The notes: generated from the sequence alone by a model not told the origin. Counted from the stretch's first letter, positions 1-64,000 are shown. The stretch: DNA of 64,000 bases from Clostridia bacterium (GCA_017407205.1 JAFQXA010000016.1:86726-150725), one strand, 5' to 3'. Made by a program: numbers and translations.

Positions 1-2237
1 AGCTCAAGAGACAGCTCCCTGCCAAAGGGTTCGGGCGAGCTTTGAGTGTAAAGTGCCGATTCTGCCTGTTCAAGCCTTTCTTTGTATTCATCCGAATTAT
101 AAAAAAGCGAGTACAGATAAGCGGCAGTACCGTCGTATTTTGACGTGTCTGCAAAGTGACGCAAACGCTTTATGAGTGACGCAAAAGCACCCTCCTTGCT
201 TGGTGAATAACGGGTGCGAAGCTCGCTATCTTCAAGTGCGTTTATATCGGTATCCGTCTTGATTTCCGGGAATATCGAATAAAGCTTGTCGATTATAAGG
301 CAGGGCATGGGCTGTTCGCTTCCTGCCGTTATCGGGAATGAAAGATATAAAAGCTCCCTCGGCTTTGTGAGTATGCTGTAAACGTCGGTCATGGCTACAA
401 GTGTTTCATTGTAGCTTGAAAACCAGGGCGTTATATTAAACTCCGACAAGCGTGCAAGCTCGCGATCGTCAATTATCGAATCATCGGGGGTGGAGTGGGG
501 GAAGTTGCCCTCGGTTGCACCGAGTACGAAAACCGCCTTGAGGCTTCTTGCTCTCGTTCTTCCGACGCTTCCGAAAAGAATCTGATCGGCAGTTGCAGGT
601 ATGCTTGAAATCTCAAAGCTTGACAAGCCCTCTTCGAACATTGCCGTGAATTCGGCAGTCGAAACCTCCTCGTCCGCCATAATTTCGTGAAGCTGTGAAA
701 GCAGGCGGACAAGCATATCCAAAACCTGTGCGTTTTCGTTGGCGGCTTCTTTTCTGCCTGCGCTTAAAAGTGATTCTGTCAGCTTTTCCTGGTACTCAAA
801 TACACCGCTTTCTTCCATGTAGGAATAAAGCACCTCAACCTTTTGCGCAAAGGTTCGACTTTGTGCAAGTGAATTGCGAAGCGAAAGAAGTTTTTCAATC
901 AGCTTTGAACGCACCTGCTCCTCTTTTTCAAAGCCTTCGCGCTCAAAGGGCTTTGTGAACATCATGTTCCTTATGCCGAAACGAATTACATAGTTTTCAA
1001 AAAGCTCTGCATCGGTAAGGTCTATGTCGAGTATGTCCGACTTTAAAACCTCAAGCACATCGTTCTTTGAAAAACTGTTCATACAGGCGCGAAGCGAGTA
1101 AAGAATAAAGCGTGATGCACAATATGATGAAAGCGGATGCTTTATGTCAGTAAAACAGGGGATATTGCGTGAACGCAAAGCCCTCTGAACGGGAAGGGAA
1201 TATGAATTCATATCCGTTGCAATGATTGCCATGTCCCTGAACCGCATACCGCTTTTTGCAGCGCTTAAAACGGCATCAGCCGCAGCTTCGGCTTCTGTTG
1301 TGCGGTTTGTTGCCGTAAATATGTTTATGCCGTTGACTTCGCCGTCAAAAACTTGGGACGGATAGGCGAATATTTCCCGCTCAAGGTGCGCAAGAGCTTC
1401 TGTTGAAACTCGCTGATTATTTGAACGAAGCGTGATTGTTTTAATGTGTGAACCACGCATTTTTACTTCGTCGGTTATGCGTTTTAAGGCAAGGTCCTCT
1501 GCAAAGAATATATGCCTGTCCCTGCATGAGGGGGAAAGGTCTGTGCGGACGGATATTGTGAGACTGTCACAAACTTCCGCCATTTTGCCGATCATGCCGT
1601 ATAACTGCTCCGTCATGAGGTCAAACCCGTCAATGAATACATCTGCACCTGCAAGCGGTGATGCAGGCATTGCCTCAATTACGGCATCGTAAATATCACG
1701 GCTGCTTATGCCACGGCTTTTTAATGTGTCATCGCAGAATGTATATAAAAGCGAAAGGTCGTGAAGCTTTTGGGAGAGGAGCACATCATCGCTTAAGGAC
1801 TCAGATGCAAGCGTGAGCGCTTGGGGCGAGATTAAGAAACGGCTGCAAAGCTCGAATATCTCATCGCATTTTTCGGCAAATCCGCTCTTTGATGAAACCG
1901 AAGCAAACGCGGTGAGCTTTGAGGCGTTCTTGTGTATCGCTCGTCTTATGAGCATCCTTCTGCCCTGTGGGGATAGGAATACTTTTTTAATTCCTGCCTG
2001 CTCGGTGATGTATTCAGAAAGCGTTGTAAAAGAATAAACGCCAAGCCCCAAAAGACCTGCTCCAAAATCACCCGACAGCTCTTTTTCGGTCTCAAAAGTG
2101 AATTGTTCGGGCACGATAAGAAACACACGTTTTTTATCCTGTGCTTTGTTTTCCACTGTGTTTTTTATCATACCGCGAAGCAGACTGCTCTTTCCTGAGC
2201 CGGCTCTGCCCGTGATGAATGTTACGGTTGCAGGCAT
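1..2237 (-). CDS. addB: ATP-dependent helicase/nuclease subunit B (AddB/RexB family), 3'-truncated by the window edge
   Basis: Absent from the ORF track (no stop inside the window). ATG at 2237 directly after the thpR stop. Manual translation MPATVTFITGRAGSGKS...RVFLIVPEQFTFETEKEL... matches the AddB N-terminal Walker A-like and IVPEQ motifs. Confidence 0.85.
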   Translation of the reverse strand, partial: MPATVTFITGRAGSGKSSLLRGMIKNTVENKAQDKKRVFLIVPEQFTFETEKELSGDFGAGLLGLGVYSFTTLSEYITEQAGIKKVFLSPQGRRMLIRRAIHKNASKLTAFASVSSKSGFAEKCDEIFELCSRFLISPQALTLASESLSDDVLLSQKLHDLSLLYTFCDDTLKSRGISSRDIYDAVIEAMPASPLAGADVFIDGFDLMTEQLYGMIGKMAEVCDSLTISVRTDLSPSCRDRHIFFAEDLALKRITDEVKMRGSHIKTITLRSNNQRVSTEALAHLEREIFAYPSQVFDGEVNGINIFTATNRTTEAEAAADAVLSAAKSGMRFRDMAIIATDMNSYSLPVQRALRSRNIPCFTDIKHPLSSYCASRFILYSLRACMNSFSKNDVLEVLKSDILDIDLTDAELFENYVIRFGIRNMMFTKPFEREGFEKEEQVRSKLIEKLLSLRNSLAQSRTFAQKVEVLYSYMEESGVFEYQEKLTESLLSAGRKEAANENAQVLDMLVRLLSQLHEIMADEEVSTAEFTAMFEEGLSSFEISSIPATADQILFGSVGRTRARSLKAVFVLGATEGNFPHSTPDDSIIDDRELARLSEFNITPWFSSYNETLVAMTDVYSILTKPRELLYLSFPITAGSEQPMPCLIIDKLYSIFPEIKTDTDINALEDSELRTRYSPSKEGAFASLIKRLRHFADTSKYDGTAAYLYSLFYNSDEYKERLEQAESALYTQSSPEPFGRELSLE

Positions 2238-2774
2238 TTAAAATTTCTCCGTGTGCAGGGGTGTGTATACCATTTTTCCGCCTATGCGTTCGCTCTGGAA
2301 AAGCGTTATTGAGCTTACAAGCATTGAAGCGTTGGGCGAAATTGTTTTTTCAAGCTCGCCTTTTACAAGCTCGTCGTATGTTACGTTTCGGCCGAGTGTT
2401 ATGTGGGGAGTAAAACGCTTGACTTCACGGGGAAAGCCGTACTGTGCAAGTGCGGACTCCAAGGCTTCGTGAAGTACATTGAGCTCGTTTGTGTCTCCCT
2501 TGACGTCTATGTAAGCGGTGTGTGAACCGTTTTTCTCAAAACTTGAATATTTGCCAAGATGCAGATTGAAATTGCGTATACCGCGTACCGCTTCACGCAT
2601 TGCAAGTGCAGCGGAAACAATATCATCCGTATCGCCTAAAAAGTGTAGTGTTATGTGAAAGCTGTCATTGGGCACGAATCTTCCGCCCGTGCTCATTTGC
2701 TTCACTTCAGAAAGTATTGAAGCAAGCTGGGATTTCATGCTTCTGGGGAGCTCTATTGCGATAAAAGTGCGCAT
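2238..2774 (-). CDS. thpR: RNA 2',3'-cyclic phosphodiesterase (2H phosphoesterase)
   Basis: MRTFIAIEL start and two HxT motifs (FHITLHFLG, PHITLGR). Confidence 0.92.
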   Translation of the reverse strand: MRTFIAIELPRSMKSQLASILSEVKQMSTGGRFVPNDSFHITLHFLGDTDDIVSAALAMREAVRGIRNFNLHLGKYSSFEKNGSHTAYIDVKGDTNELNVLHEALESALAQYGFPREVKRFTPHITLGRNVTYDELVKGELEKTISPNASMLVSSITLFQSERIGGKMVYTPLHTEKF

Positions 2775-2863
2775 AATACCTCCGATTAAAAATTTTGGGC
2801 AGCCGCAAAGCTGTAGTTAAAGCAAAACGGTTGCCCAAATTATCGCATCAATATTTAAGGTGA

Positions 2864-3142
2864 TTACTCACCGTCTTCTGACTGCCTCTTTAAGAACTCA
2901 CGGTAAACAGCCTCCAAAAGATCGGGATCTTCAATACCGCGAAGCTCTTCATCTTCGGCAAACTCATCATCATCACCCGATGAGGGGACAAGAAGAAGTA
3001 TTACCGCTTCAGCTTCAGCATCATCAGCAGGTAAGAGTACAGCATACTCTGCACCCTTGTAGGGCACAACGTCAACAAGCTCAAAATCAAGCTCGTCACC
3101 GTCGTTTGCCATAAGTGTTACATAAGTGCGTTCGTCAGTCAT
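2864..3142 (-). CDS. DUF1292-like small acidic protein
   Basis: 92 aa, very acidic, pattern VTL.....DELDFELVD......EYAVLLP typical of Firmicute DUF1292 proteins. Confidence 0.75.
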   Translation of the reverse strand: MTDERTYVTLMANDGDELDFELVDVVPYKGAEYAVLLPADDAEAEAVILLLVPSSGDDDEFAEDEELRGIEDPDLLEAVYREFLKRQSEDGE

Positions 3143-3148
3143 CTTAAA

Positions 3149-4084
3149 TTAAGCCTTGCCGTTGCAGCCGAGAACGTTAACGATCTTGTGTGATACCATG
3201 CCCTTGATAGCTTCACGAGCGGGCTTGAGGTACTGTCTGGGGTCGAAGTGTGAGGGGTTCTCAGCAAAGTATTTACGAACTGTACCTGTCATTGCAAGAC
3301 GAAGGTCTGAGTCGATATTGATCTTGCAAACTGCCTTCTTTGCAGCTTCGCGGAGCATTTCTTCGGGGATACCGATTGCATCGGGCATATTGCCGCCGTT
3401 TTCGTTGATCATCTTAACGAATTCAGGCATAACTGAGCTTGCACCGTGGAGAACGATGGGGAAGCCGGGCAAACGCTTTGAAACTTCGTCAAGAATGTCA
3501 AATCTGAGCTGGGGCTTCATGCCGGGCTTGAACTTGTAAGCGCCGTGGCTTGTGCCGATAGCGATAGCGAGTGAGTCAACGCCTGTGCGTGTTACGAAAT
3601 CGAGAACCTGATCAGGATCTGTGTATGAGCCTTCGCCCTCTGCTACCTTAACGTCATCTTCAACGCCTTCGAGTTTGCCGAGTTCGCCTTCTACTACTAC
3701 GCCATGGTCATGAGCGTATTCAACAACCTTCTTTGTAAGAGCTACGTTGTCTTCATAGTCATGATGGCTGCCGTCGATCATAACTGATGTGAAACCGCCG
3801 TCGATACAGCTCTTGCAGAGCTCAAATGTATCACCGTGGTCGAGGTGGAGGCAGATGGGAAGATCTGTTTCGATGATAGCAGCTTCAACGAGCTTTACGA
3901 GGTAAGTATGATTTGCATACTTTCTTGCGCCGGAGCTGACCTGGAGAATCAAGGGAGCCTGCTGTTCTTTTGCAGCTTCTGTGATACCCTGGATGATTTC
4001 CATGTTGTTTACGTTGAAAGCGCCGATTGCATAACCGCCTTCGTATGCCTTCTTGAACATTTCAGTTGTTGTTACAAGTGCCAT
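3149..4084 (-). CDS. fba: Class II fructose-1,6-bisphosphate aldolase
   Basis: GAFNVNN, LHLDHG, GTSHGAYKF, VLHGASS and KINIDSD motifs. Confidence 0.96.
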   Translation of the reverse strand: MALVTTTEMFKKAYEGGYAIGAFNVNNMEIIQGITEAAKEQQAPLILQVSSGARKYANHTYLVKLVEAAIIETDLPICLHLDHGDTFELCKSCIDGGFTSVMIDGSHHDYEDNVALTKKVVEYAHDHGVVVEGELGKLEGVEDDVKVAEGEGSYTDPDQVLDFVTRTGVDSLAIAIGTSHGAYKFKPGMKPQLRFDILDEVSKRLPGFPIVLHGASSVMPEFVKMINENGGNMPDAIGIPEEMLREAAKKAVCKINIDSDLRLAMTGTVRKYFAENPSHFDPRQYLKPAREAIKGMVSHKIVNVLGCNGKA

Positions 4085-4250
4085 TTTTTTATCTCCTTTT
4101 AAATTAAAAATTATAAGTAATACACTTTTACCTAATATACATTATACAATATTTGCAAAGGATTTCAATAAACAATTGTGAATATCAGGATAAAGCGTTA
4201 TAATAGAAGAAAATAGCAGCTTGCTAAGAACTCAAAAGGAGAGTGTCATT

Positions 4251-5189
4251 ATGGAAAAAACGAAAATGCTGTCCCTTATAATGCCGGCATACAATGAGGA
4301 AGAAGTTGTAGAATATTCTTTTGAATGTATGGACAAGGCAATGAAGGACATTGGCTATCCTTATGAAATAATTTATGTAAACGACGGAAGTCGTGACAGC
4401 ACAATGAAAAAGCTCCGCCAGATAGCAAAGGCCAATCCGCAGGTAAAGGTTTTGTCATTTGCCCGTAACTTCGGTCACCAGCTCGCAGTTACCTGCGGTA
4501 TGGATGCTGCAAAGGGCGATGCTTTGATAATTATTGATATCGACTTGCAGGATCCGCCCGAAGTAATAAAGGACCTTGTAAAGGCTTGGGAAAACGGTGC
4601 AGACATTGCGTATGGCAAACGCTTGAAGCGTGAGGGCGAAACAATCTTCAAAAAGTTCACGGCATTTTGCTATTACCGCTTGTTGTCAGCTATGAGTGCA
4701 AACGCCATTCCCCTCGATACGGGCGATTTCAGACTTATTGACCGTAAGGTTGCAGACGTATTTTTGAAGATGCGTGAGCATAATCGCTTCTTGAGAGGCA
4801 TGAGTGCATGGATGGGCTTTGAGGCAGTTCCCGTTGAGTATGTCCGCCATGAGAGATATGCAGGCAAAACAAAGTACACACTCAAGAAAATGCTCCGTTT
4901 GGCGTTTGACGGTATCATCGGCTTTTCGGACAGACCGCTTACACTGGCAACGGGCGTTGGCGGCTTTGTAACAGCCCTGTCACTTGCAGGCTTTGTAGCA
5001 AGCCTGATATGCTCACTTACTGTTGGACTTGCTCCCTGGATTTGGGGCTTGTGCGGTCTGGGGCTTTTGAACGGTTTGACACTTTTGGCACTCGGCATAC
5101 AGGGCGCATACATGAACAGAATGTATGATGAACTCAAGGGCAGACCGCTTTATATAGTCGGTGAAACAATAAATCTGGATAAAGAATAA
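4251..5189 (+). CDS. GT2 glycosyltransferase, GtrB/YkoT-like polyprenol-phosphate glycosyltransferase
   Basis: PAYNEE, VNDGSRD, RNFGHQ, DxDLQDPP and GDFRLID motifs plus two C-terminal TM helices. Start moved to ATG 4251 behind an AAGGAG RBS. Confidence 0.88.
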   Translation: MEKTKMLSLIMPAYNEEEVVEYSFECMDKAMKDIGYPYEIIYVNDGSRDSTMKKLRQIAKANPQVKVLSFARNFGHQLAVTCGMDAAKGDALIIIDIDLQDPPEVIKDLVKAWENGADIAYGKRLKREGETIFKKFTAFCYYRLLSAMSANAIPLDTGDFRLIDRKVADVFLKMREHNRFLRGMSAWMGFEAVPVEYVRHERYAGKTKYTLKKMLRLAFDGIIGFSDRPLTLATGVGGFVTALSLAGFVASLICSLTVGLAPWIWGLCGLGLLNGLTLLALGIQGAYMNRMYDELKGRPLYIVGETINLDKE

Positions 5190-5265
5190 AAAGATTGACA
5201 AAAAAATAGCGAATTACAAAATTTAGCTTGCATAATTTAAAAAACTGTACTAATATTATATTTAG

Positions 5266-6333
<1,068 letters not shown>

Positions 6334-6351
6334 TCAAAACTAAACTAAATC

Positions 6352-6385
6352 AAAAGCGTATTCCGATTTCGGAATACGCTTTTTA
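6352..6385 (+). terminator. Rho-independent terminator after gap
   Basis: AAAAGCGTATTCCG-ATTT-CGGAATACGCTTTTT inverted repeat followed by a T-run. Confidence 0.85.
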
Positions 6386-6461
6386 AGTTATAACTTATAA
6401 TGAATATTGAATAAGTGAAGTTAAAACTCTGCTCATCAAGCAGAGTTTTTTCGCACCTTTA

Positions 6462-6515
6462 GCCTCACCTGTGTAAGGGGAGGTGGGTTTTGCTGATGCA
6501 AACTTAAAGGAATTG
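6462..6515. repeat. Degenerate REP-like palindromic element
   Basis: CCTCACCT-GTGTA-AGGGGAGG hairpin followed by TTTGC-TGAT-GCAAA. Resembles, from memory, a dispersed intergenic repeat of gut Clostridia. Confidence 0.45.
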
Positions 6516-6597
6516 TAAAGTTGTTCGTACAATAAAAGGTACATTTTATAGTCAAGCAACGCACCAATCACAAAACCGCACCGCAAAAAAACACACC

Positions 6598-6688
6598 CAC
6601 AAAAATTGCAACGAAAAAATGCGGCGAGATAACACTTTTTGCAACGAAAAATGTGCTCAAGCTACACTTTTAACAACGAATAATGTAG
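6598..6688 (+). repeat. Three imperfect direct repeats with a period of about 32-33 bp (core CAACGAA.AAATG)
   Basis: CAACGA at 6609, 6642 and 6674; the second and third copies are both preceded by ACACTTTT. Confidence 0.7.
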
Positions 6689-6710
6689 AATGATATTAGA
6701 TATGTAAATG

Positions 6711-6737
6711 AAAAGCTCTGCAAGTGCAGAGCTTTTT
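6711..6737. terminator. Bidirectional terminator-like hairpin
   Basis: AAAAGCTCTGCA-AG-TGCAGAGCTTTT with A/T tails on both sides. Confidence 0.7.
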
Positions 6738-6872
6738 GCATCGTGGTCCAACTTTATACTTCAAGCCTATCAGAGGTTGTTACATCTTGCCTTACTATTC
6801 AAAATATAAAATAAATAATGATGACTGGCTTAACTAATTTTACATTATTGATTATAGAATAAAAATATACAT

Positions 6873-6977
6873 TTAGAAATCTAAGGCAATATATCTAATG
6901 ATGCCAATTACTAAACTAACTGATATAAGAATAGAAATTATTGTTCCCCAAGGGGTGTTTTCGCCATTGTTGCTCAT
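6873..6977 (-). CDS. Putative 34-aa single-pass membrane peptide (below the ORF-track cutoff)
   Basis: MSNNGENTPWGTIISILISVSLVIGIIRYIALDF*. Strong AGGAGGAG RBS, 24 nt downstream of the co-oriented upstream gene. Confidence 0.55.
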   Translation of the reverse strand: MSNNGENTPWGTIISILISVSLVIGIIRYIALDF

Positions 6978-7001
6978 GATTTGCTCCTCCTTCTGTATTT
7001 T

Positions 7002-8066
7002 TTAAGTTTTGTCTTTATAAGGTGTAGATGCTATGCCTTGTGCCTGAAGATTATAGACCATGCGGTCAAGTTTGATTTTCCACATGTTTTTAAACCATTC
7101 AGTATGTCCAAACCACTTTACGAGTGTGGGGCTTACAGCATAATATGTTTTGATAAAAGCTCTGCCGTACCAAGTTTGAGCGAGAGTATAGTCACGATAA
7201 CGACGAAGTGTCCAGACTTCTGGGCAATCGTAGGAGCCATAAACTGCGGTAGCCACATAGCAACGGCCGGAGGAGGAATCAGGAATATCATAAGGAATAT
7301 GGTGGGAGGGGTCAATATCAAAGATTTTTTCGTGTATATTCATGATAATATTTCCAATAGGCTTAGTATCTGCAAGATTACCATTTTCAAGCACAAAATT
7401 TGCGTGCTTTAACATAAGGTTGTAATAAAAAAGACGTTTTTCCTTTTGCTCATTTGGAATTTTGGATGCAATATTATTTAAAGTATTATCTACAAATTCA
7501 CCACTTAAACTATTGAACAGAGCTACTGTTTCATTTTTATCTGTCCAAGTTACAATTCCATAACCGTTTTTACGTTGATTATACACATAACTACTACAAG
7601 CCATTTTAAGTATGTCATTGCTGATTTCTTCGATAATTTTACGATTTTCCTCTTCTTTTTCGATGTCGAAGTTATCATCGATTATTGAAATACAGTTTTC
7701 AAGAACCTTGAAAGCAGCTTTTCTTTTATACAAATCACCATCAACCAGAGAAGTTTTCGCTTTGCCGTAAGAGCTGTAGAAAATAGCTTCGATATTTGAT
7801 GGGGCATTTTGCTCCACCATATTGTAGTATTTTTCGGCTTCCTCCCAGTCTTCTTTTTGTTTAGCCCTACGAGCATTTTCCAAATATTTTTGAACAAAAG
7901 CAGAATTATCAACTTTAACAGTACCTTGAATATCTACAGTACCCTCGATCATCATTTTCTTGATTTCTTCTGCAGAATATTTCATTCCGCAATGCTGACA
8001 TATAAATACTCCATCGTGTTTAATTAGGTCAGCACTTCCACACATTTCACAAGCCAATTTTTTCAT
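7002..8066 (-). CDS. Zn-ribbon / TPR-like / CFI-box-CTERM domain protein
   Basis: N-terminal CEMC...CQHC zinc ribbon, helical TPR-like middle, C-terminal CYVATAVYGSYDCPEVWTLRRYRD...GRAFIKTYYAVSP (CFI-box-CTERM signature). AGGAGG RBS. Confidence 0.8.
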   Translation of the reverse strand: MKKLACEMCGSADLIKHDGVFICQHCGMKYSAEEIKKMMIEGTVDIQGTVKVDNSAFVQKYLENARRAKQKEDWEEAEKYYNMVEQNAPSNIEAIFYSSYGKAKTSLVDGDLYKRKAAFKVLENCISIIDDNFDIEKEEENRKIIEEISNDILKMACSSYVYNQRKNGYGIVTWTDKNETVALFNSLSGEFVDNTLNNIASKIPNEQKEKRLFYYNLMLKHANFVLENGNLADTKPIGNIIMNIHEKIFDIDPSHHIPYDIPDSSSGRCYVATAVYGSYDCPEVWTLRRYRDYTLAQTWYGRAFIKTYYAVSPTLVKWFGHTEWFKNMWKIKLDRMVYNLQAQGIASTPYKDKT

Positions 8067-8194
8067 GATTTAATCCTCCTAAATTATTTCTTCTTTCGTT
8101 TTGTGGGGCAAAATATGTATAACTGTAGTCAATAATTCGTTTTTAGTAGTGATTTTTCTAAATCTTAACCAAATAATAACACAAATGTATTCAA

Positions 8195-8214
8195 ATGACA
8201 ACATATGTGTTCAT
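8195..8214. promoter_or_regulatory. Imperfect palindrome, candidate XRE operator
   Basis: ATGACAACATATGTGTTCAT (core ACATATGT) about 46 nt upstream of the first XRE gene. Confidence 0.4.
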
Positions 8215-8260
8215 AAATCGACCCTTTTTTGTATACACTAAAAGCGTAAGGAGAGTGCTT

Positions 8261-8503
8261 ATGCTGGATTCGGTTTTGGTAGGTCGGGTTATTCAAAAAT
8301 TCAGAGAAGACAAGGGTTTATCGCAGGAAGTTGTAAGCGGTTTTGCGGATATTGGAAGAACGCATTTGAGTGCCATTGAACGCGGAGCGAGAAAACCTAC
8401 ACTTGAAACCTTTTACAGAATAGCCGAAGCAATGAACATAAAGCCGAGTGTGTTATTAAAAGCGATAGAGGAAGAAATAGGGAAAGCAAGCGACTTTTTA
8501 TGA
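8261..8503 (+). CDS. XRE-family helix-turn-helix regulator
   Basis: GLSQEVVSGFADIGRTHLSAIERGARKPTL HTH_3 pattern. AAGGAG RBS before ATG 8261. Confidence 0.88.
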   Translation: MLDSVLVGRVIQKFREDKGLSQEVVSGFADIGRTHLSAIERGARKPTLETFYRIAEAMNIKPSVLLKAIEEEIGKASDFL

Positions 8504-8724
8504 GAGAAATTTTGGCAAAAAGGCTTAAAGAGTGCAGAAAAGAGGCAAATCTCACGCAATGGGAGATTGCAGTTTATTGCGATATTACCGAGAAAACATA
8601 TCAGAATTATGAATTGATGACTCGCGAGCCCAAATTGGAGATACTGATAAAAATTGCAGAGAAATACGGAGTTTCGCTTGATTATTTAACAGGCAGAACG
8701 GATAACAGGAATATTGCTCAATGA
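8500..8724 (+). CDS. XRE-family helix-turn-helix regulator
   Basis: RLKECRKEANLTQ...TYQNYE...REP...VSLDYLTGR. ATGA overlap with the previous gene. Confidence 0.88.
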   Translation: MREILAKRLKECRKEANLTQWEIAVYCDITEKTYQNYELMTREPKLEILIKIAEKYGVSLDYLTGRTDNRNIAQ

Positions 8725-8854
8725 TGGGCGATATTTTTTTGCTTCAAAATTCGTCTGCTTAATTTAAAAAACTTGGACAAAATAAAAATGGCAATAAATT
8801 TCAAACATAAAAAATGTAGAATTACGCAAATTAAGAGCACAGGAGGTGAAAACA

Positions 8855-9049
8855 ATGTCACGAAACGGCAAACTCGTACCTGAGTCAAAGCAGGCAATGG
8901 AGTCATTCAAGACAGAAGTAGCAAGTTCTTTGGGTGTTAACTTGAAGCCCGGCTACAATGGCGACCTTACATCCCGTCAGGCAGGCAGCATAGGCGGCGA
9001 AATGGTAAAGCGCATGATCGCATATGCTGAAAACAATATGAATAAGTAA
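8855..9049 (+). CDS. Alpha/beta-type small acid-soluble spore protein
   Basis: FKTEVASSLGV...GDLTSRQAGSIGGEMVKRMI SASP signature. AGGAGGTG RBS before ATG 8855. Confidence 0.93.
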   Translation: MSRNGKLVPESKQAMESFKTEVASSLGVNLKPGYNGDLTSRQAGSIGGEMVKRMIAYAENNMNK

Positions 9050-9090
9050 GTGAATGAAAAAATACAGGAAAAAGGCAGGTGAAAATATAA

Positions 9091-9303
9091 ATGTCAAGTA
9101 CATCAAGAAGCACGAAGCAGAAGCTTCAGAACTTCAAGAGCGAAGTTGCAGGTTCATTGGGCGTAAATCTTAACCAGGGTTATAACGGTGATATCACAGC
9201 ACGTCAGGCAGGCAGCATCGGTGGCGAAATGGTAAAGCGCATGATCGCATACGCAGAAAGCAACATGAACAGCATGAACAACAACGGTAACATGATGCAG
9301 TAA
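9091..9303 (+). CDS. Alpha/beta-type small acid-soluble spore protein (tandem paralog)
   Basis: FKSEVAGSLGV...GDITARQAGSIGGEMVKRMI. Confidence 0.93.
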   Translation: MSSTSRSTKQKLQNFKSEVAGSLGVNLNQGYNGDITARQAGSIGGEMVKRMIAYAESNMNSMNNNGNMMQ

Positions 9304-9356
9304 AACACAGTTCTGTGTTCCGAAAAAGTCTTAAACGGACTTTTCAAGATATAAAG

Positions 9357-9385
9357 CAAGCACAGGGAGCAATTCCCTGTGCTTG
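9357..9385. terminator. Hairpin between convergent genes
   Basis: CAAGCACAGGGA-GCAAT-TCCCTGTGCTTG inverted repeat. Confidence 0.7.
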
Positions 9386-9428
9386 TACTTACTCAATATT
9401 CAATATTAGTTTTAACTTTGCCTTTGGC

Positions 9429-10358
9429 TCACGGTGTAATCTTATTGAGCTTGTCGAGGCGTTCCTCTATGTTTTCGCCCACGAGACCGACAAGCAGATA
9501 ATTATTCGTTACAGGCTCACGCAAGAGCTCTTGCATAACGTGGAAATTCTTGATTTCACCTGCTGTTGAAATATGCATACGCGGACCTGTGCAGTAATGA
9601 ACCTTGTCACCAATAAGAATATGCTCATCATCATGGAAGCAAAGCGGGATATCCTTTGCAATGAGCTCATCCATTTGCTTTTGGAGAAGGGCAAGGTCGA
9701 TTTTCGGGTCATTTCTGAAGCCTAAAACAAAGCCGTGACGGACATCGCTGTGGATAAAGCTATCCTCTTTAATGCCCTGCTTTTCCAGACAGTATTCGCA
9801 AAGGTCTTCTGCGCTGTGTGCCTGACGTCTGTATTTTATGGACGAGAAAACAATATTTGCAATTTCCGCAGGCTCAGGACCAAAGAGGGTGGGACGGGTG
9901 ATGATGATTTCTTCACCGATGCCTATAAGAAGATGTGCGTTCTGGGGAAGGAAAGGGTACAATAAATCAAAATGTTCAACAATAACACGCCTTCCCATGT
10001 GCATGGCCTCCATGATAGCATCAGCCAAAACATGGGGCTGGGTGAACGCAAGCTCAAAGCGAGCATCAAGGTGATAGGTGTGAGGGGCATAGAAGCCCGT
10101 ATCGTCAAGATTGAGTATGGGAAGAGGACGGATGTTTACGCCGCCGTCATCGTTTGTAAGCTCAAGACCGGGGAACATACCCTTTAAGAACATACTCTTG
10201 CCGCTGCCGGAATCACCTATGAGCCCGATAAGCTTATCGAAAGGACTTAAATATTGCTGTGCACACTGCGCACCAAGGTCAACCATACGTGCCATGCCGC
10301 GCGGAGCAAAAAGAACACTGTATAAATGGCTGCCCTGCATTCTTGCTGAATAAGACAT
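9429..10358 (-). CDS. P-loop domain fused to an AlaRS/ThrRS second additional (tRNA_SAD-like) domain; function unknown
   Basis: GLIGDSGSGKS Walker A-like motif. C-terminal HSAEDL and HYCTGPRMH resemble the HxxxH and CxGxH editing-domain motifs. Start moved to ATG 10358. Confidence 0.65.
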   Translation of the reverse strand: MSYSARMQGSHLYSVLFAPRGMARMVDLGAQCAQQYLSPFDKLIGLIGDSGSGKSMFLKGMFPGLELTNDDGGVNIRPLPILNLDDTGFYAPHTYHLDARFELAFTQPHVLADAIMEAMHMGRRVIVEHFDLLYPFLPQNAHLLIGIGEEIIITRPTLFGPEPAEIANIVFSSIKYRRQAHSAEDLCEYCLEKQGIKEDSFIHSDVRHGFVLGFRNDPKIDLALLQKQMDELIAKDIPLCFHDDEHILIGDKVHYCTGPRMHISTAGEIKNFHVMQELLREPVTNNYLLVGLVGENIEERLDKLNKITP

Positions 10359-10471
10359 AAAAACACCACCGCTTAAATATAATCTTCTATATAAATATAA
10401 TATATTAATATCAAGCAATAAACAAGAGAAAAGCAGTTTAAAAAAACATCAATATTTTTTTGAAAAAACAC

Positions 10472-10500
10472 TTGCAAAAATGCTTCCGATGTCTTATAAT
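10472..10500 (+). promoter_or_regulatory. SigA-type promoter of tRNA-Asn
   Basis: TTGCAA-17 nt-TATAAT with an A-tract upstream. Confidence 0.75.
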
Positions 10501-10514
10501 AAAGCTCGTGCCGT

Positions 10515-10590
10515 TCCTCCTTAGCTCAGTCGGTAGAGCATGCGGCTGTTAACCGCAGTGTCGCTGGTTCGAGTCCAGCAGGGGGAGCCA
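10515..10590 (+). tRNA. tRNA-Asn (GTT)
   Basis: Acceptor stem TCCTCCT/AGGGGGA, D arm GCTCAGTCGGTAGAGC, anticodon arm GCGG-CTGTTAA-CCGC, T loop GTTCGAGTC, encoded CCA. Confidence 0.97.
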
Positions 10591-10734
10591 AAACAAAAAA
10601 GTCACCAAACGGTGACTTTTTTGTTTTGCCTTGCGGCGAGAACCAGCCGGTGAGATAAGTGAGGCTCCAAGAGCATGAGCGAAGCGAAATGTGATTGGCT
10701 TGCCGAACTTATGCATGCGAGCGAAGCGAGTCGT

Positions 10735-10753
10735 AGTCCAGCAGGGGGAGCCA
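10735..10753 (+). repeat. Exact 19-bp copy of the tRNA-Asn 3' end (att-like), followed by a second terminator
   Basis: AGTCCAGCAGGGGGAGCCA is identical to 10572-10590 and is followed by AAAAAACGACAGGT-TTCG-ACCTGTCGTTTTTT. Confidence 0.9.
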
Positions 10754-10790
10754 GAAAAAACGACAGGTTTCGACCTGTCGTTTTTTCAAC

Positions 10791-10966
10791 GAAATAAATC
10801 CCTGCGGGATTTGTGAAATGCACTTCGTGCGTGAAATATTGCTTCGCAATGTGAAATGCCTGCGTGCGTGAGAGGATTTATTTCATTTCACTTGATGTGT
10901 CATCATCAAATTTCGCAATTCACGAAGTGAATTATTTCACATTCGGCGAAAGCCGAATATTTCACT
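10791..10966. repeat. Structured array of short hairpins separated by GTGAAAT (left half) and ATTTCAC (right half) heptamers
   Basis: GAAAT-hp-GTGAAAT-hp-GTGAAAT-hp-GTGAAAT...ATTTCAC-hp-ATTTCGC-hp-ATTTCAC-hp-ATTTCAC, read directly from the sequence. Confidence 0.8.
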
Positions 10967-11036
10967 AATGTTCAATGTTTGTATTTTCGTATAACAAACC
11001 CAAAACAAAGAAGTCACCAAACGGTGACTTCTTATA

Positions 11037-11435
11037 TTACTCATCTTCAGAAAGTGCGTCTATATATCGGCAGAGCATTTGAAAGGTTTGCTCGCTGATG
11101 TCGTGCTCAATTTTGCAGGCATCCTCGCGTGCGACTTCTTCATTTACGCCGATTTTCATGAGAAATGTCATGAGCTGTTTGTGGCGGTCATACATTGCCT
11201 GTGCGATGGCGTGGCCGCTTTCTGTTAAGGTTATCCTGCCGTACTTGTCCATGATTATGTAGCCATCGTTACGCAGGTTCTTGGTTGCATAGCTGACGCT
11301 TGGCTTTGTTACGCCTAACTGTTGTGCGACATCAACCGAGCGGATAAAGCCGTGTTTTTCCTGCATCATGAGCATTGCTTCGAGGTAATCCTCTGCAGAG
11401 CGTTGTATTTTCAATGAAAATGCACCAACTTCCAA
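11037..11435 (-). CDS. DtxR/MntR-family metal-dependent transcriptional regulator (short form)
   Basis: SAEDYLE, RSVDVAQQLGVTKPSVS HTH, RH and EDACKIEHDIS metal-binding motifs. Exact start uncertain. Confidence 0.9.
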   Translation of the reverse strand: MEVGAFSLKIQRSAEDYLEAMLMMQEKHGFIRSVDVAQQLGVTKPSVSYATKNLRNDGYIIMDKYGRITLTESGHAIAQAMYDRHKQLMTFLMKIGVNEEVAREDACKIEHDISEQTFQMLCRYIDALSEDE

Positions 11436-11444
11436 ATTTTTTTA

Positions 11445-12092
11445 TTAAATCATACTGCCGATTACATCGGGGATTATGAGTTTTGCTTCTGTTTGCTCCT
11501 GAATTTGTTCTACCGTTACTGTGGGGGCAAGCTCTTTGAGCACAAGCCCTTCTTTTGTGACTTCCAGTACACCAAGGTCTGTTATTATCATATCGACAAC
11601 ACCGGCGCCTGTGAGGGGATAGGTGCATTTTTTGAGTATCTTCTTGATGCCCTTGTTCGTGTGCTGCATTGCAACGATAACTTTTTTTGCACCGTTTACC
11701 ATATCCATCGCACCGCCCATGCCGGGCATCCATTTTCCGGGGATTGCCCAGCTTGCGATATTGCCTTTTTCGTCAACCTGAAGTGCTCCGAGAACTGTTA
11801 AGTCTATCATGCCTCGGCGGACGAAGCCGAATGACATTGCACTGTCACAAAAGAAAGCTTCCTTTACTGCTGTGACAAGGTCGTTGCCTGCGTTGAATAT
11901 ATCCTTGTCTTCTTCGCCCTCTTTCGGGGCTGAACTTATGCCGATTATGCCGTTTTCAGAATGCATTAACACGTGCATATCATCGGGAATATAATTGGCG
12001 ACAAGCGTGGGGATGCCTATGCCGAGGTTGACTATCATATTATCGTGGAGCTCTTTTGTAACACGGCGGGCGATGAGTTCTTTTGCATCCAT
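11445..12092 (-). CDS. Family I CoA-transferase beta subunit (AtoA/CtfB/ScoB-like)
   Basis: VNLGIGIPT, catalytic SENG, LGALQVD, PGMGGAMD. Confidence 0.92.
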   Translation of the reverse strand: MDAKELIARRVTKELHDNMIVNLGIGIPTLVANYIPDDMHVLMHSENGIIGISSAPKEGEEDKDIFNAGNDLVTAVKEAFFCDSAMSFGFVRRGMIDLTVLGALQVDEKGNIASWAIPGKWMPGMGGAMDMVNGAKKVIVAMQHTNKGIKKILKKCTYPLTGAGVVDMIITDLGVLEVTKEGLVLKELAPTVTVEQIQEQTEAKLIIPDVIGSMI

Positions 12093-12093
12093 G

Positions 12094-12765
12094 TTATTTG
12101 CCCTCACTTTCGATTTTGACTATTGCATTTATAAAAGCACCGGGTACGCTTATGAGGTCACTATCGATGTTGCCTATGGGTACTATTTCTTCCGCTTCGA
12201 CAATAACATAGTCAGCCGCCATTGCCATGAGTGTGTTGAAATTCTTTGCTGCTCTGCGCATATAACAGTTTCCGTATTCGTCAACCTTGTATGCGTGAAC
12301 GAGTGCGACATCTGCGTGAAAGGCTGTTTCAAGTATATACTCTTTTCCATCAAACACACGCTTTTCCTTGCCTTCTTCGATTACTGTACCAACACCTACG
12401 GGGGTATAGAAAGCAGGGATTCCGACACCGCCTGCACGAAGCTTTTCTGCAAAATTGCCTTGGGGAACAAGAACAACGCTGTCGGGATCTTTTGCAAGCA
12501 TTCTTTGAGATGCACTTGAACGCCCGATATAATTTATGTATATCTTTGAAATCATGCCCTCGACGCTGTGCATATATTTATCTATTCCGCGACCGTCCAT
12601 GCCCGAATCGTTTGTAATCAGGGTAAGATTACGAGCAGGGTGATTTTCCATGTTTTTAAGCAAAAATTCAGGACTTCCGCCATCGAAAAAGCCAGCAACC
12701 ATTATGGTATGTCCGCTTTTGATTACACTGAGTGCACTTTTGGCATCAATGATTTTATTTTGCAT
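12094..12765 (-). CDS. Family I CoA-transferase alpha subunit (AtoD/CtfA/ScoA-like)
   Basis: PQGNFAEKLRAGGVGIPAFYTPVGVGT and NFNTLMAMAA motifs; adjacent to the beta subunit. Confidence 0.92.
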   Translation of the reverse strand: MQNKIIDAKSALSVIKSGHTIMVAGFFDGGSPEFLLKNMENHPARNLTLITNDSGMDGRGIDKYMHSVEGMISKIYINYIGRSSASQRMLAKDPDSVVLVPQGNFAEKLRAGGVGIPAFYTPVGVGTVIEEGKEKRVFDGKEYILETAFHADVALVHAYKVDEYGNCYMRRAAKNFNTLMAMAADYVIVEAEEIVPIGNIDSDLISVPGAFINAIVKIESEGK

Positions 12766-12785
12766 ATAAACTTACTCCTGTCGAT

Positions 12786-14402
12786 TTAGGATTCCGGAAC
12801 GGGATTTGATGCATAAGCATCAAGACGTACAATTATGTAACTGCCAACATCCTGAATATAGCCCTCCTTGGGATAGATGGGCATTGACTTGCACAGTTCT
12901 CGTGCTTCGTTATACATTTCCCTCGTGCAAGGCTCCAAATCATAACCTGCATACTCAAATATCTTATAAAGCTCTGTGCAGGGCTGTGAGAATGCTGTTA
13001 TTGACCATGAAAGCATGCTCGTTACGCTTGTCTGTGCAATCTTGCGCATATATGCAGACTCGCCAAGATACTTAATCTGTGTTTCTCTGTCGAGGTAAAT
13101 GTGGTCTGTAAGTCTTTCGTTATACAAGAGCTTCTGACCGACAAAAACAACGGGCTTTCTGAGATTGTAATGAACTGACAAATCATAGCCTATCTGGTCT
13201 ACAACCTTCATTTCCGCTTCATAACGCTGATGATTCAAGCAGAACCAATTATTTGTTTCAACGCCCTGTATGAAGCAAAATACAATAAGTGCAACTGAAG
13301 CAGCATATCTTAAAATGTTGAGTTTTTTAGGCATTGAAAGTGCAAAATGGAGAACTATTGCGAATGTGAATGCTGTAAAGAATGAGAAAACAAGACAGCA
13401 TCTGTACGGAGATACCGAGCCTTGAATTAAGGTTAAAAGTATGAGCGAGAAAAGAGAGCCGCCGCTTAATACTAAAAGGGCATATGCTTTTCTTCTGACT
13501 GCAATCACTATTGAGAATGCTATGAATACAAATACCGCACACCAAAGTATTGTAAGAGGCATATACCAAAGTGCAGAAACTATATAGTCCTGATAGATGC
13601 CTAAGAATGCCTTTTCAAGACCGCCTATAAGACCGAGCTTCTTGTAGAAAATAGTGTTGGCTGCACCAAGTGACGGGGGAAGTGAGGGGGTTGAACTTAT
13701 GACTATTTCCGTTGTAACAAGCTCAAGTGCGAGTCCTGCGACCAATGGGATTGCCATTAAAAGGCCGTTTATACAAAATGTCTTGAAGCGTTTATGCTCA
13801 TCCTCGCCAAACAGTCCTCTTACGAGCAATACTATGAATACGCAAAGAACATATACGGGCAGGAGGGCTTCATAGATTGATACTGCAACTGCAAGCATCA
13901 ATGCTGCAAGAATGATATGCCATATCTTTTTATCTTCAAAGAAACTCAGCATCTGCAAAAGAGAAAATGCGACAAGTACGTAACCAAGCCCTATATTCCA
14001 GCCCATCATTGTGTAAACCCAATATTCGGTTATTATCGGATATGTGATAAAGAGGCAGGCAAAAGCTGTGTAGAAATGCTTGTTGAACTTATCAAATGAT
14101 GCACGCTTTAATACTACACAGAAAAGAATTGTGGCAGACAAAAGTGCCAAAAGCCCTAAAAATTCATCGGCAAAGGGGAAAAGCTCGGACAAGTTGAGCA
14201 AGGGAGCAAGCAGTGGAAGAATGAGCCTGCCCTGGGCAATGGAACGACCTTCGAAAAGGTATTCGTTTCTTGCAACTGCATCAACGCCGTAGGTGAAGTT
14301 TGTAAGCTGAAATCCAAAAGCCAAAGCTGCCGCCAAAAGAAGCGGAACCATGAATGAATAACGCTTTACGAAAAAGGACAAATCTTTAACTAATCTTTTC
14401 AT
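12786..14402 (-). CDS. GtrII-like (Glucos_trans_II, GT-C fold) polytopic membrane glycosyltransferase
   Basis: About 11-12 TM segments, early D...QGR motif, C-terminal extracellular domain ending MPIYPKEGYIQ typical of this family. Confidence 0.7.
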   Translation of the reverse strand: MKRLVKDLSFFVKRYSFMVPLLLAAALAFGFQLTNFTYGVDAVARNEYLFEGRSIAQGRLILPLLAPLLNLSELFPFADEFLGLLALLSATILFCVVLKRASFDKFNKHFYTAFACLFITYPIITEYWVYTMMGWNIGLGYVLVAFSLLQMLSFFEDKKIWHIILAALMLAVAVSIYEALLPVYVLCVFIVLLVRGLFGEDEHKRFKTFCINGLLMAIPLVAGLALELVTTEIVISSTPSLPPSLGAANTIFYKKLGLIGGLEKAFLGIYQDYIVSALWYMPLTILWCAVFVFIAFSIVIAVRRKAYALLVLSGGSLFSLILLTLIQGSVSPYRCCLVFSFFTAFTFAIVLHFALSMPKKLNILRYAASVALIVFCFIQGVETNNWFCLNHQRYEAEMKVVDQIGYDLSVHYNLRKPVVFVGQKLLYNERLTDHIYLDRETQIKYLGESAYMRKIAQTSVTSMLSWSITAFSQPCTELYKIFEYAGYDLEPCTREMYNEARELCKSMPIYPKEGYIQDVGSYIIVRLDAYASNPVPES

Positions 14403-14432
14403 ACTGACCTCTTTTAAATTATCTTTTGCTGA

Positions 14433-17039
14433 TTACATAATCGGTGTGTTTATATTGGGTAGGTTTTCAAGGGCGGATGCTTCCTGACGCTCGAAATAAT
14501 ATGTGAGTATTTCTTCAGCAGCTGAAGCACTCCACTTGCCTGCATAGCCGTTTGGAACGCATATTACTATCGCTATCTGTGCATTGTCACGGGGAGTATA
14601 TGTTACAAACCATGACGTGTTTTCAATATCGATAAGATTATTTGTACCTATCTGTGCAGAACCGGTTTTGCCTGCGATTCTGTCAAGATATCCTGCATCC
14701 TTAAAGCTTTGAGTAAATGCATCCGATGCGGTACCTCCGTCTTCGGGTGACACAACGCCTGCCATGCCGTTCTTGATTGCTCTCCAAACGGAAGAGTCGG
14801 CATCTATCGTGTTGTAAACCGTTGGCTCAACCTCAAGAACTACGTTACTGCATTCGTCAAGTACACGGTCAACTATATGCGTATCGTAAACCGTACCGCT
14901 GTTTGCTATTGCTGCAATATAACGTGCAACTGCAATGGGTGTAACGAGTGATATACCCTGACCTATGCCTGCGCGGATTGTCTGCGTGGGCTTCCATTGA
15001 ATTTCGTTAAGAAGCGAGCTTATGTCTGAAACGCAGTTGTTTGCAAGCGTCCATCCCTCGGGAAGTCCGAGCTCTTCGCTCATTATTTTTCTCATTTGAG
15101 GACCTTCACCGTCTATACTGCCGTCCTGAAGCTCCATAAGCCTTAACGCACAGTAGGAAATCTTATCATCATTTATTTCCATGCTTCGCATTGAAAGGTA
15201 GGATTTCAGGCGTTCTTTAAGCTGACGGTAAACAAGGTTTGGCAAGCTGCTCTTTTGGTCGCTCAAGTCTGCCGTGTTGTCATAAAGTGCACTTTGGCCG
15301 CCTATAATGCCTGTTGCTTCACCCGTGAGCTCAATTCCTGTTGAGGTTGAAAGACCGAGCTTTTCAGACCAGTCATTCAGTCTGTCTATACCGAGCCTCT
15401 TTGAAACCTCAAAGAAATAGTAGTTGCATGAGTTCGTAAGTGCACGCGTAAGGTTCTGTGCGGCGTGATTTTCAGAATGTCTTGTCCAGCAGTGTGCAGG
15501 GTTTGTCGTGATGTATGAGCCGTCATCGAGCTGATAGTAGTAAACGTACTCGCAGTCAATAGTTTCGTCAAGGCCTATAACACGCTCAACTGTGCCTGCA
15601 AGACCTGTTACGGGTTTAAATATTGAACCCGGAGCAAGCTTTGCCGAGATTGCCTTGTTGCGCATTGGAGTGGTGTCCGCTGCTGCTTCGCCGAAGAGCA
15701 TATCACTCTGCTCAACCGATAATCCGTCAATGAACCAGTTAGGATCATAGGATGGGTAGGACGCCATTGAAAGCACATCGCCGTTTGTAACATCGATTAC
15801 AACTATTGCACCTGTTTTTGCGGTGTCTATCTTTGAAAGGTCACCCTTTGTTGCCTTTGCATACTTTCCGTCCTCATCAAGGCTTAAAAGCTCCTGTTCG
15901 TCCGCCGCTATCTTGTTGATAAGCGTTTCAAGTGCTTCTTCCGTCACCTTTTGAAGCTGTAAATCTATAGTCAGCATTATATCGTTTCCGTTTGAAGCAC
16001 CCGTGTGCGAGATTTCACGGATTGTGCTTCCCGAATCGTTAACCTCGATTACCTGAACGCCCTTGTGCTCGTTTGTAGCACCGGTCAAATAACGCTCCAT
16101 TCTTGCTTCAACGCCCGAAACGCCTATATAGTCATTATAGGAATAGCCCATCTTGAGCATATTGTAAAGCGTGTTGCCGTTTTCATCCTTCATGACGCTT
16201 CCGTCTTCATTGTAGGCTACGGCACCTTTGTAATCTTCTTCGGCAAAACCGAGATTTTCAAGATATGAAGCTGTAACCGTGTTAACGCTTCTGCTTTGGT
16301 AGCCTAAAATATGGGCTGCCGTTGTGCCGTGAGGGTAAACCCTGCTTGTGCTCTGGGAAGTGGTAAGCCCCAAAAGCTCATCGCTTCGCATGGTGATTTC
16401 AGCAATTACCTCGATGCCGACATTGTAGGCGATGGTTATGGGGGCGTATGCCTTGTAGTTGTTGAGATTGACTTCCTGTCTTATAGATATTATCTTGTTT
16501 GCTTCCTCAAAGCTTAAGTCTTCGGGAATAAACCAATACGCGCGGAGCTTCAAATATGCTTCTTCGGCGGTGATATCTTCATCACTAAAACCCATCGCGT
16601 TCCTGAAATTTCTGTAACGCGCCTCGATTGCAGCTTTGCTCTGAACGCCCCAATCGTAGTATATATTACCGTTCTCATCCATTTTAAGGTACGAGGTATC
16701 AATGGTGGAATAGCCGTAGCTTTCTATAATGTCTATTGCCTTTATGAGTGATTCCGTGTAAAGTGCCGTGTAATAGTCACTGCGTTTTGCGGCGTCACGC
16801 TGGAAATCAATGTTATAAGTCGTTTCATCGTAGGCAAGCACGAGACCGTTTCTGTCAAGGATTTTACCGCGAGTGCCCGATGTCGTTATTGTGCGTGTTG
16901 TGCGTGAAAGCGCTTCCGCTGTGTATTCTTCGTTGTGAGCAATTGTAAGCACTCCAAGCTGAAAAATGAGTGCAAACATCATAACTAAAAGAATGACGGC
17001 AAGAATTATAAAACGGGAGGCATTTGAGTTTGTATTCAT
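14433..17039 (-). CDS. mrdA: Class B penicillin-binding protein 2
   Basis: N-terminal TM, RGKILDRNG, RVYP, PGSIFK (SxxK), SCN (SxN), KTG; follows mreD. Confidence 0.9.
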   Translation of the reverse strand: MNTNSNASRFIILAVILLVMMFALIFQLGVLTIAHNEEYTAEALSRTTRTITTSGTRGKILDRNGLVLAYDETTYNIDFQRDAAKRSDYYTALYTESLIKAIDIIESYGYSTIDTSYLKMDENGNIYYDWGVQSKAAIEARYRNFRNAMGFSDEDITAEEAYLKLRAYWFIPEDLSFEEANKIISIRQEVNLNNYKAYAPITIAYNVGIEVIAEITMRSDELLGLTTSQSTSRVYPHGTTAAHILGYQSRSVNTVTASYLENLGFAEEDYKGAVAYNEDGSVMKDENGNTLYNMLKMGYSYNDYIGVSGVEARMERYLTGATNEHKGVQVIEVNDSGSTIREISHTGASNGNDIMLTIDLQLQKVTEEALETLINKIAADEQELLSLDEDGKYAKATKGDLSKIDTAKTGAIVVIDVTNGDVLSMASYPSYDPNWFIDGLSVEQSDMLFGEAAADTTPMRNKAISAKLAPGSIFKPVTGLAGTVERVIGLDETIDCEYVYYYQLDDGSYITTNPAHCWTRHSENHAAQNLTRALTNSCNYYFFEVSKRLGIDRLNDWSEKLGLSTSTGIELTGEATGIIGGQSALYDNTADLSDQKSSLPNLVYRQLKERLKSYLSMRSMEINDDKISYCALRLMELQDGSIDGEGPQMRKIMSEELGLPEGWTLANNCVSDISSLLNEIQWKPTQTIRAGIGQGISLVTPIAVARYIAAIANSGTVYDTHIVDRVLDECSNVVLEVEPTVYNTIDADSSVWRAIKNGMAGVVSPEDGGTASDAFTQSFKDAGYLDRIAGKTGSAQIGTNNLIDIENTSWFVTYTPRDNAQIAIVICVPNGYAGKWSASAAEEILTYYFERQEASALENLPNINTPIM

Positions 17040-17042
17040 GCT

Positions 17043-17555
17043 TTAGCCTCCTATCCTGTAATCGACACGCTGGCGAACCTGCCTGTTCATTATGGGGCGT
17101 AAAATTATGTGGATTATCATGCAAACAAGCCCTGTCAACAAAGCACAGGGGAGAATGTATGTCAAAAGCATACTTGCATAGTGAAAATTGCCACCCATCA
17201 TTGCGAGTGTGAGTGCGTAGATATTATCTTTTAAAAATGATGCACAGGCGGCAATGAGGGGAGCGACAACGATATTGTCCGAATAGAACTTACCTTCAAA
17301 AAGCCCTGCTGCCATGCCCGAAAGCATGTATATGAGTGCATTAAAGCCAACGAATTCGCCAAAGAAGATATCGGAAAAAAGACCGACTATAAGCCCTGCA
17401 ATACCGCCTTTAAAGCTGCCTGCAAGTACGGAAAAAGATATAACAACTGCAAGCACAACATCGGGACGAACACCTGCTATGTTAAGCCTGTGAAATAAAA
17501 TTGAATCGAAATAAAGTGCAAGTATCAAAAGAATGGGGACAGCAAAGCGTTTCAT
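17043..17555 (-). CDS. mreD: Rod shape-determining protein MreD
   Basis: Hydrophobic 170 aa with the PD motif and GLFSD; lies between mreC and PBP2. Confidence 0.9.
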   Translation of the reverse strand: MKRFAVPILLILALYFDSILFHRLNIAGVRPDVVLAVVISFSVLAGSFKGGIAGLIVGLFSDIFFGEFVGFNALIYMLSGMAAGLFEGKFYSDNIVVAPLIAACASFLKDNIYALTLAMMGGNFHYASMLLTYILPCALLTGLVCMIIHIILRPIMNRQVRQRVDYRIGG

Positions 17556-18403
17556 TCTGTTTCACCGTCCGTCGAAATTATTACCATTACTTCTTCGATG
17601 TGATTGAAATCAACTGAAGGAGCAACAAGTGCGTTGCGCTCATTTGAATCATTGCCCGATGTGCGTGTAACTTCAGTTACAGTGCCTACTGCAATGCCCT
17701 TGGGGAATACACCGCCAAGCCCGTTGGTAACTATGATGTCACCCGGTACGAGGTCGCTTCCCGATGGGAGATAGTAAAGCTCAAGCGAAGAGGACGAGCC
17801 GTTTTCCAAAACGCCCTGCACCATAGCGCCGTCCCTCGTGCGTTCGACCATTACGCTTACTGTTGAACGAGAATCGATTATCGAGCTTACTTTTGCCCAT
17901 GTTGCACCGACGTCTGTTATTCTGCCAACGAGCCCCAAAGAGTTCACTACGGGCATATTCTTTTCAATTCCGCTTGTTCTGCCTGCGTTTATTGTGAATG
18001 TGTCAAACCAGGCTCCCTGACCTTTTGCTATTACGGAAGCTGTCACGTACTTGTAGCTTTCATTTGTTTGTGCGTAGTTTAAAAGCTGTTTTAAACGCTC
18101 GTTTTCAAGGCGAAGTTCCTCAAGCTCTTTTTCGGATTGCTCAAGCTGTGCAACACGAAGCTTTAACTGCTCATTTTCCTTGTCTGCATCGGTGGCATTA
18201 AAAACACGCGCGAAAAAGTCCACTATTCCGTTTGAAACATTGGACGCAAAGGTTTGCACGGGCTGTGCAATACTGCCAATAGTGCTTTCTACCCACGATA
18301 CCGTTCTGTCACCCGATGTGGCAAATATGAGTATCACAAGCACAAGCACTGTTGCAAGCATTATTATCAGAGGTTTGTTTTTGAAAAAATTATTACTCAT
18401 CAT
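17552..18403 (-). CDS. mreC: Rod shape-determining protein MreC
   Basis: N-terminal TM, coiled coil ENERLKQLL, GLVGRI, GDIIVTNGLGGVFPKGIAVG. Confidence 0.94.
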   Translation of the reverse strand: MMSNNFFKNKPLIIMLATVLVLVILIFATSGDRTVSWVESTIGSIAQPVQTFASNVSNGIVDFFARVFNATDADKENEQLKLRVAQLEQSEKELEELRLENERLKQLLNYAQTNESYKYVTASVIAKGQGAWFDTFTINAGRTSGIEKNMPVVNSLGLVGRITDVGATWAKVSSIIDSRSTVSVMVERTRDGAMVQGVLENGSSSSLELYYLPSGSDLVPGDIIVTNGLGGVFPKGIAVGTVTEVTRTSGNDSNERNALVAPSVDFNHIEEVMVIISTDGETE

Positions 18404-18408
18404 CCTAT

Positions 18409-18437
18409 ATTATAAGATGAAAAGCCGCCATGTGCAA
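18409..18437 (-). promoter_or_regulatory. Candidate SigA promoter for mreC, overlapping the terminator of the upstream LRR gene
   Basis: Minus strand reads TTGCAC-17 nt-TATAAT-ATAGG-ATG. The -35 lies in the hairpin GCCGCCATG-ACTTGCA-CATGGCGGC-TTTT. Confidence 0.6.
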
Positions 18438-18480
18438 GTCATGGCGGCAAATCGACATAATCTGTTCTAAATTTCAATGC

Positions 18481-21072
18481 TTACGCGGAGACTATTCTCT
18501 GAAGCTCAGCAATATCGCGTGAGTTTACTTTGGGATTACCGTCTGCATCGATATCATCGTTTGCGTTTGCAGCAGCGAAATAAATACCTTCAAGAAGCGT
18601 GCTGCCGGTTACGTGCCTCTGCAAAGAAGCAATATCTCGTGAGTTTATCTTACCGTCGCCCGTGATGTCGCCGGGGAGGAGAACAGTAATCTCATCAACT
18701 ACTGCAGAGTTCTTTACAAGCTGTATCTTTGAGCCTGTACCTGCGATATCATTGCCCGTAAGAATAATTGTACCGTCAGCTGTTACTATGCGGATGCTTG
18801 CTGAATCTTCAAATGTAGCAATGATGTCTGAAACTTTGGTTTCTTTTGTAATGCCCTTGAGTACCCCGGCGCTTACTGTGTAGGGTGAGCCGAATGTAGG
18901 TGTGAGCCTTGTAACGTCGCTTGCACCGTAGGGAGCGATGGGGTAGCCATACCAGTTATCTTCGTTATTGGGTGCCCATGAGCTTGCCCTGTCTGCCAAG
19001 TAGTAAATTGTAAAGCCTTCAGCTACGCTGTTGAATACGAAGTAACCGCTTGATGTGGGCTTATCTCCGAGGAAGTAGGCACTCTTAAGCTTTTCGCATT
19101 TTGCAAATGCGGAGGCGCCCAATGTTGTCAAAGAAGCAGGAAGGCGTACAGTCTCAAGTGCCGTGCAGGATGAAAATGCACTGCTGCCTATTTCCGTCAA
19201 TGTATCGGGGAAAATTATTGCTGTGAGGTTGGGACATGATGCAAATGCACTTGAGGGGATTGAAGTCATTGCAGCGGGGAGTGTAACCGATGTAATGAGC
19301 GTACCGGACATAGCACTTGAATCCATGCTTGAAACCGTACCGGGGAAAGTAAATGCACCCGTCTTTGCAGGGGGGAACGCTACAAGCTTTGTAACATCTT
19401 TGTTGTAAACAACACCGTCAACAGATGTGAAATTGGGGTTTGCTTCAGAAACTGTAATCGTATCAAGTGCATAGCAATTGAATGTCCAGAATGAACCGAA
19501 AGAGGAAAGACTGCTGCCGATTACAACTTCCTTGAGAGCATAACAGCCTGCGAATGTTGAAGCACCGATTGAAACAACGGAATCGGGGATAACCATTTGA
19601 GTAAGCTTTTCACATTTTGAGAATGCCATCATACCGATTGTCTCAATTGATGAGGGCATTGTTATTGCTGTCAAATCTGTCATGCCGAAGAATGCATTTG
19701 CAGCAATATCCGTTACGGGGAATCCGTTTATAGCGGAGGGGATTTCAATAGCACCGGTTACGCCGTCCGTCAAGCCCGTGATCGAGATTGTACCCTGGTC
19801 GGTTACATTGTACTCAAATATGCCATATGTACCGGATGAAATATTGGAGTATGAAGCGATGGGGTAACCAAAGCGTGTTTTTTCACCGTTGGGAGCCCAT
19901 GAAGAAACGTTTGCAAAACGGTAGTATATTTTAAATTCGGGAGCTGCATCGTCAAACACGCCTGCACCGAAGTACTGGGGAACAGCACCTCTGAAGTATG
20001 CACTTGTAAGTGATGAACAGCCATAGAATGCGTAGTCACCGATTGAGTTTATTGTTTCGGGAATAACTACCGACTGAATTTTTGAACAGCCTGTCAAAGA
20101 GAAGCTTTCAATAGCTGTTACGTATCTTCCGCCGATTTTGTCGGGGATAACGAGTGTAGACTGGATTTTTGCCTCATCAAAGCCGACTATTGTTACTGTA
20201 TTTGTGTCCTCTACAATGTACTTAAGTCCGTCATACGTACCGCTCATCTTTGAGTTGTAAGCAGAAATGGGATAAGCATCGGAAGAATAAGTTTTTTCAC
20301 CATTGGGTGCCCAGGCATTTGCGTTTTCTTCGTAATAGTAGATAGAGAAAGCAGGAGAAGCATTCTCAAAAACGCCTGTGCCGAAGGATGTGGGCGGAAG
20401 TGCTTCAAAGAATGCGTTTGTAAGTGATGTGCAGCGCCTAAAAGCACTGTTGCCGATCTTTGAAAGCGTGCCTTTGACTGTAAGGTCTTTGAGCATTATA
20501 CAGTCTGCAAAAGCTTCTGTTCCGATTGTGGTAACGGAAGCGGGGATTGTTACTGCTGTGAGGGAAGCACAGCCTTTGAATGCATAATCACTTATAACCT
20601 TGAGTGTGTTGGGGATATTGATGCTCTTTATTGACTTACAAAGATTAAATGCATATGCACCGAGTGTTGTAAGGTTTGTGGGGAGATTTACGGAAGCAAG
20701 CGCAGTACAGCCAAAGAATGCCCTTTCGCCGATTGAAGTTACGCTGTCGGGAATGTGTATGCTTGTGATGTTCATGCACATACGGAAAGCTTCATCAGCT
20801 ATTGCCGTAACGGGCAAAGCAATTGCGTTTGTCCAGGGGTCAAGCAAAGTATCGGGAATTACTATATCGCCCGATGCATCCTGAGCACAGCCCGTAATTG
20901 TTACAGAACCGTTGTTCTCTATTGTGTAAGTGAGAGAGCCATAGGGTAGTCCCGTTGCAATGGCACGCGTGACAGGAGCGCCAACAGCTTCTTTCATTTC
21001 TGCGTTTGCAAGTGATGTGCAAAGTGAGAAAACCATGATAATGGACAATACCAAGCATAAAAACTTTTTCAT
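18481..21072 (-). CDS. Secreted BspA-type leucine-rich-repeat (LRR_5) protein with a C-terminal dockerin-like domain
   Basis: Signal peptide MKKFLCLVLS...ANA, many IP.SVT.IG..AF.GC..L repeats, C-terminal GDITGDGKINSRDIASLQRHV...ANANDD...VNSRDIAELQRIV (duplicated Ca-binding dockerin segments). Confidence 0.88.
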   Translation of the reverse strand: MKKFLCLVLSIIMVFSLCTSLANAEMKEAVGAPVTRAIATGLPYGSLTYTIENNGSVTITGCAQDASGDIVIPDTLLDPWTNAIALPVTAIADEAFRMCMNITSIHIPDSVTSIGERAFFGCTALASVNLPTNLTTLGAYAFNLCKSIKSINIPNTLKVISDYAFKGCASLTAVTIPASVTTIGTEAFADCIMLKDLTVKGTLSKIGNSAFRRCTSLTNAFFEALPPTSFGTGVFENASPAFSIYYYEENANAWAPNGEKTYSSDAYPISAYNSKMSGTYDGLKYIVEDTNTVTIVGFDEAKIQSTLVIPDKIGGRYVTAIESFSLTGCSKIQSVVIPETINSIGDYAFYGCSSLTSAYFRGAVPQYFGAGVFDDAAPEFKIYYRFANVSSWAPNGEKTRFGYPIASYSNISSGTYGIFEYNVTDQGTISITGLTDGVTGAIEIPSAINGFPVTDIAANAFFGMTDLTAITMPSSIETIGMMAFSKCEKLTQMVIPDSVVSIGASTFAGCYALKEVVIGSSLSSFGSFWTFNCYALDTITVSEANPNFTSVDGVVYNKDVTKLVAFPPAKTGAFTFPGTVSSMDSSAMSGTLITSVTLPAAMTSIPSSAFASCPNLTAIIFPDTLTEIGSSAFSSCTALETVRLPASLTTLGASAFAKCEKLKSAYFLGDKPTSSGYFVFNSVAEGFTIYYLADRASSWAPNNEDNWYGYPIAPYGASDVTRLTPTFGSPYTVSAGVLKGITKETKVSDIIATFEDSASIRIVTADGTIILTGNDIAGTGSKIQLVKNSAVVDEITVLLPGDITGDGKINSRDIASLQRHVTGSTLLEGIYFAAANANDDIDADGNPKVNSRDIAELQRIVSA

Positions 21073-21113
21073 ATCATATCCTCCTGAATTTCGAGCAAAA
21101 TTTGCCTGTATAA

Positions 21114-21142
21114 ATTATAGTTCTTATAAACTCCCATGTCAA
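21114..21142 (-). promoter_or_regulatory. Perfect-consensus SigA promoter of the LRR/dockerin gene
   Basis: Minus strand TTGACA-17 nt-TATAAT; AGGAGG RBS before ATG 21072. Confidence 0.8.
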
Positions 21143-21430
21143 ATGAAACAATAGTATATTAAGCCACAATTTGTCGAAAAACTTTACGGAGAAGGAGAAG
21201 CAGAAATGCTTTCGGAATTTGATGCCTGTATAGCTTCATTGCTTTTGAGTAAAAGAAAAAAAGCACAGCACAAAAACAAAACGATAACCGTTACAGAAAT
21301 AAAAAATGCAGTTTTTTCAAGCCTCGTAAACATATAAAAATGTTAGGGTACGCAAAATACGCAGTCAAGAAAGAGGCCTGTCTAAAAAGAAGAAAAGAGC
21401 ACAGCTTTTGCTGTGCCCTTAACTTTGTAT

Positions 21431-22555
21431 TCAAGCGGATTTTGTTTGCGCTGTTTCAAGCTTTTTCGGGAATTTCTTTCCAAGTGCAGGCGGGAATATT
21501 TTGTCGATTATAAGCTCTGCAAGAAGCGGGAGGGCGACGCCCAAAACTACGGCTGCAAGACCTGCTGCGAGCAATATGATATCGATATAATTCTGAGCAA
21601 GACCTGAAGTAAGTTTTTTAAGCACGGGAATGCAAAGTCCCTGATAAAAAACGATGGGGAATTTATGCATAACGAGTATTGAGAGGGTATGTTTACCGAT
21701 ATAGTCAAGCACCTTGCTTTTCTTGACTGACATACAGATGAATACAAAGCCGATTATGCCAAGGAATGTAGCCGGACAAGCTGCCCACATATTGCCGTAG
21801 ACGCTTCCCAACATGCGGATTTTGAAAAATCCGCCACTTGCACTTATATTGAGTGAAGCAAAGTAAGCACCTGCTCCCATGATACATACACCTAAAATGA
21901 GTGAGGGAATACTTTTAAGCTTTGACATGTATTCCGTTGCACCCGATTGCGTCAACAGATAGCCCAAAAGGAAAAATGCAATCATGTGAAGAGCCGCATC
22001 AAAATTGAACGGGAGGTAGTGAATATCAAAGACCAGATTGTTTAAAAATCCCCACAATACGGACAATAATATAAAGGATGAAATTATGATTGCTTTTGAT
22101 GAGCGTTTTTTAAATTTATCGGTAAGCTTGCCGATGGGGAATGATAAAAGCATTACAATGAACAAGCAGGGCAAGAACCAGATGGGGGTGTTGGCTGCAC
22201 AAGTACCTGATAAAAGACGGAGAACCTGATCAAAGAAGCCACCTTCTATAACTCGCTGATCTGCAAGGGCATCTTTTACGAATACACCGAGGAGGGAGTA
22301 GATTACAATGCTCAGAAAGCCAAATATAAGATATGGAACAAGAAGTGTTCTTGCTTTGTTTTTTGCAAAGCCCGAAAAGCTTTTGTTCATAGTGCTGAAC
22401 ATAACTCCTGACATGAAAAATGTAGCAGGGCTTGCCCATGAATGAAGATAAGCCTGGAAGTTTCCGCTTTGGAAAGTATGACCGAAAACCATGCAGATCA
22501 TGGCTACAGCTTTTACGAGGCTTAACCAAAGAAGATGCTTTTTGTTGTCTGCCAT
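21431..22555 (-). CDS. Acyltransferase-3 (OafA/YrhL-like) membrane O-acyltransferase
   Basis: About 10 TM segments; K....I.MVFGH, FFMSG, K..TLLVPY, WFLPCLF and IGKHTL.I.VMH motifs. Start moved to ATG 22555. Confidence 0.82.
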   Translation of the reverse strand: MADNKKHLLWLSLVKAVAMICMVFGHTFQSGNFQAYLHSWASPATFFMSGVMFSTMNKSFSGFAKNKARTLLVPYLIFGFLSIVIYSLLGVFVKDALADQRVIEGGFFDQVLRLLSGTCAANTPIWFLPCLFIVMLLSFPIGKLTDKFKKRSSKAIIISSFILLSVLWGFLNNLVFDIHYLPFNFDAALHMIAFFLLGYLLTQSGATEYMSKLKSIPSLILGVCIMGAGAYFASLNISASGGFFKIRMLGSVYGNMWAACPATFLGIIGFVFICMSVKKSKVLDYIGKHTLSILVMHKFPIVFYQGLCIPVLKKLTSGLAQNYIDIILLAAGLAAVVLGVALPLLAELIIDKIFPPALGKKFPKKLETAQTKSA

Positions 22556-22727
22556 TTTTCGTGAAATTCCCCTTTTCGGTATGATATATAAATACAGATT
22601 AAGTATAAATCTCTTTTTTTTCTTTTGCAATATTTCTACATGTTAACTATGTGTGAAGATGGTAGGTTTGATTTACAAAGAATATGATAAATGGTATAAT
22701 GATTTTTAATGTTTGGAGGAATTTACT

Positions 22728-23867
22728 GTGGACAGAGTTAAAAGCAGTGCGCGTACTTGGGCTGAAATCGACCTTGACGCAATGAAGCACAATCTTGATA
22801 TAGCAAAAAATCAGGGCATGAAAGTCATGTGCGTTATAAAGGGCAATGCTTACGGGCATGGCTCAATCGGCTGTGCAAAGTTTTTGGAAAAAAACGGTGC
22901 GGATATGTTTGCGGTGGCTTGCCTTTCCGAGGCTTTGGAGCTTCGTGAGGCAGGAGTCACGCTTGACACACTTGTGCTTGGATACACTCCGCCGGATTAT
23001 GCAAGAGTACTTGCCGAAAACAATATAGTGCAGACAATAGTTGATATGGAAGCTGCCAGGGAAATGTCCGATGCCTGTATAAAAGAGGGTGTAACTGTCA
23101 ATGTTCATGTAAAGATTGATACAGGTATGTCAAGACTTGGGCTTTTTGCACAGGGGGAGGAAGCTGCACTTTCCGCTTCAAAGGAAGTTATTGAAATGTA
23201 TGATTTACCGGGCATTAACATAGTCGGTATGTATACGCATTTCGCAACTGCCGATATGCCGGGCAAGGATGAGTTTCAGACATGGCAGATGAATAACTTT
23301 AAAATAGTTATAGATGAGCTTATAAAGGTCGGCAAACGCCCCAAGGTATGCCATTCGGGTAACAGTGCCTGCATAATGAATTATCCCGAAACGTATATTG
23401 ATATGATTCGCATGGGCATTATGCTCTACGGTATGTATCCCGACAGCAAGCCACGTGAAAACGGTGAGCTCAAGCCTGCAATGACACTCAAGACAAGGGT
23501 TTCACAGGTTCGCGAGCTGCCTCCGGGCTGCCTTATAAGCTATGGCTGCACATACTGTTCAAGGTATCCGATGACGGTTGCAACAATTACGGCAGGTTAT
23601 GCAGACGGATATCCAAGGCGCATGAGCAACCGTGCCTATGTTGTAATAAACGGGGCACGCTGTGAGCAGATAGGCAGAGTTTGCATGGATATGATGATGG
23701 TAAATGTAACAGGCATCGACGTAAAACGCGGTGACGAGGTAATACTCTTTGGTGCAGGCGGCATGAGCTGCGAAGAGGTTTCACAGATTGTCGGTACTGT
23801 CAACTACGAGATAACAAGCCTTGTTCTTCCAAGAGCCGCACGAGTTTATAAAAAGAAAGAAGAATAA
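22728..23867 (+). CDS. alr: Alanine racemase
   Basis: WAEIDL, VIKGNAYGHG (PLP lysine), HVKIDTGMSRLG, ISYG, GYADG, GRVCMD. GTG start at 22728 behind GGAGG. Confidence 0.92.
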   Translation: MDRVKSSARTWAEIDLDAMKHNLDIAKNQGMKVMCVIKGNAYGHGSIGCAKFLEKNGADMFAVACLSEALELREAGVTLDTLVLGYTPPDYARVLAENNIVQTIVDMEAAREMSDACIKEGVTVNVHVKIDTGMSRLGLFAQGEEAALSASKEVIEMYDLPGINIVGMYTHFATADMPGKDEFQTWQMNNFKIVIDELIKVGKRPKVCHSGNSACIMNYPETYIDMIRMGIMLYGMYPDSKPRENGELKPAMTLKTRVSQVRELPPGCLISYGCTYCSRYPMTVATITAGYADGYPRRMSNRAYVVINGARCEQIGRVCMDMMMVNVTGIDVKRGDEVILFGAGGMSCEEVSQIVGTVNYEITSLVLPRAARVYKKKEE

Positions 23868-23886
23868 AAAATACAGGAACAATAAG

Positions 23887-23914
23887 AAAAGAACTCCGAC
23901 TCGGAGTTCTTTTT
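23887..23914. terminator. Bidirectional terminator between alr and rocD
   Basis: AAAAGAACTCCGA-C-TCGGAGTTCTTTTT. Confidence 0.8.
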
Positions 23915-23933
23915 GCTGTATTTATACTGATTG

Positions 23934-25127
23934 TTATTCGCTCAATGCCTTTGTTATCTTTTCGATTGCATCGTCGAGTTCTTCGTATGAGATAGTGATG
24001 GGCGGTGCAAAGCGGATTGTGCGTTCATGTGTTTCCTTTGCAAGAACACCGTTGTGAATGAGAGCGTAAACATAATCGTTTGCATTGATGTCAAACTCAA
24101 CACCTATGAGCATACCGCGACCGCGAATGTCAACTATGTGGCTGTTGTTGATTTTCCTGAGAGCGTTCATGAAATATTCGCCCTTTTCCTGTGCCATCTT
24201 AGGATAGTCATCACGAACCAGAATCTCCATCGCCTTGATGGAAACTGCACATGAGAGGGGATTTCCGCCAAATGTTGAGCCGTGTGAGCCGGGAGTGAAT
24301 ACCGAAAGTATGTCACGGTTTGCGGCAACTGCCGAAACAGGCATAACGCCACCGCCGAGTGCCTTGCCGAAAACATAGATGTCGGGAACAACATCTTCGT
24401 GCTGGCAGGCGAACATCTTACCTGTACGTGCAAAGCCCGTCTGTACTTCGTCGGCTATGAAAAGAACATTGTTCTTTTTGCAAAGCTCGGATGCCTTTTT
24501 GAGGAAACCTGCAGGGGGGATTATAATTCCTGCCTCGCCTTGTATGGGCTCAGCTAAAAATGCAACTGTATTTTCTGTTACAGCGTTTTCAAGTGCTTCA
24601 ATATCGCCATAGGGAATAACCTTAAAGCCCGGCGTGAAAGGACCAAAGCCCTTTCTGCAATCGGGATCGGTACTCATTGAGATAACGGTGATTGTTCTGC
24701 CGTGGAAATTGTTTTCGCAAACTATAATTTCCTGCTTGCCGTCTTCAACGCCCTTTACAAAAGCGCCCCAGCGACGGGCCGTTTTAAGTGCAGTTTCAAC
24801 TGCTTCCGCACCTGTGTTCATGGGGAGGATAAGCTCCTTACCCGAAAGGGCACTCAGACGTTCATAAAATTCACCAAGCAATTCATTGTGGAAAGCACGT
24901 GATGTAAGCGTAACGCTGTCAAGCTGATTTTTGGCAGCTTCGACTATTTCGGGATGCCTGTGGCCGAAGTTTAAAGCACTGTATGCACTGAGCATATCAT
25001 AATATTCATTGCCCTCGGGGTCCTTTACCTTGCAGCCGTCAGCCTGACTTATAACAACATTTTTGGGTGCATAGTTCTGTGCACCGAAACGGTTTGTTTG
25101 TTCAATAATTTCTTTTGAAGAAGCCAT
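23934..25127 (-). CDS. rocD: Ornithine--oxo-acid aminotransferase
   Basis: DMLSAYSALNFGHRHP, TLTSRAF, PMNTGAEAVE, EPIQGEAG, DEVQTG, FGKALGGG, HGSTFGGNP. Confidence 0.93.
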   Translation of the reverse strand: MASSKEIIEQTNRFGAQNYAPKNVVISQADGCKVKDPEGNEYYDMLSAYSALNFGHRHPEIVEAAKNQLDSVTLTSRAFHNELLGEFYERLSALSGKELILPMNTGAEAVETALKTARRWGAFVKGVEDGKQEIIVCENNFHGRTITVISMSTDPDCRKGFGPFTPGFKVIPYGDIEALENAVTENTVAFLAEPIQGEAGIIIPPAGFLKKASELCKKNNVLFIADEVQTGFARTGKMFACQHEDVVPDIYVFGKALGGGVMPVSAVAANRDILSVFTPGSHGSTFGGNPLSCAVSIKAMEILVRDDYPKMAQEKGEYFMNALRKINNSHIVDIRGRGMLIGVEFDINANDYVYALIHNGVLAKETHERTIRFAPPITISYEELDDAIEKITKALSE

Positions 25128-25295
25128 ATTGTCCTCCTGTGCATTTTAAAATTACAACTATAACATTATATATCATTTACCTTTATTTTGCAATGATGCA
25201 AGATTCTTTGAATGTTCTTAAAAGCTTTACAATCAGCACATGATTTATATTATATAATTAAGTGTGGCATTATACGGTTTTTACGAGGTGAAAAG

Positions 25296-28013
25296 ATGGC
25301 TTCAACTAAAAAGAAGACAATAACTGCAAAAAAGAAAACATCTAAAAATACGAATAAAACAGTCAAAAAGGAAGCACTTTTGAAGGAACAAAGCAGGCGT
25401 GAAATAATAGGCGTTGTGCTTGTGGCTTTAGGCTTGCTTTTGGGCGTTATGCTTTACACTGATGCTGTAAGCACGCTTGGCGAAGCGGTAAAGAGCCTGT
25501 TTTTCGGCATGCTCGGCATGGGAGGTTTTGTCCTCCCCGTTGCTGTGGTTGTGCTCGGCGTAGTCGTAATAGTGAAATCAAAGAGTGAAATGCGTCCTGC
25601 GGTATTTTTGCTTTTGTTGCTCGGTGTTTTGTCAATTCTTTCGATTATGCATATAATCACACGCCCCTATAATGCACAAAGCGGAATAAATGTTATTTCA
25701 TATTACGGTGATGCATATACCTACGGCTATATTGCAAGGCTTGGCGGTGGCATTATGGGCGCATTGCTCGCATACCCTGCGCAGGTTTTGGTGGGCGAAG
25801 CTTGCTCGTACATAATCTTTACAGCATTTATACTTATCGTACTTCTTGCCGTAACAAAGCTTTCCTTGCGTGATACTGCAAGCCGTGTCAAAACAAGCAT
25901 AAAAAATCACGCGGAAACTTCAAGGATTTCACACGCTGAAGAATATGACTATGACGAGTACGCAGACAGAGAAATGACAACCGTAACCTTGGGCGTGCAG
26001 GAGGATGGAGGCACTCGCATAATCCGCCAGAAGAAAAAGGCAAAGAATAATAAAAACTCAAAGAGTGACGATACATTTGCAATAGACCTTGCAAATAAAG
26101 AAGATTCAAAGAAAAAGAAGAATACAGCTTCTAAAAAGAGAATGAATGAGGAAGATGAACAACTTTTAACCATCGATTTCTGCAAGGTGGATTCTGAAAA
26201 TAAAAAGCTCCGTACACGCGAGCAGGAAAACGGCTTCGCGGTCGATATCGACGATGAAAAGGAAGCTCCCAAGAAAAAGCTGATGCCTAAAAAAGAATAT
26301 TCAGAAGAAAGAGAAGAACCTGTTTATCAAAGTAATGACTGTCAAAACAGCTATCCTGAAGAAAATGCGGTTGATGACGTTGAAGACTTTGATGTTACAA
26401 TCTATGATCCTCACAGCCGTGAAGCGGTAGAGTTTGAAAGCCCCGTTCAGGATAATGTTGTTCCCATCAGGAAGAACACAAGAATAGATACAGAAAAGGT
26501 ACTCTCTGAAACAGAGAAAGAAATAGAAAATCAGGAAGAATACAGGTATGAACGACCGCCGTTTTCACTTATGAAAGCTCCCGACAGGACAAAACAGCCT
26601 GTTTCGGAGTCACCCGAGGAGCGTGCAAGACTTCTTGAACGCACATTTAAAAGCTTCAACATAGATGCAAAGGTTACAAATGTTACGGTAGGTCCTGTTA
26701 TTACAAGATTTGAACTTCAGCCTGCACAGGGTGTGCGTGTAAACAAGATAACATCGCTCTCAAACGATATAGCACTTGCTCTTGCAGCTTCACGCGTAAG
26801 AATTGAAGCACCGATTCCCGGCAAGGCAGCTATCGGCATTGAAGTTCCCAATAAGGCAACTGCAACGGTTTATCTGCGTGAAGTGGTTGAAAACAATGAG
26901 TTCTTAAGTGCAAAGTCGCCGATTTCATTTGCACTCGGTAAGGATATTGCAGGCAAGATAGTATTTGCAGACCTTGGCAAGATGCCCCATCTTTTGATCG
27001 CAGGCTCAACGGGCAGCGGTAAGAGCGTATGCATAAATGACATTATTATAAGTATGGCATATAAGGCAACGCCCGAGGATGTTCGCATGATACTCATTGA
27101 CCCCAAGGTTGTTGAGCTTAAAATGTTTGCAACAATGCCCCACCTGCTTTTGCCCGTAGTTACGGACCCGAAGAAGGCAGCAGGCGCTTTGAAGTGGGCT
27201 GTTATGGAAATGGACAGACGTTACCAGAAGATGTCGGAGGTCAATGCACGTGACCTTGCAAGATATAATACACTTGTCGAAAAGGAAGAAAGACTTCCCA
27301 AGATAGTGGTTGTTATAGATGAGCTTGCAGACCTTATGATGGTAGCAGCAAAAGATGTTGAAGAATCGATCTGCCGTATTGCGCAGCTTGGCCGTGCAAG
27401 CGGAATTCACCTTATTGTTGCAACACAGCGTCCGTCAACGGATGTTATCACAGGTCTTATCAAGGCTAATATCCCCTCAAGAATTGCGTTCATGGTATCA
27501 TCTGCAATAGATTCACGTGTAATTCTTGACTGCAGCGGTGCTGAAAAGTTGCTTGGTAAGGGCGATATGCTCTTCCATGCAAACGGCTCAAACAAGCCTG
27601 TAAGAATACAGGGCGCGTTCATTGACGATGAAGAAGTTGAAAGCATAATGGACTTCTTCGGACAAAACCCGATGAGCAAAAATGAAATGCTTGATGAGCT
27701 TACGGTTGTAAGTGCTTCAGCAGGTGAAGAAGGTGCCATGCAGGGTAACGGTAAGCAGGAGGACGACCTCTTGGGTGAAGCCGTTAAAATCGTTTTGGAC
27801 AGCGGACAGGCTTCCATCTCAATGATACAAAGAAGATTGCGTGTCGGTTATGCACGTGCCGCAAGACTTATTGATATCATGGAACAGAAAAAGATAGTAA
27901 GCGGCTTTGAAGGAAGCAAACCGAGAAAACTGCTTATAGATTACAGCGACTACGAGCGTATGTTTGGCGGTGGCACAGTAACTTCAGACGGTGTGGAGGA
28001 CGAAATTGATTAA
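25296..28013 (+). CDS. ftsK: DNA translocase FtsK/SpoIIIE
   Basis: N-terminal TM domain, MPHLLIAGSTGSGKS, IDELADLMM, ATQRPS, gamma domain SISMIQRRLRVGYARAARLID. Confidence 0.96.
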   Translation: MASTKKKTITAKKKTSKNTNKTVKKEALLKEQSRREIIGVVLVALGLLLGVMLYTDAVSTLGEAVKSLFFGMLGMGGFVLPVAVVVLGVVVIVKSKSEMRPAVFLLLLLGVLSILSIMHIITRPYNAQSGINVISYYGDAYTYGYIARLGGGIMGALLAYPAQVLVGEACSYIIFTAFILIVLLAVTKLSLRDTASRVKTSIKNHAETSRISHAEEYDYDEYADREMTTVTLGVQEDGGTRIIRQKKKAKNNKNSKSDDTFAIDLANKEDSKKKKNTASKKRMNEEDEQLLTIDFCKVDSENKKLRTREQENGFAVDIDDEKEAPKKKLMPKKEYSEEREEPVYQSNDCQNSYPEENAVDDVEDFDVTIYDPHSREAVEFESPVQDNVVPIRKNTRIDTEKVLSETEKEIENQEEYRYERPPFSLMKAPDRTKQPVSESPEERARLLERTFKSFNIDAKVTNVTVGPVITRFELQPAQGVRVNKITSLSNDIALALAASRVRIEAPIPGKAAIGIEVPNKATATVYLREVVENNEFLSAKSPISFALGKDIAGKIVFADLGKMPHLLIAGSTGSGKSVCINDIIISMAYKATPEDVRMILIDPKVVELKMFATMPHLLLPVVTDPKKAAGALKWAVMEMDRRYQKMSEVNARDLARYNTLVEKEERLPKIVVVIDELADLMMVAAKDVEESICRIAQLGRASGIHLIVATQRPSTDVITGLIKANIPSRIAFMVSSAIDSRVILDCSGAEKLLGKGDMLFHANGSNKPVRIQGAFIDDEEVESIMDFFGQNPMSKNEMLDELTVVSASAGEEGAMQGNGKQEDDLLGEAVKIVLDSGQASISMIQRRLRVGYARAARLIDIMEQKKIVSGFEGSKPRKLLIDYSDYERMFGGGTVTSDGVEDEID

Positions 28014-29295
28014 CAAAGTCGGTATGGTGTCGCTTGGTTGCAGTAAGAACAGAGTCGATAGTGAAATTGTGCTCGGCATACTGAAAAACAACGGCTTTGA
28101 GATTACTTCTGATGCAAGCGAGGCCGAAATAATAATAATCAATACTTGCGGTTTTATACTCGATGCCAAGCAGGAATCAATAAATACAATTCTTGAAATG
28201 GCAGAGTACAAAAAACGTGGAAAATGCTCATTGCTCGTTGTCATGGGCTGTTTAAGCCAGCGTTATGAAGCGGACTTGAAAGACGCGCTTCCCGAAGTTG
28301 ACCTTTTTTGGGGCGTCAAGAATCAGGCAGGGCTTGCAGAGCGTATAAATGAGCTCGCAAAGAAGCATAGCTTTTGCCCTGAGAATATGCGTATGCTTAC
28401 AACACCGCCTTACCGTGCATACCTTCGCATTGCGGACGGCTGTGACAATAAGTGCACATACTGTGCAATCCCCTTAATTCGCGGCTCAAGAGTGAGTTTC
28501 CCGATGGATGAAGTGCTTGAAGAAGCAAAACGTCTTGTAAATGGCGGAGTAAAAGAGCTTACCGTAATTGCACAGGATACATCGGGCTACGGCGTTGATA
28601 TAAAAGGTGAAAGCCTGCTGCCTGCTTTGCTTGACGAGCTTGCAAAGATAGATGAGCTTAAGTGGATACGAGTGCTTTACACATACCCCGATACGGTTGA
28701 CGAAAAGCTTATCGACACAATGATAAGAAATGAAAAGGTAGTAAACTATATCGATATCCCCATTCAGCATATAGATGATGATATACTTATAAAGATGAAC
28801 CGCAGAGGTACGGGCGAGCATATAAGGCGCATCATAGAATATGCAAGGGAAAAAGCGCCCGATTTTATAATCCGTTCAACGGTTATAGTCGGTTTTCCGA
28901 CAGAAACTGATGAGCAGTTTAAAAAGCTTGAGGAATTTATTGCAGGCGGTGCGTTTGACCGTCTCGGTGTTTTTACATACTCCCCCGAAGATTCAACTCC
29001 TGCCGCGCTTATGGATGGACAGATTGATGAGGAAGTAAAAGAAAAGCGACTTCAAAAAATTATGACCTTGCAGCAAAAGGTATCAAGAAGCTACAATGAA
29101 AAGAGAGTTTCAAGCGTTGTTGAAGTTCTCGTTGAGGGCATTGAAAACGGAAGAGCCTACGGCAGATCATATGCAGAGGCCGCAGAGGTTGACGGCGTTA
29201 TAATGCTTGATACGGACAAGGTAAAAACAGGTGATTTTGTAAAGGTAAAGATAACAAGAGCATCGGACTATGACCTTGAGGGCGAAGTTATCTGA
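28006..29295 (+). CDS. rimO: Ribosomal protein S12 methylthiotransferase
   Basis: SLGCSKNRVDSE, NTCGFI, radical-SAM CDNKCTYC, C-terminal TRAM domain. TTG start behind GGAGG. Confidence 0.94.
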   Translation: MINKVGMVSLGCSKNRVDSEIVLGILKNNGFEITSDASEAEIIIINTCGFILDAKQESINTILEMAEYKKRGKCSLLVVMGCLSQRYEADLKDALPEVDLFWGVKNQAGLAERINELAKKHSFCPENMRMLTTPPYRAYLRIADGCDNKCTYCAIPLIRGSRVSFPMDEVLEEAKRLVNGGVKELTVIAQDTSGYGVDIKGESLLPALLDELAKIDELKWIRVLYTYPDTVDEKLIDTMIRNEKVVNYIDIPIQHIDDDILIKMNRRGTGEHIRRIIEYAREKAPDFIIRSTVIVGFPTETDEQFKKLEEFIAGGAFDRLGVFTYSPEDSTPAALMDGQIDEEVKEKRLQKIMTLQQKVSRSYNEKRVSSVVEVLVEGIENGRAYGRSYAEAAEVDGVIMLDTDKVKTGDFVKVKITRASDYDLEGEVI

Positions 29296-29311
29296 GCGTG
29301 GAGGAAAGGTT

Positions 29312-29863
29312 ATGAAGGTAAATAAGCTTCCGAATATATTGACCGTAATACGAATGGCACTCATTCCTGTGTTTATGCTGTTTTTCTATCTTGATACAGA
29401 AAACAGTATGTTTTATGCAGCAGTAATATTTACGGTAGCTTATATAACCGATATGCTTGATGGCATGATTGCAAGAAAATGTAATGCTGTATCAGACTTT
29501 GGCAAGCTCATGGACCCGATTGCCGACAAGCTTTTGAGTATTGCGGCGGTTGTGATGCTTACGGAAGCAGGAATTTTGTCAGGCATAGTAACATTTATAA
29601 TAATTGCACGCGAGATAATAATAAGCGGATTCAGGCTCGTTTGGGCGGCAGACGGAAGGGTTGTTGCAGCCGATAAGCTTGGAAAGCTCAAAACGGTTTT
29701 GCAGTTTGCAGGTATACTTTTAATACTCCTTGAAAATCCTGTTTTCAGACTTTGGAATATTCCGATGGACATGATAGTAATGTATGCATCGGTCGTAATA
29801 TCGGTAATTTCATGTGTGAATTATATAGTCAAAAATACGGACAAAAAAGCAGGGAATAAGTAA
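29312..29863 (+). CDS. pgsA: CDP-diacylglycerol--glycerol-3-phosphate 3-phosphatidyltransferase
   Basis: PNILT..R and TDMLDGMIAR....SDFGKLMDPIADK motifs. Confidence 0.95.
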   Translation: MKVNKLPNILTVIRMALIPVFMLFFYLDTENSMFYAAVIFTVAYITDMLDGMIARKCNAVSDFGKLMDPIADKLLSIAAVVMLTEAGILSGIVTFIIIAREIIISGFRLVWAADGRVVAADKLGKLKTVLQFAGILLILLENPVFRLWNIPMDMIVMYASVVISVISCVNYIVKNTDKKAGNK

Positions 29864-29865
29864 GA

Positions 29866-31098
29866 ATGATTGCAGAAATTATTTGCGTGGGCACTGAACT
29901 GCTCATGGGACAGATAGTGAATACCAATGCACAGTACATTTCAAAACGCCTGAGCGAGCTTGGCGTAAATCTTTATTTTGAAGTGACGGTTGGCGACAAT
30001 CCGAAAAGGCTTGAAGAAACGATAAAAACGGCACTTTCACGCTCGGATATAGCAATACTCACGGGCGGACTCGGTCCTACGGTTGATGATATAACAAAAG
30101 AGGTATCAGCTTCCGTTATGGGAAAAGAGTTTGTTTTGCATGAAGAATCGGTAACAAAAATAGCCGAATACTTTAAAGCACGCGGAATACCGATGCCCGA
30201 AAACAATACAAAGCAGGCAATGCTCCCCAAGGACGGAATAATACTTGAAAACAGCTGTGGTACAGCCCCCGGCTGCATCATGGAAAAGGACGAAAAAGCA
30301 CTCATACTGCTCCCGGGGCCTCCTGTTGAAATGAAAGCAATGTTTGAATCGGGAGTTGCACCCTACCTTGAAAAGCGAAGCGGTGAAATTCTCTATTCAC
30401 GAATTGTGCGTATATATGGCATGGGTGAATCGCTTGTACAGGAAAAATTAAAAGACTTTTTTGAGGACCAAAGCCGAGTAAGCATAGCTCCCTATGTAAA
30501 AACAGGAGAAACTACATTAAGACTTACAACAAGGTGTAAGAACGAAAAAGAGGGCGAAAAAGTGCTTTTGCCCATACTTGAAAAAATAAAGACAAGGCTT
30601 GGCGATGTTGTTTACTCGATTGACGATGAAGAGCTTGAAGAGGTTGTTGTTAAGCTTTTAAAAGAACAAGGGAAAACACTTGCCTTAGCTGAAAGCTGTA
30701 CGGGCGGACTTATCTCTGCAAAAATAGTTTCGGTTTCGGGATGCTCGGATGTATTTATAGAAAGTTCTGTCACATATGCAAACGATGCCAAGGTGAGAAG
30801 GCTTGGCGTAAAGGAAGAAACGCTTTTAAAGCACGGCGCTGTAAGCTATGAAACGGCATACGAGATGGCAGAAGGCATCAGAAAAATGAGCGGAAGCGAC
30901 ATAGGCGCATCCGTCACAGGTATTGCAGGCCCGTCGGGTGGAAGTAAAGAAAAGCCTGTCGGACTTGTCTATATAGCTGTTTCAACAAAGGACGGCACAG
31001 AGGTTCAAAAACTCAACCTCGGCAATGTCCGCGAGGTCGTGAGGGAAAGAGCAGCAAAAGCTGTTATAGACATGGTAAGGCAAAGTTTGATAAAATAG
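29866..31098 (+). CDS. cinA: Competence/damage-inducible protein CinA (with PncC domain)
   Basis: VGTELLMGQIVNTNA, GGLGPT.DD, LPGPP.EM, AESCTGG, TGIAGP. Confidence 0.95.
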   Translation: MIAEIICVGTELLMGQIVNTNAQYISKRLSELGVNLYFEVTVGDNPKRLEETIKTALSRSDIAILTGGLGPTVDDITKEVSASVMGKEFVLHEESVTKIAEYFKARGIPMPENNTKQAMLPKDGIILENSCGTAPGCIMEKDEKALILLPGPPVEMKAMFESGVAPYLEKRSGEILYSRIVRIYGMGESLVQEKLKDFFEDQSRVSIAPYVKTGETTLRLTTRCKNEKEGEKVLLPILEKIKTRLGDVVYSIDDEELEEVVVKLLKEQGKTLALAESCTGGLISAKIVSVSGCSDVFIESSVTYANDAKVRRLGVKEETLLKHGAVSYETAYEMAEGIRKMSGSDIGASVTGIAGPSGGSKEKPVGLVYIAVSTKDGTEVQKLNLGNVREVVRERAAKAVIDMVRQSLIK

Positions 31099-31134
31099 AT
31101 AACGGACATAACGAAAGAAAGGAATGTAAAAGGT

Positions 31135-32139
31135 ATGATGGAAAGAGAAAAAGCCCTTGAAATGGCGATTGCGCAGATAGATAAACAATTCGGTAAAGGA
31201 ACGGTTATGAAGCTTGGTGACCCTTCAAGCAAGCTTGCAGTTTCCACCATTCCGTCAGGCTGCCTGGAGCTTGACTATGCTTTGGGCGTAGGCGGCGTTC
31301 CGCGTGGCAGAATTATAGAAGTATTCGGCCCCGAATCCTCAGGTAAAACAACAATAGCCTTGCACATGATAGCAGAAGCACAGAAGCTCGGCGGCATTGC
31401 TGCATTTATAGATGCAGAGCACGCACTTGACCCGGTATATTCAAAGAACTTGGGTGTTGATGTTGATGAGCTTTACGTTTCACAGCCCGATACAGGTGAA
31501 CAGGCACTTGAAATTGCAGAAGCTTTCGTAAGAAGCGGTGCTATTGATATTATTGTAATCGACTCCGTTGCAGCACTCGTTCCCAAGGCTGAAATCGAGG
31601 GCGATATGGGTGATTCGCACGTTGGCTTGCAGGCAAGACTCATGTCACAGGCACTCCGTAAGCTTGCTGGTGTTATAAGCAAGTCAAACACGATAGTGGT
31701 ATTTATAAATCAGCTTCGCGAAAAGGTCGGCGTTATGTACGGCAACCCCGAAACAACAACGGGCGGCAGAGCATTGAAGTTCTATGCCTCAATCCGTCTT
31801 GACGTCCGCAAGGTTGACGTTATAAAGAACGGCACAGAGGTGATCGGCAACCACACAAGAATTAAGGTTGTAAAGAATAAGGTCGCTCCTCCGTTTAAAA
31901 CAGCAGAGTTTGACATCATATACGGTGAGGGTATCTCCAAGGAAGGCTCAATCCTTGATATGGCTGTCGAATACAAGATAATCCAGAAGACGGGTGCATG
32001 GTACTCCTACGGTGATATGCGTATGGCACAGGGCAGGGACAATGCAAGAGTATTCCTCAAAGACAATGCAGAGCTTTGCGCAGAAATCGAAGAAAAAGTC
32101 AGAAGTGTTATGAATCCTGCCGAAGAAGACGAAGAATAA
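31135..32139 (+). CDS. recA: Recombinase A
   Basis: [38 protein letters not shown]. Confidence 0.99.
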
Positions 32140-32201
32140 AAATAAAGCCAAATAAAAATCGCTCAGGTGTAAAAAGCCTGAGCGAATTTCTTTTTTAAAA
32201 T

Positions 32202-32536
32202 GAGCAAGCAATAAGCCGAGTTCTGTATAACTGTGACCATCTATCTTGGCGTATCGTCACCGATACGCTCGTGCGATTTTCAAGAGCGTGACGGGCAGCC
32301 ATTAAATGCTCTCATTCCAATCTTGCTCCGAGTGGGGTTTACAGCACATCCTTCGTTGCCGAAGGCGTGGGTGAGCTCTTACCTCGCCTTTCCACCCTTA
32401 CCGCAAAAATGCGGCGGTATATCTCTGTTGCACTTTCCTTGAAGTCGCCTTCACCGGGTGTTATCCGGCACTCTGCCCTGCGGAGCTCGGACTTTCCTCC
32501 CCGACATGAAAGACGGGGCGGTCACATAGCTTACTC
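32202..32536 (-). ncRNA. rnpB: RNase P RNA, bacterial type A
   Basis: Minus strand has GAGGAAAGTCCGAGCT (CR-I), GGAAAGTGCAACAGA, AAGGGTGGAAAGGCGAGGTAAGAGCTCACC, TAGATGGT and ACAGAACTCGGCTTA (CR-V). Ends pair as GAGTAAGC/GCTTGCTC. Confidence 0.96.
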
Positions 32537-32564
32537 ATATTTTGCTGTGTTGGTGTGTATTGTG

Positions 32565-33281
32565 TCAGTCGGTATAAAGTATGCGGCCGCGGTTTTCACA
32601 TTCCACAATGCCCTCGCCCGATGCAACACGTTTTACAACCGAGGTCGGCAATGACATATTACAGCCGCTGCACTGATTGTTTGCAACCTTTGCAATCGGC
32701 AGTGCATGCCTCGTTTTAATAAATGTATACTTGTCAAGAAGTGCCTTGTCAACATCTGCCTTGAGGCTTTCTGCTTTTTTCTTGGCTTCTTCTATTGCAG
32801 GCTTTGCAGAAGCCTGTTCATTTTCGCAGTTTATCTTGAGAGCGTCATACTCTTTCTTGGCGCGTGATGCCTTGGAGCCAAGCTCCCTGTAATCTGCGGT
32901 AGCTTTCTCTATCCATGCTATGGCATCAAAAAGCTCACGCTTTGTTTCCGCAACCTCTTTAAGCACGCTTTCAATTGCAGAGCGTGATTCTGTAAGCTCG
33001 GCAGCTGTGCTTTCTTCGTCACTTTCGATTACCTTGAATTCCGATTCTTCAAGCTCGCAAGCCTTTTCAAGCTCTGCAACCTTTGCGGATAAACGCTGAA
33101 TGGTTGCTTCTTTTGCCTCAAGCTGTTTCTGCAAAGCATTGAGCTGTGTTTGCTGTTCACTCAAAAAAGCATGAAGCTTTGTAAGCTTTACGCGTGAGGG
33201 TGTTGTGCGAACATCGGATTCCAATTTGTCAAGCTCGGTAACCGCTTCATGGTAGAGCCAAAGTGTGTTGAGTTTGTTCAT
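32565..33281 (-). CDS. Coiled-coil protein with C-terminal C4-type zinc ribbon (DUF164/CT398-like)
   Basis: Long heptad region, then LLDKY...CSGCNMSLP...IVECENRGRILY; conserved nif3-DUF164 synteny. Confidence 0.85.
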   Translation of the reverse strand: MNKLNTLWLYHEAVTELDKLESDVRTTPSRVKLTKLHAFLSEQQTQLNALQKQLEAKEATIQRLSAKVAELEKACELEESEFKVIESDEESTAAELTESRSAIESVLKEVAETKRELFDAIAWIEKATADYRELGSKASRAKKEYDALKINCENEQASAKPAIEEAKKKAESLKADVDKALLDKYTFIKTRHALPIAKVANNQCSGCNMSLPTSVVKRVASGEGIVECENRGRILYTD

Positions 33282-33301
33282 TGCAATGCTCCTTTGGTTT
33301 T

Positions 33302-34066
33302 TTATACTCCCCTTAAGGATGTCCTTTCAGAAAGTGTTAACTTATATTGTATATCATTTGATATGGTCTGTAAATGCTTAATAAGTGGCATAAGCACAAC
33401 TCTTTCGGTTTCATAGTGCCCTGCCTCGACAATGTTAAGCCCTGTACAGCGTGCAGACAATGCCTGGCTGTGTTTGATTTCACCCGTTACCAAAACATCT
33501 GCACCAAAAGCGTGAACCGTATCACACTCGCTTCCTCCGCTTCCGCCTATGACCGCAACACGGCTTATCGTGCTGTCGCTTTCACCGCAAATTCTCACCT
33601 TTGTATCAAGCTTTTCCTGCACAAAGCGTGCAAACTCTTCAAGCGTCATGGGGGTTTTGAGTGTGCCGACTCTTCCCAAGTTTTCGGGAGGCAGGGGAAC
33701 AATATTCAAAAGACCTAAACTCTCAGCCAAAGCATCGTTTACACCGCCCTGTGCAATATCAAGGTTTGTGTGGGCTGCAAAGTGTGCAATCCCTGCCTGT
33801 ATGAGCATATATGCCGCCGCCGTATCGGGTCTTTTCGGGCATATGCTCTTTACGGGAGCAAAGAAAATCGGATGATGCGTTGAAACAAGGTCTGCACCAA
33901 AGTCAATCGCCTCTTTTGCTGTTTCGACCGTTAAATCAAGTGCAACAAGCACTTTTTTGATCTCCGTCCTGTTCGTGCCTATCAAAAGCCCCGGATTGTC
34001 AAAATCAAGCGCAAGTTCGCGCGGTGCGATTTTTTCCATCATATCTGTAAAATCATTGAGTTTCAT
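33302..34066 (-). CDS. Nif3-like dinuclear metal center protein (YbgI/YqfO family)
   Basis: DNPGLLIG, THHPIFF, HTNLD, GGVND, TGEIKH, AGHYETE. Confidence 0.93.
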   Translation of the reverse strand: MKLNDFTDMMEKIAPRELALDFDNPGLLIGTNRTEIKKVLVALDLTVETAKEAIDFGADLVSTHHPIFFAPVKSICPKRPDTAAAYMLIQAGIAHFAAHTNLDIAQGGVNDALAESLGLLNIVPLPPENLGRVGTLKTPMTLEEFARFVQEKLDTKVRICGESDSTISRVAVIGGSGGSECDTVHAFGADVLVTGEIKHSQALSARCTGLNIVEAGHYETERVVLMPLIKHLQTISNDIQYKLTLSERTSLRGV

Positions 34067-34068
34067 TT

Positions 34069-34788
34069 TTATTCCTCCCATGTATTGACGGTGCTTAAAA
34101 GTTCCTTTACTTTGTCAAGCTCCTTGGTTAAAATCTCGGGGGTGAAGTTGTCACGGTTTGCCCTTGCAATCTCTTTTTCAAGCATTGTGAGCCTACGTTC
34201 CAAGACTTGTTTAAGTAATGCATCCTTCTTTTCAAAAAGAAGCGTTCCAAGACTCCAATAGTCACCCAGGAAACCATTCGTTTCACTTGATTGAGCATCA
34301 CAAAACCGTATTCCTATTATTTGGTAGTAACGCTTTGCGTCCAAAACAAGCTTTTCGTCAAAAATCTCATAGCCGTTTTGCGATATGAACTTTCTCAGCT
34401 CCTCAATACCGCCCATCGGCTGAAGTATTATCTGCTTTGCACTCTTTGCAACAGCTTCACCTTTTGCAAGTATTGAAGAAATAAGCTCTCCGCCCATGCC
34501 GGCTATTATTATTGTGTCCACATTGCCTGATTTATCAAGGTGTGCAAGCCCGTCGCTTACGCATACTTCTATTTTGTCCGACAAACGGCACTTTTGTGCA
34601 AGCAAGCGCGCTTTTTCCAAAGACGGCTCGCTTATATCGGAAGCGATTACCCGTTTTGCCTTGCCCATTCTTAAAAGTGCAACTGATAATCTTCCGTGGT
34701 CACAGCCTATGTCTGCTACGATTGCAGAGCTTTTCATCATATCCGCCACAGCCTGCAAGCGTGGGCGAAGCGATAATTCTCTTGCCAT
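34069..34788 (-). CDS. trmK: tRNA (adenine(22)-N1)-methyltransferase
   Basis: L.PRL..VA, ADIGCDHG, SDGL, IIAGMGGELI, ILQP; trmK-nif3 synteny. Confidence 0.88.
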   Translation of the reverse strand: MARELSLRPRLQAVADMMKSSAIVADIGCDHGRLSVALLRMGKAKRVIASDISEPSLEKARLLAQKCRLSDKIEVCVSDGLAHLDKSGNVDTIIIAGMGGELISSILAKGEAVAKSAKQIILQPMGGIEELRKFISQNGYEIFDEKLVLDAKRYYQIIGIRFCDAQSSETNGFLGDYWSLGTLLFEKKDALLKQVLERRLTMLEKEIARANRDNFTPEILTKELDKVKELLSTVNTWEE

Positions 34789-34901
34789 AAAAAATCCTTA
34801 CTTTTATACTTTGATAAAATTATAAAACAAATCCGAGTGCAAACGCAAACAAAATCAGGAAATTATGATATAATACAGAAAAATTCCAATGAGGAGAAAG
34901 C

Positions 34902-35612
34902 ATGAAAAATAAGGGCATAATAAGAACTGTTGCAGGGATTGTGGCATCGCTCTGCCTGATAACTTCGATAATACTTCTTTCCGTGAGGATTGTCTGCTTT
35001 TCAAGGTCGATATATCTTCGTGAGTACGAAGAAGCGGAAACCGCATTTTTTATGGACACCACGAATGACGAGCTTATGAAAGCGACCGAAGCCCTGCTTT
35101 TATACATAAAGGGCGAGCGAGACACCATAATGATCGATATAATGCTTGACGGTGAGCAAACGCCCTTCTATAACGAGCGTGAGGCAGAGCATATGGTGGA
35201 CGTAAAGGTGCTTTATGAAAACGCAATGAGTGTAATGCTCATAGGCTTTGTTGCGTTTTCGGTATTGACCGCACTTCAGACAATTGTCTTTAAAAAGCAA
35301 GCATATAAGAGTATAATAAACGGCTTTTTAATTGCAAATATAATCGCGGTTTTGGTAATCGGAGCACTTGCTGTTTTTGCTCTTTGCGACTTTGATACTT
35401 TCTGGACCTCGTTCCATCACGTGTTTTTCACAAATGATTTATGGCAGATGAACATATTTACAGACAGAATGATTCAGCTTTTCACGGGCGGTGATTTTTT
35501 CTTCAAAATCTGCATGGGTGTTGTTGTATGCACATTGGTTATAGATGCAGTATTGCTTGCCTGTGCCTTCTTTTTCAAGCACCGCTTGAAGAAGAAAAAT
35601 GCCTGGAACTGA
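34902..35612 (+). CDS. TIGR01906/DUF1461-family integral membrane protein
   Basis: RE..HM.DVK.L and FDTFWTSFHHVFF.NDLW motifs, four TM segments. Confidence 0.85.
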   Translation: MKNKGIIRTVAGIVASLCLITSIILLSVRIVCFSRSIYLREYEEAETAFFMDTTNDELMKATEALLLYIKGERDTIMIDIMLDGEQTPFYNEREAEHMVDVKVLYENAMSVMLIGFVAFSVLTALQTIVFKKQAYKSIINGFLIANIIAVLVIGALAVFALCDFDTFWTSFHHVFFTNDLWQMNIFTDRMIQLFTGGDFFFKICMGVVVCTLVIDAVLLACAFFFKHRLKKKNAWN

Positions 35613-35655
35613 AAAACAAAAGCAACCGATTTTCACGGTTGCTTTGCTTTTAAAA

Positions 35656-36510
35656 TTATTCTCTTATGCCTGCTTTTCGCTCTGCACTTATAACAGTCTG
35701 CTCAATGAGCTTTGCAATGGTAACAGGGCCGACACCGCCGGGAACGGGAGTATAAGCCGATGACTTGGGTGCTGCATTTTCAAGGTCTATATCTCCAACA
35801 TTGCCCTCGTTGTAGCCTGCATCTACCAAAACTGCACCTTCCTTTATCCAGTCAGCCTGTATGAACTTAGGTCTTCCTACTGCTGCAACAACTATGTCTG
35901 CACGGCGTACCTTTTCGGGGAGGTCCTTTGTCTTTGTGTGGCAGATTGTAACGGTTGCGTTTTCATTCAAGAGCATCATTGAAACGGGCTTGCCGAGTAT
36001 GGGGCTTCTGCCGATAACAACTACATCCTTGCCCGAAATTTCAATATTGTAACGCTTGAGTATTGAAACGATTGAGAAGGGTGTTGCGCTGAAAAAAGAG
36101 GGAAGCTTCATTGTCATTGCACCGAATGTTGTGATGTTAACACCGTCAACATCCTTATCGGGAGCTATGCGGTTAAAGCAAGCCTGTTCGTCAATCTGTG
36201 AGGGAACGGGATGCTGCAAAAGTATACCGCAAACATTTTCGTCAGCGTTCAAAGCATCAATCTGTTTAAGGAGTTCTTCCGTTGTTGTCTCCTCAGGCAT
36301 TTCTATTTTAAGGGGAGTTATACCTACTCGTCTGCAAGCGTTGCCCTTCATGCGTACATATGTTACGGAAGCAGGGTCACCGCCTACAAGAATTGTTGCG
36401 AGCGTGGGAGCTGTTCCCGTCTTTTCAACCAAAGCGGCTACACGCACGCTGAGGTCTGCTTCGATTTCTTTTGCAAGAGCCTTGCCGTCAAGTATAAATG
36501 GTGTTGACAT
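35656..36510 (-). CDS. folD: Bifunctional methylenetetrahydrofolate dehydrogenase/cyclohydrolase
   Basis: AS..YVRMK, KDVDG, GRSPILGKP, ATVTICH, TPVPGGVGP.T. Confidence 0.96.
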   Translation of the reverse strand: MSTPFILDGKALAKEIEADLSVRVAALVEKTGTAPTLATILVGGDPASVTYVRMKGNACRRVGITPLKIEMPEETTTEELLKQIDALNADENVCGILLQHPVPSQIDEQACFNRIAPDKDVDGVNITTFGAMTMKLPSFFSATPFSIVSILKRYNIEISGKDVVVIGRSPILGKPVSMMLLNENATVTICHTKTKDLPEKVRRADIVVAAVGRPKFIQADWIKEGAVLVDAGYNEGNVGDIDLENAAPKSSAYTPVPGGVGPVTIAKLIEQTVISAERKAGIRE

Positions 36511-36603
36511 AAAATATCCTCCTCGAGCTTTATGTGAATACTTGAATTAGTATATAATGTTTTCATACTCTTTTCAAGTTTATTAAGAATAATAAAGAAA
36601 TTA

Positions 36604-36632
36604 TTGCAAATGATAGTTATGTATGGTATAAT
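36604..36632 (+). promoter_or_regulatory. SigA promoter of the rimP-nusA-infB operon
   Basis: TTGCAA-17 nt-TATAAT with an extended TG. Confidence 0.75.
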
Positions 36633-36673
36633 AACCGCAGTTGCACAGCTTTAGGGCTGTATGTTTGGTAAGT

Positions 36674-36703
36674 AAGAGTGGGCAGAGCCTGCTCTTTTGT
36701 TTT
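36674..36703 (+). promoter_or_regulatory. rimP leader hairpin / attenuator
   Basis: AAGAGTGGGC-AGA-GCCTGCTCTTTTGTTT just upstream of the rimP RBS, matching the GAGTGGG...CTCTTTT hairpin found before rimP in Firmicutes. Confidence 0.65.
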
Positions 36704-36716
36704 GAGGGAGAAGAAA

Positions 36717-37172
36717 TTGAGAGCAGTAGAAGCGGTAGAAGCACTTGTTAAAAAGCCTATAGAAGACATGGGTTATGAGCTTTACGAGGTAGAGTTTCAG
36801 AAGGAATACGGCAATTGGGTACTGACCGTTTACATTGACCGTAAGGGCGGTGTGGATCTTGATGATTGTGAGAAGATAAGCCGCATGATAGACCCCATGC
36901 TTGATGAGGCGGATCCCATTGAACAGGCATATTATTTGAGTGTATCCTCAGTCGGTATTGACCATCCTATAAAGAAAGACAAGGATTTTTCAAGGAATAT
37001 CGGCAATGTGATTACAGTCAAGCTTTACGCACCCATGAACGGCAAAAAGGAGTTCAGGGGTACCTTGCAGAGTTTTGATGCACAAAGCTTTGTAATTGCT
37101 TTGGAAAAAGGCGAGGAAATAACAATTCTTCGTAAAGATGCGGCAAGCATAAAGCCGTACATAGAGTTTTAA
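36717..37172 (+). CDS. rimP: Ribosome maturation factor RimP
   Basis: L.VYID..GGVDLDDCE.ISR, Y.LSVSS.G; first gene of the nusA operon; TTG start. Confidence 0.93.
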   Translation: MRAVEAVEALVKKPIEDMGYELYEVEFQKEYGNWVLTVYIDRKGGVDLDDCEKISRMIDPMLDEADPIEQAYYLSVSSVGIDHPIKKDKDFSRNIGNVITVKLYAPMNGKKEFRGTLQSFDAQSFVIALEKGEEITILRKDAASIKPYIEF

Positions 37173-37197
37173 AAATATTTTAAGGAGAGAAAAAGTA

Positions 37198-38319
37198 ATG
37201 AACGCCGAATTTATCGAGGCATTGCGTGCTATTGAACAGGAAAGAGGAATTTCTGAAGGTATTTTGATTGACGCTTTTGAATCAGCACTTGTAGCTGCAT
37301 ACAAGCGTAATTTCGGTGCTGTAGGAAATGTCCGTGCAGTTGTTGACAGGGAAACAGGCGAGGTTCAGGTTTTTGAATCAAAGTGCGTTGTTGAAGAGGT
37401 CGAGGAAGAGCACAGCGAAATATCACTTGAAGATGCAAAGAAGATAAACAGACTTTATGAGATAGGTGACGTTCTTGAGGAGGAAATAGACCCGAGAACA
37501 TTTGGCAGAATAGCTGCACAGACAGCAAAACAGGTTGTCATTCAGCGTATCAGAGAGGCTGAAAGAGGCGTAATATTCGAAGAGTATGCAGAGAAGGAAA
37601 ATGAAGTTTTGACGGCTATCGTACAGCGTGTTGAGAAAAACGGTGTATATGTAGAGCTCGGCAAGACGGACGGTATAATTCCTCCTGCTGAAATGATAGA
37701 GGGTGAAACCTATGAGAACGGTCAGCGCATCAAGGTTTATGTTCTCGAAGTCAAGAAGACAAACAAGGGCCCCCAGGTTGTTGTATCACGCACACATCCC
37801 TGGCTCGTAAAGCGCTTGTTTGAGCTTGAAGTTCCCGAGATCCAGAGCGGTATAGTACAGATTCGCTCAATCGCCCGTGAAGCAGGCTTTAGAACAAAGG
37901 TTGCAGTATTCTCGGCAGATGCACAGATTGATGCAGTCGGCGCCTGCGTAGGTCAGAAGGGTATAAGAGTTGAGCGTATAGTAAATGAGCTCCATGATGA
38001 AAAGATAGATATTATTGAGTGGGACAGTGATCCTGCAATCTGCATTGCAAAGTCATTAAGCCCTGCTCGTGTGTTGATGGTTTACATCAACGAAGAAGAA
38101 AAGGCAGCAAAGGTTATAGTTCCCGACAATCAGCTTTCACTTGCAATAGGTAAGGAAGGTCAGAATGTACGCCTCGCTGCAAAGCTCACAGGCTGGAAGA
38201 TAGACATAAAGAGCCAGTCACAGGCAGAGGATGATGCAGACTTGCTTACAGGTCAGGACGCTGTCGTTTTTGACGATGCAGAAGAAGCAGAAGCAGTCGA
38301 AGAAACAGTTGAGGAATAA
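37198..38319 (+). CDS. nusA: Transcription termination/antitermination factor NusA
   Basis: FGRIAAQTAKQV, S1 and KH domains, SLAIGKEGQNVRLAAKLTGWKIDI. Confidence 0.98.
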   Translation: MNAEFIEALRAIEQERGISEGILIDAFESALVAAYKRNFGAVGNVRAVVDRETGEVQVFESKCVVEEVEEEHSEISLEDAKKINRLYEIGDVLEEEIDPRTFGRIAAQTAKQVVIQRIREAERGVIFEEYAEKENEVLTAIVQRVEKNGVYVELGKTDGIIPPAEMIEGETYENGQRIKVYVLEVKKTNKGPQVVVSRTHPWLVKRLFELEVPEIQSGIVQIRSIAREAGFRTKVAVFSADAQIDAVGACVGQKGIRVERIVNELHDEKIDIIEWDSDPAICIAKSLSPARVLMVYINEEEKAAKVIVPDNQLSLAIGKEGQNVRLAAKLTGWKIDIKSQSQAEDDADLLTGQDAVVFDDAEEAEAVEETVEE

Positions 38320-38322
38320 TAA

Positions 38323-38595
38323 ATGCAGTCAAAACCAATACCGAGGAGAATGTGTGTAGGATGCAGGCTCATGCGTCCCAAGAAGGAAATGCTCCGCATA
38401 GTAAGGCTTTCAAACGGTGATGTTGTAGCAGACAGCACAGGCAAGGTATCGGGCAGGGGTGCATATATTTGTCCCACAGAGGCTTGCTTTGAAAAAGCAC
38501 GCAGAATACGCGGAATGGAGCGTGCGCTTGATACCGAAATAAGCGAAGAAGTCTTTGAAACACTCAGGAAAGGTATACAGACAAGTGATGCTTAA
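38323..38595 (+). CDS. ylxR: YlxR/RnpM RNA-binding protein
   Basis: P.RMCVGC....KKEMLRIV...GRGAYIC; lies after nusA. Confidence 0.92.
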   Translation: MQSKPIPRRMCVGCRLMRPKKEMLRIVRLSNGDVVADSTGKVSGRGAYICPTEACFEKARRIRGMERALDTEISEEVFETLRKGIQTSDA

Positions 38596-38893
38596 GACCG
38601 CAATCGGATTTTCTATGCGAGCAGGCAAATGCACATCGGGGGACTTTGCGTGCGAAAAGGCAGTAAAGGCAAACAAGGCAAAGGTAGTAATCCTTGATAA
38701 AGAAGCAAGTGAAGCCACAAGAGAGCGTTATGCGTTTTTCTGTCAAAAAAGAGGGATTGACCTTGTAATAATAGATGAACTTGGCGAAACTATAGGCAAA
38801 GAGGGAAGAATGGTGGCCACAGTTTCGGATGAAAAGTTTGCAAGCATGATAAGTCAGGCATATAAAGAAAGCCTTACAAATCAAAACAGTTAA
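38588..38893 (+). CDS. L7Ae/L30e-family RNA-binding protein (YlxQ-like)
   Basis: IG..MRAGK..SG, ELG..IGK..R; lies between ylxR and infB. Confidence 0.88.
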   Translation: MLKTAIGFSMRAGKCTSGDFACEKAVKANKAKVVILDKEASEATRERYAFFCQKRGIDLVIIDELGETIGKEGRMVATVSDEKFASMISQAYKESLTNQNS

Positions 38894-38920
38894 GAAATAA
38901 TCACGGGGGTACTTGTTGAT

Positions 38921-41503
38921 ATGGCAAAGCCGAAAAAATTTATGGATTCTGCTAAGGAATTGGAAGTTACGGCAAAGGAACTTTTTGAGCGTATAAAGAA
39001 CGCACAGAGCAGTATGGAAGCAACGCTCAAGACTGCACGTGCGCTTGAAGGTGCGCTTGCAGAAAAAGAAAAGCAGGAGCGTTTGCGTAAGGAAGAAGAA
39101 GAAAAGCGCAGACGCTTGCAGGAAGTTCTTGCAAGTACAGGTGACCTTGCCGTTCATATCGGTGAGGACGATTTTGCCGAGGAAGCAAAGAAGGAAGAAG
39201 TCAAGACTTCTTCTGTAGAGGAAGAAACAAAGGCTCCCGAAGAAGTTAAGGCTCCGGCTGAAAGCGAAAAGAAAGAAGAAGCGCCTAAAAAGCCGAGCGA
39301 TGAAAAGCCGTCAAAGAGTAAGAATGACGGTTACCGTCCGCGTCAGATAGACCAGAATTCCTACAATAACCAAGGCAGGGATAACTCCTATCAGCGTAAG
39401 CAGGGCGACAAGCCCTTTGCTGGTAAGGACAAAAACGAGTTCAAGCCCCGTGATAACCGCGATAATAAGGATGCTCGCACACAGGGAAACAGAAATGCAA
39501 AGATGCAGACGAGCGTAGTTGCCGATATCCCCACGGCAAAGGATCGCTCAAGCAATTATGACCCCAACAAGAATTCCTACAATCGCAATAACAGGGACGA
39601 GGATAAACGTCAGAAGAACAAGAAAGCTATTATGAAAGAAACTGCACCCAGAGGAAGCTGGGATGACGATTCACCGATGGGCACAAGAAGAAAGGCAAAG
39701 AAAAACCAGCAGAGCAATGCACATAAGCCTGAGCCCGTAGTAATTGAAAAGGCAGTTATAACAACGGAAATGATAACAGTTAAGGATTTGTCAGAAAAGA
39801 TAGGTAAGCCGGCTGCTGAGATTATAAAGAAGCTCTTTATATTAGGCATAATGGCAACAATAAATCAGGAAATCGATTTTGATACCTGTTCGCTTATCGC
39901 ATCGGATTACGGCATTACTCTTGAGCAGAACATTGCAAAAACTGCTGAAGAAGTATTGCAGGAGTTCAATGACGATGCTGATGACCTTGAAGAAAACAAG
40001 GTTGAGCGTTCGCCCATAGTTACAATCATGGGACACGTAGACCATGGTAAAACATCACTCCTTGATGCTATAAGACACAGCGCGGTCACGGAGGGTGAAG
40101 CAGGCGGTATCACACAGCATATCGGTGCTTATACAGTATCAAGAAACGACAGAAACATCACGTTCATCGACACACCGGGTCATGAAGCATTTACTTCAAT
40201 GCGTGCACGCGGTGCGCAGGTTACGGATATAGTTATATTGGTTGTTGCCGCAGATGACGGCATAATGCCCCAGACAGTTGAAGCAATCAATCACGCAAAG
40301 GCTGCAGAGGTTCCCATCATCGTTGCAATCAACAAGATGGACAGAGCAGAAGCAAACCCCGACAGAGTAAAACAGCAGCTCACAGAGCATGGCCTCGTTA
40401 CGGAAGAATGGGGCGGTGACACAATTTGCGTTCCCGTTTCGGCAAAGATGAAGCAGGGTATTGACGACTTGCTTGAGATGGTACTTTTGCAGGCGGACGT
40501 ATTGGAGCTTAAGGCTAACCCGAACAGAATTGCTCGCGGTACTATTATCGAGGCAGAGCTTGACAAGGGCAGAGGCCCCATTGCAACAGTTCTCGTTCAG
40601 AACGGTACATTGCGTATAGGTGATCCGATAGTTGCAGGTACTGCATACGGTAAGGTAAGAGCAATGATGGACGATAAGGGCAGGCGCGTAAAGGAAGCAG
40701 GCCCCTCAACTCCTGTTGAAGTTTTGGGCTTCTCAGAAGTTCCCAGTGCAGGCGACATAATGAATGTTGCAGAAGTTGATAAGCTTTCACGCCAGGTTGC
40801 AGAAGAACGCCGTGACAGGCAGAAGGCAGAACAGCTCAAGAACCTTTCAAAGGTATCACTTGATGATTTGTTCAATCAGATTGCAGAAGGTCAGGTTAAA
40901 GACTTGAACCTCATCATCAAGGCAGACGTTCAGGGTAGTGTCGAGGCACTCCGCCAGGCACTTGAAAAGCTTTCAAACGAGGAAGTTCGCGTCCGTTGCA
41001 TCCACGGTGGCGTAGGTGCTATCACGGGCAGCGACATAATGTTCGCATCAGCTTCAAACGCAATTATAATCGGCTTTAATGTCCGTCCCGACTCGACGGC
41101 ACGTGCATCTGCTGAAAAGGAAAATGTTGATGTAAGACTTTACAGAGTAATATACAGCGCAATCGAAGATATCGAAAATGCAATGAAGGGTATGTTTGCA
41201 CCTGTATATCAGGAGGTCGAGCTTGGCAGAATATCAGTAAGAGAAACATTCAAGGTAAGCGGTATCGGTACAATAGCAGGTGCATATGTTCAGGACGGTA
41301 AGGTTCAGAGAAATGCACAGGTTCGTGTTGTTCGTGGCGGTATAGTAATTCATGAAGGCAAGATTGGCTCACTCAAGCGTTTCAAGGATGATGTCAAGGA
41401 AGTCAACGCAGGCTACGAATGCGGTATCAGCCTTGAAAACTTCAATGATATACAGCCCGAAGATATTATTGAAGCTTTCGTAATGGAAGAAATAAAGAGA
41501 TAA
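38921..41503 (+). CDS. infB: Translation initiation factor IF-2
   Basis: [38 protein letters not shown]-terminal [18 protein letters not shown]. Confidence 0.99.
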
Positions 41504-41519
41504 GGAATGAATTGAAAGA

Positions 41520-41876
41520 ATGTCCATTCGATATGAAAGATTGGGAGAGGAAGTAAAAAAGACTCTCAGCGAAATAATAAGGGAAATGAAGGACCCGCGC
41601 ATAAGTGATATGACAACGGTGGCAAGTGTTGAGCTTACCAATGACCTCAAGTATGCAAAGGTAAAGGTAAGTGTTTATGACAAGGATGACGAGGCGCGTA
41701 AAGCATCGGTAGCAGCACTTAACGGAGCTTCGGGATTCATTGCCCGTGAGGTAGGAAGGCGTATGGAAATAAGGGCATTGCCCAAGTTTACATTCTTGCT
41801 TGACGAATCAATAGAATACAGCGTTTATATCTCAAAGATAATAGACGAGATTAACAAAAAAGATAATAATCAATAA
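41520..41876 (+). CDS. rbfA: Ribosome-binding factor A
   Basis: KDPRI, VELTNDLKYAKV, R..P.F.F..D.S. Confidence 0.96.
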   Translation: MSIRYERLGEEVKKTLSEIIREMKDPRISDMTTVASVELTNDLKYAKVKVSVYDKDDEARKASVAALNGASGFIAREVGRRMEIRALPKFTFLLDESIEYSVYISKIIDEINKKDNNQ

Positions 41877-41897
41877 CAAAAGAAGAGAAGAAAAAAT

Positions 41898-42881
41898 ATG
41901 AAAGCATTGCCGCGTATCAAAGAAATAAAGGAATTTATAAAAGCACATGAAAGCTTTACAATTATATCCCATGTTTCACCTGACGGAGATACACTTGGCA
42001 GTGCTTTTGCATTGTCCTTGGGGCTTAAGAAGCTTGGCAAGAAAACCCAGGTAGTCTGTCAGGACGAACCGTCAAAAAATCTTTTATCGGTCGTGCCCGG
42101 CATAAATGAGCTTAAAAAGCCAGGCGAGGCAGAAATTTATGATGCCGTAATAGCGGTTGACTGTGCGGACGAAAGACGCACGGGAACAGCGTATGAGCTT
42201 ATTGAAAAAGCTAAGTACACATTGAAGATAGACCACCACGCAGTAGGTACGGATTATGCTCAGATAAATTCTGTTGATGCCGAAGCTGCTGCGGTGGGCG
42301 AGATGATATATCTTCTTTTAAAAGAGCTTGAAGTTACGCTTGATGAGCAGATCGGCACCTGCATTTATACTGCAATTATGACGGATACGGGTAACTTCTC
42401 ATATTCAAATACAAGCGAATTTACTTTCCGCATAGCTGCACAATTAAAAGCACTCGGCGTTGACACATATAATGTAAATCGTCTGATTTACAGAAACGTT
42501 GCCATAACAAAAATGAGGTTTACATCATATGTGCTTTCAAAGGTTAAGCTTTTGGCAAACGGGCAGTTTGCATACTCGACAGTCACGCTCGATGAGATGA
42601 AAAAAATAGGTGCTGAAAACGAAAGCGTTGAGGGCATTATTGATAATATTCGTGATATAGATACGGTGGAGCTTGCAATTTTTATTTATCAAAAAGGTGA
42701 GAAACAGTTCAGAATCAGTCTGCGCTCAAAAATATGGGTGAATGTTTCGGATATTGCAGCGAACTTTGGAGGCGGAGGCCATATGCGGGCAGCAGGCTGT
42801 ACAGTGGAATTTAACACAATCGAAGAAGCGGAAAAAGCAGTCCTGAGAGTTGTAGAGAAAGTTTTCGATGGCGAATTTTGA
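41898..42881 (+). CDS. nrnA: DHH/DHHA1 phosphoesterase (NrnA-like oligoribonuclease/pAp phosphatase)
   Basis: H.SPDGD, VD, IDHH, TDTGNF, SLRS, GGGGH..AAG. Confidence 0.88.
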   Translation: MKALPRIKEIKEFIKAHESFTIISHVSPDGDTLGSAFALSLGLKKLGKKTQVVCQDEPSKNLLSVVPGINELKKPGEAEIYDAVIAVDCADERRTGTAYELIEKAKYTLKIDHHAVGTDYAQINSVDAEAAAVGEMIYLLLKELEVTLDEQIGTCIYTAIMTDTGNFSYSNTSEFTFRIAAQLKALGVDTYNVNRLIYRNVAITKMRFTSYVLSKVKLLANGQFAYSTVTLDEMKKIGAENESVEGIIDNIRDIDTVELAIFIYQKGEKQFRISLRSKIWVNVSDIAANFGGGGHMRAAGCTVEFNTIEEAEKAVLRVVEKVFDGEF

Positions 42882-43782
42882 AGGTATAGTAAATGTATTA
42901 AAGCCTCCGGGAATGACATCGAGTGATGCTGTTTGCGATTTGAGGCACATATTCAATATGAAGCGTGTTGGACACATGGGTACATTGGACCCGGGTGCAT
43001 CGGGTGTTTTGCCAATTGCTTTGGGTCGGGCAACACGCCTTTTTGACTACTTGGTTGAAAAACAAAAACGCTATATAGCAGAGGTGACTTTCGGTGCAGA
43101 AACCGAAACGCAGGATTCATATGGCGAAATACTTACAAGTGACGACAGGATAATAACGCGAGAGGATATAGAAGGCGTACTTCCGTATTTTCGTGGAGAT
43201 ATAGTGCAAAAAGCTCCTATATACTCAGCACTTAATCAAAACGGAGTCAAGCTTTATAAGCTTGCACGGCAGGGTAAGGAAATCGAAGAAAAGTATAGGG
43301 ATGCGACAATATTCAGCCTTGATGTTATCAAGGAAATGGAAAAAAACAAGTTTCTCATAGATGTCGTGTGTTCAAAGGGTACATATATCCGTACGCTGTG
43401 TCATGATATAGGGAAAAAGCTTGGTACGCACGCATATATGTCGTTCCTGCTTCGTACCTCGACAGGTGTTTTTACGCTTGAAAATTCGTTTTCGATAGCC
43501 GAGCTTCGTAAAATGAAAGAAGAAGGCACTTTAGAACGTGCAGTTATGAGCACGGAAGACGTGCTTGCAAGCTTCAACACGCTTGATATAAAGCTTTCAA
43601 AAAGTAGATATTTTCATCTTTTAAACGGAATCCCTGCACCCTTGTGCGAAGCAAAGGAAGAAGTGAGTGAATTCCCCGAAAATACACCGTTAAGGCTTTA
43701 TTGCAACGGCGATTTTTTGGGAGTCGGCATAATAGAAAACAGTGAAGTGCGGCTTGCACTCAATTTTACGGAGACAAAATGA
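42868..43782 (+). CDS. truB: tRNA pseudouridine(55) synthase
   Basis: KPPGMTS, GH.GTLDP.ASGVL, P.YSA, CSKGTYIRTL. Confidence 0.96.
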   Translation: MANFEGIVNVLKPPGMTSSDAVCDLRHIFNMKRVGHMGTLDPGASGVLPIALGRATRLFDYLVEKQKRYIAEVTFGAETETQDSYGEILTSDDRIITREDIEGVLPYFRGDIVQKAPIYSALNQNGVKLYKLARQGKEIEEKYRDATIFSLDVIKEMEKNKFLIDVVCSKGTYIRTLCHDIGKKLGTHAYMSFLLRTSTGVFTLENSFSIAELRKMKEEGTLERAVMSTEDVLASFNTLDIKLSKSRYFHLLNGIPAPLCEAKEEVSEFPENTPLRLYCNGDFLGVGIIENSEVRLALNFTETK

Positions 43783-44648
43783 ACAAAAGCGGAACAGTAG
43801 TGGTTTTGGGAACATTTGACGGTGTTCATAAAGGACACCGCCTTTTGATACTGCAAGCTTTTTTAAAGGCACAGCAAGAAAACAAACGCCTCATTATATA
43901 TACATTTTCAAATCATCCGCTTTCTTTGATTTCAAAAAGCCCACAGCTTTTAATGACGGCAAACGAGCGGATTGAAACGCTTCAAACAATGGGTGCCGAT
44001 GAGGTCATAAGGGATGAGTTTACTCCAACGCTTGCCGATATGTCGCCCCGTGATTTTTTGGTGATGCTTAAAGAGCGGTTCAATATGACGGATGCCGTTG
44101 CAGGCTATAACTACTCTTTCGGCAAGGGCGGAAAGGGCAATGTTGAAACACTGAAAGCGCTCGGCAATGAGCTTCGATTTAAAACGCTCGTTTGTGAACC
44201 TGTTCTTTATGAGGGCGAAAGTGTTTCAAGCACAAGAATAAGGGAAACACTCGAAAAGGGCGATATAAAGAGCGCAAATGCAATGCTTGAACATGACTAC
44301 TGTCTTTCGGGAAAAGTTATAGAAAATAAGCATATAGGCACCAAAATAGGCTTCCCGACCGCGAATATAGAAGTTGACGAAAACAAGGTTTTGCCAAAAT
44401 GCGGTGTTTATGCAACGAGCGTAAACATTGATGGTAAATGCTGTAATGCCGTCACAAACATTGGCACAAACCCAACGGTTGACGGCAAAAAGCTTACAAT
44501 CGAAACCCATATTATAGGCTTTGACGGTGATATTTACGGAAAGGAGCTTACTGTTTGTTTTCAGGACCGTATAAGGGACGATTACAAATTTGACTCCCTC
44601 GATTCTTTGAAAGCACAGATAAAAAGGGATATATCCTACTTTTCGTGA
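43779..44648 (+). CDS. ribF: Bifunctional riboflavin kinase/FAD synthetase
   Basis: G.FDGVHKGH, VSSTRIR, GFPTAN, NIG.NPT, IETH. Confidence 0.96.
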   Translation: MNKSGTVVVLGTFDGVHKGHRLLILQAFLKAQQENKRLIIYTFSNHPLSLISKSPQLLMTANERIETLQTMGADEVIRDEFTPTLADMSPRDFLVMLKERFNMTDAVAGYNYSFGKGGKGNVETLKALGNELRFKTLVCEPVLYEGESVSSTRIRETLEKGDIKSANAMLEHDYCLSGKVIENKHIGTKIGFPTANIEVDENKVLPKCGVYATSVNIDGKCCNAVTNIGTNPTVDGKKLTIETHIIGFDGDIYGKELTVCFQDRIRDDYKFDSLDSLKAQIKRDISYFS

Positions 44649-44652
44649 TATG

Positions 44653-44681
44653 TTGCGCGAGTGTGCGTTAAATGGTATAAT
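44653..44681 (+). promoter_or_regulatory. Candidate SigA promoter for the MBOAT-DHHW pair
   Basis: TTGCGC-17 nt-TATAAT with an extended TG; GGAGGT RBS follows. Confidence 0.6.
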
Positions 44682-44706
44682 TTCGATAGGAATATGGAGG
44701 TAAATT

Positions 44707-46146
44707 ATGCTATTTTCAAGCAGTTTGTTTTTATTCCTTTTTCTGCCGATAGTGCTTGTCGGCTACTACGTTTTAAAATTCATAAACAGGCAATTAAGTA
44801 ATATCTGGCTCCTGATAACGAGCCTTATTTTCTACGCTTGGGGAGAACCTAAGTTTGTTTTTGTGTTGATGGCATCGGCTTTTATAAACTACATTTTCGG
44901 TCTGCTTGTTGATAAATTCAGGGATAAAAAATATGCATCGCGGATAATCCTGTCGGTGATGGTCTTTTTAAACCTCGGTCTTTTATTTGTCTATAAATAT
45001 CTCGGCTTTGCAACAGAAAACTTAAATGCACTCTTTGGCGATGTGCTTCCGATAGTAAAAATAGCTTTGCCTATCGGAATATCGTTCTTTACATTCCAGG
45101 CAATGTCCTATGTAATCGACGTATACAGGGGCAACGGAACTGTTCAAAAAAATCCTTTGAATGTTGCATTGTATATTGCATTCTTCCCCCAGCTTGTTGC
45201 AGGCCCCATTGTACGCTATGAAACGGTTGCGCTTGAAATCAACAGCAGAAAAGAAACAATCGAAGATTTTTGCGAGGGCGTAAAACGCTTTATACAAGGT
45301 CTTGCGAAGAAAGTTCTGCTTGCCGATATATTGTCAGTTGTTGCAGATGCTGCATACAAGGCAAACGCGCAGGGCGCAGGCAATTTGCCGGTAGCTTTTG
45401 CATGGCTTGGTGCTATATGCTATTCATTCCAGATATTCTTTGATTTTTCGGGCTACAGCGATATGGCGATCGGCTTGGGCAGAATGTTTGGCTTCCACTT
45501 CCTTGAAAACTTCAACTTCCCATATATTTCAAAATCCGTCTCCGAATTCTGGAGAAGGTGGCACATTTCGCTCGGAACGTGGTTCCGTGATTATCTCTAT
45601 ATTCCCCTCGGCGGCTCAAGAGTCAAAACAAAGTCAAGGCTTGTATTCAATCTTTTGGCAGTTTGGGCGCTTACAGGTCTTTGGCACGGTGCAAGCTGGA
45701 ACTTTGTAATATGGGGCCTCATGTATTTTGTGCTTCTTGCGTTTGAAAAGCTTACAGGTATCCCCAAGTGCTTCAAGCATAAATTCTCTCAAATCTTGTA
45801 TAGAATATTCACGCTTTTGTGCGTTGTTCTGGGATGGGTCGTTTTCCGCGCAGAGGGCGGAACAGAGGCCGTAAATTATCTTGGCTCAATGTTTGGTTTG
45901 ACAGGCAATGCACTGTATAGCGATTATACGGGCTATCTTTTCAGAAATAATGCGGTCATGCTCGTATTGGCTGTGCTTTTCAGCGTGCCGCTTTTTGCTC
46001 GTATCAAAGAAATCTGCATGAAGAACAAGGTTATGTCGGGCGTTGTATCGGTGTTGACACCTATAGTATATGTTGCACTTTTTGTGCTGTCCGTTTCGTG
46101 GCTTGTCACACTTTCGCACCATCCGTTCATTTACTTTAATTTCTGA
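44707..46146 (+). CDS. MBOAT-family polysaccharide O-acyltransferase (AlgI/PatA-like)
   Basis: LPIGISFFTFQ, FFPQLVAGPIVRY, DFSGYSDMAIG, ENFN.PY, FWRRWHISL, TGLWHGA (catalytic His), C-terminal PFIYFNF. Confidence 0.92.
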   Translation: MLFSSSLFLFLFLPIVLVGYYVLKFINRQLSNIWLLITSLIFYAWGEPKFVFVLMASAFINYIFGLLVDKFRDKKYASRIILSVMVFLNLGLLFVYKYLGFATENLNALFGDVLPIVKIALPIGISFFTFQAMSYVIDVYRGNGTVQKNPLNVALYIAFFPQLVAGPIVRYETVALEINSRKETIEDFCEGVKRFIQGLAKKVLLADILSVVADAAYKANAQGAGNLPVAFAWLGAICYSFQIFFDFSGYSDMAIGLGRMFGFHFLENFNFPYISKSVSEFWRRWHISLGTWFRDYLYIPLGGSRVKTKSRLVFNLLAVWALTGLWHGASWNFVIWGLMYFVLLAFEKLTGIPKCFKHKFSQILYRIFTLLCVVLGWVVFRAEGGTEAVNYLGSMFGLTGNALYSDYTGYLFRNNAVMLVLAVLFSVPLFARIKEICMKNKVMSGVVSVLTPIVYVALFVLSVSWLVTLSHHPFIYFNF

Positions 46147-46159
46147 GGGAGGGTATTGC

Positions 46160-47377
46160 ATGAAAGAGTTTTTTAAGAATTTCAACCTACAAAAGCTTTC
46201 CTTGCTCATAACGGCATTGGCATTTATAGCAATACTCTTTATCATGGGCGTAAAATGCAGATATAATGCCATAACTCCCATCCTTGACGGGGATAGCGAG
46301 GGCATTATAGCACTCAAGGATAAGATAGATAAAAACTATAAAGAGGAGCTTTACCGCAAGTATGACTATGTCGGCATCTGCGGTTTGAGTGCCAAGGCTT
46401 TCGGTATGACTGAATTGAACGGCATTTTAAAGCTTCAATCGGGTTCTTTGATGGAAAATCCGGCAGCCGTTGCCGACTATCCGTCAAGCTGTGCCGAGAA
46501 TCTTAAAAAGCTTGATGATTATGTGAAAGAACGCGATAAAGAACTTTTGTATGTTCAGATTCCCACAAAGGGCGGAGAAAACAGTGGTCTTTTGCCCAAG
46601 GGCAAGGCAGATTGCGGAGATGCACTTTACGATGCACTTGAAAGCGATATCAAAAAGTACGGCATTGATACATTAAGCATGAGAGCTGTTTTTGAACAGG
46701 CAGGCTTAACTCAAAAAGATGTTTACTTTGATACTGACCATCATTGGAATATAAGAACAGCTTTCTTCGCATTCTCTGAAATGGTTAAGTTTTTCAACGA
46801 AAATTACGGCTTGAATATCGATGCAAAGTATACGGATATCAATAATTACGATGTTGAAGTCTACGAGGATATTTTCCTCGGCTCACACGGCAAAAAGGTA
46901 GGCAGATACTATGCGGGCATGGACGATTTTGAACTTATTGTTCCCCAAAAAGAGCTTGATTCTGAAATCACTTTTGAAGTGCCGAGCAAAAATTTGTTAA
47001 GGCAGGGAAGCTTCAGGCAAAGTGCTATGGATGAAAGACACATGGTGTATGATATGCAAAATCCGCCAAACTGCTATGAGGCATACCTCGGCGGAAGCTA
47101 TAGGTTTGCAAAGATTACAAACGAAAATGCACCCGTTAATAAAAAGCTTTTGATGCTTACGGATTCAATGGGCTATCCCGTTATAAGCTTCATGTCGCTC
47201 GTCTTTAAGGAGATAGAGTATGTTGATTTGAGGTATTACCGTGAAAGCTCGTTTATCGATGTTTTTGAAGAGTTCGATCCCGATATTGTGGTGCTCAATT
47301 ACTATATGACAAGACTGTTTGACGGAGTAGCTTTTGACTTTTTTGAAAAAATAGAAAAAGACCAGGTAATACAGTAA
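46160..47377 (+). CDS. DHHW-family (AlgJ/AlgX/PatB-like) extracellular O-acetyltransferase partner
   Basis: N-terminal anchor, YF.TDHHW and L..TDS motifs; directly after the MBOAT gene; GGAGG RBS before ATG 46160. Confidence 0.8.
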   Translation: MKEFFKNFNLQKLSLLITALAFIAILFIMGVKCRYNAITPILDGDSEGIIALKDKIDKNYKEELYRKYDYVGICGLSAKAFGMTELNGILKLQSGSLMENPAAVADYPSSCAENLKKLDDYVKERDKELLYVQIPTKGGENSGLLPKGKADCGDALYDALESDIKKYGIDTLSMRAVFEQAGLTQKDVYFDTDHHWNIRTAFFAFSEMVKFFNENYGLNIDAKYTDINNYDVEVYEDIFLGSHGKKVGRYYAGMDDFELIVPQKELDSEITFEVPSKNLLRQGSFRQSAMDERHMVYDMQNPPNCYEAYLGGSYRFAKITNENAPVNKKLLMLTDSMGYPVISFMSLVFKEIEYVDLRYYRESSFIDVFEEFDPDIVVLNYYMTRLFDGVAFDFFEKIEKDQVIQ

Positions 47378-47429
47378 AAACTGCTTAAAACACTTTACAA
47401 AACAGGGCGATTATGTTATACTCTCAGAC

Positions 47430-47487
47430 GCAACCGATTGCTATGCTTTGCGATTCTCCAACGCTTTGCTTGGCTTTCGGGGGTAGA
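47430..47487 (+). promoter_or_regulatory. Ribosomal protein S15 autoregulatory leader (Firmicute type)
   Basis: AACC...GCT...CTCCAACG...GCTTGGC..TCGGGG between a TTTACA-17-TATACT promoter and rpsO, resembling the Bacillus/Clostridium S15 leader. Confidence 0.6.
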
Positions 47488-47510
47488 TAAAATTTTTGGA
47501 GGATAAAAAA

Positions 47511-47768
47511 ATGCAGACAAAACAGGAAATTATCGAACGCTTCAAGCTTCATGAAGGCGACACAGGTTCACCCGAAGTTCAGGTTGCTCTTTTGACAGAG
47601 AGAATTAACCACTTGAACGAGCACTTGAAGCTCAACAAGAAGGACCATCACTCACGTCGCGGTCTTTTGAAGATGGTTGGTAAGCGTCGTGGCTTGCTCA
47701 ACTACTTGAAGGAAAAGGATATCGAAAGATACAGAGCTATAGTTGCAGCTTTGAATCTCAGAAAGTAA
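47511..47768 (+). CDS. rpsO: 30S ribosomal protein S15
   Basis: [16 protein letters not shown]...[22 protein letters not shown]. Confidence 0.99.
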
Positions 47769-47786
47769 GAAAAACGAAACAGTCAA

Positions 47787-47824
47787 TCGGCTTTGCACAA
47801 AAAGTGCAAAGCCGAAACTATTTT
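47787..47824 (+). terminator. Hairpin terminator after rpsO
   Basis: TCGGCTTTGCAC-AAAAA-GTGCAAAGCCGA. Confidence 0.7.
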
Positions 47825-47870
47825 ATCTTATAAGTTACAGTAAATACTGAAGAAATGCGGAGCTTACAAA

Positions 47871-48302
47871 ATGCATTTTGATGAACTTAAAATCGGTATG
47901 ATGGTAGAAACTGCCCATGCCCGAATAGAGAAAGAAAAAATGATAGCTTTTGCTTTGGATTATGATAATATTCCGTTGCATACCGATGAGGAATATGCAA
48001 AAAGCACACCGTTTGGGAAGCTTATAGCACCCGGCATGATGTCTTTTCTCTCGGTTTGGGCAAAGTATCTTGAAGTTGACTTTTTCGGTGAAGAATTGCT
48101 TGCCGGAAAATCAAGTAAAATTGAGTGGATGAAGCCCGTGTATGCAGATGATGTTCTTTGTGGCAAAGCAACCGTTACTAACCTCATAAAGCGAAACGAA
48201 AGAAACGGCATTGTCGAGGTTTCCATTGATGTTTATAACCAAAACGGCGAACTCGTATTAAAAAATGTGACAGAAGCTGTTGTGAAAATAAGCAATCAAT
48301 AA
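47871..48302 (+). CDS. MaoC/FkbR2-like hot-dog fold dehydratase
   Basis: FDELKIG, FA..YDNIPLHTDEEYA...FGKLIAPG, PVY..D.L, NQNGELV. Confidence 0.85.
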   Translation: MHFDELKIGMMVETAHARIEKEKMIAFALDYDNIPLHTDEEYAKSTPFGKLIAPGMMSFLSVWAKYLEVDFFGEELLAGKSSKIEWMKPVYADDVLCGKATVTNLIKRNERNGIVEVSIDVYNQNGELVLKNVTEAVVKISNQ

Positions 48303-48508
48303 ATGAAAAAGTCAAAGTAATGAAGCTGTAGATTGCAGCAAATACTGAAAAGTTGCAGGATAACAAGGCGAGGAATTGTTCTTTGCCTTGTTTTTCATTT
48401 TTATTTGTTATTTGAATGTGAATTATCAAAATAAAATCGTGCAAATAATAAGAATGTAGTATATAATAAATAAGTTATGAATTATAGAAGAGAAAAAGGA
48501 GAAAAAAG

Positions 48509-50596
48509 ATGGAAAGAGTATTCCAAACACAGGTAGCCGGCAGAACGCTTACTGTTGAAACAGGCAAGTATGCTGAGCAGGCAGGCGGCAGCGTATTGCT
48601 CCGCTGCGGTGACACGGCAGTTTTGGTTTGTGCAACTGTTGCAAAGAGCGCACGTGATGGCGTTGACTTCTTGCCGTTGTCAGTAGAATTTGAAGAAAAG
48701 ATGTATTCAGTAGGTAAAATCCCCGGTGGTTTCATTAAGCGTGAAGGCCGTCCGACAGAGCGTGCAATCCTGACATCGCGCTTGATTGACAGACCGCTTC
48801 GTCCGTTGTTCCCCAAGGGCTTTTACAATGATATACAGGTAGTTGCAACTGTTCTTTCGGTAGAGCAGGATATACAGCCCGATGTATTGGCAATGATCGG
48901 TTCATCCGTTGCATTGGCAATAAGCGAAGCTCCCTTCATGGGCCCCACAGGTGCAGTCAGCGTCGGTTATGTTGACGGCGAATATATAATCAACCCCAAT
49001 TGCGAACAGCGTGAAAAGAGCAGACTTGCACTTACAGTTGCAGGTACTAAAGACGCTGTTATGATGGTTGAAGCAGGTGCAAACGAGCTTACTGAGGCTG
49101 AAATGCTCAAGGCTATCTTGCTTGCACATGAAGAAATCAAGAAGATTGTTGACTTCATAAATGAAGTTGCAAGCGAAGTGGGCAAAGAAAAGATGGAAGT
49201 TAACATCTACAAGCCCGACGAAGAGTTCACGGCAAAGGTTCGTGAATACTCGGTTGATAAGGTTGAATGGTCACTCGATACTTTTGACCGCAAAGAGCGT
49301 GAAGCAAGAAGTGAACAGGTAAAGGCAGAGGTTAAGGAATACTTCAGCACAGAATATCCCGAATCCGAAAAGGATATCGATGCTATTCTTTACACGCTCA
49401 CAAAGGAAATCGTAAGAGATAAGATAATCAACAGAAAAATTCGTCCCGACGGCAGAAAACAAGATGAAATCCGTCCCATTTGGAGCGAGGTCGGTATACT
49501 TCCCAGAACACACGGCAGTGGTGTTTTCACACGCGGTCAGACACAGGTTTTGACAATATGCACATTGGGGTCAATCGGTGACGGTCAGACTCTTGACGGC
49601 ATCGGTGATGAAGAATTCAAGCGTTATATGCACCAGTACAATATGCCCCCGTACAGCGTTGGCGAAACACGTCCCATGCGTGGCCCGGGCAGACGTGAGA
49701 TAGGTCACGGTGCATTGGCAGAGCGTGCATTGCTTCCCATGATTCCGAGTGAGGAAGAATTCCCCTACGCAATGCGTTTGGTATCTGAAGTAATCAGCTC
49801 AAACGGCTCAACATCACAGGCTTCAATCTGCGCAAGCACACTTGCACTCATGGATGCAGGCGTACCGATTAAGAAGCCCGTAGCAGGTGTTGCAATGGGA
49901 CTTATTAAAGATGACAGCAACGGCAACATCGCTGTTTTGACAGATATTCAGGGCCTTGAAGACTTCCTCGGCGATATGGACTTTAAGGTAGCAGGCACAC
50001 GCGAGGGTATCACAGCTATCCAGATGGATATCAAGATCAAGGGTATTGACGAGCAGATTTTGACACGCGCACTTGAACAGGCACGCCTCGGCCGTCTTTT
50101 CATACTTGACAGAATGATGGAAACAATCAGCGAGCCCAGGGAAGAACTTTCACCCTATGCTCCGAGAATTCTCCAGTTCACTATTGATCCTGATAAGATT
50201 CGTGAAGTTATCGGTAGTGGCGGCAAGACAATCAACAAGATTATTGCTGATACAGGCGTAAAGATTGACATCGAAGATGATGGACGAGTATTTATTGCTT
50301 CTCCCGACAGCGAAGCTGCAAAGGAAGCAAAGAAGATGATAGACAGCATCGTAAAGGAAATTGAAGTCGGTGATGTCATACTCGGCAAGGTTGTCAATAT
50401 TCTTCCTATAGGCGCACAGGTTGAGGTTAAACCCGGCAAGAAAGGTCTTGTTCACATAAGCAAGCTTGCAAACCACAGGGTTGAAAAGGTTGAGGATGAA
50501 GTTTCATTAGGCGACGAAATTTTGGTTCGCGTTATCGACATCAAGCCCGACGGTAAGATTGACCTTACAAGAAAAGGCCTTATCCCCGAAAAATAA
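48509..50596 (+). CDS. pnp: Polyribonucleotide nucleotidyltransferase (PNPase)
   Basis: [46 protein letters not shown] and S1 domains. Confidence 0.99.
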
Positions 50597-50748
50597 TATA
50601 TAATGACAGAACTGCGGCTGCCGAGGGAAAGTATTTTGCTTTGCTTCGGCGGTCGTTGATGCATTTTGACGATAGTTTTATTGCGTGTTTTAGTATCTTG
50701 AACGCGTTTTGTGAATATCATGGAGTATCTTACTTTTGGAGGTACAAC

Positions 50749-51453
50749 ATGAGGAAACGAAGAAAAGCACAATTAAACGGAACGATAGTGAACACGCTTA
50801 TAATTGCAATGATTGCAATGCTTTATATTTCAACCAATCAAAGTGTTGTTGCATCGCTTGTGACAACGGATGCGTTTTATTCTCCGCCCGTATACAGGGG
50901 GAGGGATAAAGAGTCGGTTGCATTTATGATGCAGGTTGATTATGAAGCACAAATGCTTGAAACGATACTCGATACATTATCCCAAAGCGATACACGCATA
51001 ACGGTGGCGGTGAGCGGAAAATGGGCAGAGAATAATCCAAAGCTCTTAAAACGCATGATAAATGATGGACACGAGATTGCTACTATGGGCTATGAAAGCG
51101 ATAAAGACGGTGATGAGAATTGGGTTTTAAACGATGTCGCAAAATCGCTTGATACTGTGGAGCTTATAAGCGGTGTTCGCCCAACGCTTTATTATTCGGG
51201 CGAAAATCGTAATATCCCCGTATCCTCCCACGTTTCAAAGAAGCTTTCGTTAACTCAGACGCTTTGTACGCTCGATTTGCTGTGTGCAAAGGGCGATAAG
51301 CATGACTTGTTAAAAAGAGCTGAAAAAATCGATGAAAAAGCAAGCATAATACTTATAAAACCGACAAAAGCTATGAGTGAGTCGCTTGGCGGCATAATAG
51401 AAATTTTGAATACGAAAGGCATTAAAATCGCAGCGGTAAGCGATATTTTGTAA
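50749..51453 (+). CDS. YlxY-like polysaccharide deacetylase (NodB) homolog with degenerate catalytic motifs
   Basis: N-terminal TM, PVYRG, G.W.E.NP.L.......GHEI; pnp-ylxY-M16 peptidase synteny. TFDD and HxxxH motifs are not retained. Confidence 0.7.
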   Translation: MRKRRKAQLNGTIVNTLIIAMIAMLYISTNQSVVASLVTTDAFYSPPVYRGRDKESVAFMMQVDYEAQMLETILDTLSQSDTRITVAVSGKWAENNPKLLKRMINDGHEIATMGYESDKDGDENWVLNDVAKSLDTVELISGVRPTLYYSGENRNIPVSSHVSKKLSLTQTLCTLDLLCAKGDKHDLLKRAEKIDEKASIILIKPTKAMSESLGGIIEILNTKGIKIAAVSDIL

Positions 51454-51458
51454 AAGAA

Positions 51459-52721
51459 ATGGTAAAGAAAGCAGTATTAAAAAACGGAATAAAGGTTGCA
51501 ATGCAAAAACTCTCTGAGTTTCGCTCGGTATCCATAGGCGTATGGATAAAGGCAGGCTCGGTTTATGAACAAGAGAGAGAATACGGCATATCGCATTTTA
51601 TAGAACATATGCTTTTCAAGGGTACGACTAACAGGACAGCTCAGGATATTGCTTCAGAGATGGACAGCGTCGGCGGTCACCTTAATGCGTTTACTGCAAA
51701 GGAATGTACCTGCTACTATGCAAAGGTCACAGATGCACAGTTGAAGCTTGCGGTTTCAATTCTTGCCGATATGGTAAAGAACTCCGTGTTTGATGAGACG
51801 GAGATGGAGAAAGAAAAAGGCGTTGTCTGCGACGAGATTTTAATGGTGGAGGACAGTCCCGAAGAATTGGTGCATGACTTGTTATGTGCAGAGGTCTATA
51901 AGGGAACAGCTCTTGAATCGCAGATACTCGGAAGCGAGAAAAACGTTCGCTCGTTTACACGCAGTGATATTTTAAACTATATGGCACGCCGTTATATGCC
52001 CGATGATATGCTCATTGCCTGTGCAGGTAATTTTGATGAGCAGGAGCTTCTTGATTTGCTTGAAGAGGCATTTTCAGGCTACGGTACGGGCAGCGGAGCA
52101 GAGTATGAGAATGTTTGCTATGCAGGCGGAGGAAGATTTTCACACATAAAGAAGGATATAGAACAGGCACACGTATGTTTGGGCTTCCCGGGTTTTTCAT
52201 TTGATGATGACGACCAGCTCGCAATGCTCATTTTGAACAATGTATTGGGCGGAAGCATGAGCTCAAGGCTTTTCCAGACCATAAGGGAAGAAAAGGGACT
52301 TGCATACTCTGTTTATTCGTATCCGTCATCATACAAAACAACGGGCTATTTTGCACTCTATGCAGGAACGGGTGAAAAACAAGCATATGAGGTTGCTTCA
52401 TTGATGCTCACAGAGGTTGATAAGCTCCTCAAAAACGGCATAACTCAAAAAGAGCTTTTGAGGGCAAAAGAACAGTTTAAGGGAAGCTATGTTCTTGGGC
52501 AGGAAAGCACATCGGCAAGGTCGAATTCGATAGGTAAGTCGGAACTTTTGAGGGGATATACCTATACGGAAAGTCAAATCATGGAAATGGTTGACAAAAT
52601 AGATATGGCAACAATGGAGCGTATAATACCGAAGATTTTTGACCGTTCACGCTTAAACGGTGCGCTTGTCAGCCGTGATGATAAGGGTGCAGAGGCAATA
52701 AGAAAGCTTATATTGAGTTAA
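51459..52721 (+). CDS. M16 (pitrilysin-family) zinc peptidase, MlpA/YmxG-like
   Basis: HFIEHMLFKGT (HxxEH), NAFTAKE.TCYY, GGSMSSRLFQ.IREEKGLAYSVYS. Confidence 0.93.
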   Translation: MVKKAVLKNGIKVAMQKLSEFRSVSIGVWIKAGSVYEQEREYGISHFIEHMLFKGTTNRTAQDIASEMDSVGGHLNAFTAKECTCYYAKVTDAQLKLAVSILADMVKNSVFDETEMEKEKGVVCDEILMVEDSPEELVHDLLCAEVYKGTALESQILGSEKNVRSFTRSDILNYMARRYMPDDMLIACAGNFDEQELLDLLEEAFSGYGTGSGAEYENVCYAGGGRFSHIKKDIEQAHVCLGFPGFSFDDDDQLAMLILNNVLGGSMSSRLFQTIREEKGLAYSVYSYPSSYKTTGYFALYAGTGEKQAYEVASLMLTEVDKLLKNGITQKELLRAKEQFKGSYVLGQESTSARSNSIGKSELLRGYTYTESQIMEMVDKIDMATMERIIPKIFDRSRLNGALVSRDDKGAEAIRKLILS

Positions 52722-52752
52722 GATATTCTACAAAAGATAAACGGAGCGTATT

Positions 52753-53124
52753 ATGGAAAATAAGAAGGACAAGCTCGACATTATTTTTGATATGCAGAAG
52801 TCACTTGATGACGATATAGTAAATCGCAGGGGCTTACATGGCATCACTCGCGAGGAATGGGTGCAGAAGGAGATACTTGCGATTATCTCAGAGCTTAGCG
52901 AGATATTGGACGAGGTTAATTTTAAGTGGTGGAAGAACCCGAAAGAAGTAAATGACAGGGCACTTAAGGAAGAAATGATTGATGTATTGCATTTCTTTGT
53001 AAGTATGTGCTCAAAGGCAGGAATGACCTCGGATGAACTCTTTGAACTTTACAAGGAAAAGAACAAGGAGAATTTTGACAGACAGTACGGAAGAAGCGAG
53101 AAAAAGGGCTACGAGGTAAACTGA
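52753..53124 (+). CDS. All-alpha (dimeric, dUTPase_2-like) dUTPase
   Basis: Q..LD, EL.E..DE..FKWWK, EE.ID.LHF, Y..KN..N..RQ..GY motifs. Confidence 0.8.
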   Translation: MENKKDKLDIIFDMQKSLDDDIVNRRGLHGITREEWVQKEILAIISELSEILDEVNFKWWKNPKEVNDRALKEEMIDVLHFFVSMCSKAGMTSDELFELYKEKNKENFDRQYGRSEKKGYEVN

Positions 53125-53131
53125 AGACAAG

Positions 53132-54322
53132 ATGGCAAGGCGTAGAATCAGAATAAGATTTCAAACCAAATTTTATGTTTTGGTGGCGGCAATATGTATA
53201 ATCGCATTGACCGTCCTGGTTTGGGTGCTTACAGGCAATAATGCGATGCTTGAAATGGGGTATGTCAATACCGAAATCGAAACCGTTGCCCTGATAGTCA
53301 GGGATGAAGAATGTTTCCCCGTTGAAAAGCACGACCGCGTGCTTTATAAGGTCGATGAGGGAAGTGAGGTAAATGCAGGCGACACAGTGGCTTCCGTGTT
53401 CAAGTGGGGCTATACGGACGAGCGTATGCAGGCTTTGATCACAGTGCAAAGAGAAATTCTTGAAGAACAGCGTGCACAGCTTGCAGGAGCTTTAAATTCA
53501 AAACTATCAGAGCTTGATTCAGGAATAGAACAGAAAATAGTGATGGCACGTGAAAATGTGATGAGAGGGACGGAAGGTGACCTCTTGAAGATAGAGCAGG
53601 AGCTTGATGCGTTGCTCAATGAGCGCCGAAAGCTTTTGAAAGAAACGGTTCAGCCAAACACGAGGCTTGAGAATTTGTATGCAGCAGAAGAAGAGCAGCT
53701 TGCGCTTTTGAATGAATGGCGAGCAAATGTTACAGCATCAAAGGCAGGCAGAATAAGCTTTTACTTTGACGGATATGAGCAGGCACTTAATGCACAAAAG
53801 CTTGAGCTGTTGAACTCGGAAATAATAGCGTCCGCAATAAAGAATACAAAGAGTGTAAGCAGTGAGAAAAAAGACGGTACGCTTTTATACAGAATAGTCA
53901 ATCCGTCGGAGTTCTATCTGGCTTTCTCAACAAGTCTGGATTCCTTTGAAACAATAAAAAAAGGCGTAAATTACGAGATCGTATTTGACTCGAATAATGA
54001 TACACCCTATATGGCAGAGGGTATAATGTCAATTGCAGAGACAGAAAAGCTTGTAAGCGTATTGAAGGTCAGCGCGGATATTGATAACTTCATCGATGCG
54101 CGCAAGGTTTCTTTGGTGGCACGTGCAACCGTTAACGGATTGAAAATCCCTGTTTCCATGATAAAGGCGGCGGACGGTAAGCTTTACATTTGTGTTGACA
54201 GAGGCATGGGCAAGGAAATGGTGGAAATCAATGTTCTCGCAACTGATGGAAAAGATGTCATAATAGAAGCTAAAAATGAAGCTGATAATTTAACCGCAGG
54301 AATGAGGTGCAAAAAGCCGTGA
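53132..54322 (+). CDS. HlyD-like membrane-fusion/adaptor domain protein (clostridial family preceding yggS)
   Basis: N-terminal TM, IVRDE, EG..V..GD.VA lipoyl-like half motif, coiled coil, G.ISFYFDGYE. Confidence 0.7.
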   Translation: MARRRIRIRFQTKFYVLVAAICIIALTVLVWVLTGNNAMLEMGYVNTEIETVALIVRDEECFPVEKHDRVLYKVDEGSEVNAGDTVASVFKWGYTDERMQALITVQREILEEQRAQLAGALNSKLSELDSGIEQKIVMARENVMRGTEGDLLKIEQELDALLNERRKLLKETVQPNTRLENLYAAEEEQLALLNEWRANVTASKAGRISFYFDGYEQALNAQKLELLNSEIIASAIKNTKSVSSEKKDGTLLYRIVNPSEFYLAFSTSLDSFETIKKGVNYEIVFDSNNDTPYMAEGIMSIAETEKLVSVLKVSADIDNFIDARKVSLVARATVNGLKIPVSMIKAADGKLYICVDRGMGKEMVEINVLATDGKDVIIEAKNEADNLTAGMRCKKP

Positions 54323-55008
54323 TGACAATTGGCGATAATTTTAAACGGGTACGCGACAATGTTCTTGAAGCTACGGTAAAAAGTGGCAGAAAAGAGGGTG
54401 ACGTAACATTGATTGCAGTCACAAAATTCGTCGAAACAGAAAGAATTTTACAGGCTATTGAAGCCGGAGCCAAAAATGTTGGGGAAAATCGCGCACAAGA
54501 ATTCATAGATAAGGTAGAATTTTATAAAAAATACAATTTATATACACATTTTATTGGACAATTGCAAACAAATAAGGTAAAATATATAACAGGTAAGGCA
54601 AACTTGGTTCAATCCGTAGACAGGCTTGCCTTGGCAAAGGAGTTAAGTCGTGTCGCAACGCTCCGCGGTCTTTCTCAGGATATACTCATCGAGGTTAATA
54701 TCGGCAGGGAAGAGCAAAAGGGCGGTGTGATGCCTGACGAGCTTGTAAAGCTTTTGTCTCAGATCGCTCTGATGCCCAACATTTCAGTAAAAGGGCTTAT
54801 GTGCATTCCTCCGGCAGTGGGCGAGAGGGAGGTGCATGGCTATTTTGCGTCCATGCGCAGGCTTTTCGATGATATAGCCTCAATGCATATGGAAAATGTT
54901 GATATGGATATTTTGTCCATGGGCATGAGTGGTGACTATATGGCGGCAATAGCCGAGGGCTCAACGATGGTTCGCGTAGGTACTGCGATATTCGGAAGTC
55001 GGGCATAG
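54322..55008 (+). CDS. yggS: Pyridoxal phosphate homeostasis protein (YggS/YlmE)
   Basis: LIAVTK, GENRAQE, HFIGQLQTNKVK, LSMGMSGDY..AI.EGSTMVRVGTAIFG. TGATG coupling to the upstream gene. Confidence 0.95.
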   Translation: MTIGDNFKRVRDNVLEATVKSGRKEGDVTLIAVTKFVETERILQAIEAGAKNVGENRAQEFIDKVEFYKKYNLYTHFIGQLQTNKVKYITGKANLVQSVDRLALAKELSRVATLRGLSQDILIEVNIGREEQKGGVMPDELVKLLSQIALMPNISVKGLMCIPPAVGEREVHGYFASMRRLFDDIASMHMENVDMDILSMGMSGDYMAAIAEGSTMVRVGTAIFGSRA

Positions 55009-55124
55009 ATTATGGCGGTAAAGCGTAGAGAGAGATTGCAAAGTATCGCTTTTTTAACCCACTACACTATTATTTCTCCAGGCGCCGATTGAATACAGAT
55101 TTTGATTGAACGGAGGAATACAAA

Positions 55125-55583
55125 ATGGCAGAATTTTGGAAGAAGTTTAGGGAGAGCATGGGCATCGATATGTACGAGGAAGACGATGATTTCATGGATG
55201 AACTCGAAGAAGAATTGGATGAACCTGCAATTTTGCCCGAAAAACAGTCTTCAAAGAAAAAGGCATCTTCAAGCAAGGGTAATGTGGTAAGCCTTCCCAC
55301 TTCACAGATGCAGAAGATGATAGTCTATCAGCCTATCAGCACGGAAGATACAAAGCACATTATCGATAACCTTAAGAGCCGTAAACCCGTTATCGTTAAC
55401 ATGGAAGAGCTGGATGCAAAGTGTGCACAGCGTATACTCGACTTGATGTGCGGTGCAGTTTACGCACTTGACGGTAGATATCACCGTATAGCAGAGCGTA
55501 TATTTGCGATTGTTCCCAACAACTACACAGTTGTTGCAAACGACAGAACAGCTGAATACGACGACGATATAGAACTCATATAA
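55125..55583 (+). CDS. sepF: Cell division protein SepF
   Basis: I.DNLK...PVIVN.E.L....AQRILD...GAVYALDG; follows yggS. Confidence 0.93.
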   Translation: MAEFWKKFRESMGIDMYEEDDDFMDELEEELDEPAILPEKQSSKKKASSSKGNVVSLPTSQMQKMIVYQPISTEDTKHIIDNLKSRKPVIVNMEELDAKCAQRILDLMCGAVYALDGRYHRIAERIFAIVPNNYTVVANDRTAEYDDDIELI

Positions 55584-55651
55584 TACAATTTTGTGCATGG
55601 AGTGAAGCTGTTGAGCGTAAAAAGGCTTAACGGCTTCTTGTGGTATAAAAA

Positions 55652-55873
55652 ATGACTAACGAAGAAATTCTCAATAAAAAGTTCGCACGCGCTATAAGCG
55701 GTTACAACATAATAGAGGTTGATGAGTTCTTGGATGGGGTTTTGCATGAGCTTGAAATGCGTGATACCGAAAAAGAACATCTCTTGTCACGCGTGAAAGT
55801 CTTAAATGATGAGATTAAATGGCTTCAGGCGCGGGTGAATTCCCTCGAAGACATGCTTTCAAATCATGATTGA
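55652..55873 (+). CDS. Short DivIVA/GpsB N-terminal-domain protein
   Basis: MT.EEI.NKKF.....GY...EVDEFLD followed by a short coiled coil. Confidence 0.82.
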   Translation: MTNEEILNKKFARAISGYNIIEVDEFLDGVLHELEMRDTEKEHLLSRVKVLNDEIKWLQARVNSLEDMLSNHD

Positions 55874-55904
55874 GCAGCAACGTATTATTTACGGAGGTAT
55901 TTAT

Positions 55905-56345
55905 ATGCGAAATTTTAAATTCAAGAGTTTTGTTGCGATTATTATAGCAGCGATTATTGGCGTCATGCTCATTTGTGGCTGCGAAAGCACACCCAAGCGC
56001 GAAGTGGGTTGGTACAAGGGTGTTAGGATGGTCGTAGAAGGCGAGCCAACAAGCCTTACAGCCTTTGAAACTCTTTTTGGTATGAATGTTGTAGCGGTGT
56101 TCAGACAAAACGGAACAGGCTATTTTGATATGATGGGTGGACAGATCACAGACTTTCGCTATTCAAACAACAATATAATAATTGAGGGGCAGGAAACACC
56201 TTATACGCTCGATGATGAGGGCTTGCTTAAGATAACTATATTTGACAGCGAAATTGAGCTCCAGCGTCAGGAGGGCGAGCCCCCCGAACTTTCGACCGAG
56301 GACGATGTAAGTAAACTCCTCGGCGAACTCGGAGCAGGAAATTAA
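55905..56345 (+). CDS. Hypothetical lipoprotein
   Basis: Basic N-terminus, hydrophobic stretch, lipobox-like LICGC; GGAGG RBS before ATG 55905. Confidence 0.7.
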   Translation: MRNFKFKSFVAIIIAAIIGVMLICGCESTPKREVGWYKGVRMVVEGEPTSLTAFETLFGMNVVAVFRQNGTGYFDMMGGQITDFRYSNNNIIIEGQETPYTLDDEGLLKITIFDSEIELQRQEGEPPELSTEDDVSKLLGELGAGN

Positions 56346-56364
56346 AAATCGAATACAACAAAGA

Positions 56365-56402
56365 AAACAGCACTCTGCTTTTTTGCAGGGTGCTGTGTTT
56401 TG
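56365..56402. terminator. Bidirectional terminator closing the T-box operon
   Basis: ACAGCACTCTGC-TTTTTT-GCAGGGTGCTGT hairpin between convergent genes. Confidence 0.7.
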
Positions 56403-56412
56403 TTACGGTTTA

Positions 56413-57609
56413 TTAACTCTGAAAATAGTATTTTGCAAGCTTTTCAAATGCCTGCATTGAACGCTCAATTCGCTCTGTGGGTACGCAATGTGCTATGCGG
56501 ACGTAGCCGGGGCACATGAAGCTGTCCGTCGGGACAATCAAAAGGTCAAACTCACGAGCCTTTAAGCAGAATTCATTTGCATCCGGAATGGGGGCCTTTA
56601 TGAGCAAATAGAAAGTTCCGCCCGGTTTTATACATTCAAACCCCATCTTGGTAAGGCTGGAGTAAAGAAGCTTTGCATTATGCTCGTATACTGAAACATC
56701 AGCGGTTTCGCCATCGCAGAGTGCTGCAACACGCTGGAAAAGTGCAGGTGCGTTTACAAAGCCGAGCTTTCTGCCTGCACCGCAGATTGAAGCATAAACC
56801 TTGTCATGATCTTCAACTGTTTCGGGAACGAATATATAACCTATTCTTTCGCCGGGGATTGAGAGTGACTTGCTGTATGAGTAGCAAACTATCGTGTTAT
56901 CATAGAAGGAGGGTACCCAGGGTGCCTTTACGCCTTCAAACACGAGTTCGCGGTACGGTTCGTCGGTTATGAGGAATATGGGATGATTGTATTCCTTGCT
57001 TTTTTTATCCAAAAGGCTTGCAAGCTCCTTGATTGTTTCCTCATCGTAAACAACGCCTGACGGATTGTTTGGCGAGTTTATAACAATACCCTTTGTATTT
57101 TCGTTTATAGCGTTTTCAATAGCCTTAAAATCGGGCATGAAGTTTTCAAAGTTGGGGGGCGTTACAACTATTTTTCCTCCCGCACCCTCTATGAAAACCT
57201 TGTATTCGCTGAAAAAGGGAGCTAAAAGCACATACTCATCACCCTCTACGGTAAGACCGTGGAAGGTGCAGGTGAGCGATGCAGCAGCACCAACCGTAAA
57301 GTAAATGTCGGATGGTGAAACATTACCGCCAAAGCGACGCATGAGGGAAGAAGCGAGTGCTTCACGGTTTCTCAAATCACCCTGTGCGCTTGTGTAAGCA
57401 TGAATTGAGCTTGCCTCATTTCCTGAAAGAAGCTCGTTTATCATATCGTTCACGCAAAGAGGGGCAGGAACGCTCGGATTGCCGAGTGAGTAGTCAAAAA
57501 CGTTTTCTGCACCAACCTCAGCACTTCTTAATTTGCCGTATTCGAATATTTCGCGCATTATATTGCGTGTTGTGCCAAGTGCCAATGATTTTTCGGGAAG
57601 CTTAAGCAT
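56413..57609 (-). CDS. Class I/II PLP-dependent aminotransferase (AspC-like; probably aromatic amino acid aminotransferase)
   Basis: SLGNP, INSPNNPSG, DEPY, SYSKSLSIPGERIGY (PLP lysine); starts 1 nt after the iorB stop. Confidence 0.9.
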   Translation of the reverse strand: MLKLPEKSLALGTTRNIMREIFEYGKLRSAEVGAENVFDYSLGNPSVPAPLCVNDMINELLSGNEASSIHAYTSAQGDLRNREALASSLMRRFGGNVSPSDIYFTVGAAASLTCTFHGLTVEGDEYVLLAPFFSEYKVFIEGAGGKIVVTPPNFENFMPDFKAIENAINENTKGIVINSPNNPSGVVYDEETIKELASLLDKKSKEYNHPIFLITDEPYRELVFEGVKAPWVPSFYDNTIVCYSYSKSLSIPGERIGYIFVPETVEDHDKVYASICGAGRKLGFVNAPALFQRVAALCDGETADVSVYEHNAKLLYSSLTKMGFECIKPGGTFYLLIKAPIPDANEFCLKAREFDLLIVPTDSFMCPGYVRIAHCVPTERIERSMQAFEKLAKYYFQS

Positions 57610-57610
57610 C

Positions 57611-58192
57611 TTAGTCCACCTTTACATTCAAGCCAAGCTCAAACGCCTTCTTGTTAAGCTCAAGGAATTTTTGAGGAACGCATCTGTCAATAGCACCTTG
57701 CCATGCTTCGTCATCAAAGTCGAAGAAGCGTGAAGCTGCACCCATCAAAACGATGTTGACGGATTTTGCATTTCCTGCTTCTTTCGCAAGTGAAAGTGCA
57801 TCAAATGCTACTATATTTATGCCGAGTGCAGAAATCTTCTCCACGAGATTTTCGGGATATTTTGCTGTGCCTGCAATAACGGGCATGGGCATGATTTCCT
57901 GTGTATTTGAAATAATTGTTCCATTGGGCTTTAAATATTCAACCCAGCGTGCAGCCTCCAAAAGCTCGAATGAAATGATGATATCAGCTTCACCCTTGTC
58001 TATAATTGGGGAGTAAACCTTATCGCCATAGCGAACATAGGTTACAACGCTTCCGCCACGCTGACTCATGCCGTGAACTTCGGATACCTTTACATCATAT
58101 CCTTTATTCATCAGGAGGTTACCTAAAAGCTTACTTGCCAAAAGTGAGCCCTGACCGCCAACGCCTACTATCATAATGTTTTTTGTTTCCAT
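57611..58192 (-). CDS. iorB: Indolepyruvate:ferredoxin oxidoreductase beta subunit
   Basis: GVGGQG, SEVHGMSQRGGSV, N.VLMG, N.KAF..G. Confidence 0.94.
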   Translation of the reverse strand: METKNIMIVGVGGQGSLLASKLLGNLLMNKGYDVKVSEVHGMSQRGGSVVTYVRYGDKVYSPIIDKGEADIIISFELLEAARWVEYLKPNGTIISNTQEIMPMPVIAGTAKYPENLVEKISALGINIVAFDALSLAKEAGNAKSVNIVLMGAASRFFDFDDEAWQGAIDRCVPQKFLELNKKAFELGLNVKVD

Positions 58193-58204
58193 ATTGCACA
58201 CTCC

Positions 58205-59941
58205 TTACTCTGCTGTTTCAAATGCATCAAACTTGCAAAGCTCACGGCATACACCGCAACCTACGCAAAGCGTTGCGTCAACGTGTGCCTTGCCGTCAAC
58301 CATGCTGATTGCAGGGCAGGTGAATTTCATGCAAGCCTTACAGCTCTTACACTTATCCGTGTTGACCTTAAGCGGAGCTTTGGGCTTTACATACTTCAAA
58401 AGCACGCAGGGGCGACGGGAAATGATAACTGAGGGCTCTTTCTTTTTGAGCTCTTCGCGTATTGCTTCCTCCGTCTCTTTAAGATTATAGGGATCTACAA
58501 CTCTTACGCTGTTTATACCAAGTGCTTTGCAAAGTGCTTCAAGATCAACCTTTGAAGCAGGATCGCCCTTTATAGTGTAACCGGTTGTCGGGTTCTGCTG
58601 ATGACCTGTCATGCCGGTTATTGAATTGTCAAGTATTATAACTGTTGAATTGCTTGCGTTATATGCAATGTTTACAAGCCCCGTCATGCCCGAATGCATG
58701 AATGTTGAGTCACCGATAACTGCAACGGTGCCTTCTTCGCTTGTTTTGCCGAGTGCCTTGTTAAAGCCGTGTATGCCTGAGATTGAAGCACCCATGCAGA
58801 TTGTTGAATCCATAGCTGAAAGCGGAGGCTGTGCTCCCAATGTGTAACAGCCGATATCGCCGATAACGCGTAATTTGAGCTTTGAAAGTATGTAGAAAAG
58901 ACCGCGGTGCGGACAGCCGGGGCATAATACCGGAGGACGCATGGGGATGTTTTCGTCAAGCTTCTTTGTTTCCTTTTCACCCTTTTCAAGCTTTTCTGAA
59001 ATGTAGTTCTGTGAGAACTCACCCATGTTTGAGAATACTTCCTTGCCAACTGTTTCAAGCCCTAAGGAGGCACAATGCTGTTCAATAATGCCGTCAAGTT
59101 CTTCTACGATAACGAGCTTTTCAACACTCTTTGCGAATTCCTTTATAAGCTTTACGGGCATGGGATTTATCATGCCAAGCTTCAAAACATAAGCTTCATC
59201 ACCGAATACTTCCTTTACATACTGATAGGAAGTACTTGATGTGATAATACCAATCTTGTTTGACGTACCCTTTTCAATGCGGTTAACTGTTGATGTTTCT
59301 GCAAACTCAGTCAACAAACGGGTTCTTTCCTCAACGATGGGATGGCGCTTCCTTGCATAGCCGGGCATCATGATATATTTATCGGGACGCTTTTCGTAAG
59401 GAATGTTTTCACGGTTTATACGCTCGCTCGTTTCAACTATGCTCTGTGAGTGTGCAACGCGTGTGCACATTTTGAGTATGACGGGAGTATCAAACTTCTC
59501 GCTTATCTCAAATGCCTGCTTTGTGAACTCAAGTGCTTCAGCTGAATCTGAAGGCTCAAGCATGGGAACCTTTGCCGAAATTGCATAGTGGCGGGAATCC
59601 TGTTCATTCTGTGAGCTGTGCATACCCGGGTCATCAGCTACTGCGATTACCATACCGCCTGTTACACCTGTATAGGAGATTGTAAAGAGGGGGTCAGCTG
59701 CTACGTTTAAGCCAACGTGCTTCATGCCGCAGAATGAACGGCTGCCTGCCATTGATGCACCGTGTGCAACTTCCATTGCAACCTTTTCATTTGGTGCCCA
59801 CTCGCAATAAATTTCATCGTATTTTGCAGCATTTTCGGTTATTTCGGTACTCGGAGTGCCGGGATAACTTGATACTACATTGCAGCCTGCTTCATAAAGA
59901 CCGCGTGCAACTGCTTCGTTTCCGAGCATTATTGTTTTCAT
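58205..59941 (-). CDS. iorA: Indolepyruvate:ferredoxin oxidoreductase alpha subunit
   Basis: LGNEAVARG, YPGTPSTE, MKHVGLNVAAD, SSQNEQD, RPPVLCPGCPH, GDIGCY, GDSTF.HSG TPP motif, C-terminal 2x[4Fe-4S] ferredoxin Cys motifs. Confidence 0.96.
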   Translation of the reverse strand: MKTIMLGNEAVARGLYEAGCNVVSSYPGTPSTEITENAAKYDEIYCEWAPNEKVAMEVAHGASMAGSRSFCGMKHVGLNVAADPLFTISYTGVTGGMVIAVADDPGMHSSQNEQDSRHYAISAKVPMLEPSDSAEALEFTKQAFEISEKFDTPVILKMCTRVAHSQSIVETSERINRENIPYEKRPDKYIMMPGYARKRHPIVEERTRLLTEFAETSTVNRIEKGTSNKIGIITSSTSYQYVKEVFGDEAYVLKLGMINPMPVKLIKEFAKSVEKLVIVEELDGIIEQHCASLGLETVGKEVFSNMGEFSQNYISEKLEKGEKETKKLDENIPMRPPVLCPGCPHRGLFYILSKLKLRVIGDIGCYTLGAQPPLSAMDSTICMGASISGIHGFNKALGKTSEEGTVAVIGDSTFMHSGMTGLVNIAYNASNSTVIILDNSITGMTGHQQNPTTGYTIKGDPASKVDLEALCKALGINSVRVVDPYNLKETEEAIREELKKKEPSVIISRRPCVLLKYVKPKAPLKVNTDKCKSCKACMKFTCPAISMVDGKAHVDATLCVGCGVCRELCKFDAFETAE

Positions 59942-59977
59942 GTTTTGTGACTCCTTTTTATATGTGTGTATAAGTAT

Positions 59978-61486
59978 TTACTTTTTAAGGCTCTCAAAAG
60001 CCGAATTGAGCAATTTCTCATCGGGCTTTTTGGTAAAGAGCGATACGAGGGGAACTATTACAAGACCTGCAAGCATTATGAATGCACCGCAGTTGACGGG
60101 TGACTGCAAGTATGCGGGGAATGAGCTTCTTGCCAATATGTTGAGTATCATAACAGCTGATGCAAATATGAAGTTCACATATGCCGCTGCCTTTGTAACA
60201 CGCTTTGTGTAGAGACTCAAAAGGTAAGGAGCAAGGAATGAACCTGCCAAAGCACCCCATGAGATACCCATAAGGTCTGCAATAAATGCAACGCCGCCGT
60301 GTGCCTGTACAATTGCTATTATAGCAGAAACCGCAATGAAAATGAATATGAGTACACGCATTGACAAAAGTTGCTGTTTCTCAGTCATGCCGTTTTTGCG
60401 GTTGGCCTTTATGAGGTCAAGCGTAAGTGTTGAGCTTGAAGTCAATACGAGTGATGAGAGCGTTGACATTGAAGCTGAAAGAACGAGTATTATTACAACA
60501 CCAATAAGCAAATCGCCGACACCGCTGAGCATTGTGGGAACTATAAGGTCGTATCCGCCAACGGGAGTACCTGCATCTGTCGGAGCAACAAAAAGTCTGC
60601 CGAAACCGCCGAGGAAGTAACAACCGCCTGCAACTATGAGTGCAAATACAGTTGAAATTACAGTACCCTTGACTATCGCCTTATCGTCCTTTATAGCGTA
60701 GAACTTATGAACCATCTGAGGCAATCCCCATGTGCCGAGTGAAGTTAAAATTACAACACAGACAAGGTTGAATACGCTGGGACCGAAAAGGCTTGAAAGT
60801 GAACCCTTGGGGATACCGTCTGCTTCAATCTGACCGAGTGACAAGAGTGCATTTGTAAGACCGCCTGCTTCGCTCTGGTTGAGGACTGCAAATACTACTG
60901 CAACAATGCCAACAAGCATTATTATGCCCTGTATGAAGTTGTTGACGGCAGAAGCCATGTAACCGCCTGCAACGACATATATACAGGTCAAAAGAGCCAT
61001 CGCGATTATGCAGACCGTGTAGTCAATATTAAATGCCATCTTGAAAAGATAGGAAAGACCGTTGTAAAGCGAAGCTGTATAGGGGATAAGGAATATAAAT
61101 ACGATTATTGCAGCAAGTGTTTTGAGACCTTTGCTGTCAAAACGCTTGCCGAAGAAATCGGGCATTGTGTTGCTGTCAAAATACTGAGTCATTCTGCGTG
61201 TACGCTTGCCGAGTATGAGCCAGGGCAGAAGCGAACCGATAATAGCATTGCCTATACCGATCCATGAAGATGAAACACCGAATTTCCATCCGAACTGACC
61301 TGCATAGCCTATGAATATAACCGCTGAAAAGTATGATGTGCCGTATGCAAATGCCGTAAGCCACGGTCCGATATTTCTTCCGCCCAGAACAAAGCCGTTA
61401 ACATCGGTGGCTTTCTTTCTGCATATGATGCCTACTGCAATCATTACAGCAAAAAACACTACTACCATTGCGATCTTGATAATCAT
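59978..61486 (-). CDS. Sodium:solute symporter (SSS/SLC5 family)
   Basis: About 13 TM segments, F.LGGR..GPW, SYFSA..FIG.AG, Y...GG..A....IQG, WGLPQ...KFY, SASMST.SS. GGAGG RBS before ATG 61486. Confidence 0.93.
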   Translation of the reverse strand: MIIKIAMVVVFFAVMIAVGIICRKKATDVNGFVLGGRNIGPWLTAFAYGTSYFSAVIFIGYAGQFGWKFGVSSSWIGIGNAIIGSLLPWLILGKRTRRMTQYFDSNTMPDFFGKRFDSKGLKTLAAIIVFIFLIPYTASLYNGLSYLFKMAFNIDYTVCIIAMALLTCIYVVAGGYMASAVNNFIQGIIMLVGIVAVVFAVLNQSEAGGLTNALLSLGQIEADGIPKGSLSSLFGPSVFNLVCVVILTSLGTWGLPQMVHKFYAIKDDKAIVKGTVISTVFALIVAGGCYFLGGFGRLFVAPTDAGTPVGGYDLIVPTMLSGVGDLLIGVVIILVLSASMSTLSSLVLTSSSTLTLDLIKANRKNGMTEKQQLLSMRVLIFIFIAVSAIIAIVQAHGGVAFIADLMGISWGALAGSFLAPYLLSLYTKRVTKAAAYVNFIFASAVMILNILARSSFPAYLQSPVNCGAFIMLAGLVIVPLVSLFTKKPDEKLLNSAFESLKK

Positions 61487-61518
61487 GTTTTTATCCTCCT
61501 CTTTCTGAAAACAAAAAA

Positions 61519-63153
61519 TTATTTTGTCGTTTGTGCTTCTACCAAACGGCTTCCGCAATAAATGCTGCGAAGTACGGGCTTTTCAATCTTGCCCGTCGGG
61601 TTTCTCGGAATGTCTGCAAATATTATCTTGCGAGGACGCTTGTACCTTGGGAGCTCCTTGCAGAAAGCATCGATTTCTTCTTCGGTTGCCGTCATGCCTT
61701 CTTTAATCTCAATAATCGCAGCTGCGATTTCACCCAAACGGTCGTGAGGAAGACCTATTACTGCGGCATCCTTTATCTTATCGTTTGCACGTAAGAAGTC
61801 TTCAATCTGAACAGGATAAATATTCTCGCCGCCTGAAATGATAACGTCCTTTTTGCGGTCTACAAGATATATAAATCCGTCTTCATCTTCTTTTGCCATG
61901 TCGCCCGTGAAGAGCCAATCACCCTTCAAGACCTCGTCAGTTGCTTCTTTATTGTTAAAGTAGCATTTCATAACACCGGGACCCTTTACGATAAGCTCGC
62001 CAACCTCGCCCTTTGTGACTTCTTCGCCGCTTTCGTCAACAATCTTTGTTTCCCAAAGATAGCCTGCCTTGCCGATTGCACCAACCTTGTGTATGTTCTC
62101 AACTCCAAGATGAACACAGCCGGGACCTATTGACTCACTCAAACCGTAGTTCGTGTCATACTGATGATGGGGGAAGTACTGCTTCCAACGCTTTATAAGA
62201 CTCGGCGGAACGGGCTGTGCACCGATGTGCATAAGACGCCAATAGCTCAAGTCATAGTTTTCAAGCTTCAATGCACCGCTGTCTATTGCATCGAGTATAT
62301 CCTGAGCCCACGGCACAAGAAGCCATACTATGGAAGCCTTTTCCTGTGCTGCGACATCGAGTATCCATTGCGGTTTTACACCGCGAAGCAAAACTGCCTT
62401 ACTTCCTGACAGCAAGCTTCCGAACCAATGCATCTTTGCGCCCGTGTGATAAAGGGGCGGTATGCACAGGAAAACGTCATCATGCTGTTGACCGTGATGG
62501 TTCTGCTCTGTACGGCAGGATGAAACAAGTGCCTGATGCCCATGCAAAATAGCCTTGGGGAAGCCCGTGGTTCCCGATGAGAAATATATTGCAGCATTAT
62601 CATCGTCATCAATCTGCACAGCAGGGGGCTCTTCCGAACAGTATGAAGTCATTGTTTCATAGCTGTCTGCATAGGAGGGAGCATTATTGCCCACAAAGAA
62701 ATAATGACGAATATTGTCAAGAGAGCCGACTATCGGATTCATACGTTCTGTAAACTCAGGACCGAATACAAGAACGCTTACTTCTGCAAGATTTAAGCAG
62801 TAATCAATCTCGTCTGACGTGTATCTGAAATTCATGGGAACTGCCAAAGCTCCGGTTTTGAGTATGCCGAAATATATGGGCAGCCACTCAATGCAGTTCA
62901 TAAGGAGTATTGCAACCTTATCGCCTTTCTTCACACCGCGTGAAAGCAAAAGGTTTGCAAAACGATTTGCCGCTTTATCAAACTTCTGCCATGTAATCTC
63001 GCGACGGTAGGGCAAGCCCGTAATGCTTTCAATAAGGTTGAACTCACGCCAGGTTTTTGCGTTGTCAACCTCATCTGACGGATTTACCTCGACCAAGGCT
63101 GTTTCATTGGGGAAGAGCCTTGCGTTTTTTTCAAGAAAATCGGTAATAATCAT
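61519..63153 (-). CDS. Class I adenylate-forming acyl/aryl-CoA ligase
   Basis: YFSSGTTGFPK P-loop, PPLYH, NYGLSE, TGD, DRKKD.IISGGENIYP..IE, P.NPTGKI. AAGGAG RBS before ATG 63153. Confidence 0.93.
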   Translation of the reverse strand: MIITDFLEKNARLFPNETALVEVNPSDEVDNAKTWREFNLIESITGLPYRREITWQKFDKAANRFANLLLSRGVKKGDKVAILLMNCIEWLPIYFGILKTGALAVPMNFRYTSDEIDYCLNLAEVSVLVFGPEFTERMNPIVGSLDNIRHYFFVGNNAPSYADSYETMTSYCSEEPPAVQIDDDDNAAIYFSSGTTGFPKAILHGHQALVSSCRTEQNHHGQQHDDVFLCIPPLYHTGAKMHWFGSLLSGSKAVLLRGVKPQWILDVAAQEKASIVWLLVPWAQDILDAIDSGALKLENYDLSYWRLMHIGAQPVPPSLIKRWKQYFPHHQYDTNYGLSESIGPGCVHLGVENIHKVGAIGKAGYLWETKIVDESGEEVTKGEVGELIVKGPGVMKCYFNNKEATDEVLKGDWLFTGDMAKEDEDGFIYLVDRKKDVIISGGENIYPVQIEDFLRANDKIKDAAVIGLPHDRLGEIAAAIIEIKEGMTATEEEIDAFCKELPRYKRPRKIIFADIPRNPTGKIEKPVLRSIYCGSRLVEAQTTK

Positions 63154-63184
63154 ATAAGAACATCTCCTTTGATGTGTATTGATA

Positions 63185-63465
63185 AAATAAAAAAGCCTCT
63201 GTGCTTTTTTAAAAGCACAGAGGACGAGCAAACACCCGTGATACCACCTCGGTTTACCGCAGCCTCACGGCATACGACCTTATTTGGTACATGACACAAA
63301 AGCTGTAACGGGCAAACCCGCCGCTGCCTACTGAGATTAAATAATCCGTTCAAAGCGGTGCTACCAAGATGTATTCGACAATGAGCGCCTTTACTGCCTT
63401 ACACCAACCGACAGCTCTCTTGAAAGTACGACACAAAGCTACTTGTTCTCGGTCACTGCATCATT
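63185..63465 (-). promoter_or_regulatory. T-box riboswitch leader with a Tyr (UAC) specifier
   Basis: Minus strand shows stem I with AGTAG, AGAGAG and GGTGTAA motifs, specifier loop GAA-TAC-ATC (TAC at 63373-63371), stem II AGTA box, CCGTTA F-box, T-box AGGTGGTATCACG, terminator CCTCTGTGCTTTT-AA-AAAAGCACAGAGG-CTTTTTT. Confidence 0.92.
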
Positions 63466-63480
63466 TTGATACTGAATTGA

Positions 63481-63509
63481 ATTTTATCACTCCAAAACTT
63501 TAGTGTCAA
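63481..63509 (-). promoter_or_regulatory. SigA promoter driving the T-box leader
   Basis: TTGACA-17 nt-TAAAAT with an extended TG on the minus strand. Confidence 0.85.
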
Positions 63510-63588
63510 CAAATATTTGAAAAGCAAGGTTTTAAAATGGGAAATATGTAAAGACTATTAAGGACTAATTTGAAATAAGAGGGATAAT

Positions 63589-64000
63589 ATGCTTTCAAAC
63601 AGAACTTATTTTGGCATAAAAGACATAACGCTTGAAATGGAAGCCTTGAAAGAGTGCGCCGTATCGCGTGCGATGAACAAAAGCATGGCTCATACGCGAA
63701 AAAGCGACAGAGCCTTTTTTCAGTTATCAAGCGATAAAAGAGGGCTGACACTTTCTTATAAAAAGCTTCGTGAGCACTTTGAATCGGGGGGCGAATTTTC
63801 TGTAAGTGCCGATGCATTCTGCGATAATTTCTATGTCGTAGAGAAAAACATGACGGCGCTTTTAAACGGAATGTCGGATGTTCGTGCAATGAAGCTCCCC
63901 GTGTGCGGAGAGGGCGATTTGTTCCTTCTGCCCCGTGTGTATGCAATAGCTGTTGACATGGTGGGACACCGTGAGGGCAGAATTGATGAAAATTTAATCG
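63589..64000 (+). CDS. N-terminus of an NdvB/Cgs-like (cyclic beta-1,2-glucan synthase / GH94-associated) large protein, truncated by the window edge
   Basis: Absent from the ORF track. Frame open to the edge: MLSNRTYFG...AFCDNFYVVEK...KLP...LPRVYAIAVDMVGHREGRIDENLI, resembling the DNFY...LP...PRVY..A...H..G.ID motif of NdvB N-termini. Confidence 0.6.
   Translation, partial: MLSNRTYFGIKDITLEMEALKECAVSRAMNKSMAHTRKSDRAFFQLSSDKRGLTLSYKKLREHFESGGEFSVSADAFCDNFYVVEKNMTALLNGMSDVRAMKLPVCGEGDLFLLPRVYAIAVDMVGHREGRIDENLI

What the first reader, a model, noticed from the sequence alone, without database searches (positions are those of the whole stretch)
56413..63509. Tyr-specific T-box operon encoding a complete arylacetate-to-tyrosine salvage (reductive carboxylation) pathway
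Seen: one promoter, a full T-box leader with specifier UAC (Tyr) and antiterminator bulge UGGU (fits the A discriminator of tRNA-Tyr), then five tightly spaced co-oriented genes (CoA ligase, Na+ symporter, iorA, iorB, aminotransferase) and a terminator. Known: T-boxes induce genes when the cognate tRNA is uncharged, so they mark biosynthesis or uptake, whereas IOR is normally annotated as catabolic. Aromatic amino acid synthesis from arylacetates by reductive carboxylation is known in Methanococcus maripaludis and rumen anaerobes. Inference: on Tyr starvation the cell imports 4-hydroxyphenylacetate, activates it to the CoA ester, fixes CO2 with reduced ferredoxin through IOR run in reverse to give 4-hydroxyphenylpyruvate, and transaminates it to Tyr. 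That is a shikimate-independent cross-feeding route that would compete with p-cresol formation. I recall comparative T-box studies noting ior operons under aromatic T-boxes in some clostridia, so novelty needs checking; the self-contained Tyr version with its own transporter is the notable part.
Basis: partly seen in the sequence, partly recalled or inferred. Interest (0 to 1): 0.88.

Follow-up and report, generated by a model that had tools for sequence, protein, structure and literature searches.

The report
Tyrosine T-box controls arylacetate salvage operon
A tyrosine-sensing RNA switch sits in front of genes that most likely let this gut bacterium rebuild tyrosine from a fermentation waste acid, and the same switch-and-gene module turns out to be common in Clostridia.

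Summary
The operon is on the minus strand: promoter, full T-box leader (Rfam 96.6 bits), specifier UAC plus A, bulge UGGU, and a leader terminator. Five tightly spaced genes follow: a FadD-like acyl-CoA ligase, an SSS symporter, iorA, iorB and an aminotransferase. A hairpin closes the operon.

The interpretation, arylacetate-to-Tyr salvage switched on by uncharged tRNA-Tyr, is the best-supported reading. It rests on comparative genomics only.

New here: the module is not peculiar to this window.
- 189 of 399 evenly sampled Clostridia genomes carry the ligase ortholog.
- Of 140 loci fetched, 64 have a sense T-box before (symporter-)ligase, in 19 of 32 families.
- All 63 readable specifiers are UAC. 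tyrS leaders of relatives show the same motif.
- iorAB is adjacent in 56 of 123 loci.

- The genome keeps a full shikimate/tyrA/pheA operon.
- The ligase is not PaaK-type, and its family carries only generic names.
- The in-operon aminotransferase is the rare part, not the transporter.

I found no paper in the held library linking T-boxes to IOR. No expression or biochemical evidence exists.

The parts
63481..63509 (-). sigma-70-type promoter TTGACA-17-TAAAAT with TG extension
   Evidence: 11 of 12 matches; lies in a divergent intergenic region before the leader
63217..63465 (-). T-box leader (RF00230), full length
   Evidence: 96.6 bits, gathering score 93, E 5.8e-20, model 1-219
63371..63373 (-). 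specifier codon UAC (Tyr), followed by A at 63370
   Evidence: Same GAA-UAC-R motif in 63 of 63 readable orthologous leaders and in tyrS leaders of L023/L028/L032
63243..63246 (-). T-box bulge UGGU, which pairs with the NCCA end of a tRNA with discriminator A
   Evidence: UGGU in 63 of 64 orthologous leaders. The same genome's thrS leader has UGGA and its Trp leader UGGC
63196..63223 (-). leader intrinsic terminator (12-bp stem plus U-run), alternative to the antiterminator
61519..63153 (-). AMP-forming acyl-CoA ligase, 544 aa, FadD-like (class I adenylate-forming); proposed 4-hydroxyphenylacetate/arylacetate-CoA ligase
   Evidence: PF00501 252 bits plus PF13193; best NF004837 at 421 bits, below its 476 cut-off; nearest solved structures are FadD13, FadD5, feruloyl- and 4-coumarate-CoA ligases. 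Substrate is inferred
59978..61486 (-). sodium:solute symporter family transporter, 502 aa; proposed arylacetate importer
   Evidence: PF00474 192.8 bits. PutP 200.8 bits (cut-off 515.5) and PanF 135 bits (cut-off 328), both below cut-off. Substrate is inferred
58205..59941 (-). iorA, indolepyruvate (arylpyruvate):ferredoxin oxidoreductase alpha subunit, 578 aa
   Evidence: TIGR03336 729.3 bits (cut-off 650.9). POR_N, TPP_enzyme_C, two Fer4 domains. Only true copy in the genome
57611..58201 (-). iorB, IOR beta subunit, 196 aa
   Evidence: NF005325 291.5 bits (cut-off 230). PF01558
56413..57609 (-). class I/II PLP aminotransferase, 398 aa; proposed 4-hydroxyphenylpyruvate to Tyr step
   Evidence: NF005305 507.3 bits (cut-off 376); nearest structure 3ele (function not named). 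Specificity is inferred
56367..56396 (.). hairpin terminator at the operon end, shared with the convergent + strand gene
   Evidence: 12 pairs, 7 G-C

Best explanation
This is a transcription-attenuation operon switched on by uncharged tRNA-Tyr.

When Tyr-tRNA charging falls, tRNA-Tyr pairs with the UAC specifier and with the UGGU bulge. That stabilises the antiterminator, and RNA polymerase reads into five genes.

The proposed pathway is as follows.
1. The SSS symporter takes up an arylacetate, most likely 4-hydroxyphenylacetate.
2. The AMP-forming FadD-like ligase makes its CoA thioester.
3. IorAB runs in the reductive-carboxylation direction with reduced ferredoxin and CO2, giving 4-hydroxyphenylpyruvate.
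4. The aminotransferase makes tyrosine.

Shown here: the T-box and its Tyr specifier, the gene families, and the conservation of the Tyr T-box with the ligase/symporter/ior module across Clostridia.

Inferred: the substrates of the transporter, ligase and aminotransferase; the direction of IOR; and induction in vivo.

The route supplements an intact shikimate pathway. It does not replace it.
For: 1. T-box: full-length Rfam match above the gathering score. Terminator and antiterminator are mutually exclusive.

2. The specifier is Tyr.
- The covariance-model alignment places UAC plus a purine directly before the closing helix. This is the rule that TBDB uses (passages read).
- The identical GAA-UAC-A loop stands in the tyrS leaders of L023/L028/L032.
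- The alternative frame ACA (Thr) is disfavoured. This genome's thrS leader has bulge UGGA, not UGGU. The base after UAC is A in 48, G in 14 and C in 1 of 63 leaders, as expected for the conserved purine.
- Other T-boxes of the genome read sensibly under the same rule: GUC-ilvBNCD, AAC-aspS/gatCAB, UGG-PALP enzyme, UUC-pheST.

3. Conservation.
- The ligase ortholog (66-75% identity, E<=1e-150) is in 189 of 399 scored class-level genomes.
- Of 140 fetched loci, 132 have at least 400 nt upstream, and 63 of those have a sense T-box within 250 nt. That is 64 of 140 overall, in 19 of 32 families.
- 63 of 63 readable specifiers are UAC and 63 of 64 bulges are UGGU.
- Rfam confirmed 10 of 10 sampled positives (97-122 bits) and 0 of 12 sampled negatives.

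4. Link to IOR.
- iorA lies within 5 kb downstream of the ligase in 56 of 123 loci with at least 2.5 kb downstream, and adjacent in 33 of the 80 loci of the first set.
- 5 of 5 tested genomes with a T-box-symporter-ligase unit but no adjacent ior have a true iorAB elsewhere.
- One relative (L030) has the same operon under a Phe (UUC) T-box.

5. Direction.
- The ligase is AMP-forming.
- None of the five products is a phosphotransacylase, acyl kinase or ADP-forming synthetase, the enzymes that accompany oxidative IOR/VOR clusters (PMC13285125, passages read).
- That paper also argues that the Bacteroides IOR plus an AMP-forming arylacetate ligase is probably biosynthetic.
- IOR-dependent aryl-acid assimilation in M. 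maripaludis is cited in PMC4162585 (passage read).
Against: - There is no expression, labelling or enzyme evidence. No RNA run holds the locus.
- The ligase is not of the PaaK family, the type assayed on arylacetates. 16 of the 64 T-box operons carry a PaaK-type ligase plus an ACT protein in addition, and this genome has such a pair elsewhere. What the FadD-like ligase adds is therefore uncertain.
- The symporter scores best against PutP/PanF models, below their cut-offs, and only weakly against acetate/monocarboxylate symporters.
- IOR enzymes accept all three arylpyruvates. Control by Tyr alone is not explained by IOR itself.
- 69 of 132 orthologous loci have no T-box.
- The genome has a complete shikimate/tyrA/pheA operon, so the route is dispensable in principle.
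- No ferredoxin gene is in the operon.
- tRNA-Tyr is missing from this 80%-complete assembly. Its A73 discriminator is taken from general knowledge.
Confidence: 0.7

Rival explanations
1. Same regulation, but the symporter imports tyrosine itself (or 4-hydroxyphenylpyruvate). Uptake and arylacetate assimilation would then be two separate Tyr-supply functions that merely share a T-box.
For: T-box-controlled transporters usually carry the cognate amino acid (Wels 2008, PMC2494555: listing and passages seen). The symporter's best family scores are to the proline and pantothenate symporters, not to acetate/monocarboxylate symporters.
Against: The symporter travels with the ligase even where no T-box is present: 13 T-box-negative loci have it directly upstream of the ligase. 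Many Lachnospiraceae loci have it a few genes after iorB. This points to a shared substrate with the ligase. No SSS-family tyrosine carrier is known to me (recalled, not tested).
Confidence: 0.15
2. The FadD-like ligase activates some other acid, not an arylacetate. In that case its Tyr T-box marks a still unknown tyrosine-related function, and IOR adjacency is secondary.
For: In 31 of the 64 T-box loci no iorA was found downstream within the fetched stretch; in 24 of these the unit reads T-box-symporter-ligase, and some of these stretches end at a contig end. In L017-L019 the Tyr T-box precedes the ligase alone. Databases give the family only generic names: acyl-CoA ligase, long-chain acyl-CoA synthetase, FadD13. 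Nearest solved structures are fatty-acyl, feruloyl, 4-coumarate and malonyl ligases.
Against: iorAB follows the ligase directly in 56 of 123 loci, and 5 of 5 tested ior-unlinked genomes still encode IorAB. The only route I know from an acyl-CoA to tyrosine is via IOR. One relative carries a Phe-specifier variant, which fits an aromatic acid substrate.
Confidence: 0.1
3. The operon is catabolic: tyrosine is transaminated, oxidised by IOR, and the product exported, as IOR is usually annotated.
For: IOR is characterised mainly in the oxidative direction (PMC13285125, passages read; PMC12873857, passages read).
Against: A T-box opens when tRNA-Tyr is uncharged, so a catabolic operon would destroy tyrosine exactly when it is scarce. 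The operon has an ATP-consuming AMP-forming ligase and no phosphotransacylase, kinase or ADP-forming synthetase to harvest the thioester.
Confidence: 0.03

Closest known systems
IOR-dependent aryl-acid pathway for aromatic amino acids in Methanococcus maripaludis (Porat et al., as cited in PMC4162585; passage read), and reductive carboxylation of phenylacetate/indoleacetate in rumen bacteria (recalled; PMC7356843 mentions Phe from phenylacetate)
   Same: Arylacetate to arylpyruvate via IOR, then transamination. It coexists with a de novo pathway, as here.
   Different: Here the host is bacterial and control is by a Tyr T-box. The module has its own SSS transporter and a FadD-like ligase. No regulation of this kind was reported in the passages I read.
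Bacteroides iorAB with an adjacent AMP-forming arylacetate-CoA ligase (PMC13285125, discussion passage read)
   Same: [quoted passage not shown]
   Different: My recollection is that the Bacteroides ligase is PaaK-type; the passage I read does not say so. The PaaK-type ligases in the clostridial operons were typed here (PF14535). The window's ligase is PF00501 plus PF13193, FadD-like. Bacteroides has no T-boxes (recalled).
Known Tyr-specifier T-box targets: tyrS, and in the Bacillus cereus group the tyrosine biosynthesis operon and phenylalanine 4-hydroxylase (PMC2494555, passage read)
   Same: Same riboswitch class, same UAC specifier, same logic (make more Tyr when tRNA-Tyr is uncharged).
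   Different: The controlled genes are an arylacetate salvage module. It is not named in the two comparative T-box papers I could search.
HpdDEFG / phosphotransacylase / kinase pathway of Clostridium scatologenes, the oxidative branch to 4-hydroxyphenylacetate and p-cresol (PMC13285125, passages read)
   Same: Same intermediates: 4-hydroxyphenylpyruvate, 4-hydroxyphenylacetyl-CoA and 4-hydroxyphenylacetate.
   Different: It runs in the opposite direction, uses a VOR-like four-subunit enzyme, and conserves ATP through a kinase. The window's operon would consume the p-cresol precursor.

Membership tests
T-box leader (Rfam RF00230) | Covariance-model score at or above the gathering score over the full model | tested here: met
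   96.6 bits against 93, model positions 1-219 of 219
T-box leader (Rfam RF00230) | Stem I specifier loop with a codon followed by a purine next to the closing helix | tested here: met
   GAA-UAC-A, then UCUUGG pairing with CCGAGA; conserved in 63 of 63 readable orthologous leaders
T-box leader (Rfam RF00230) | T-box sequence with a UGGN bulge, and mutually exclusive antiterminator and terminator | tested here: met
   UGGU at 63246-63243; the terminator at 63223-63196 shares CCUC with the antiterminator
T-box leader (Rfam RF00230) | Antitermination driven by uncharged cognate tRNA | not testable with these tools
   Needs in vitro transcription or a reporter. tRNA-Tyr is not in this 80%-complete assembly
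Indolepyruvate:ferredoxin oxidoreductase (IorA TIGR03336 / IorB NF005325) | Equivalog HMM scores above the curated cut-offs; TPP and 4Fe-4S domains | tested here: met
   729.3 against 650.9 and 291.5 against 230; POR_N, TPP_enzyme_C, Fer4, POR
Indolepyruvate:ferredoxin oxidoreductase (IorA TIGR03336 / IorB NF005325) | Activity on arylpyruvates, and reversibility in vivo | not testable with these tools
   Needs an enzyme assay or isotope labelling
PaaK-type phenylacetate/arylacetate-CoA ligase | Short (about 430 aa) adenylate-forming enzyme with the AMP-binding_C_2 domain (PF14535) | tested here: not met
   The window ligase is 544 aa with PF00501 plus PF13193 and no PF14535. A true PaaK-type gene lies elsewhere, at C41:55458-56792. 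So it may work like an arylacetate ligase but is not a PaaK family member
Long-chain fatty-acid-CoA ligase (NF004837 and other FadD models) | Score above the curated cut-off | tested here: not met
   Best is 421.1 bits against a cut-off of 476. All 25 listed NCBIfam models score below their cut-offs
Sodium:solute symporter family (PF00474) | Pfam score above the gathering score | tested here: met
   192.8 bits against 22.8
PutP / PanF / ActP symporter equivalogs | Score above the equivalog cut-off | tested here: not met
   PutP 200.8 against 515.5; PanF 135 against 328; ActP 50-56 against 750 or more
Reductive-carboxylation route to aromatic amino acids | All steps encoded: uptake, CoA activation, IOR, transamination | tested here: met
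   Candidate genes for each step lie in one operon. Substrate assignments are inferred
Reductive-carboxylation route to aromatic amino acids | Label from arylacetate and CO2 enters the amino acid | not testable with these tools
   Experiment needed

The most novel reading that the evidence does not exclude
The highly conserved FadD-like ligase family would be a dedicated 4-hydroxyphenylacetate-CoA ligase. It has at least 8000 database clusters at E<=1e-100, all generically named, and occurs in 189 of 399 sampled Clostridia genomes. Together with its partner SSS symporter it would form a Tyr-T-box-controlled tyrosine-salvage module, feeding IOR run in reverse, across at least 19 clostridial families. 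If so, a large part of gut and rumen Clostridia actively consumes the p-cresol precursor when short of tyrosine, and IOR in these bacteria is primarily anabolic.
Probability: 0.45. Interest if true: 0.78.

Novelty: new variant of a known kind. Interest (0 to 1): 0.66.

Why it matters
IOR in gut Firmicutes is routinely annotated and discussed as a catabolic source of phenylacetate, 4-hydroxyphenylacetate and indoleacetate. These are the precursors of phenylacetylglutamine and p-cresol.

A riboswitch that opens only when tRNA-Tyr is uncharged gives direct regulatory evidence for the direction of flux. In these bacteria the module should run towards tyrosine and consume arylacetates.

Because the Tyr T-box is conserved in front of the ligase and symporter in many families, it also gives a specific, testable function to a very large, generically named ligase family and to an orphan SSS transporter. 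It identifies likely sinks for the p-cresol precursor in gut and rumen communities.

If the ligase proves inactive on arylacetates, the conserved Tyr T-box would instead flag an unknown tyrosine-linked function. That would also be worth knowing.

Tried and rejected
Auxotrophy hypothesis: rejected.
- The genome has DAHP synthase, tyrA, aroB, aroA, aroC, CM/PDT, aroE-aroK and a putative aroQ in one operon at C11:49566-57621 (aroQ was read from the ORF only).
- PDH_N is found in 57 of the 64 T-box-bearing genomes, against 317 of 399 overall. The cross-check of handles was done by eye.

Thr reading of the specifier (ACA/ACG/ACC, one frame later): considered and rejected. The thrS leader has bulge UGGA, the base after UAC is mostly a purine, and tyrS leaders carry the identical loop.

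T-box on the unlinked iorAB of five genomes: none found within 1.5 kb.

Expression: no RNA holder is listed for the locus. Read laying was not used. This is no evidence either way.

tRNA-Tyr discriminator: could not be read. No tRNA-Tyr is among the 27 tRNAs of the assembly, and none is in the L019 tRNA cluster.

Literature:
- 0 papers for 'T-box' + 'indolepyruvate' (+ 'riboswitch').
- 0 papers for 'T-box' + 'specifier' + 'ferredoxin oxidoreductase'.
- 3 irrelevant papers for 'T-box' + 'phenylacetate' + 'tRNA'.
- No mention in PMC2494555, PMC3766115 or the TBDB preprint (term searches of main text only).
- Supplements are closed and may list such operons. TBDB and RegPrecise themselves could not be queried. 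Vitreschak 2008 and Porat 2004 are not held.

Not run:
- a genome-wide cross-tabulation of ligase against IorA presence
- structure prediction of the ligase pocket
- complex prediction

A first regex scan for the T-box motif under-counted and was replaced by nhmmer and Rfam. A loose regex tally of specifiers picked some wrong sites and was replaced by the alignment-based tally.

Sample limits:
- The 140 survey loci are the top-ranked 140 of the 188 matching genomes other than the window's own (189 with it). Nine further listed matches and 39 unlisted matches were not fetched.
- 8 of the 140 had under 400 nt upstream.
- The 80 loci are the best 80 of 182 and are rich in Lachnospiraceae. There only 9 of 80 have the T-box. 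L015 has only 94 nt upstream and cannot be judged.

Full report
**What is there**

The feature lies on the minus strand.
- A near-consensus promoter stands at 63509-63481: TTGACA, 17 nt, TG-extended TAAAAT.
- It precedes a full-length T-box leader at 63465-63217 (RF00230, 96.6 bits against a gathering score of 93, E 5.8e-20).
- In the covariance-model alignment the specifier loop reads GAA-UAC-A, followed by the closing helix (UCUUGG with CCGAGA).
- The T-box bulge is UGGU.
- A 12-bp terminator with a U-run at 63223-63196 shares its 5' arm with the antiterminator.
- An AAGGAG site precedes the first ATG at 63153.

Five co-oriented genes follow, separated by 32, 36, 3 and 1 nt:
- a 544-aa AMP-forming ligase (PF00501 plus PF13193)
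- a 502-aa SSS-family symporter (PF00474)
- IorA (TIGR03336, 729 bits, cut-off 651)
- IorB (NF005325, 291.5 bits, cut-off 230)
- a class I/II aminotransferase (NF005305, 507 bits, cut-off 376)

A hairpin at 56367-56396 closes the operon.

**Is the specifier really Tyr?**

Four independent checks say yes.
1. Codon plus purine directly 5' of the closing helix is the position used by TBDB (passages read).
2. Under the same rule the other T-boxes of this genome read sensibly. GUC stands before ilvBNCD, AAC before aspS-gatCAB, UUC before pheST, and UGG (with a UGGC bulge) before a PALP enzyme. ACC before thrS is my own reading of a poorly aligned loop.
3. The tyrS leaders of three relatives (L023, L028, L032; tyrS identified) carry the same GAA-UAC-A loop and the same UGGU bulge.
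4. The only competing frame is ACA, Thr. It is disfavoured because this genome's thrS leader has UGGA, not UGGU. Also, across orthologous leaders the base after UAC is A in 48, G in 14 and C in 1. That is the pattern of the conserved purine rather than of a wobble position followed by a purine.

tRNA-Tyr itself is missing from this 80%-complete assembly (27 tRNAs). Its A73 is taken from general knowledge.

**How common is it?**

The ligase was used as a probe.

First set: the best 80 of 182 hits in species-representative genomes.
- iorA-iorB follows the ligase in 33 of 80 loci.
- A T-box precedes the ligase in 9 of 80. Six of the nine score above the Rfam gathering score. The other three show the motif in the sequence.
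- Eight of the nine read UAC (three of them as GA-UAC-C). One, L030, reads UUC, Phe.
- Twelve further loci checked with Rfam in E-value mode had no T-box upstream of the ligase.

Second set: a class-level sample drawn evenly by the tool.
- 189 of 399 scored genomes (97 of 217 genera) have an ortholog at E<=1e-150, at 66-75% identity.
- I fetched the 140 top-ranked loci with 3.5 kb upstream and 9 kb downstream.
- I annotated them with tblastn and an iterated nhmmer T-box profile.
- Of the 132 loci with at least 400 nt upstream of the first cluster gene, 63 have a sense T-box within 250 nt. That is 64 of 140 overall, in 19 of 32 families.
- The symporter is the first gene in 39 of the 64 and the ligase in 25.
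- iorA is adjacent in 33 of the 64, and 16 of those also carry a PaaK-type ligase plus an ACT-domain protein.
- 63 of the 64 leaders are readable (L206 is cut by its contig start), and all 63 read UAC. 63 of 64 bulges are UGGU.
- Unrelated T-boxes in the same stretches read AUC, UUC, GGC and so on. The method therefore does not force UAC.
- Rfam confirmed 10 of 10 sampled positives at 97-122 bits. It found no T-box in 12 of 12 sampled negatives.

The Tyr T-box in front of this ligase/symporter/IOR module is therefore a widespread clostridial regulon member, not a curiosity of this window.

**What it most likely does**

A T-box opens on uncharged tRNA, so the module is made when tyrosine is short.
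- The ligase is AMP-forming, which favours thioester synthesis.
- The operon contains none of the phosphotransacylase, kinase or ADP-forming synthetase genes that accompany oxidative 2-oxoacid oxidoreductase clusters (PMC13285125, passages read).
- That paper also reports that the AMP-forming ligase next to Bacteroides IOR is an arylacetate-CoA ligase, and it suggests a biosynthetic role.
- IOR-dependent use of aryl acids for aromatic amino acids in M. maripaludis is cited in PMC4162585.

The simplest pathway is uptake of 4-hydroxyphenylacetate, CoA activation, reductive carboxylation by IorAB to 4-hydroxyphenylpyruvate, and transamination to Tyr.

Where the T-box unit lacks an adjacent ior, a true iorAB exists elsewhere in 5 of 5 genomes tested, without its own T-box within 1.5 kb.

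**Corrections and open points**

1. The organism is not an auxotroph. A complete shikimate/tyrA/pheA operon lies at C11:49566-57621. 57 of the 64 T-box-bearing genomes have a prephenate dehydrogenase match, against 317 of 399 overall. The route is a cheaper supplement where arylacetates are available. The DNA occurs in animal gut metagenomes.
2. The ligase is not PaaK-type. The genome has a separate PaaK-plus-ACT pair, and many homologous operons contain both ligases. All database names for the family are generic. The nearest solved structures are fatty-acyl, feruloyl, 4-coumarate and malonyl ligases. The invariant Tyr specifier suggests that this ligase is the 4-hydroxyphenylacetate-specific partner. 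That is inference.
3. The symporter scores closest to the PutP/PanF models, below their cut-offs. Tyrosine itself cannot be excluded as its substrate.
4. The in-operon aminotransferase is rare: it is seen in the window and in L015. A ligase-aminotransferase pair at 55-56% identity occurs in L026, L027 and L029.
5. 69 of 132 orthologous loci have no T-box, notably all 11 loci of family f27.
6. There are no expression data.

**Novelty**

IOR-based arylacetate assimilation is old physiology, and T-box control of Tyr genes is textbook. Their combination was not found in the held literature. This means a Tyr T-box governing a symporter, a non-PaaK ligase and IOR across many clostridial families. 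Supplements, TBDB, RegPrecise and Vitreschak 2008 could not be consulted. I rate it a new variant of a known kind.

Noticed in passing
window 10787-10862 (+), with a tRNA at 10515-10587 (+): Gut-1 RNA (RF01706, 74 bits, gathering score 50) about 200 nt downstream of a tRNA gene. The function of this RNA family is unknown to me.
   Followed up: no
window 32197-32537 (-): Bacterial RNase P RNA class A, 278 bits.
   Followed up: no
own genome C24:7913-8172 (-) = L004: A Trp T-box (specifier UGG, bulge UGGC) precedes a PALP-family enzyme in a 493-codon ORF, possibly a stand-alone TrpB-like indole-salvaging tryptophan synthase. This would be a second aromatic salvage function under a T-box in the same genome.
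   Followed up: partly
L023 8001-17162 (also L028, L032): In these Lachnospiraceae loci the order is ligase-symporter-iorA-iorB-PaaK-ACT with no T-box in front. tyrS with its own Tyr T-box lies immediately downstream.
   Followed up: partly
L030 4446-4686: An orthologous ligase-iorAB-PaaK-ACT operon under a T-box with specifier UUC (Phe) instead of UAC. It is the only non-Tyr case seen.
   Followed up: partly
L021 7485-7664: A T-box with a UAC loop lies just downstream of the ligase at the contig end (55.6 bits). Its target gene is cut off.
   Followed up: no
proteins P0066, P0113, P0118: Ligase homologs 74-75% identical to the window's are labelled by their sources as Sumerlaeota, Coriobacteriaceae and Kiritimatiellia. 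This suggests horizontal spread, or mis-binning, of this very conserved gene.
   Followed up: no
own genome C7:29638-29864 (-) = L002: An Asn-specifier (AAC) T-box precedes aspS and gatCAB-like ORFs, consistent with indirect Asn-tRNA formation. The ORFs were named from their size and N-termini only.
   Followed up: no
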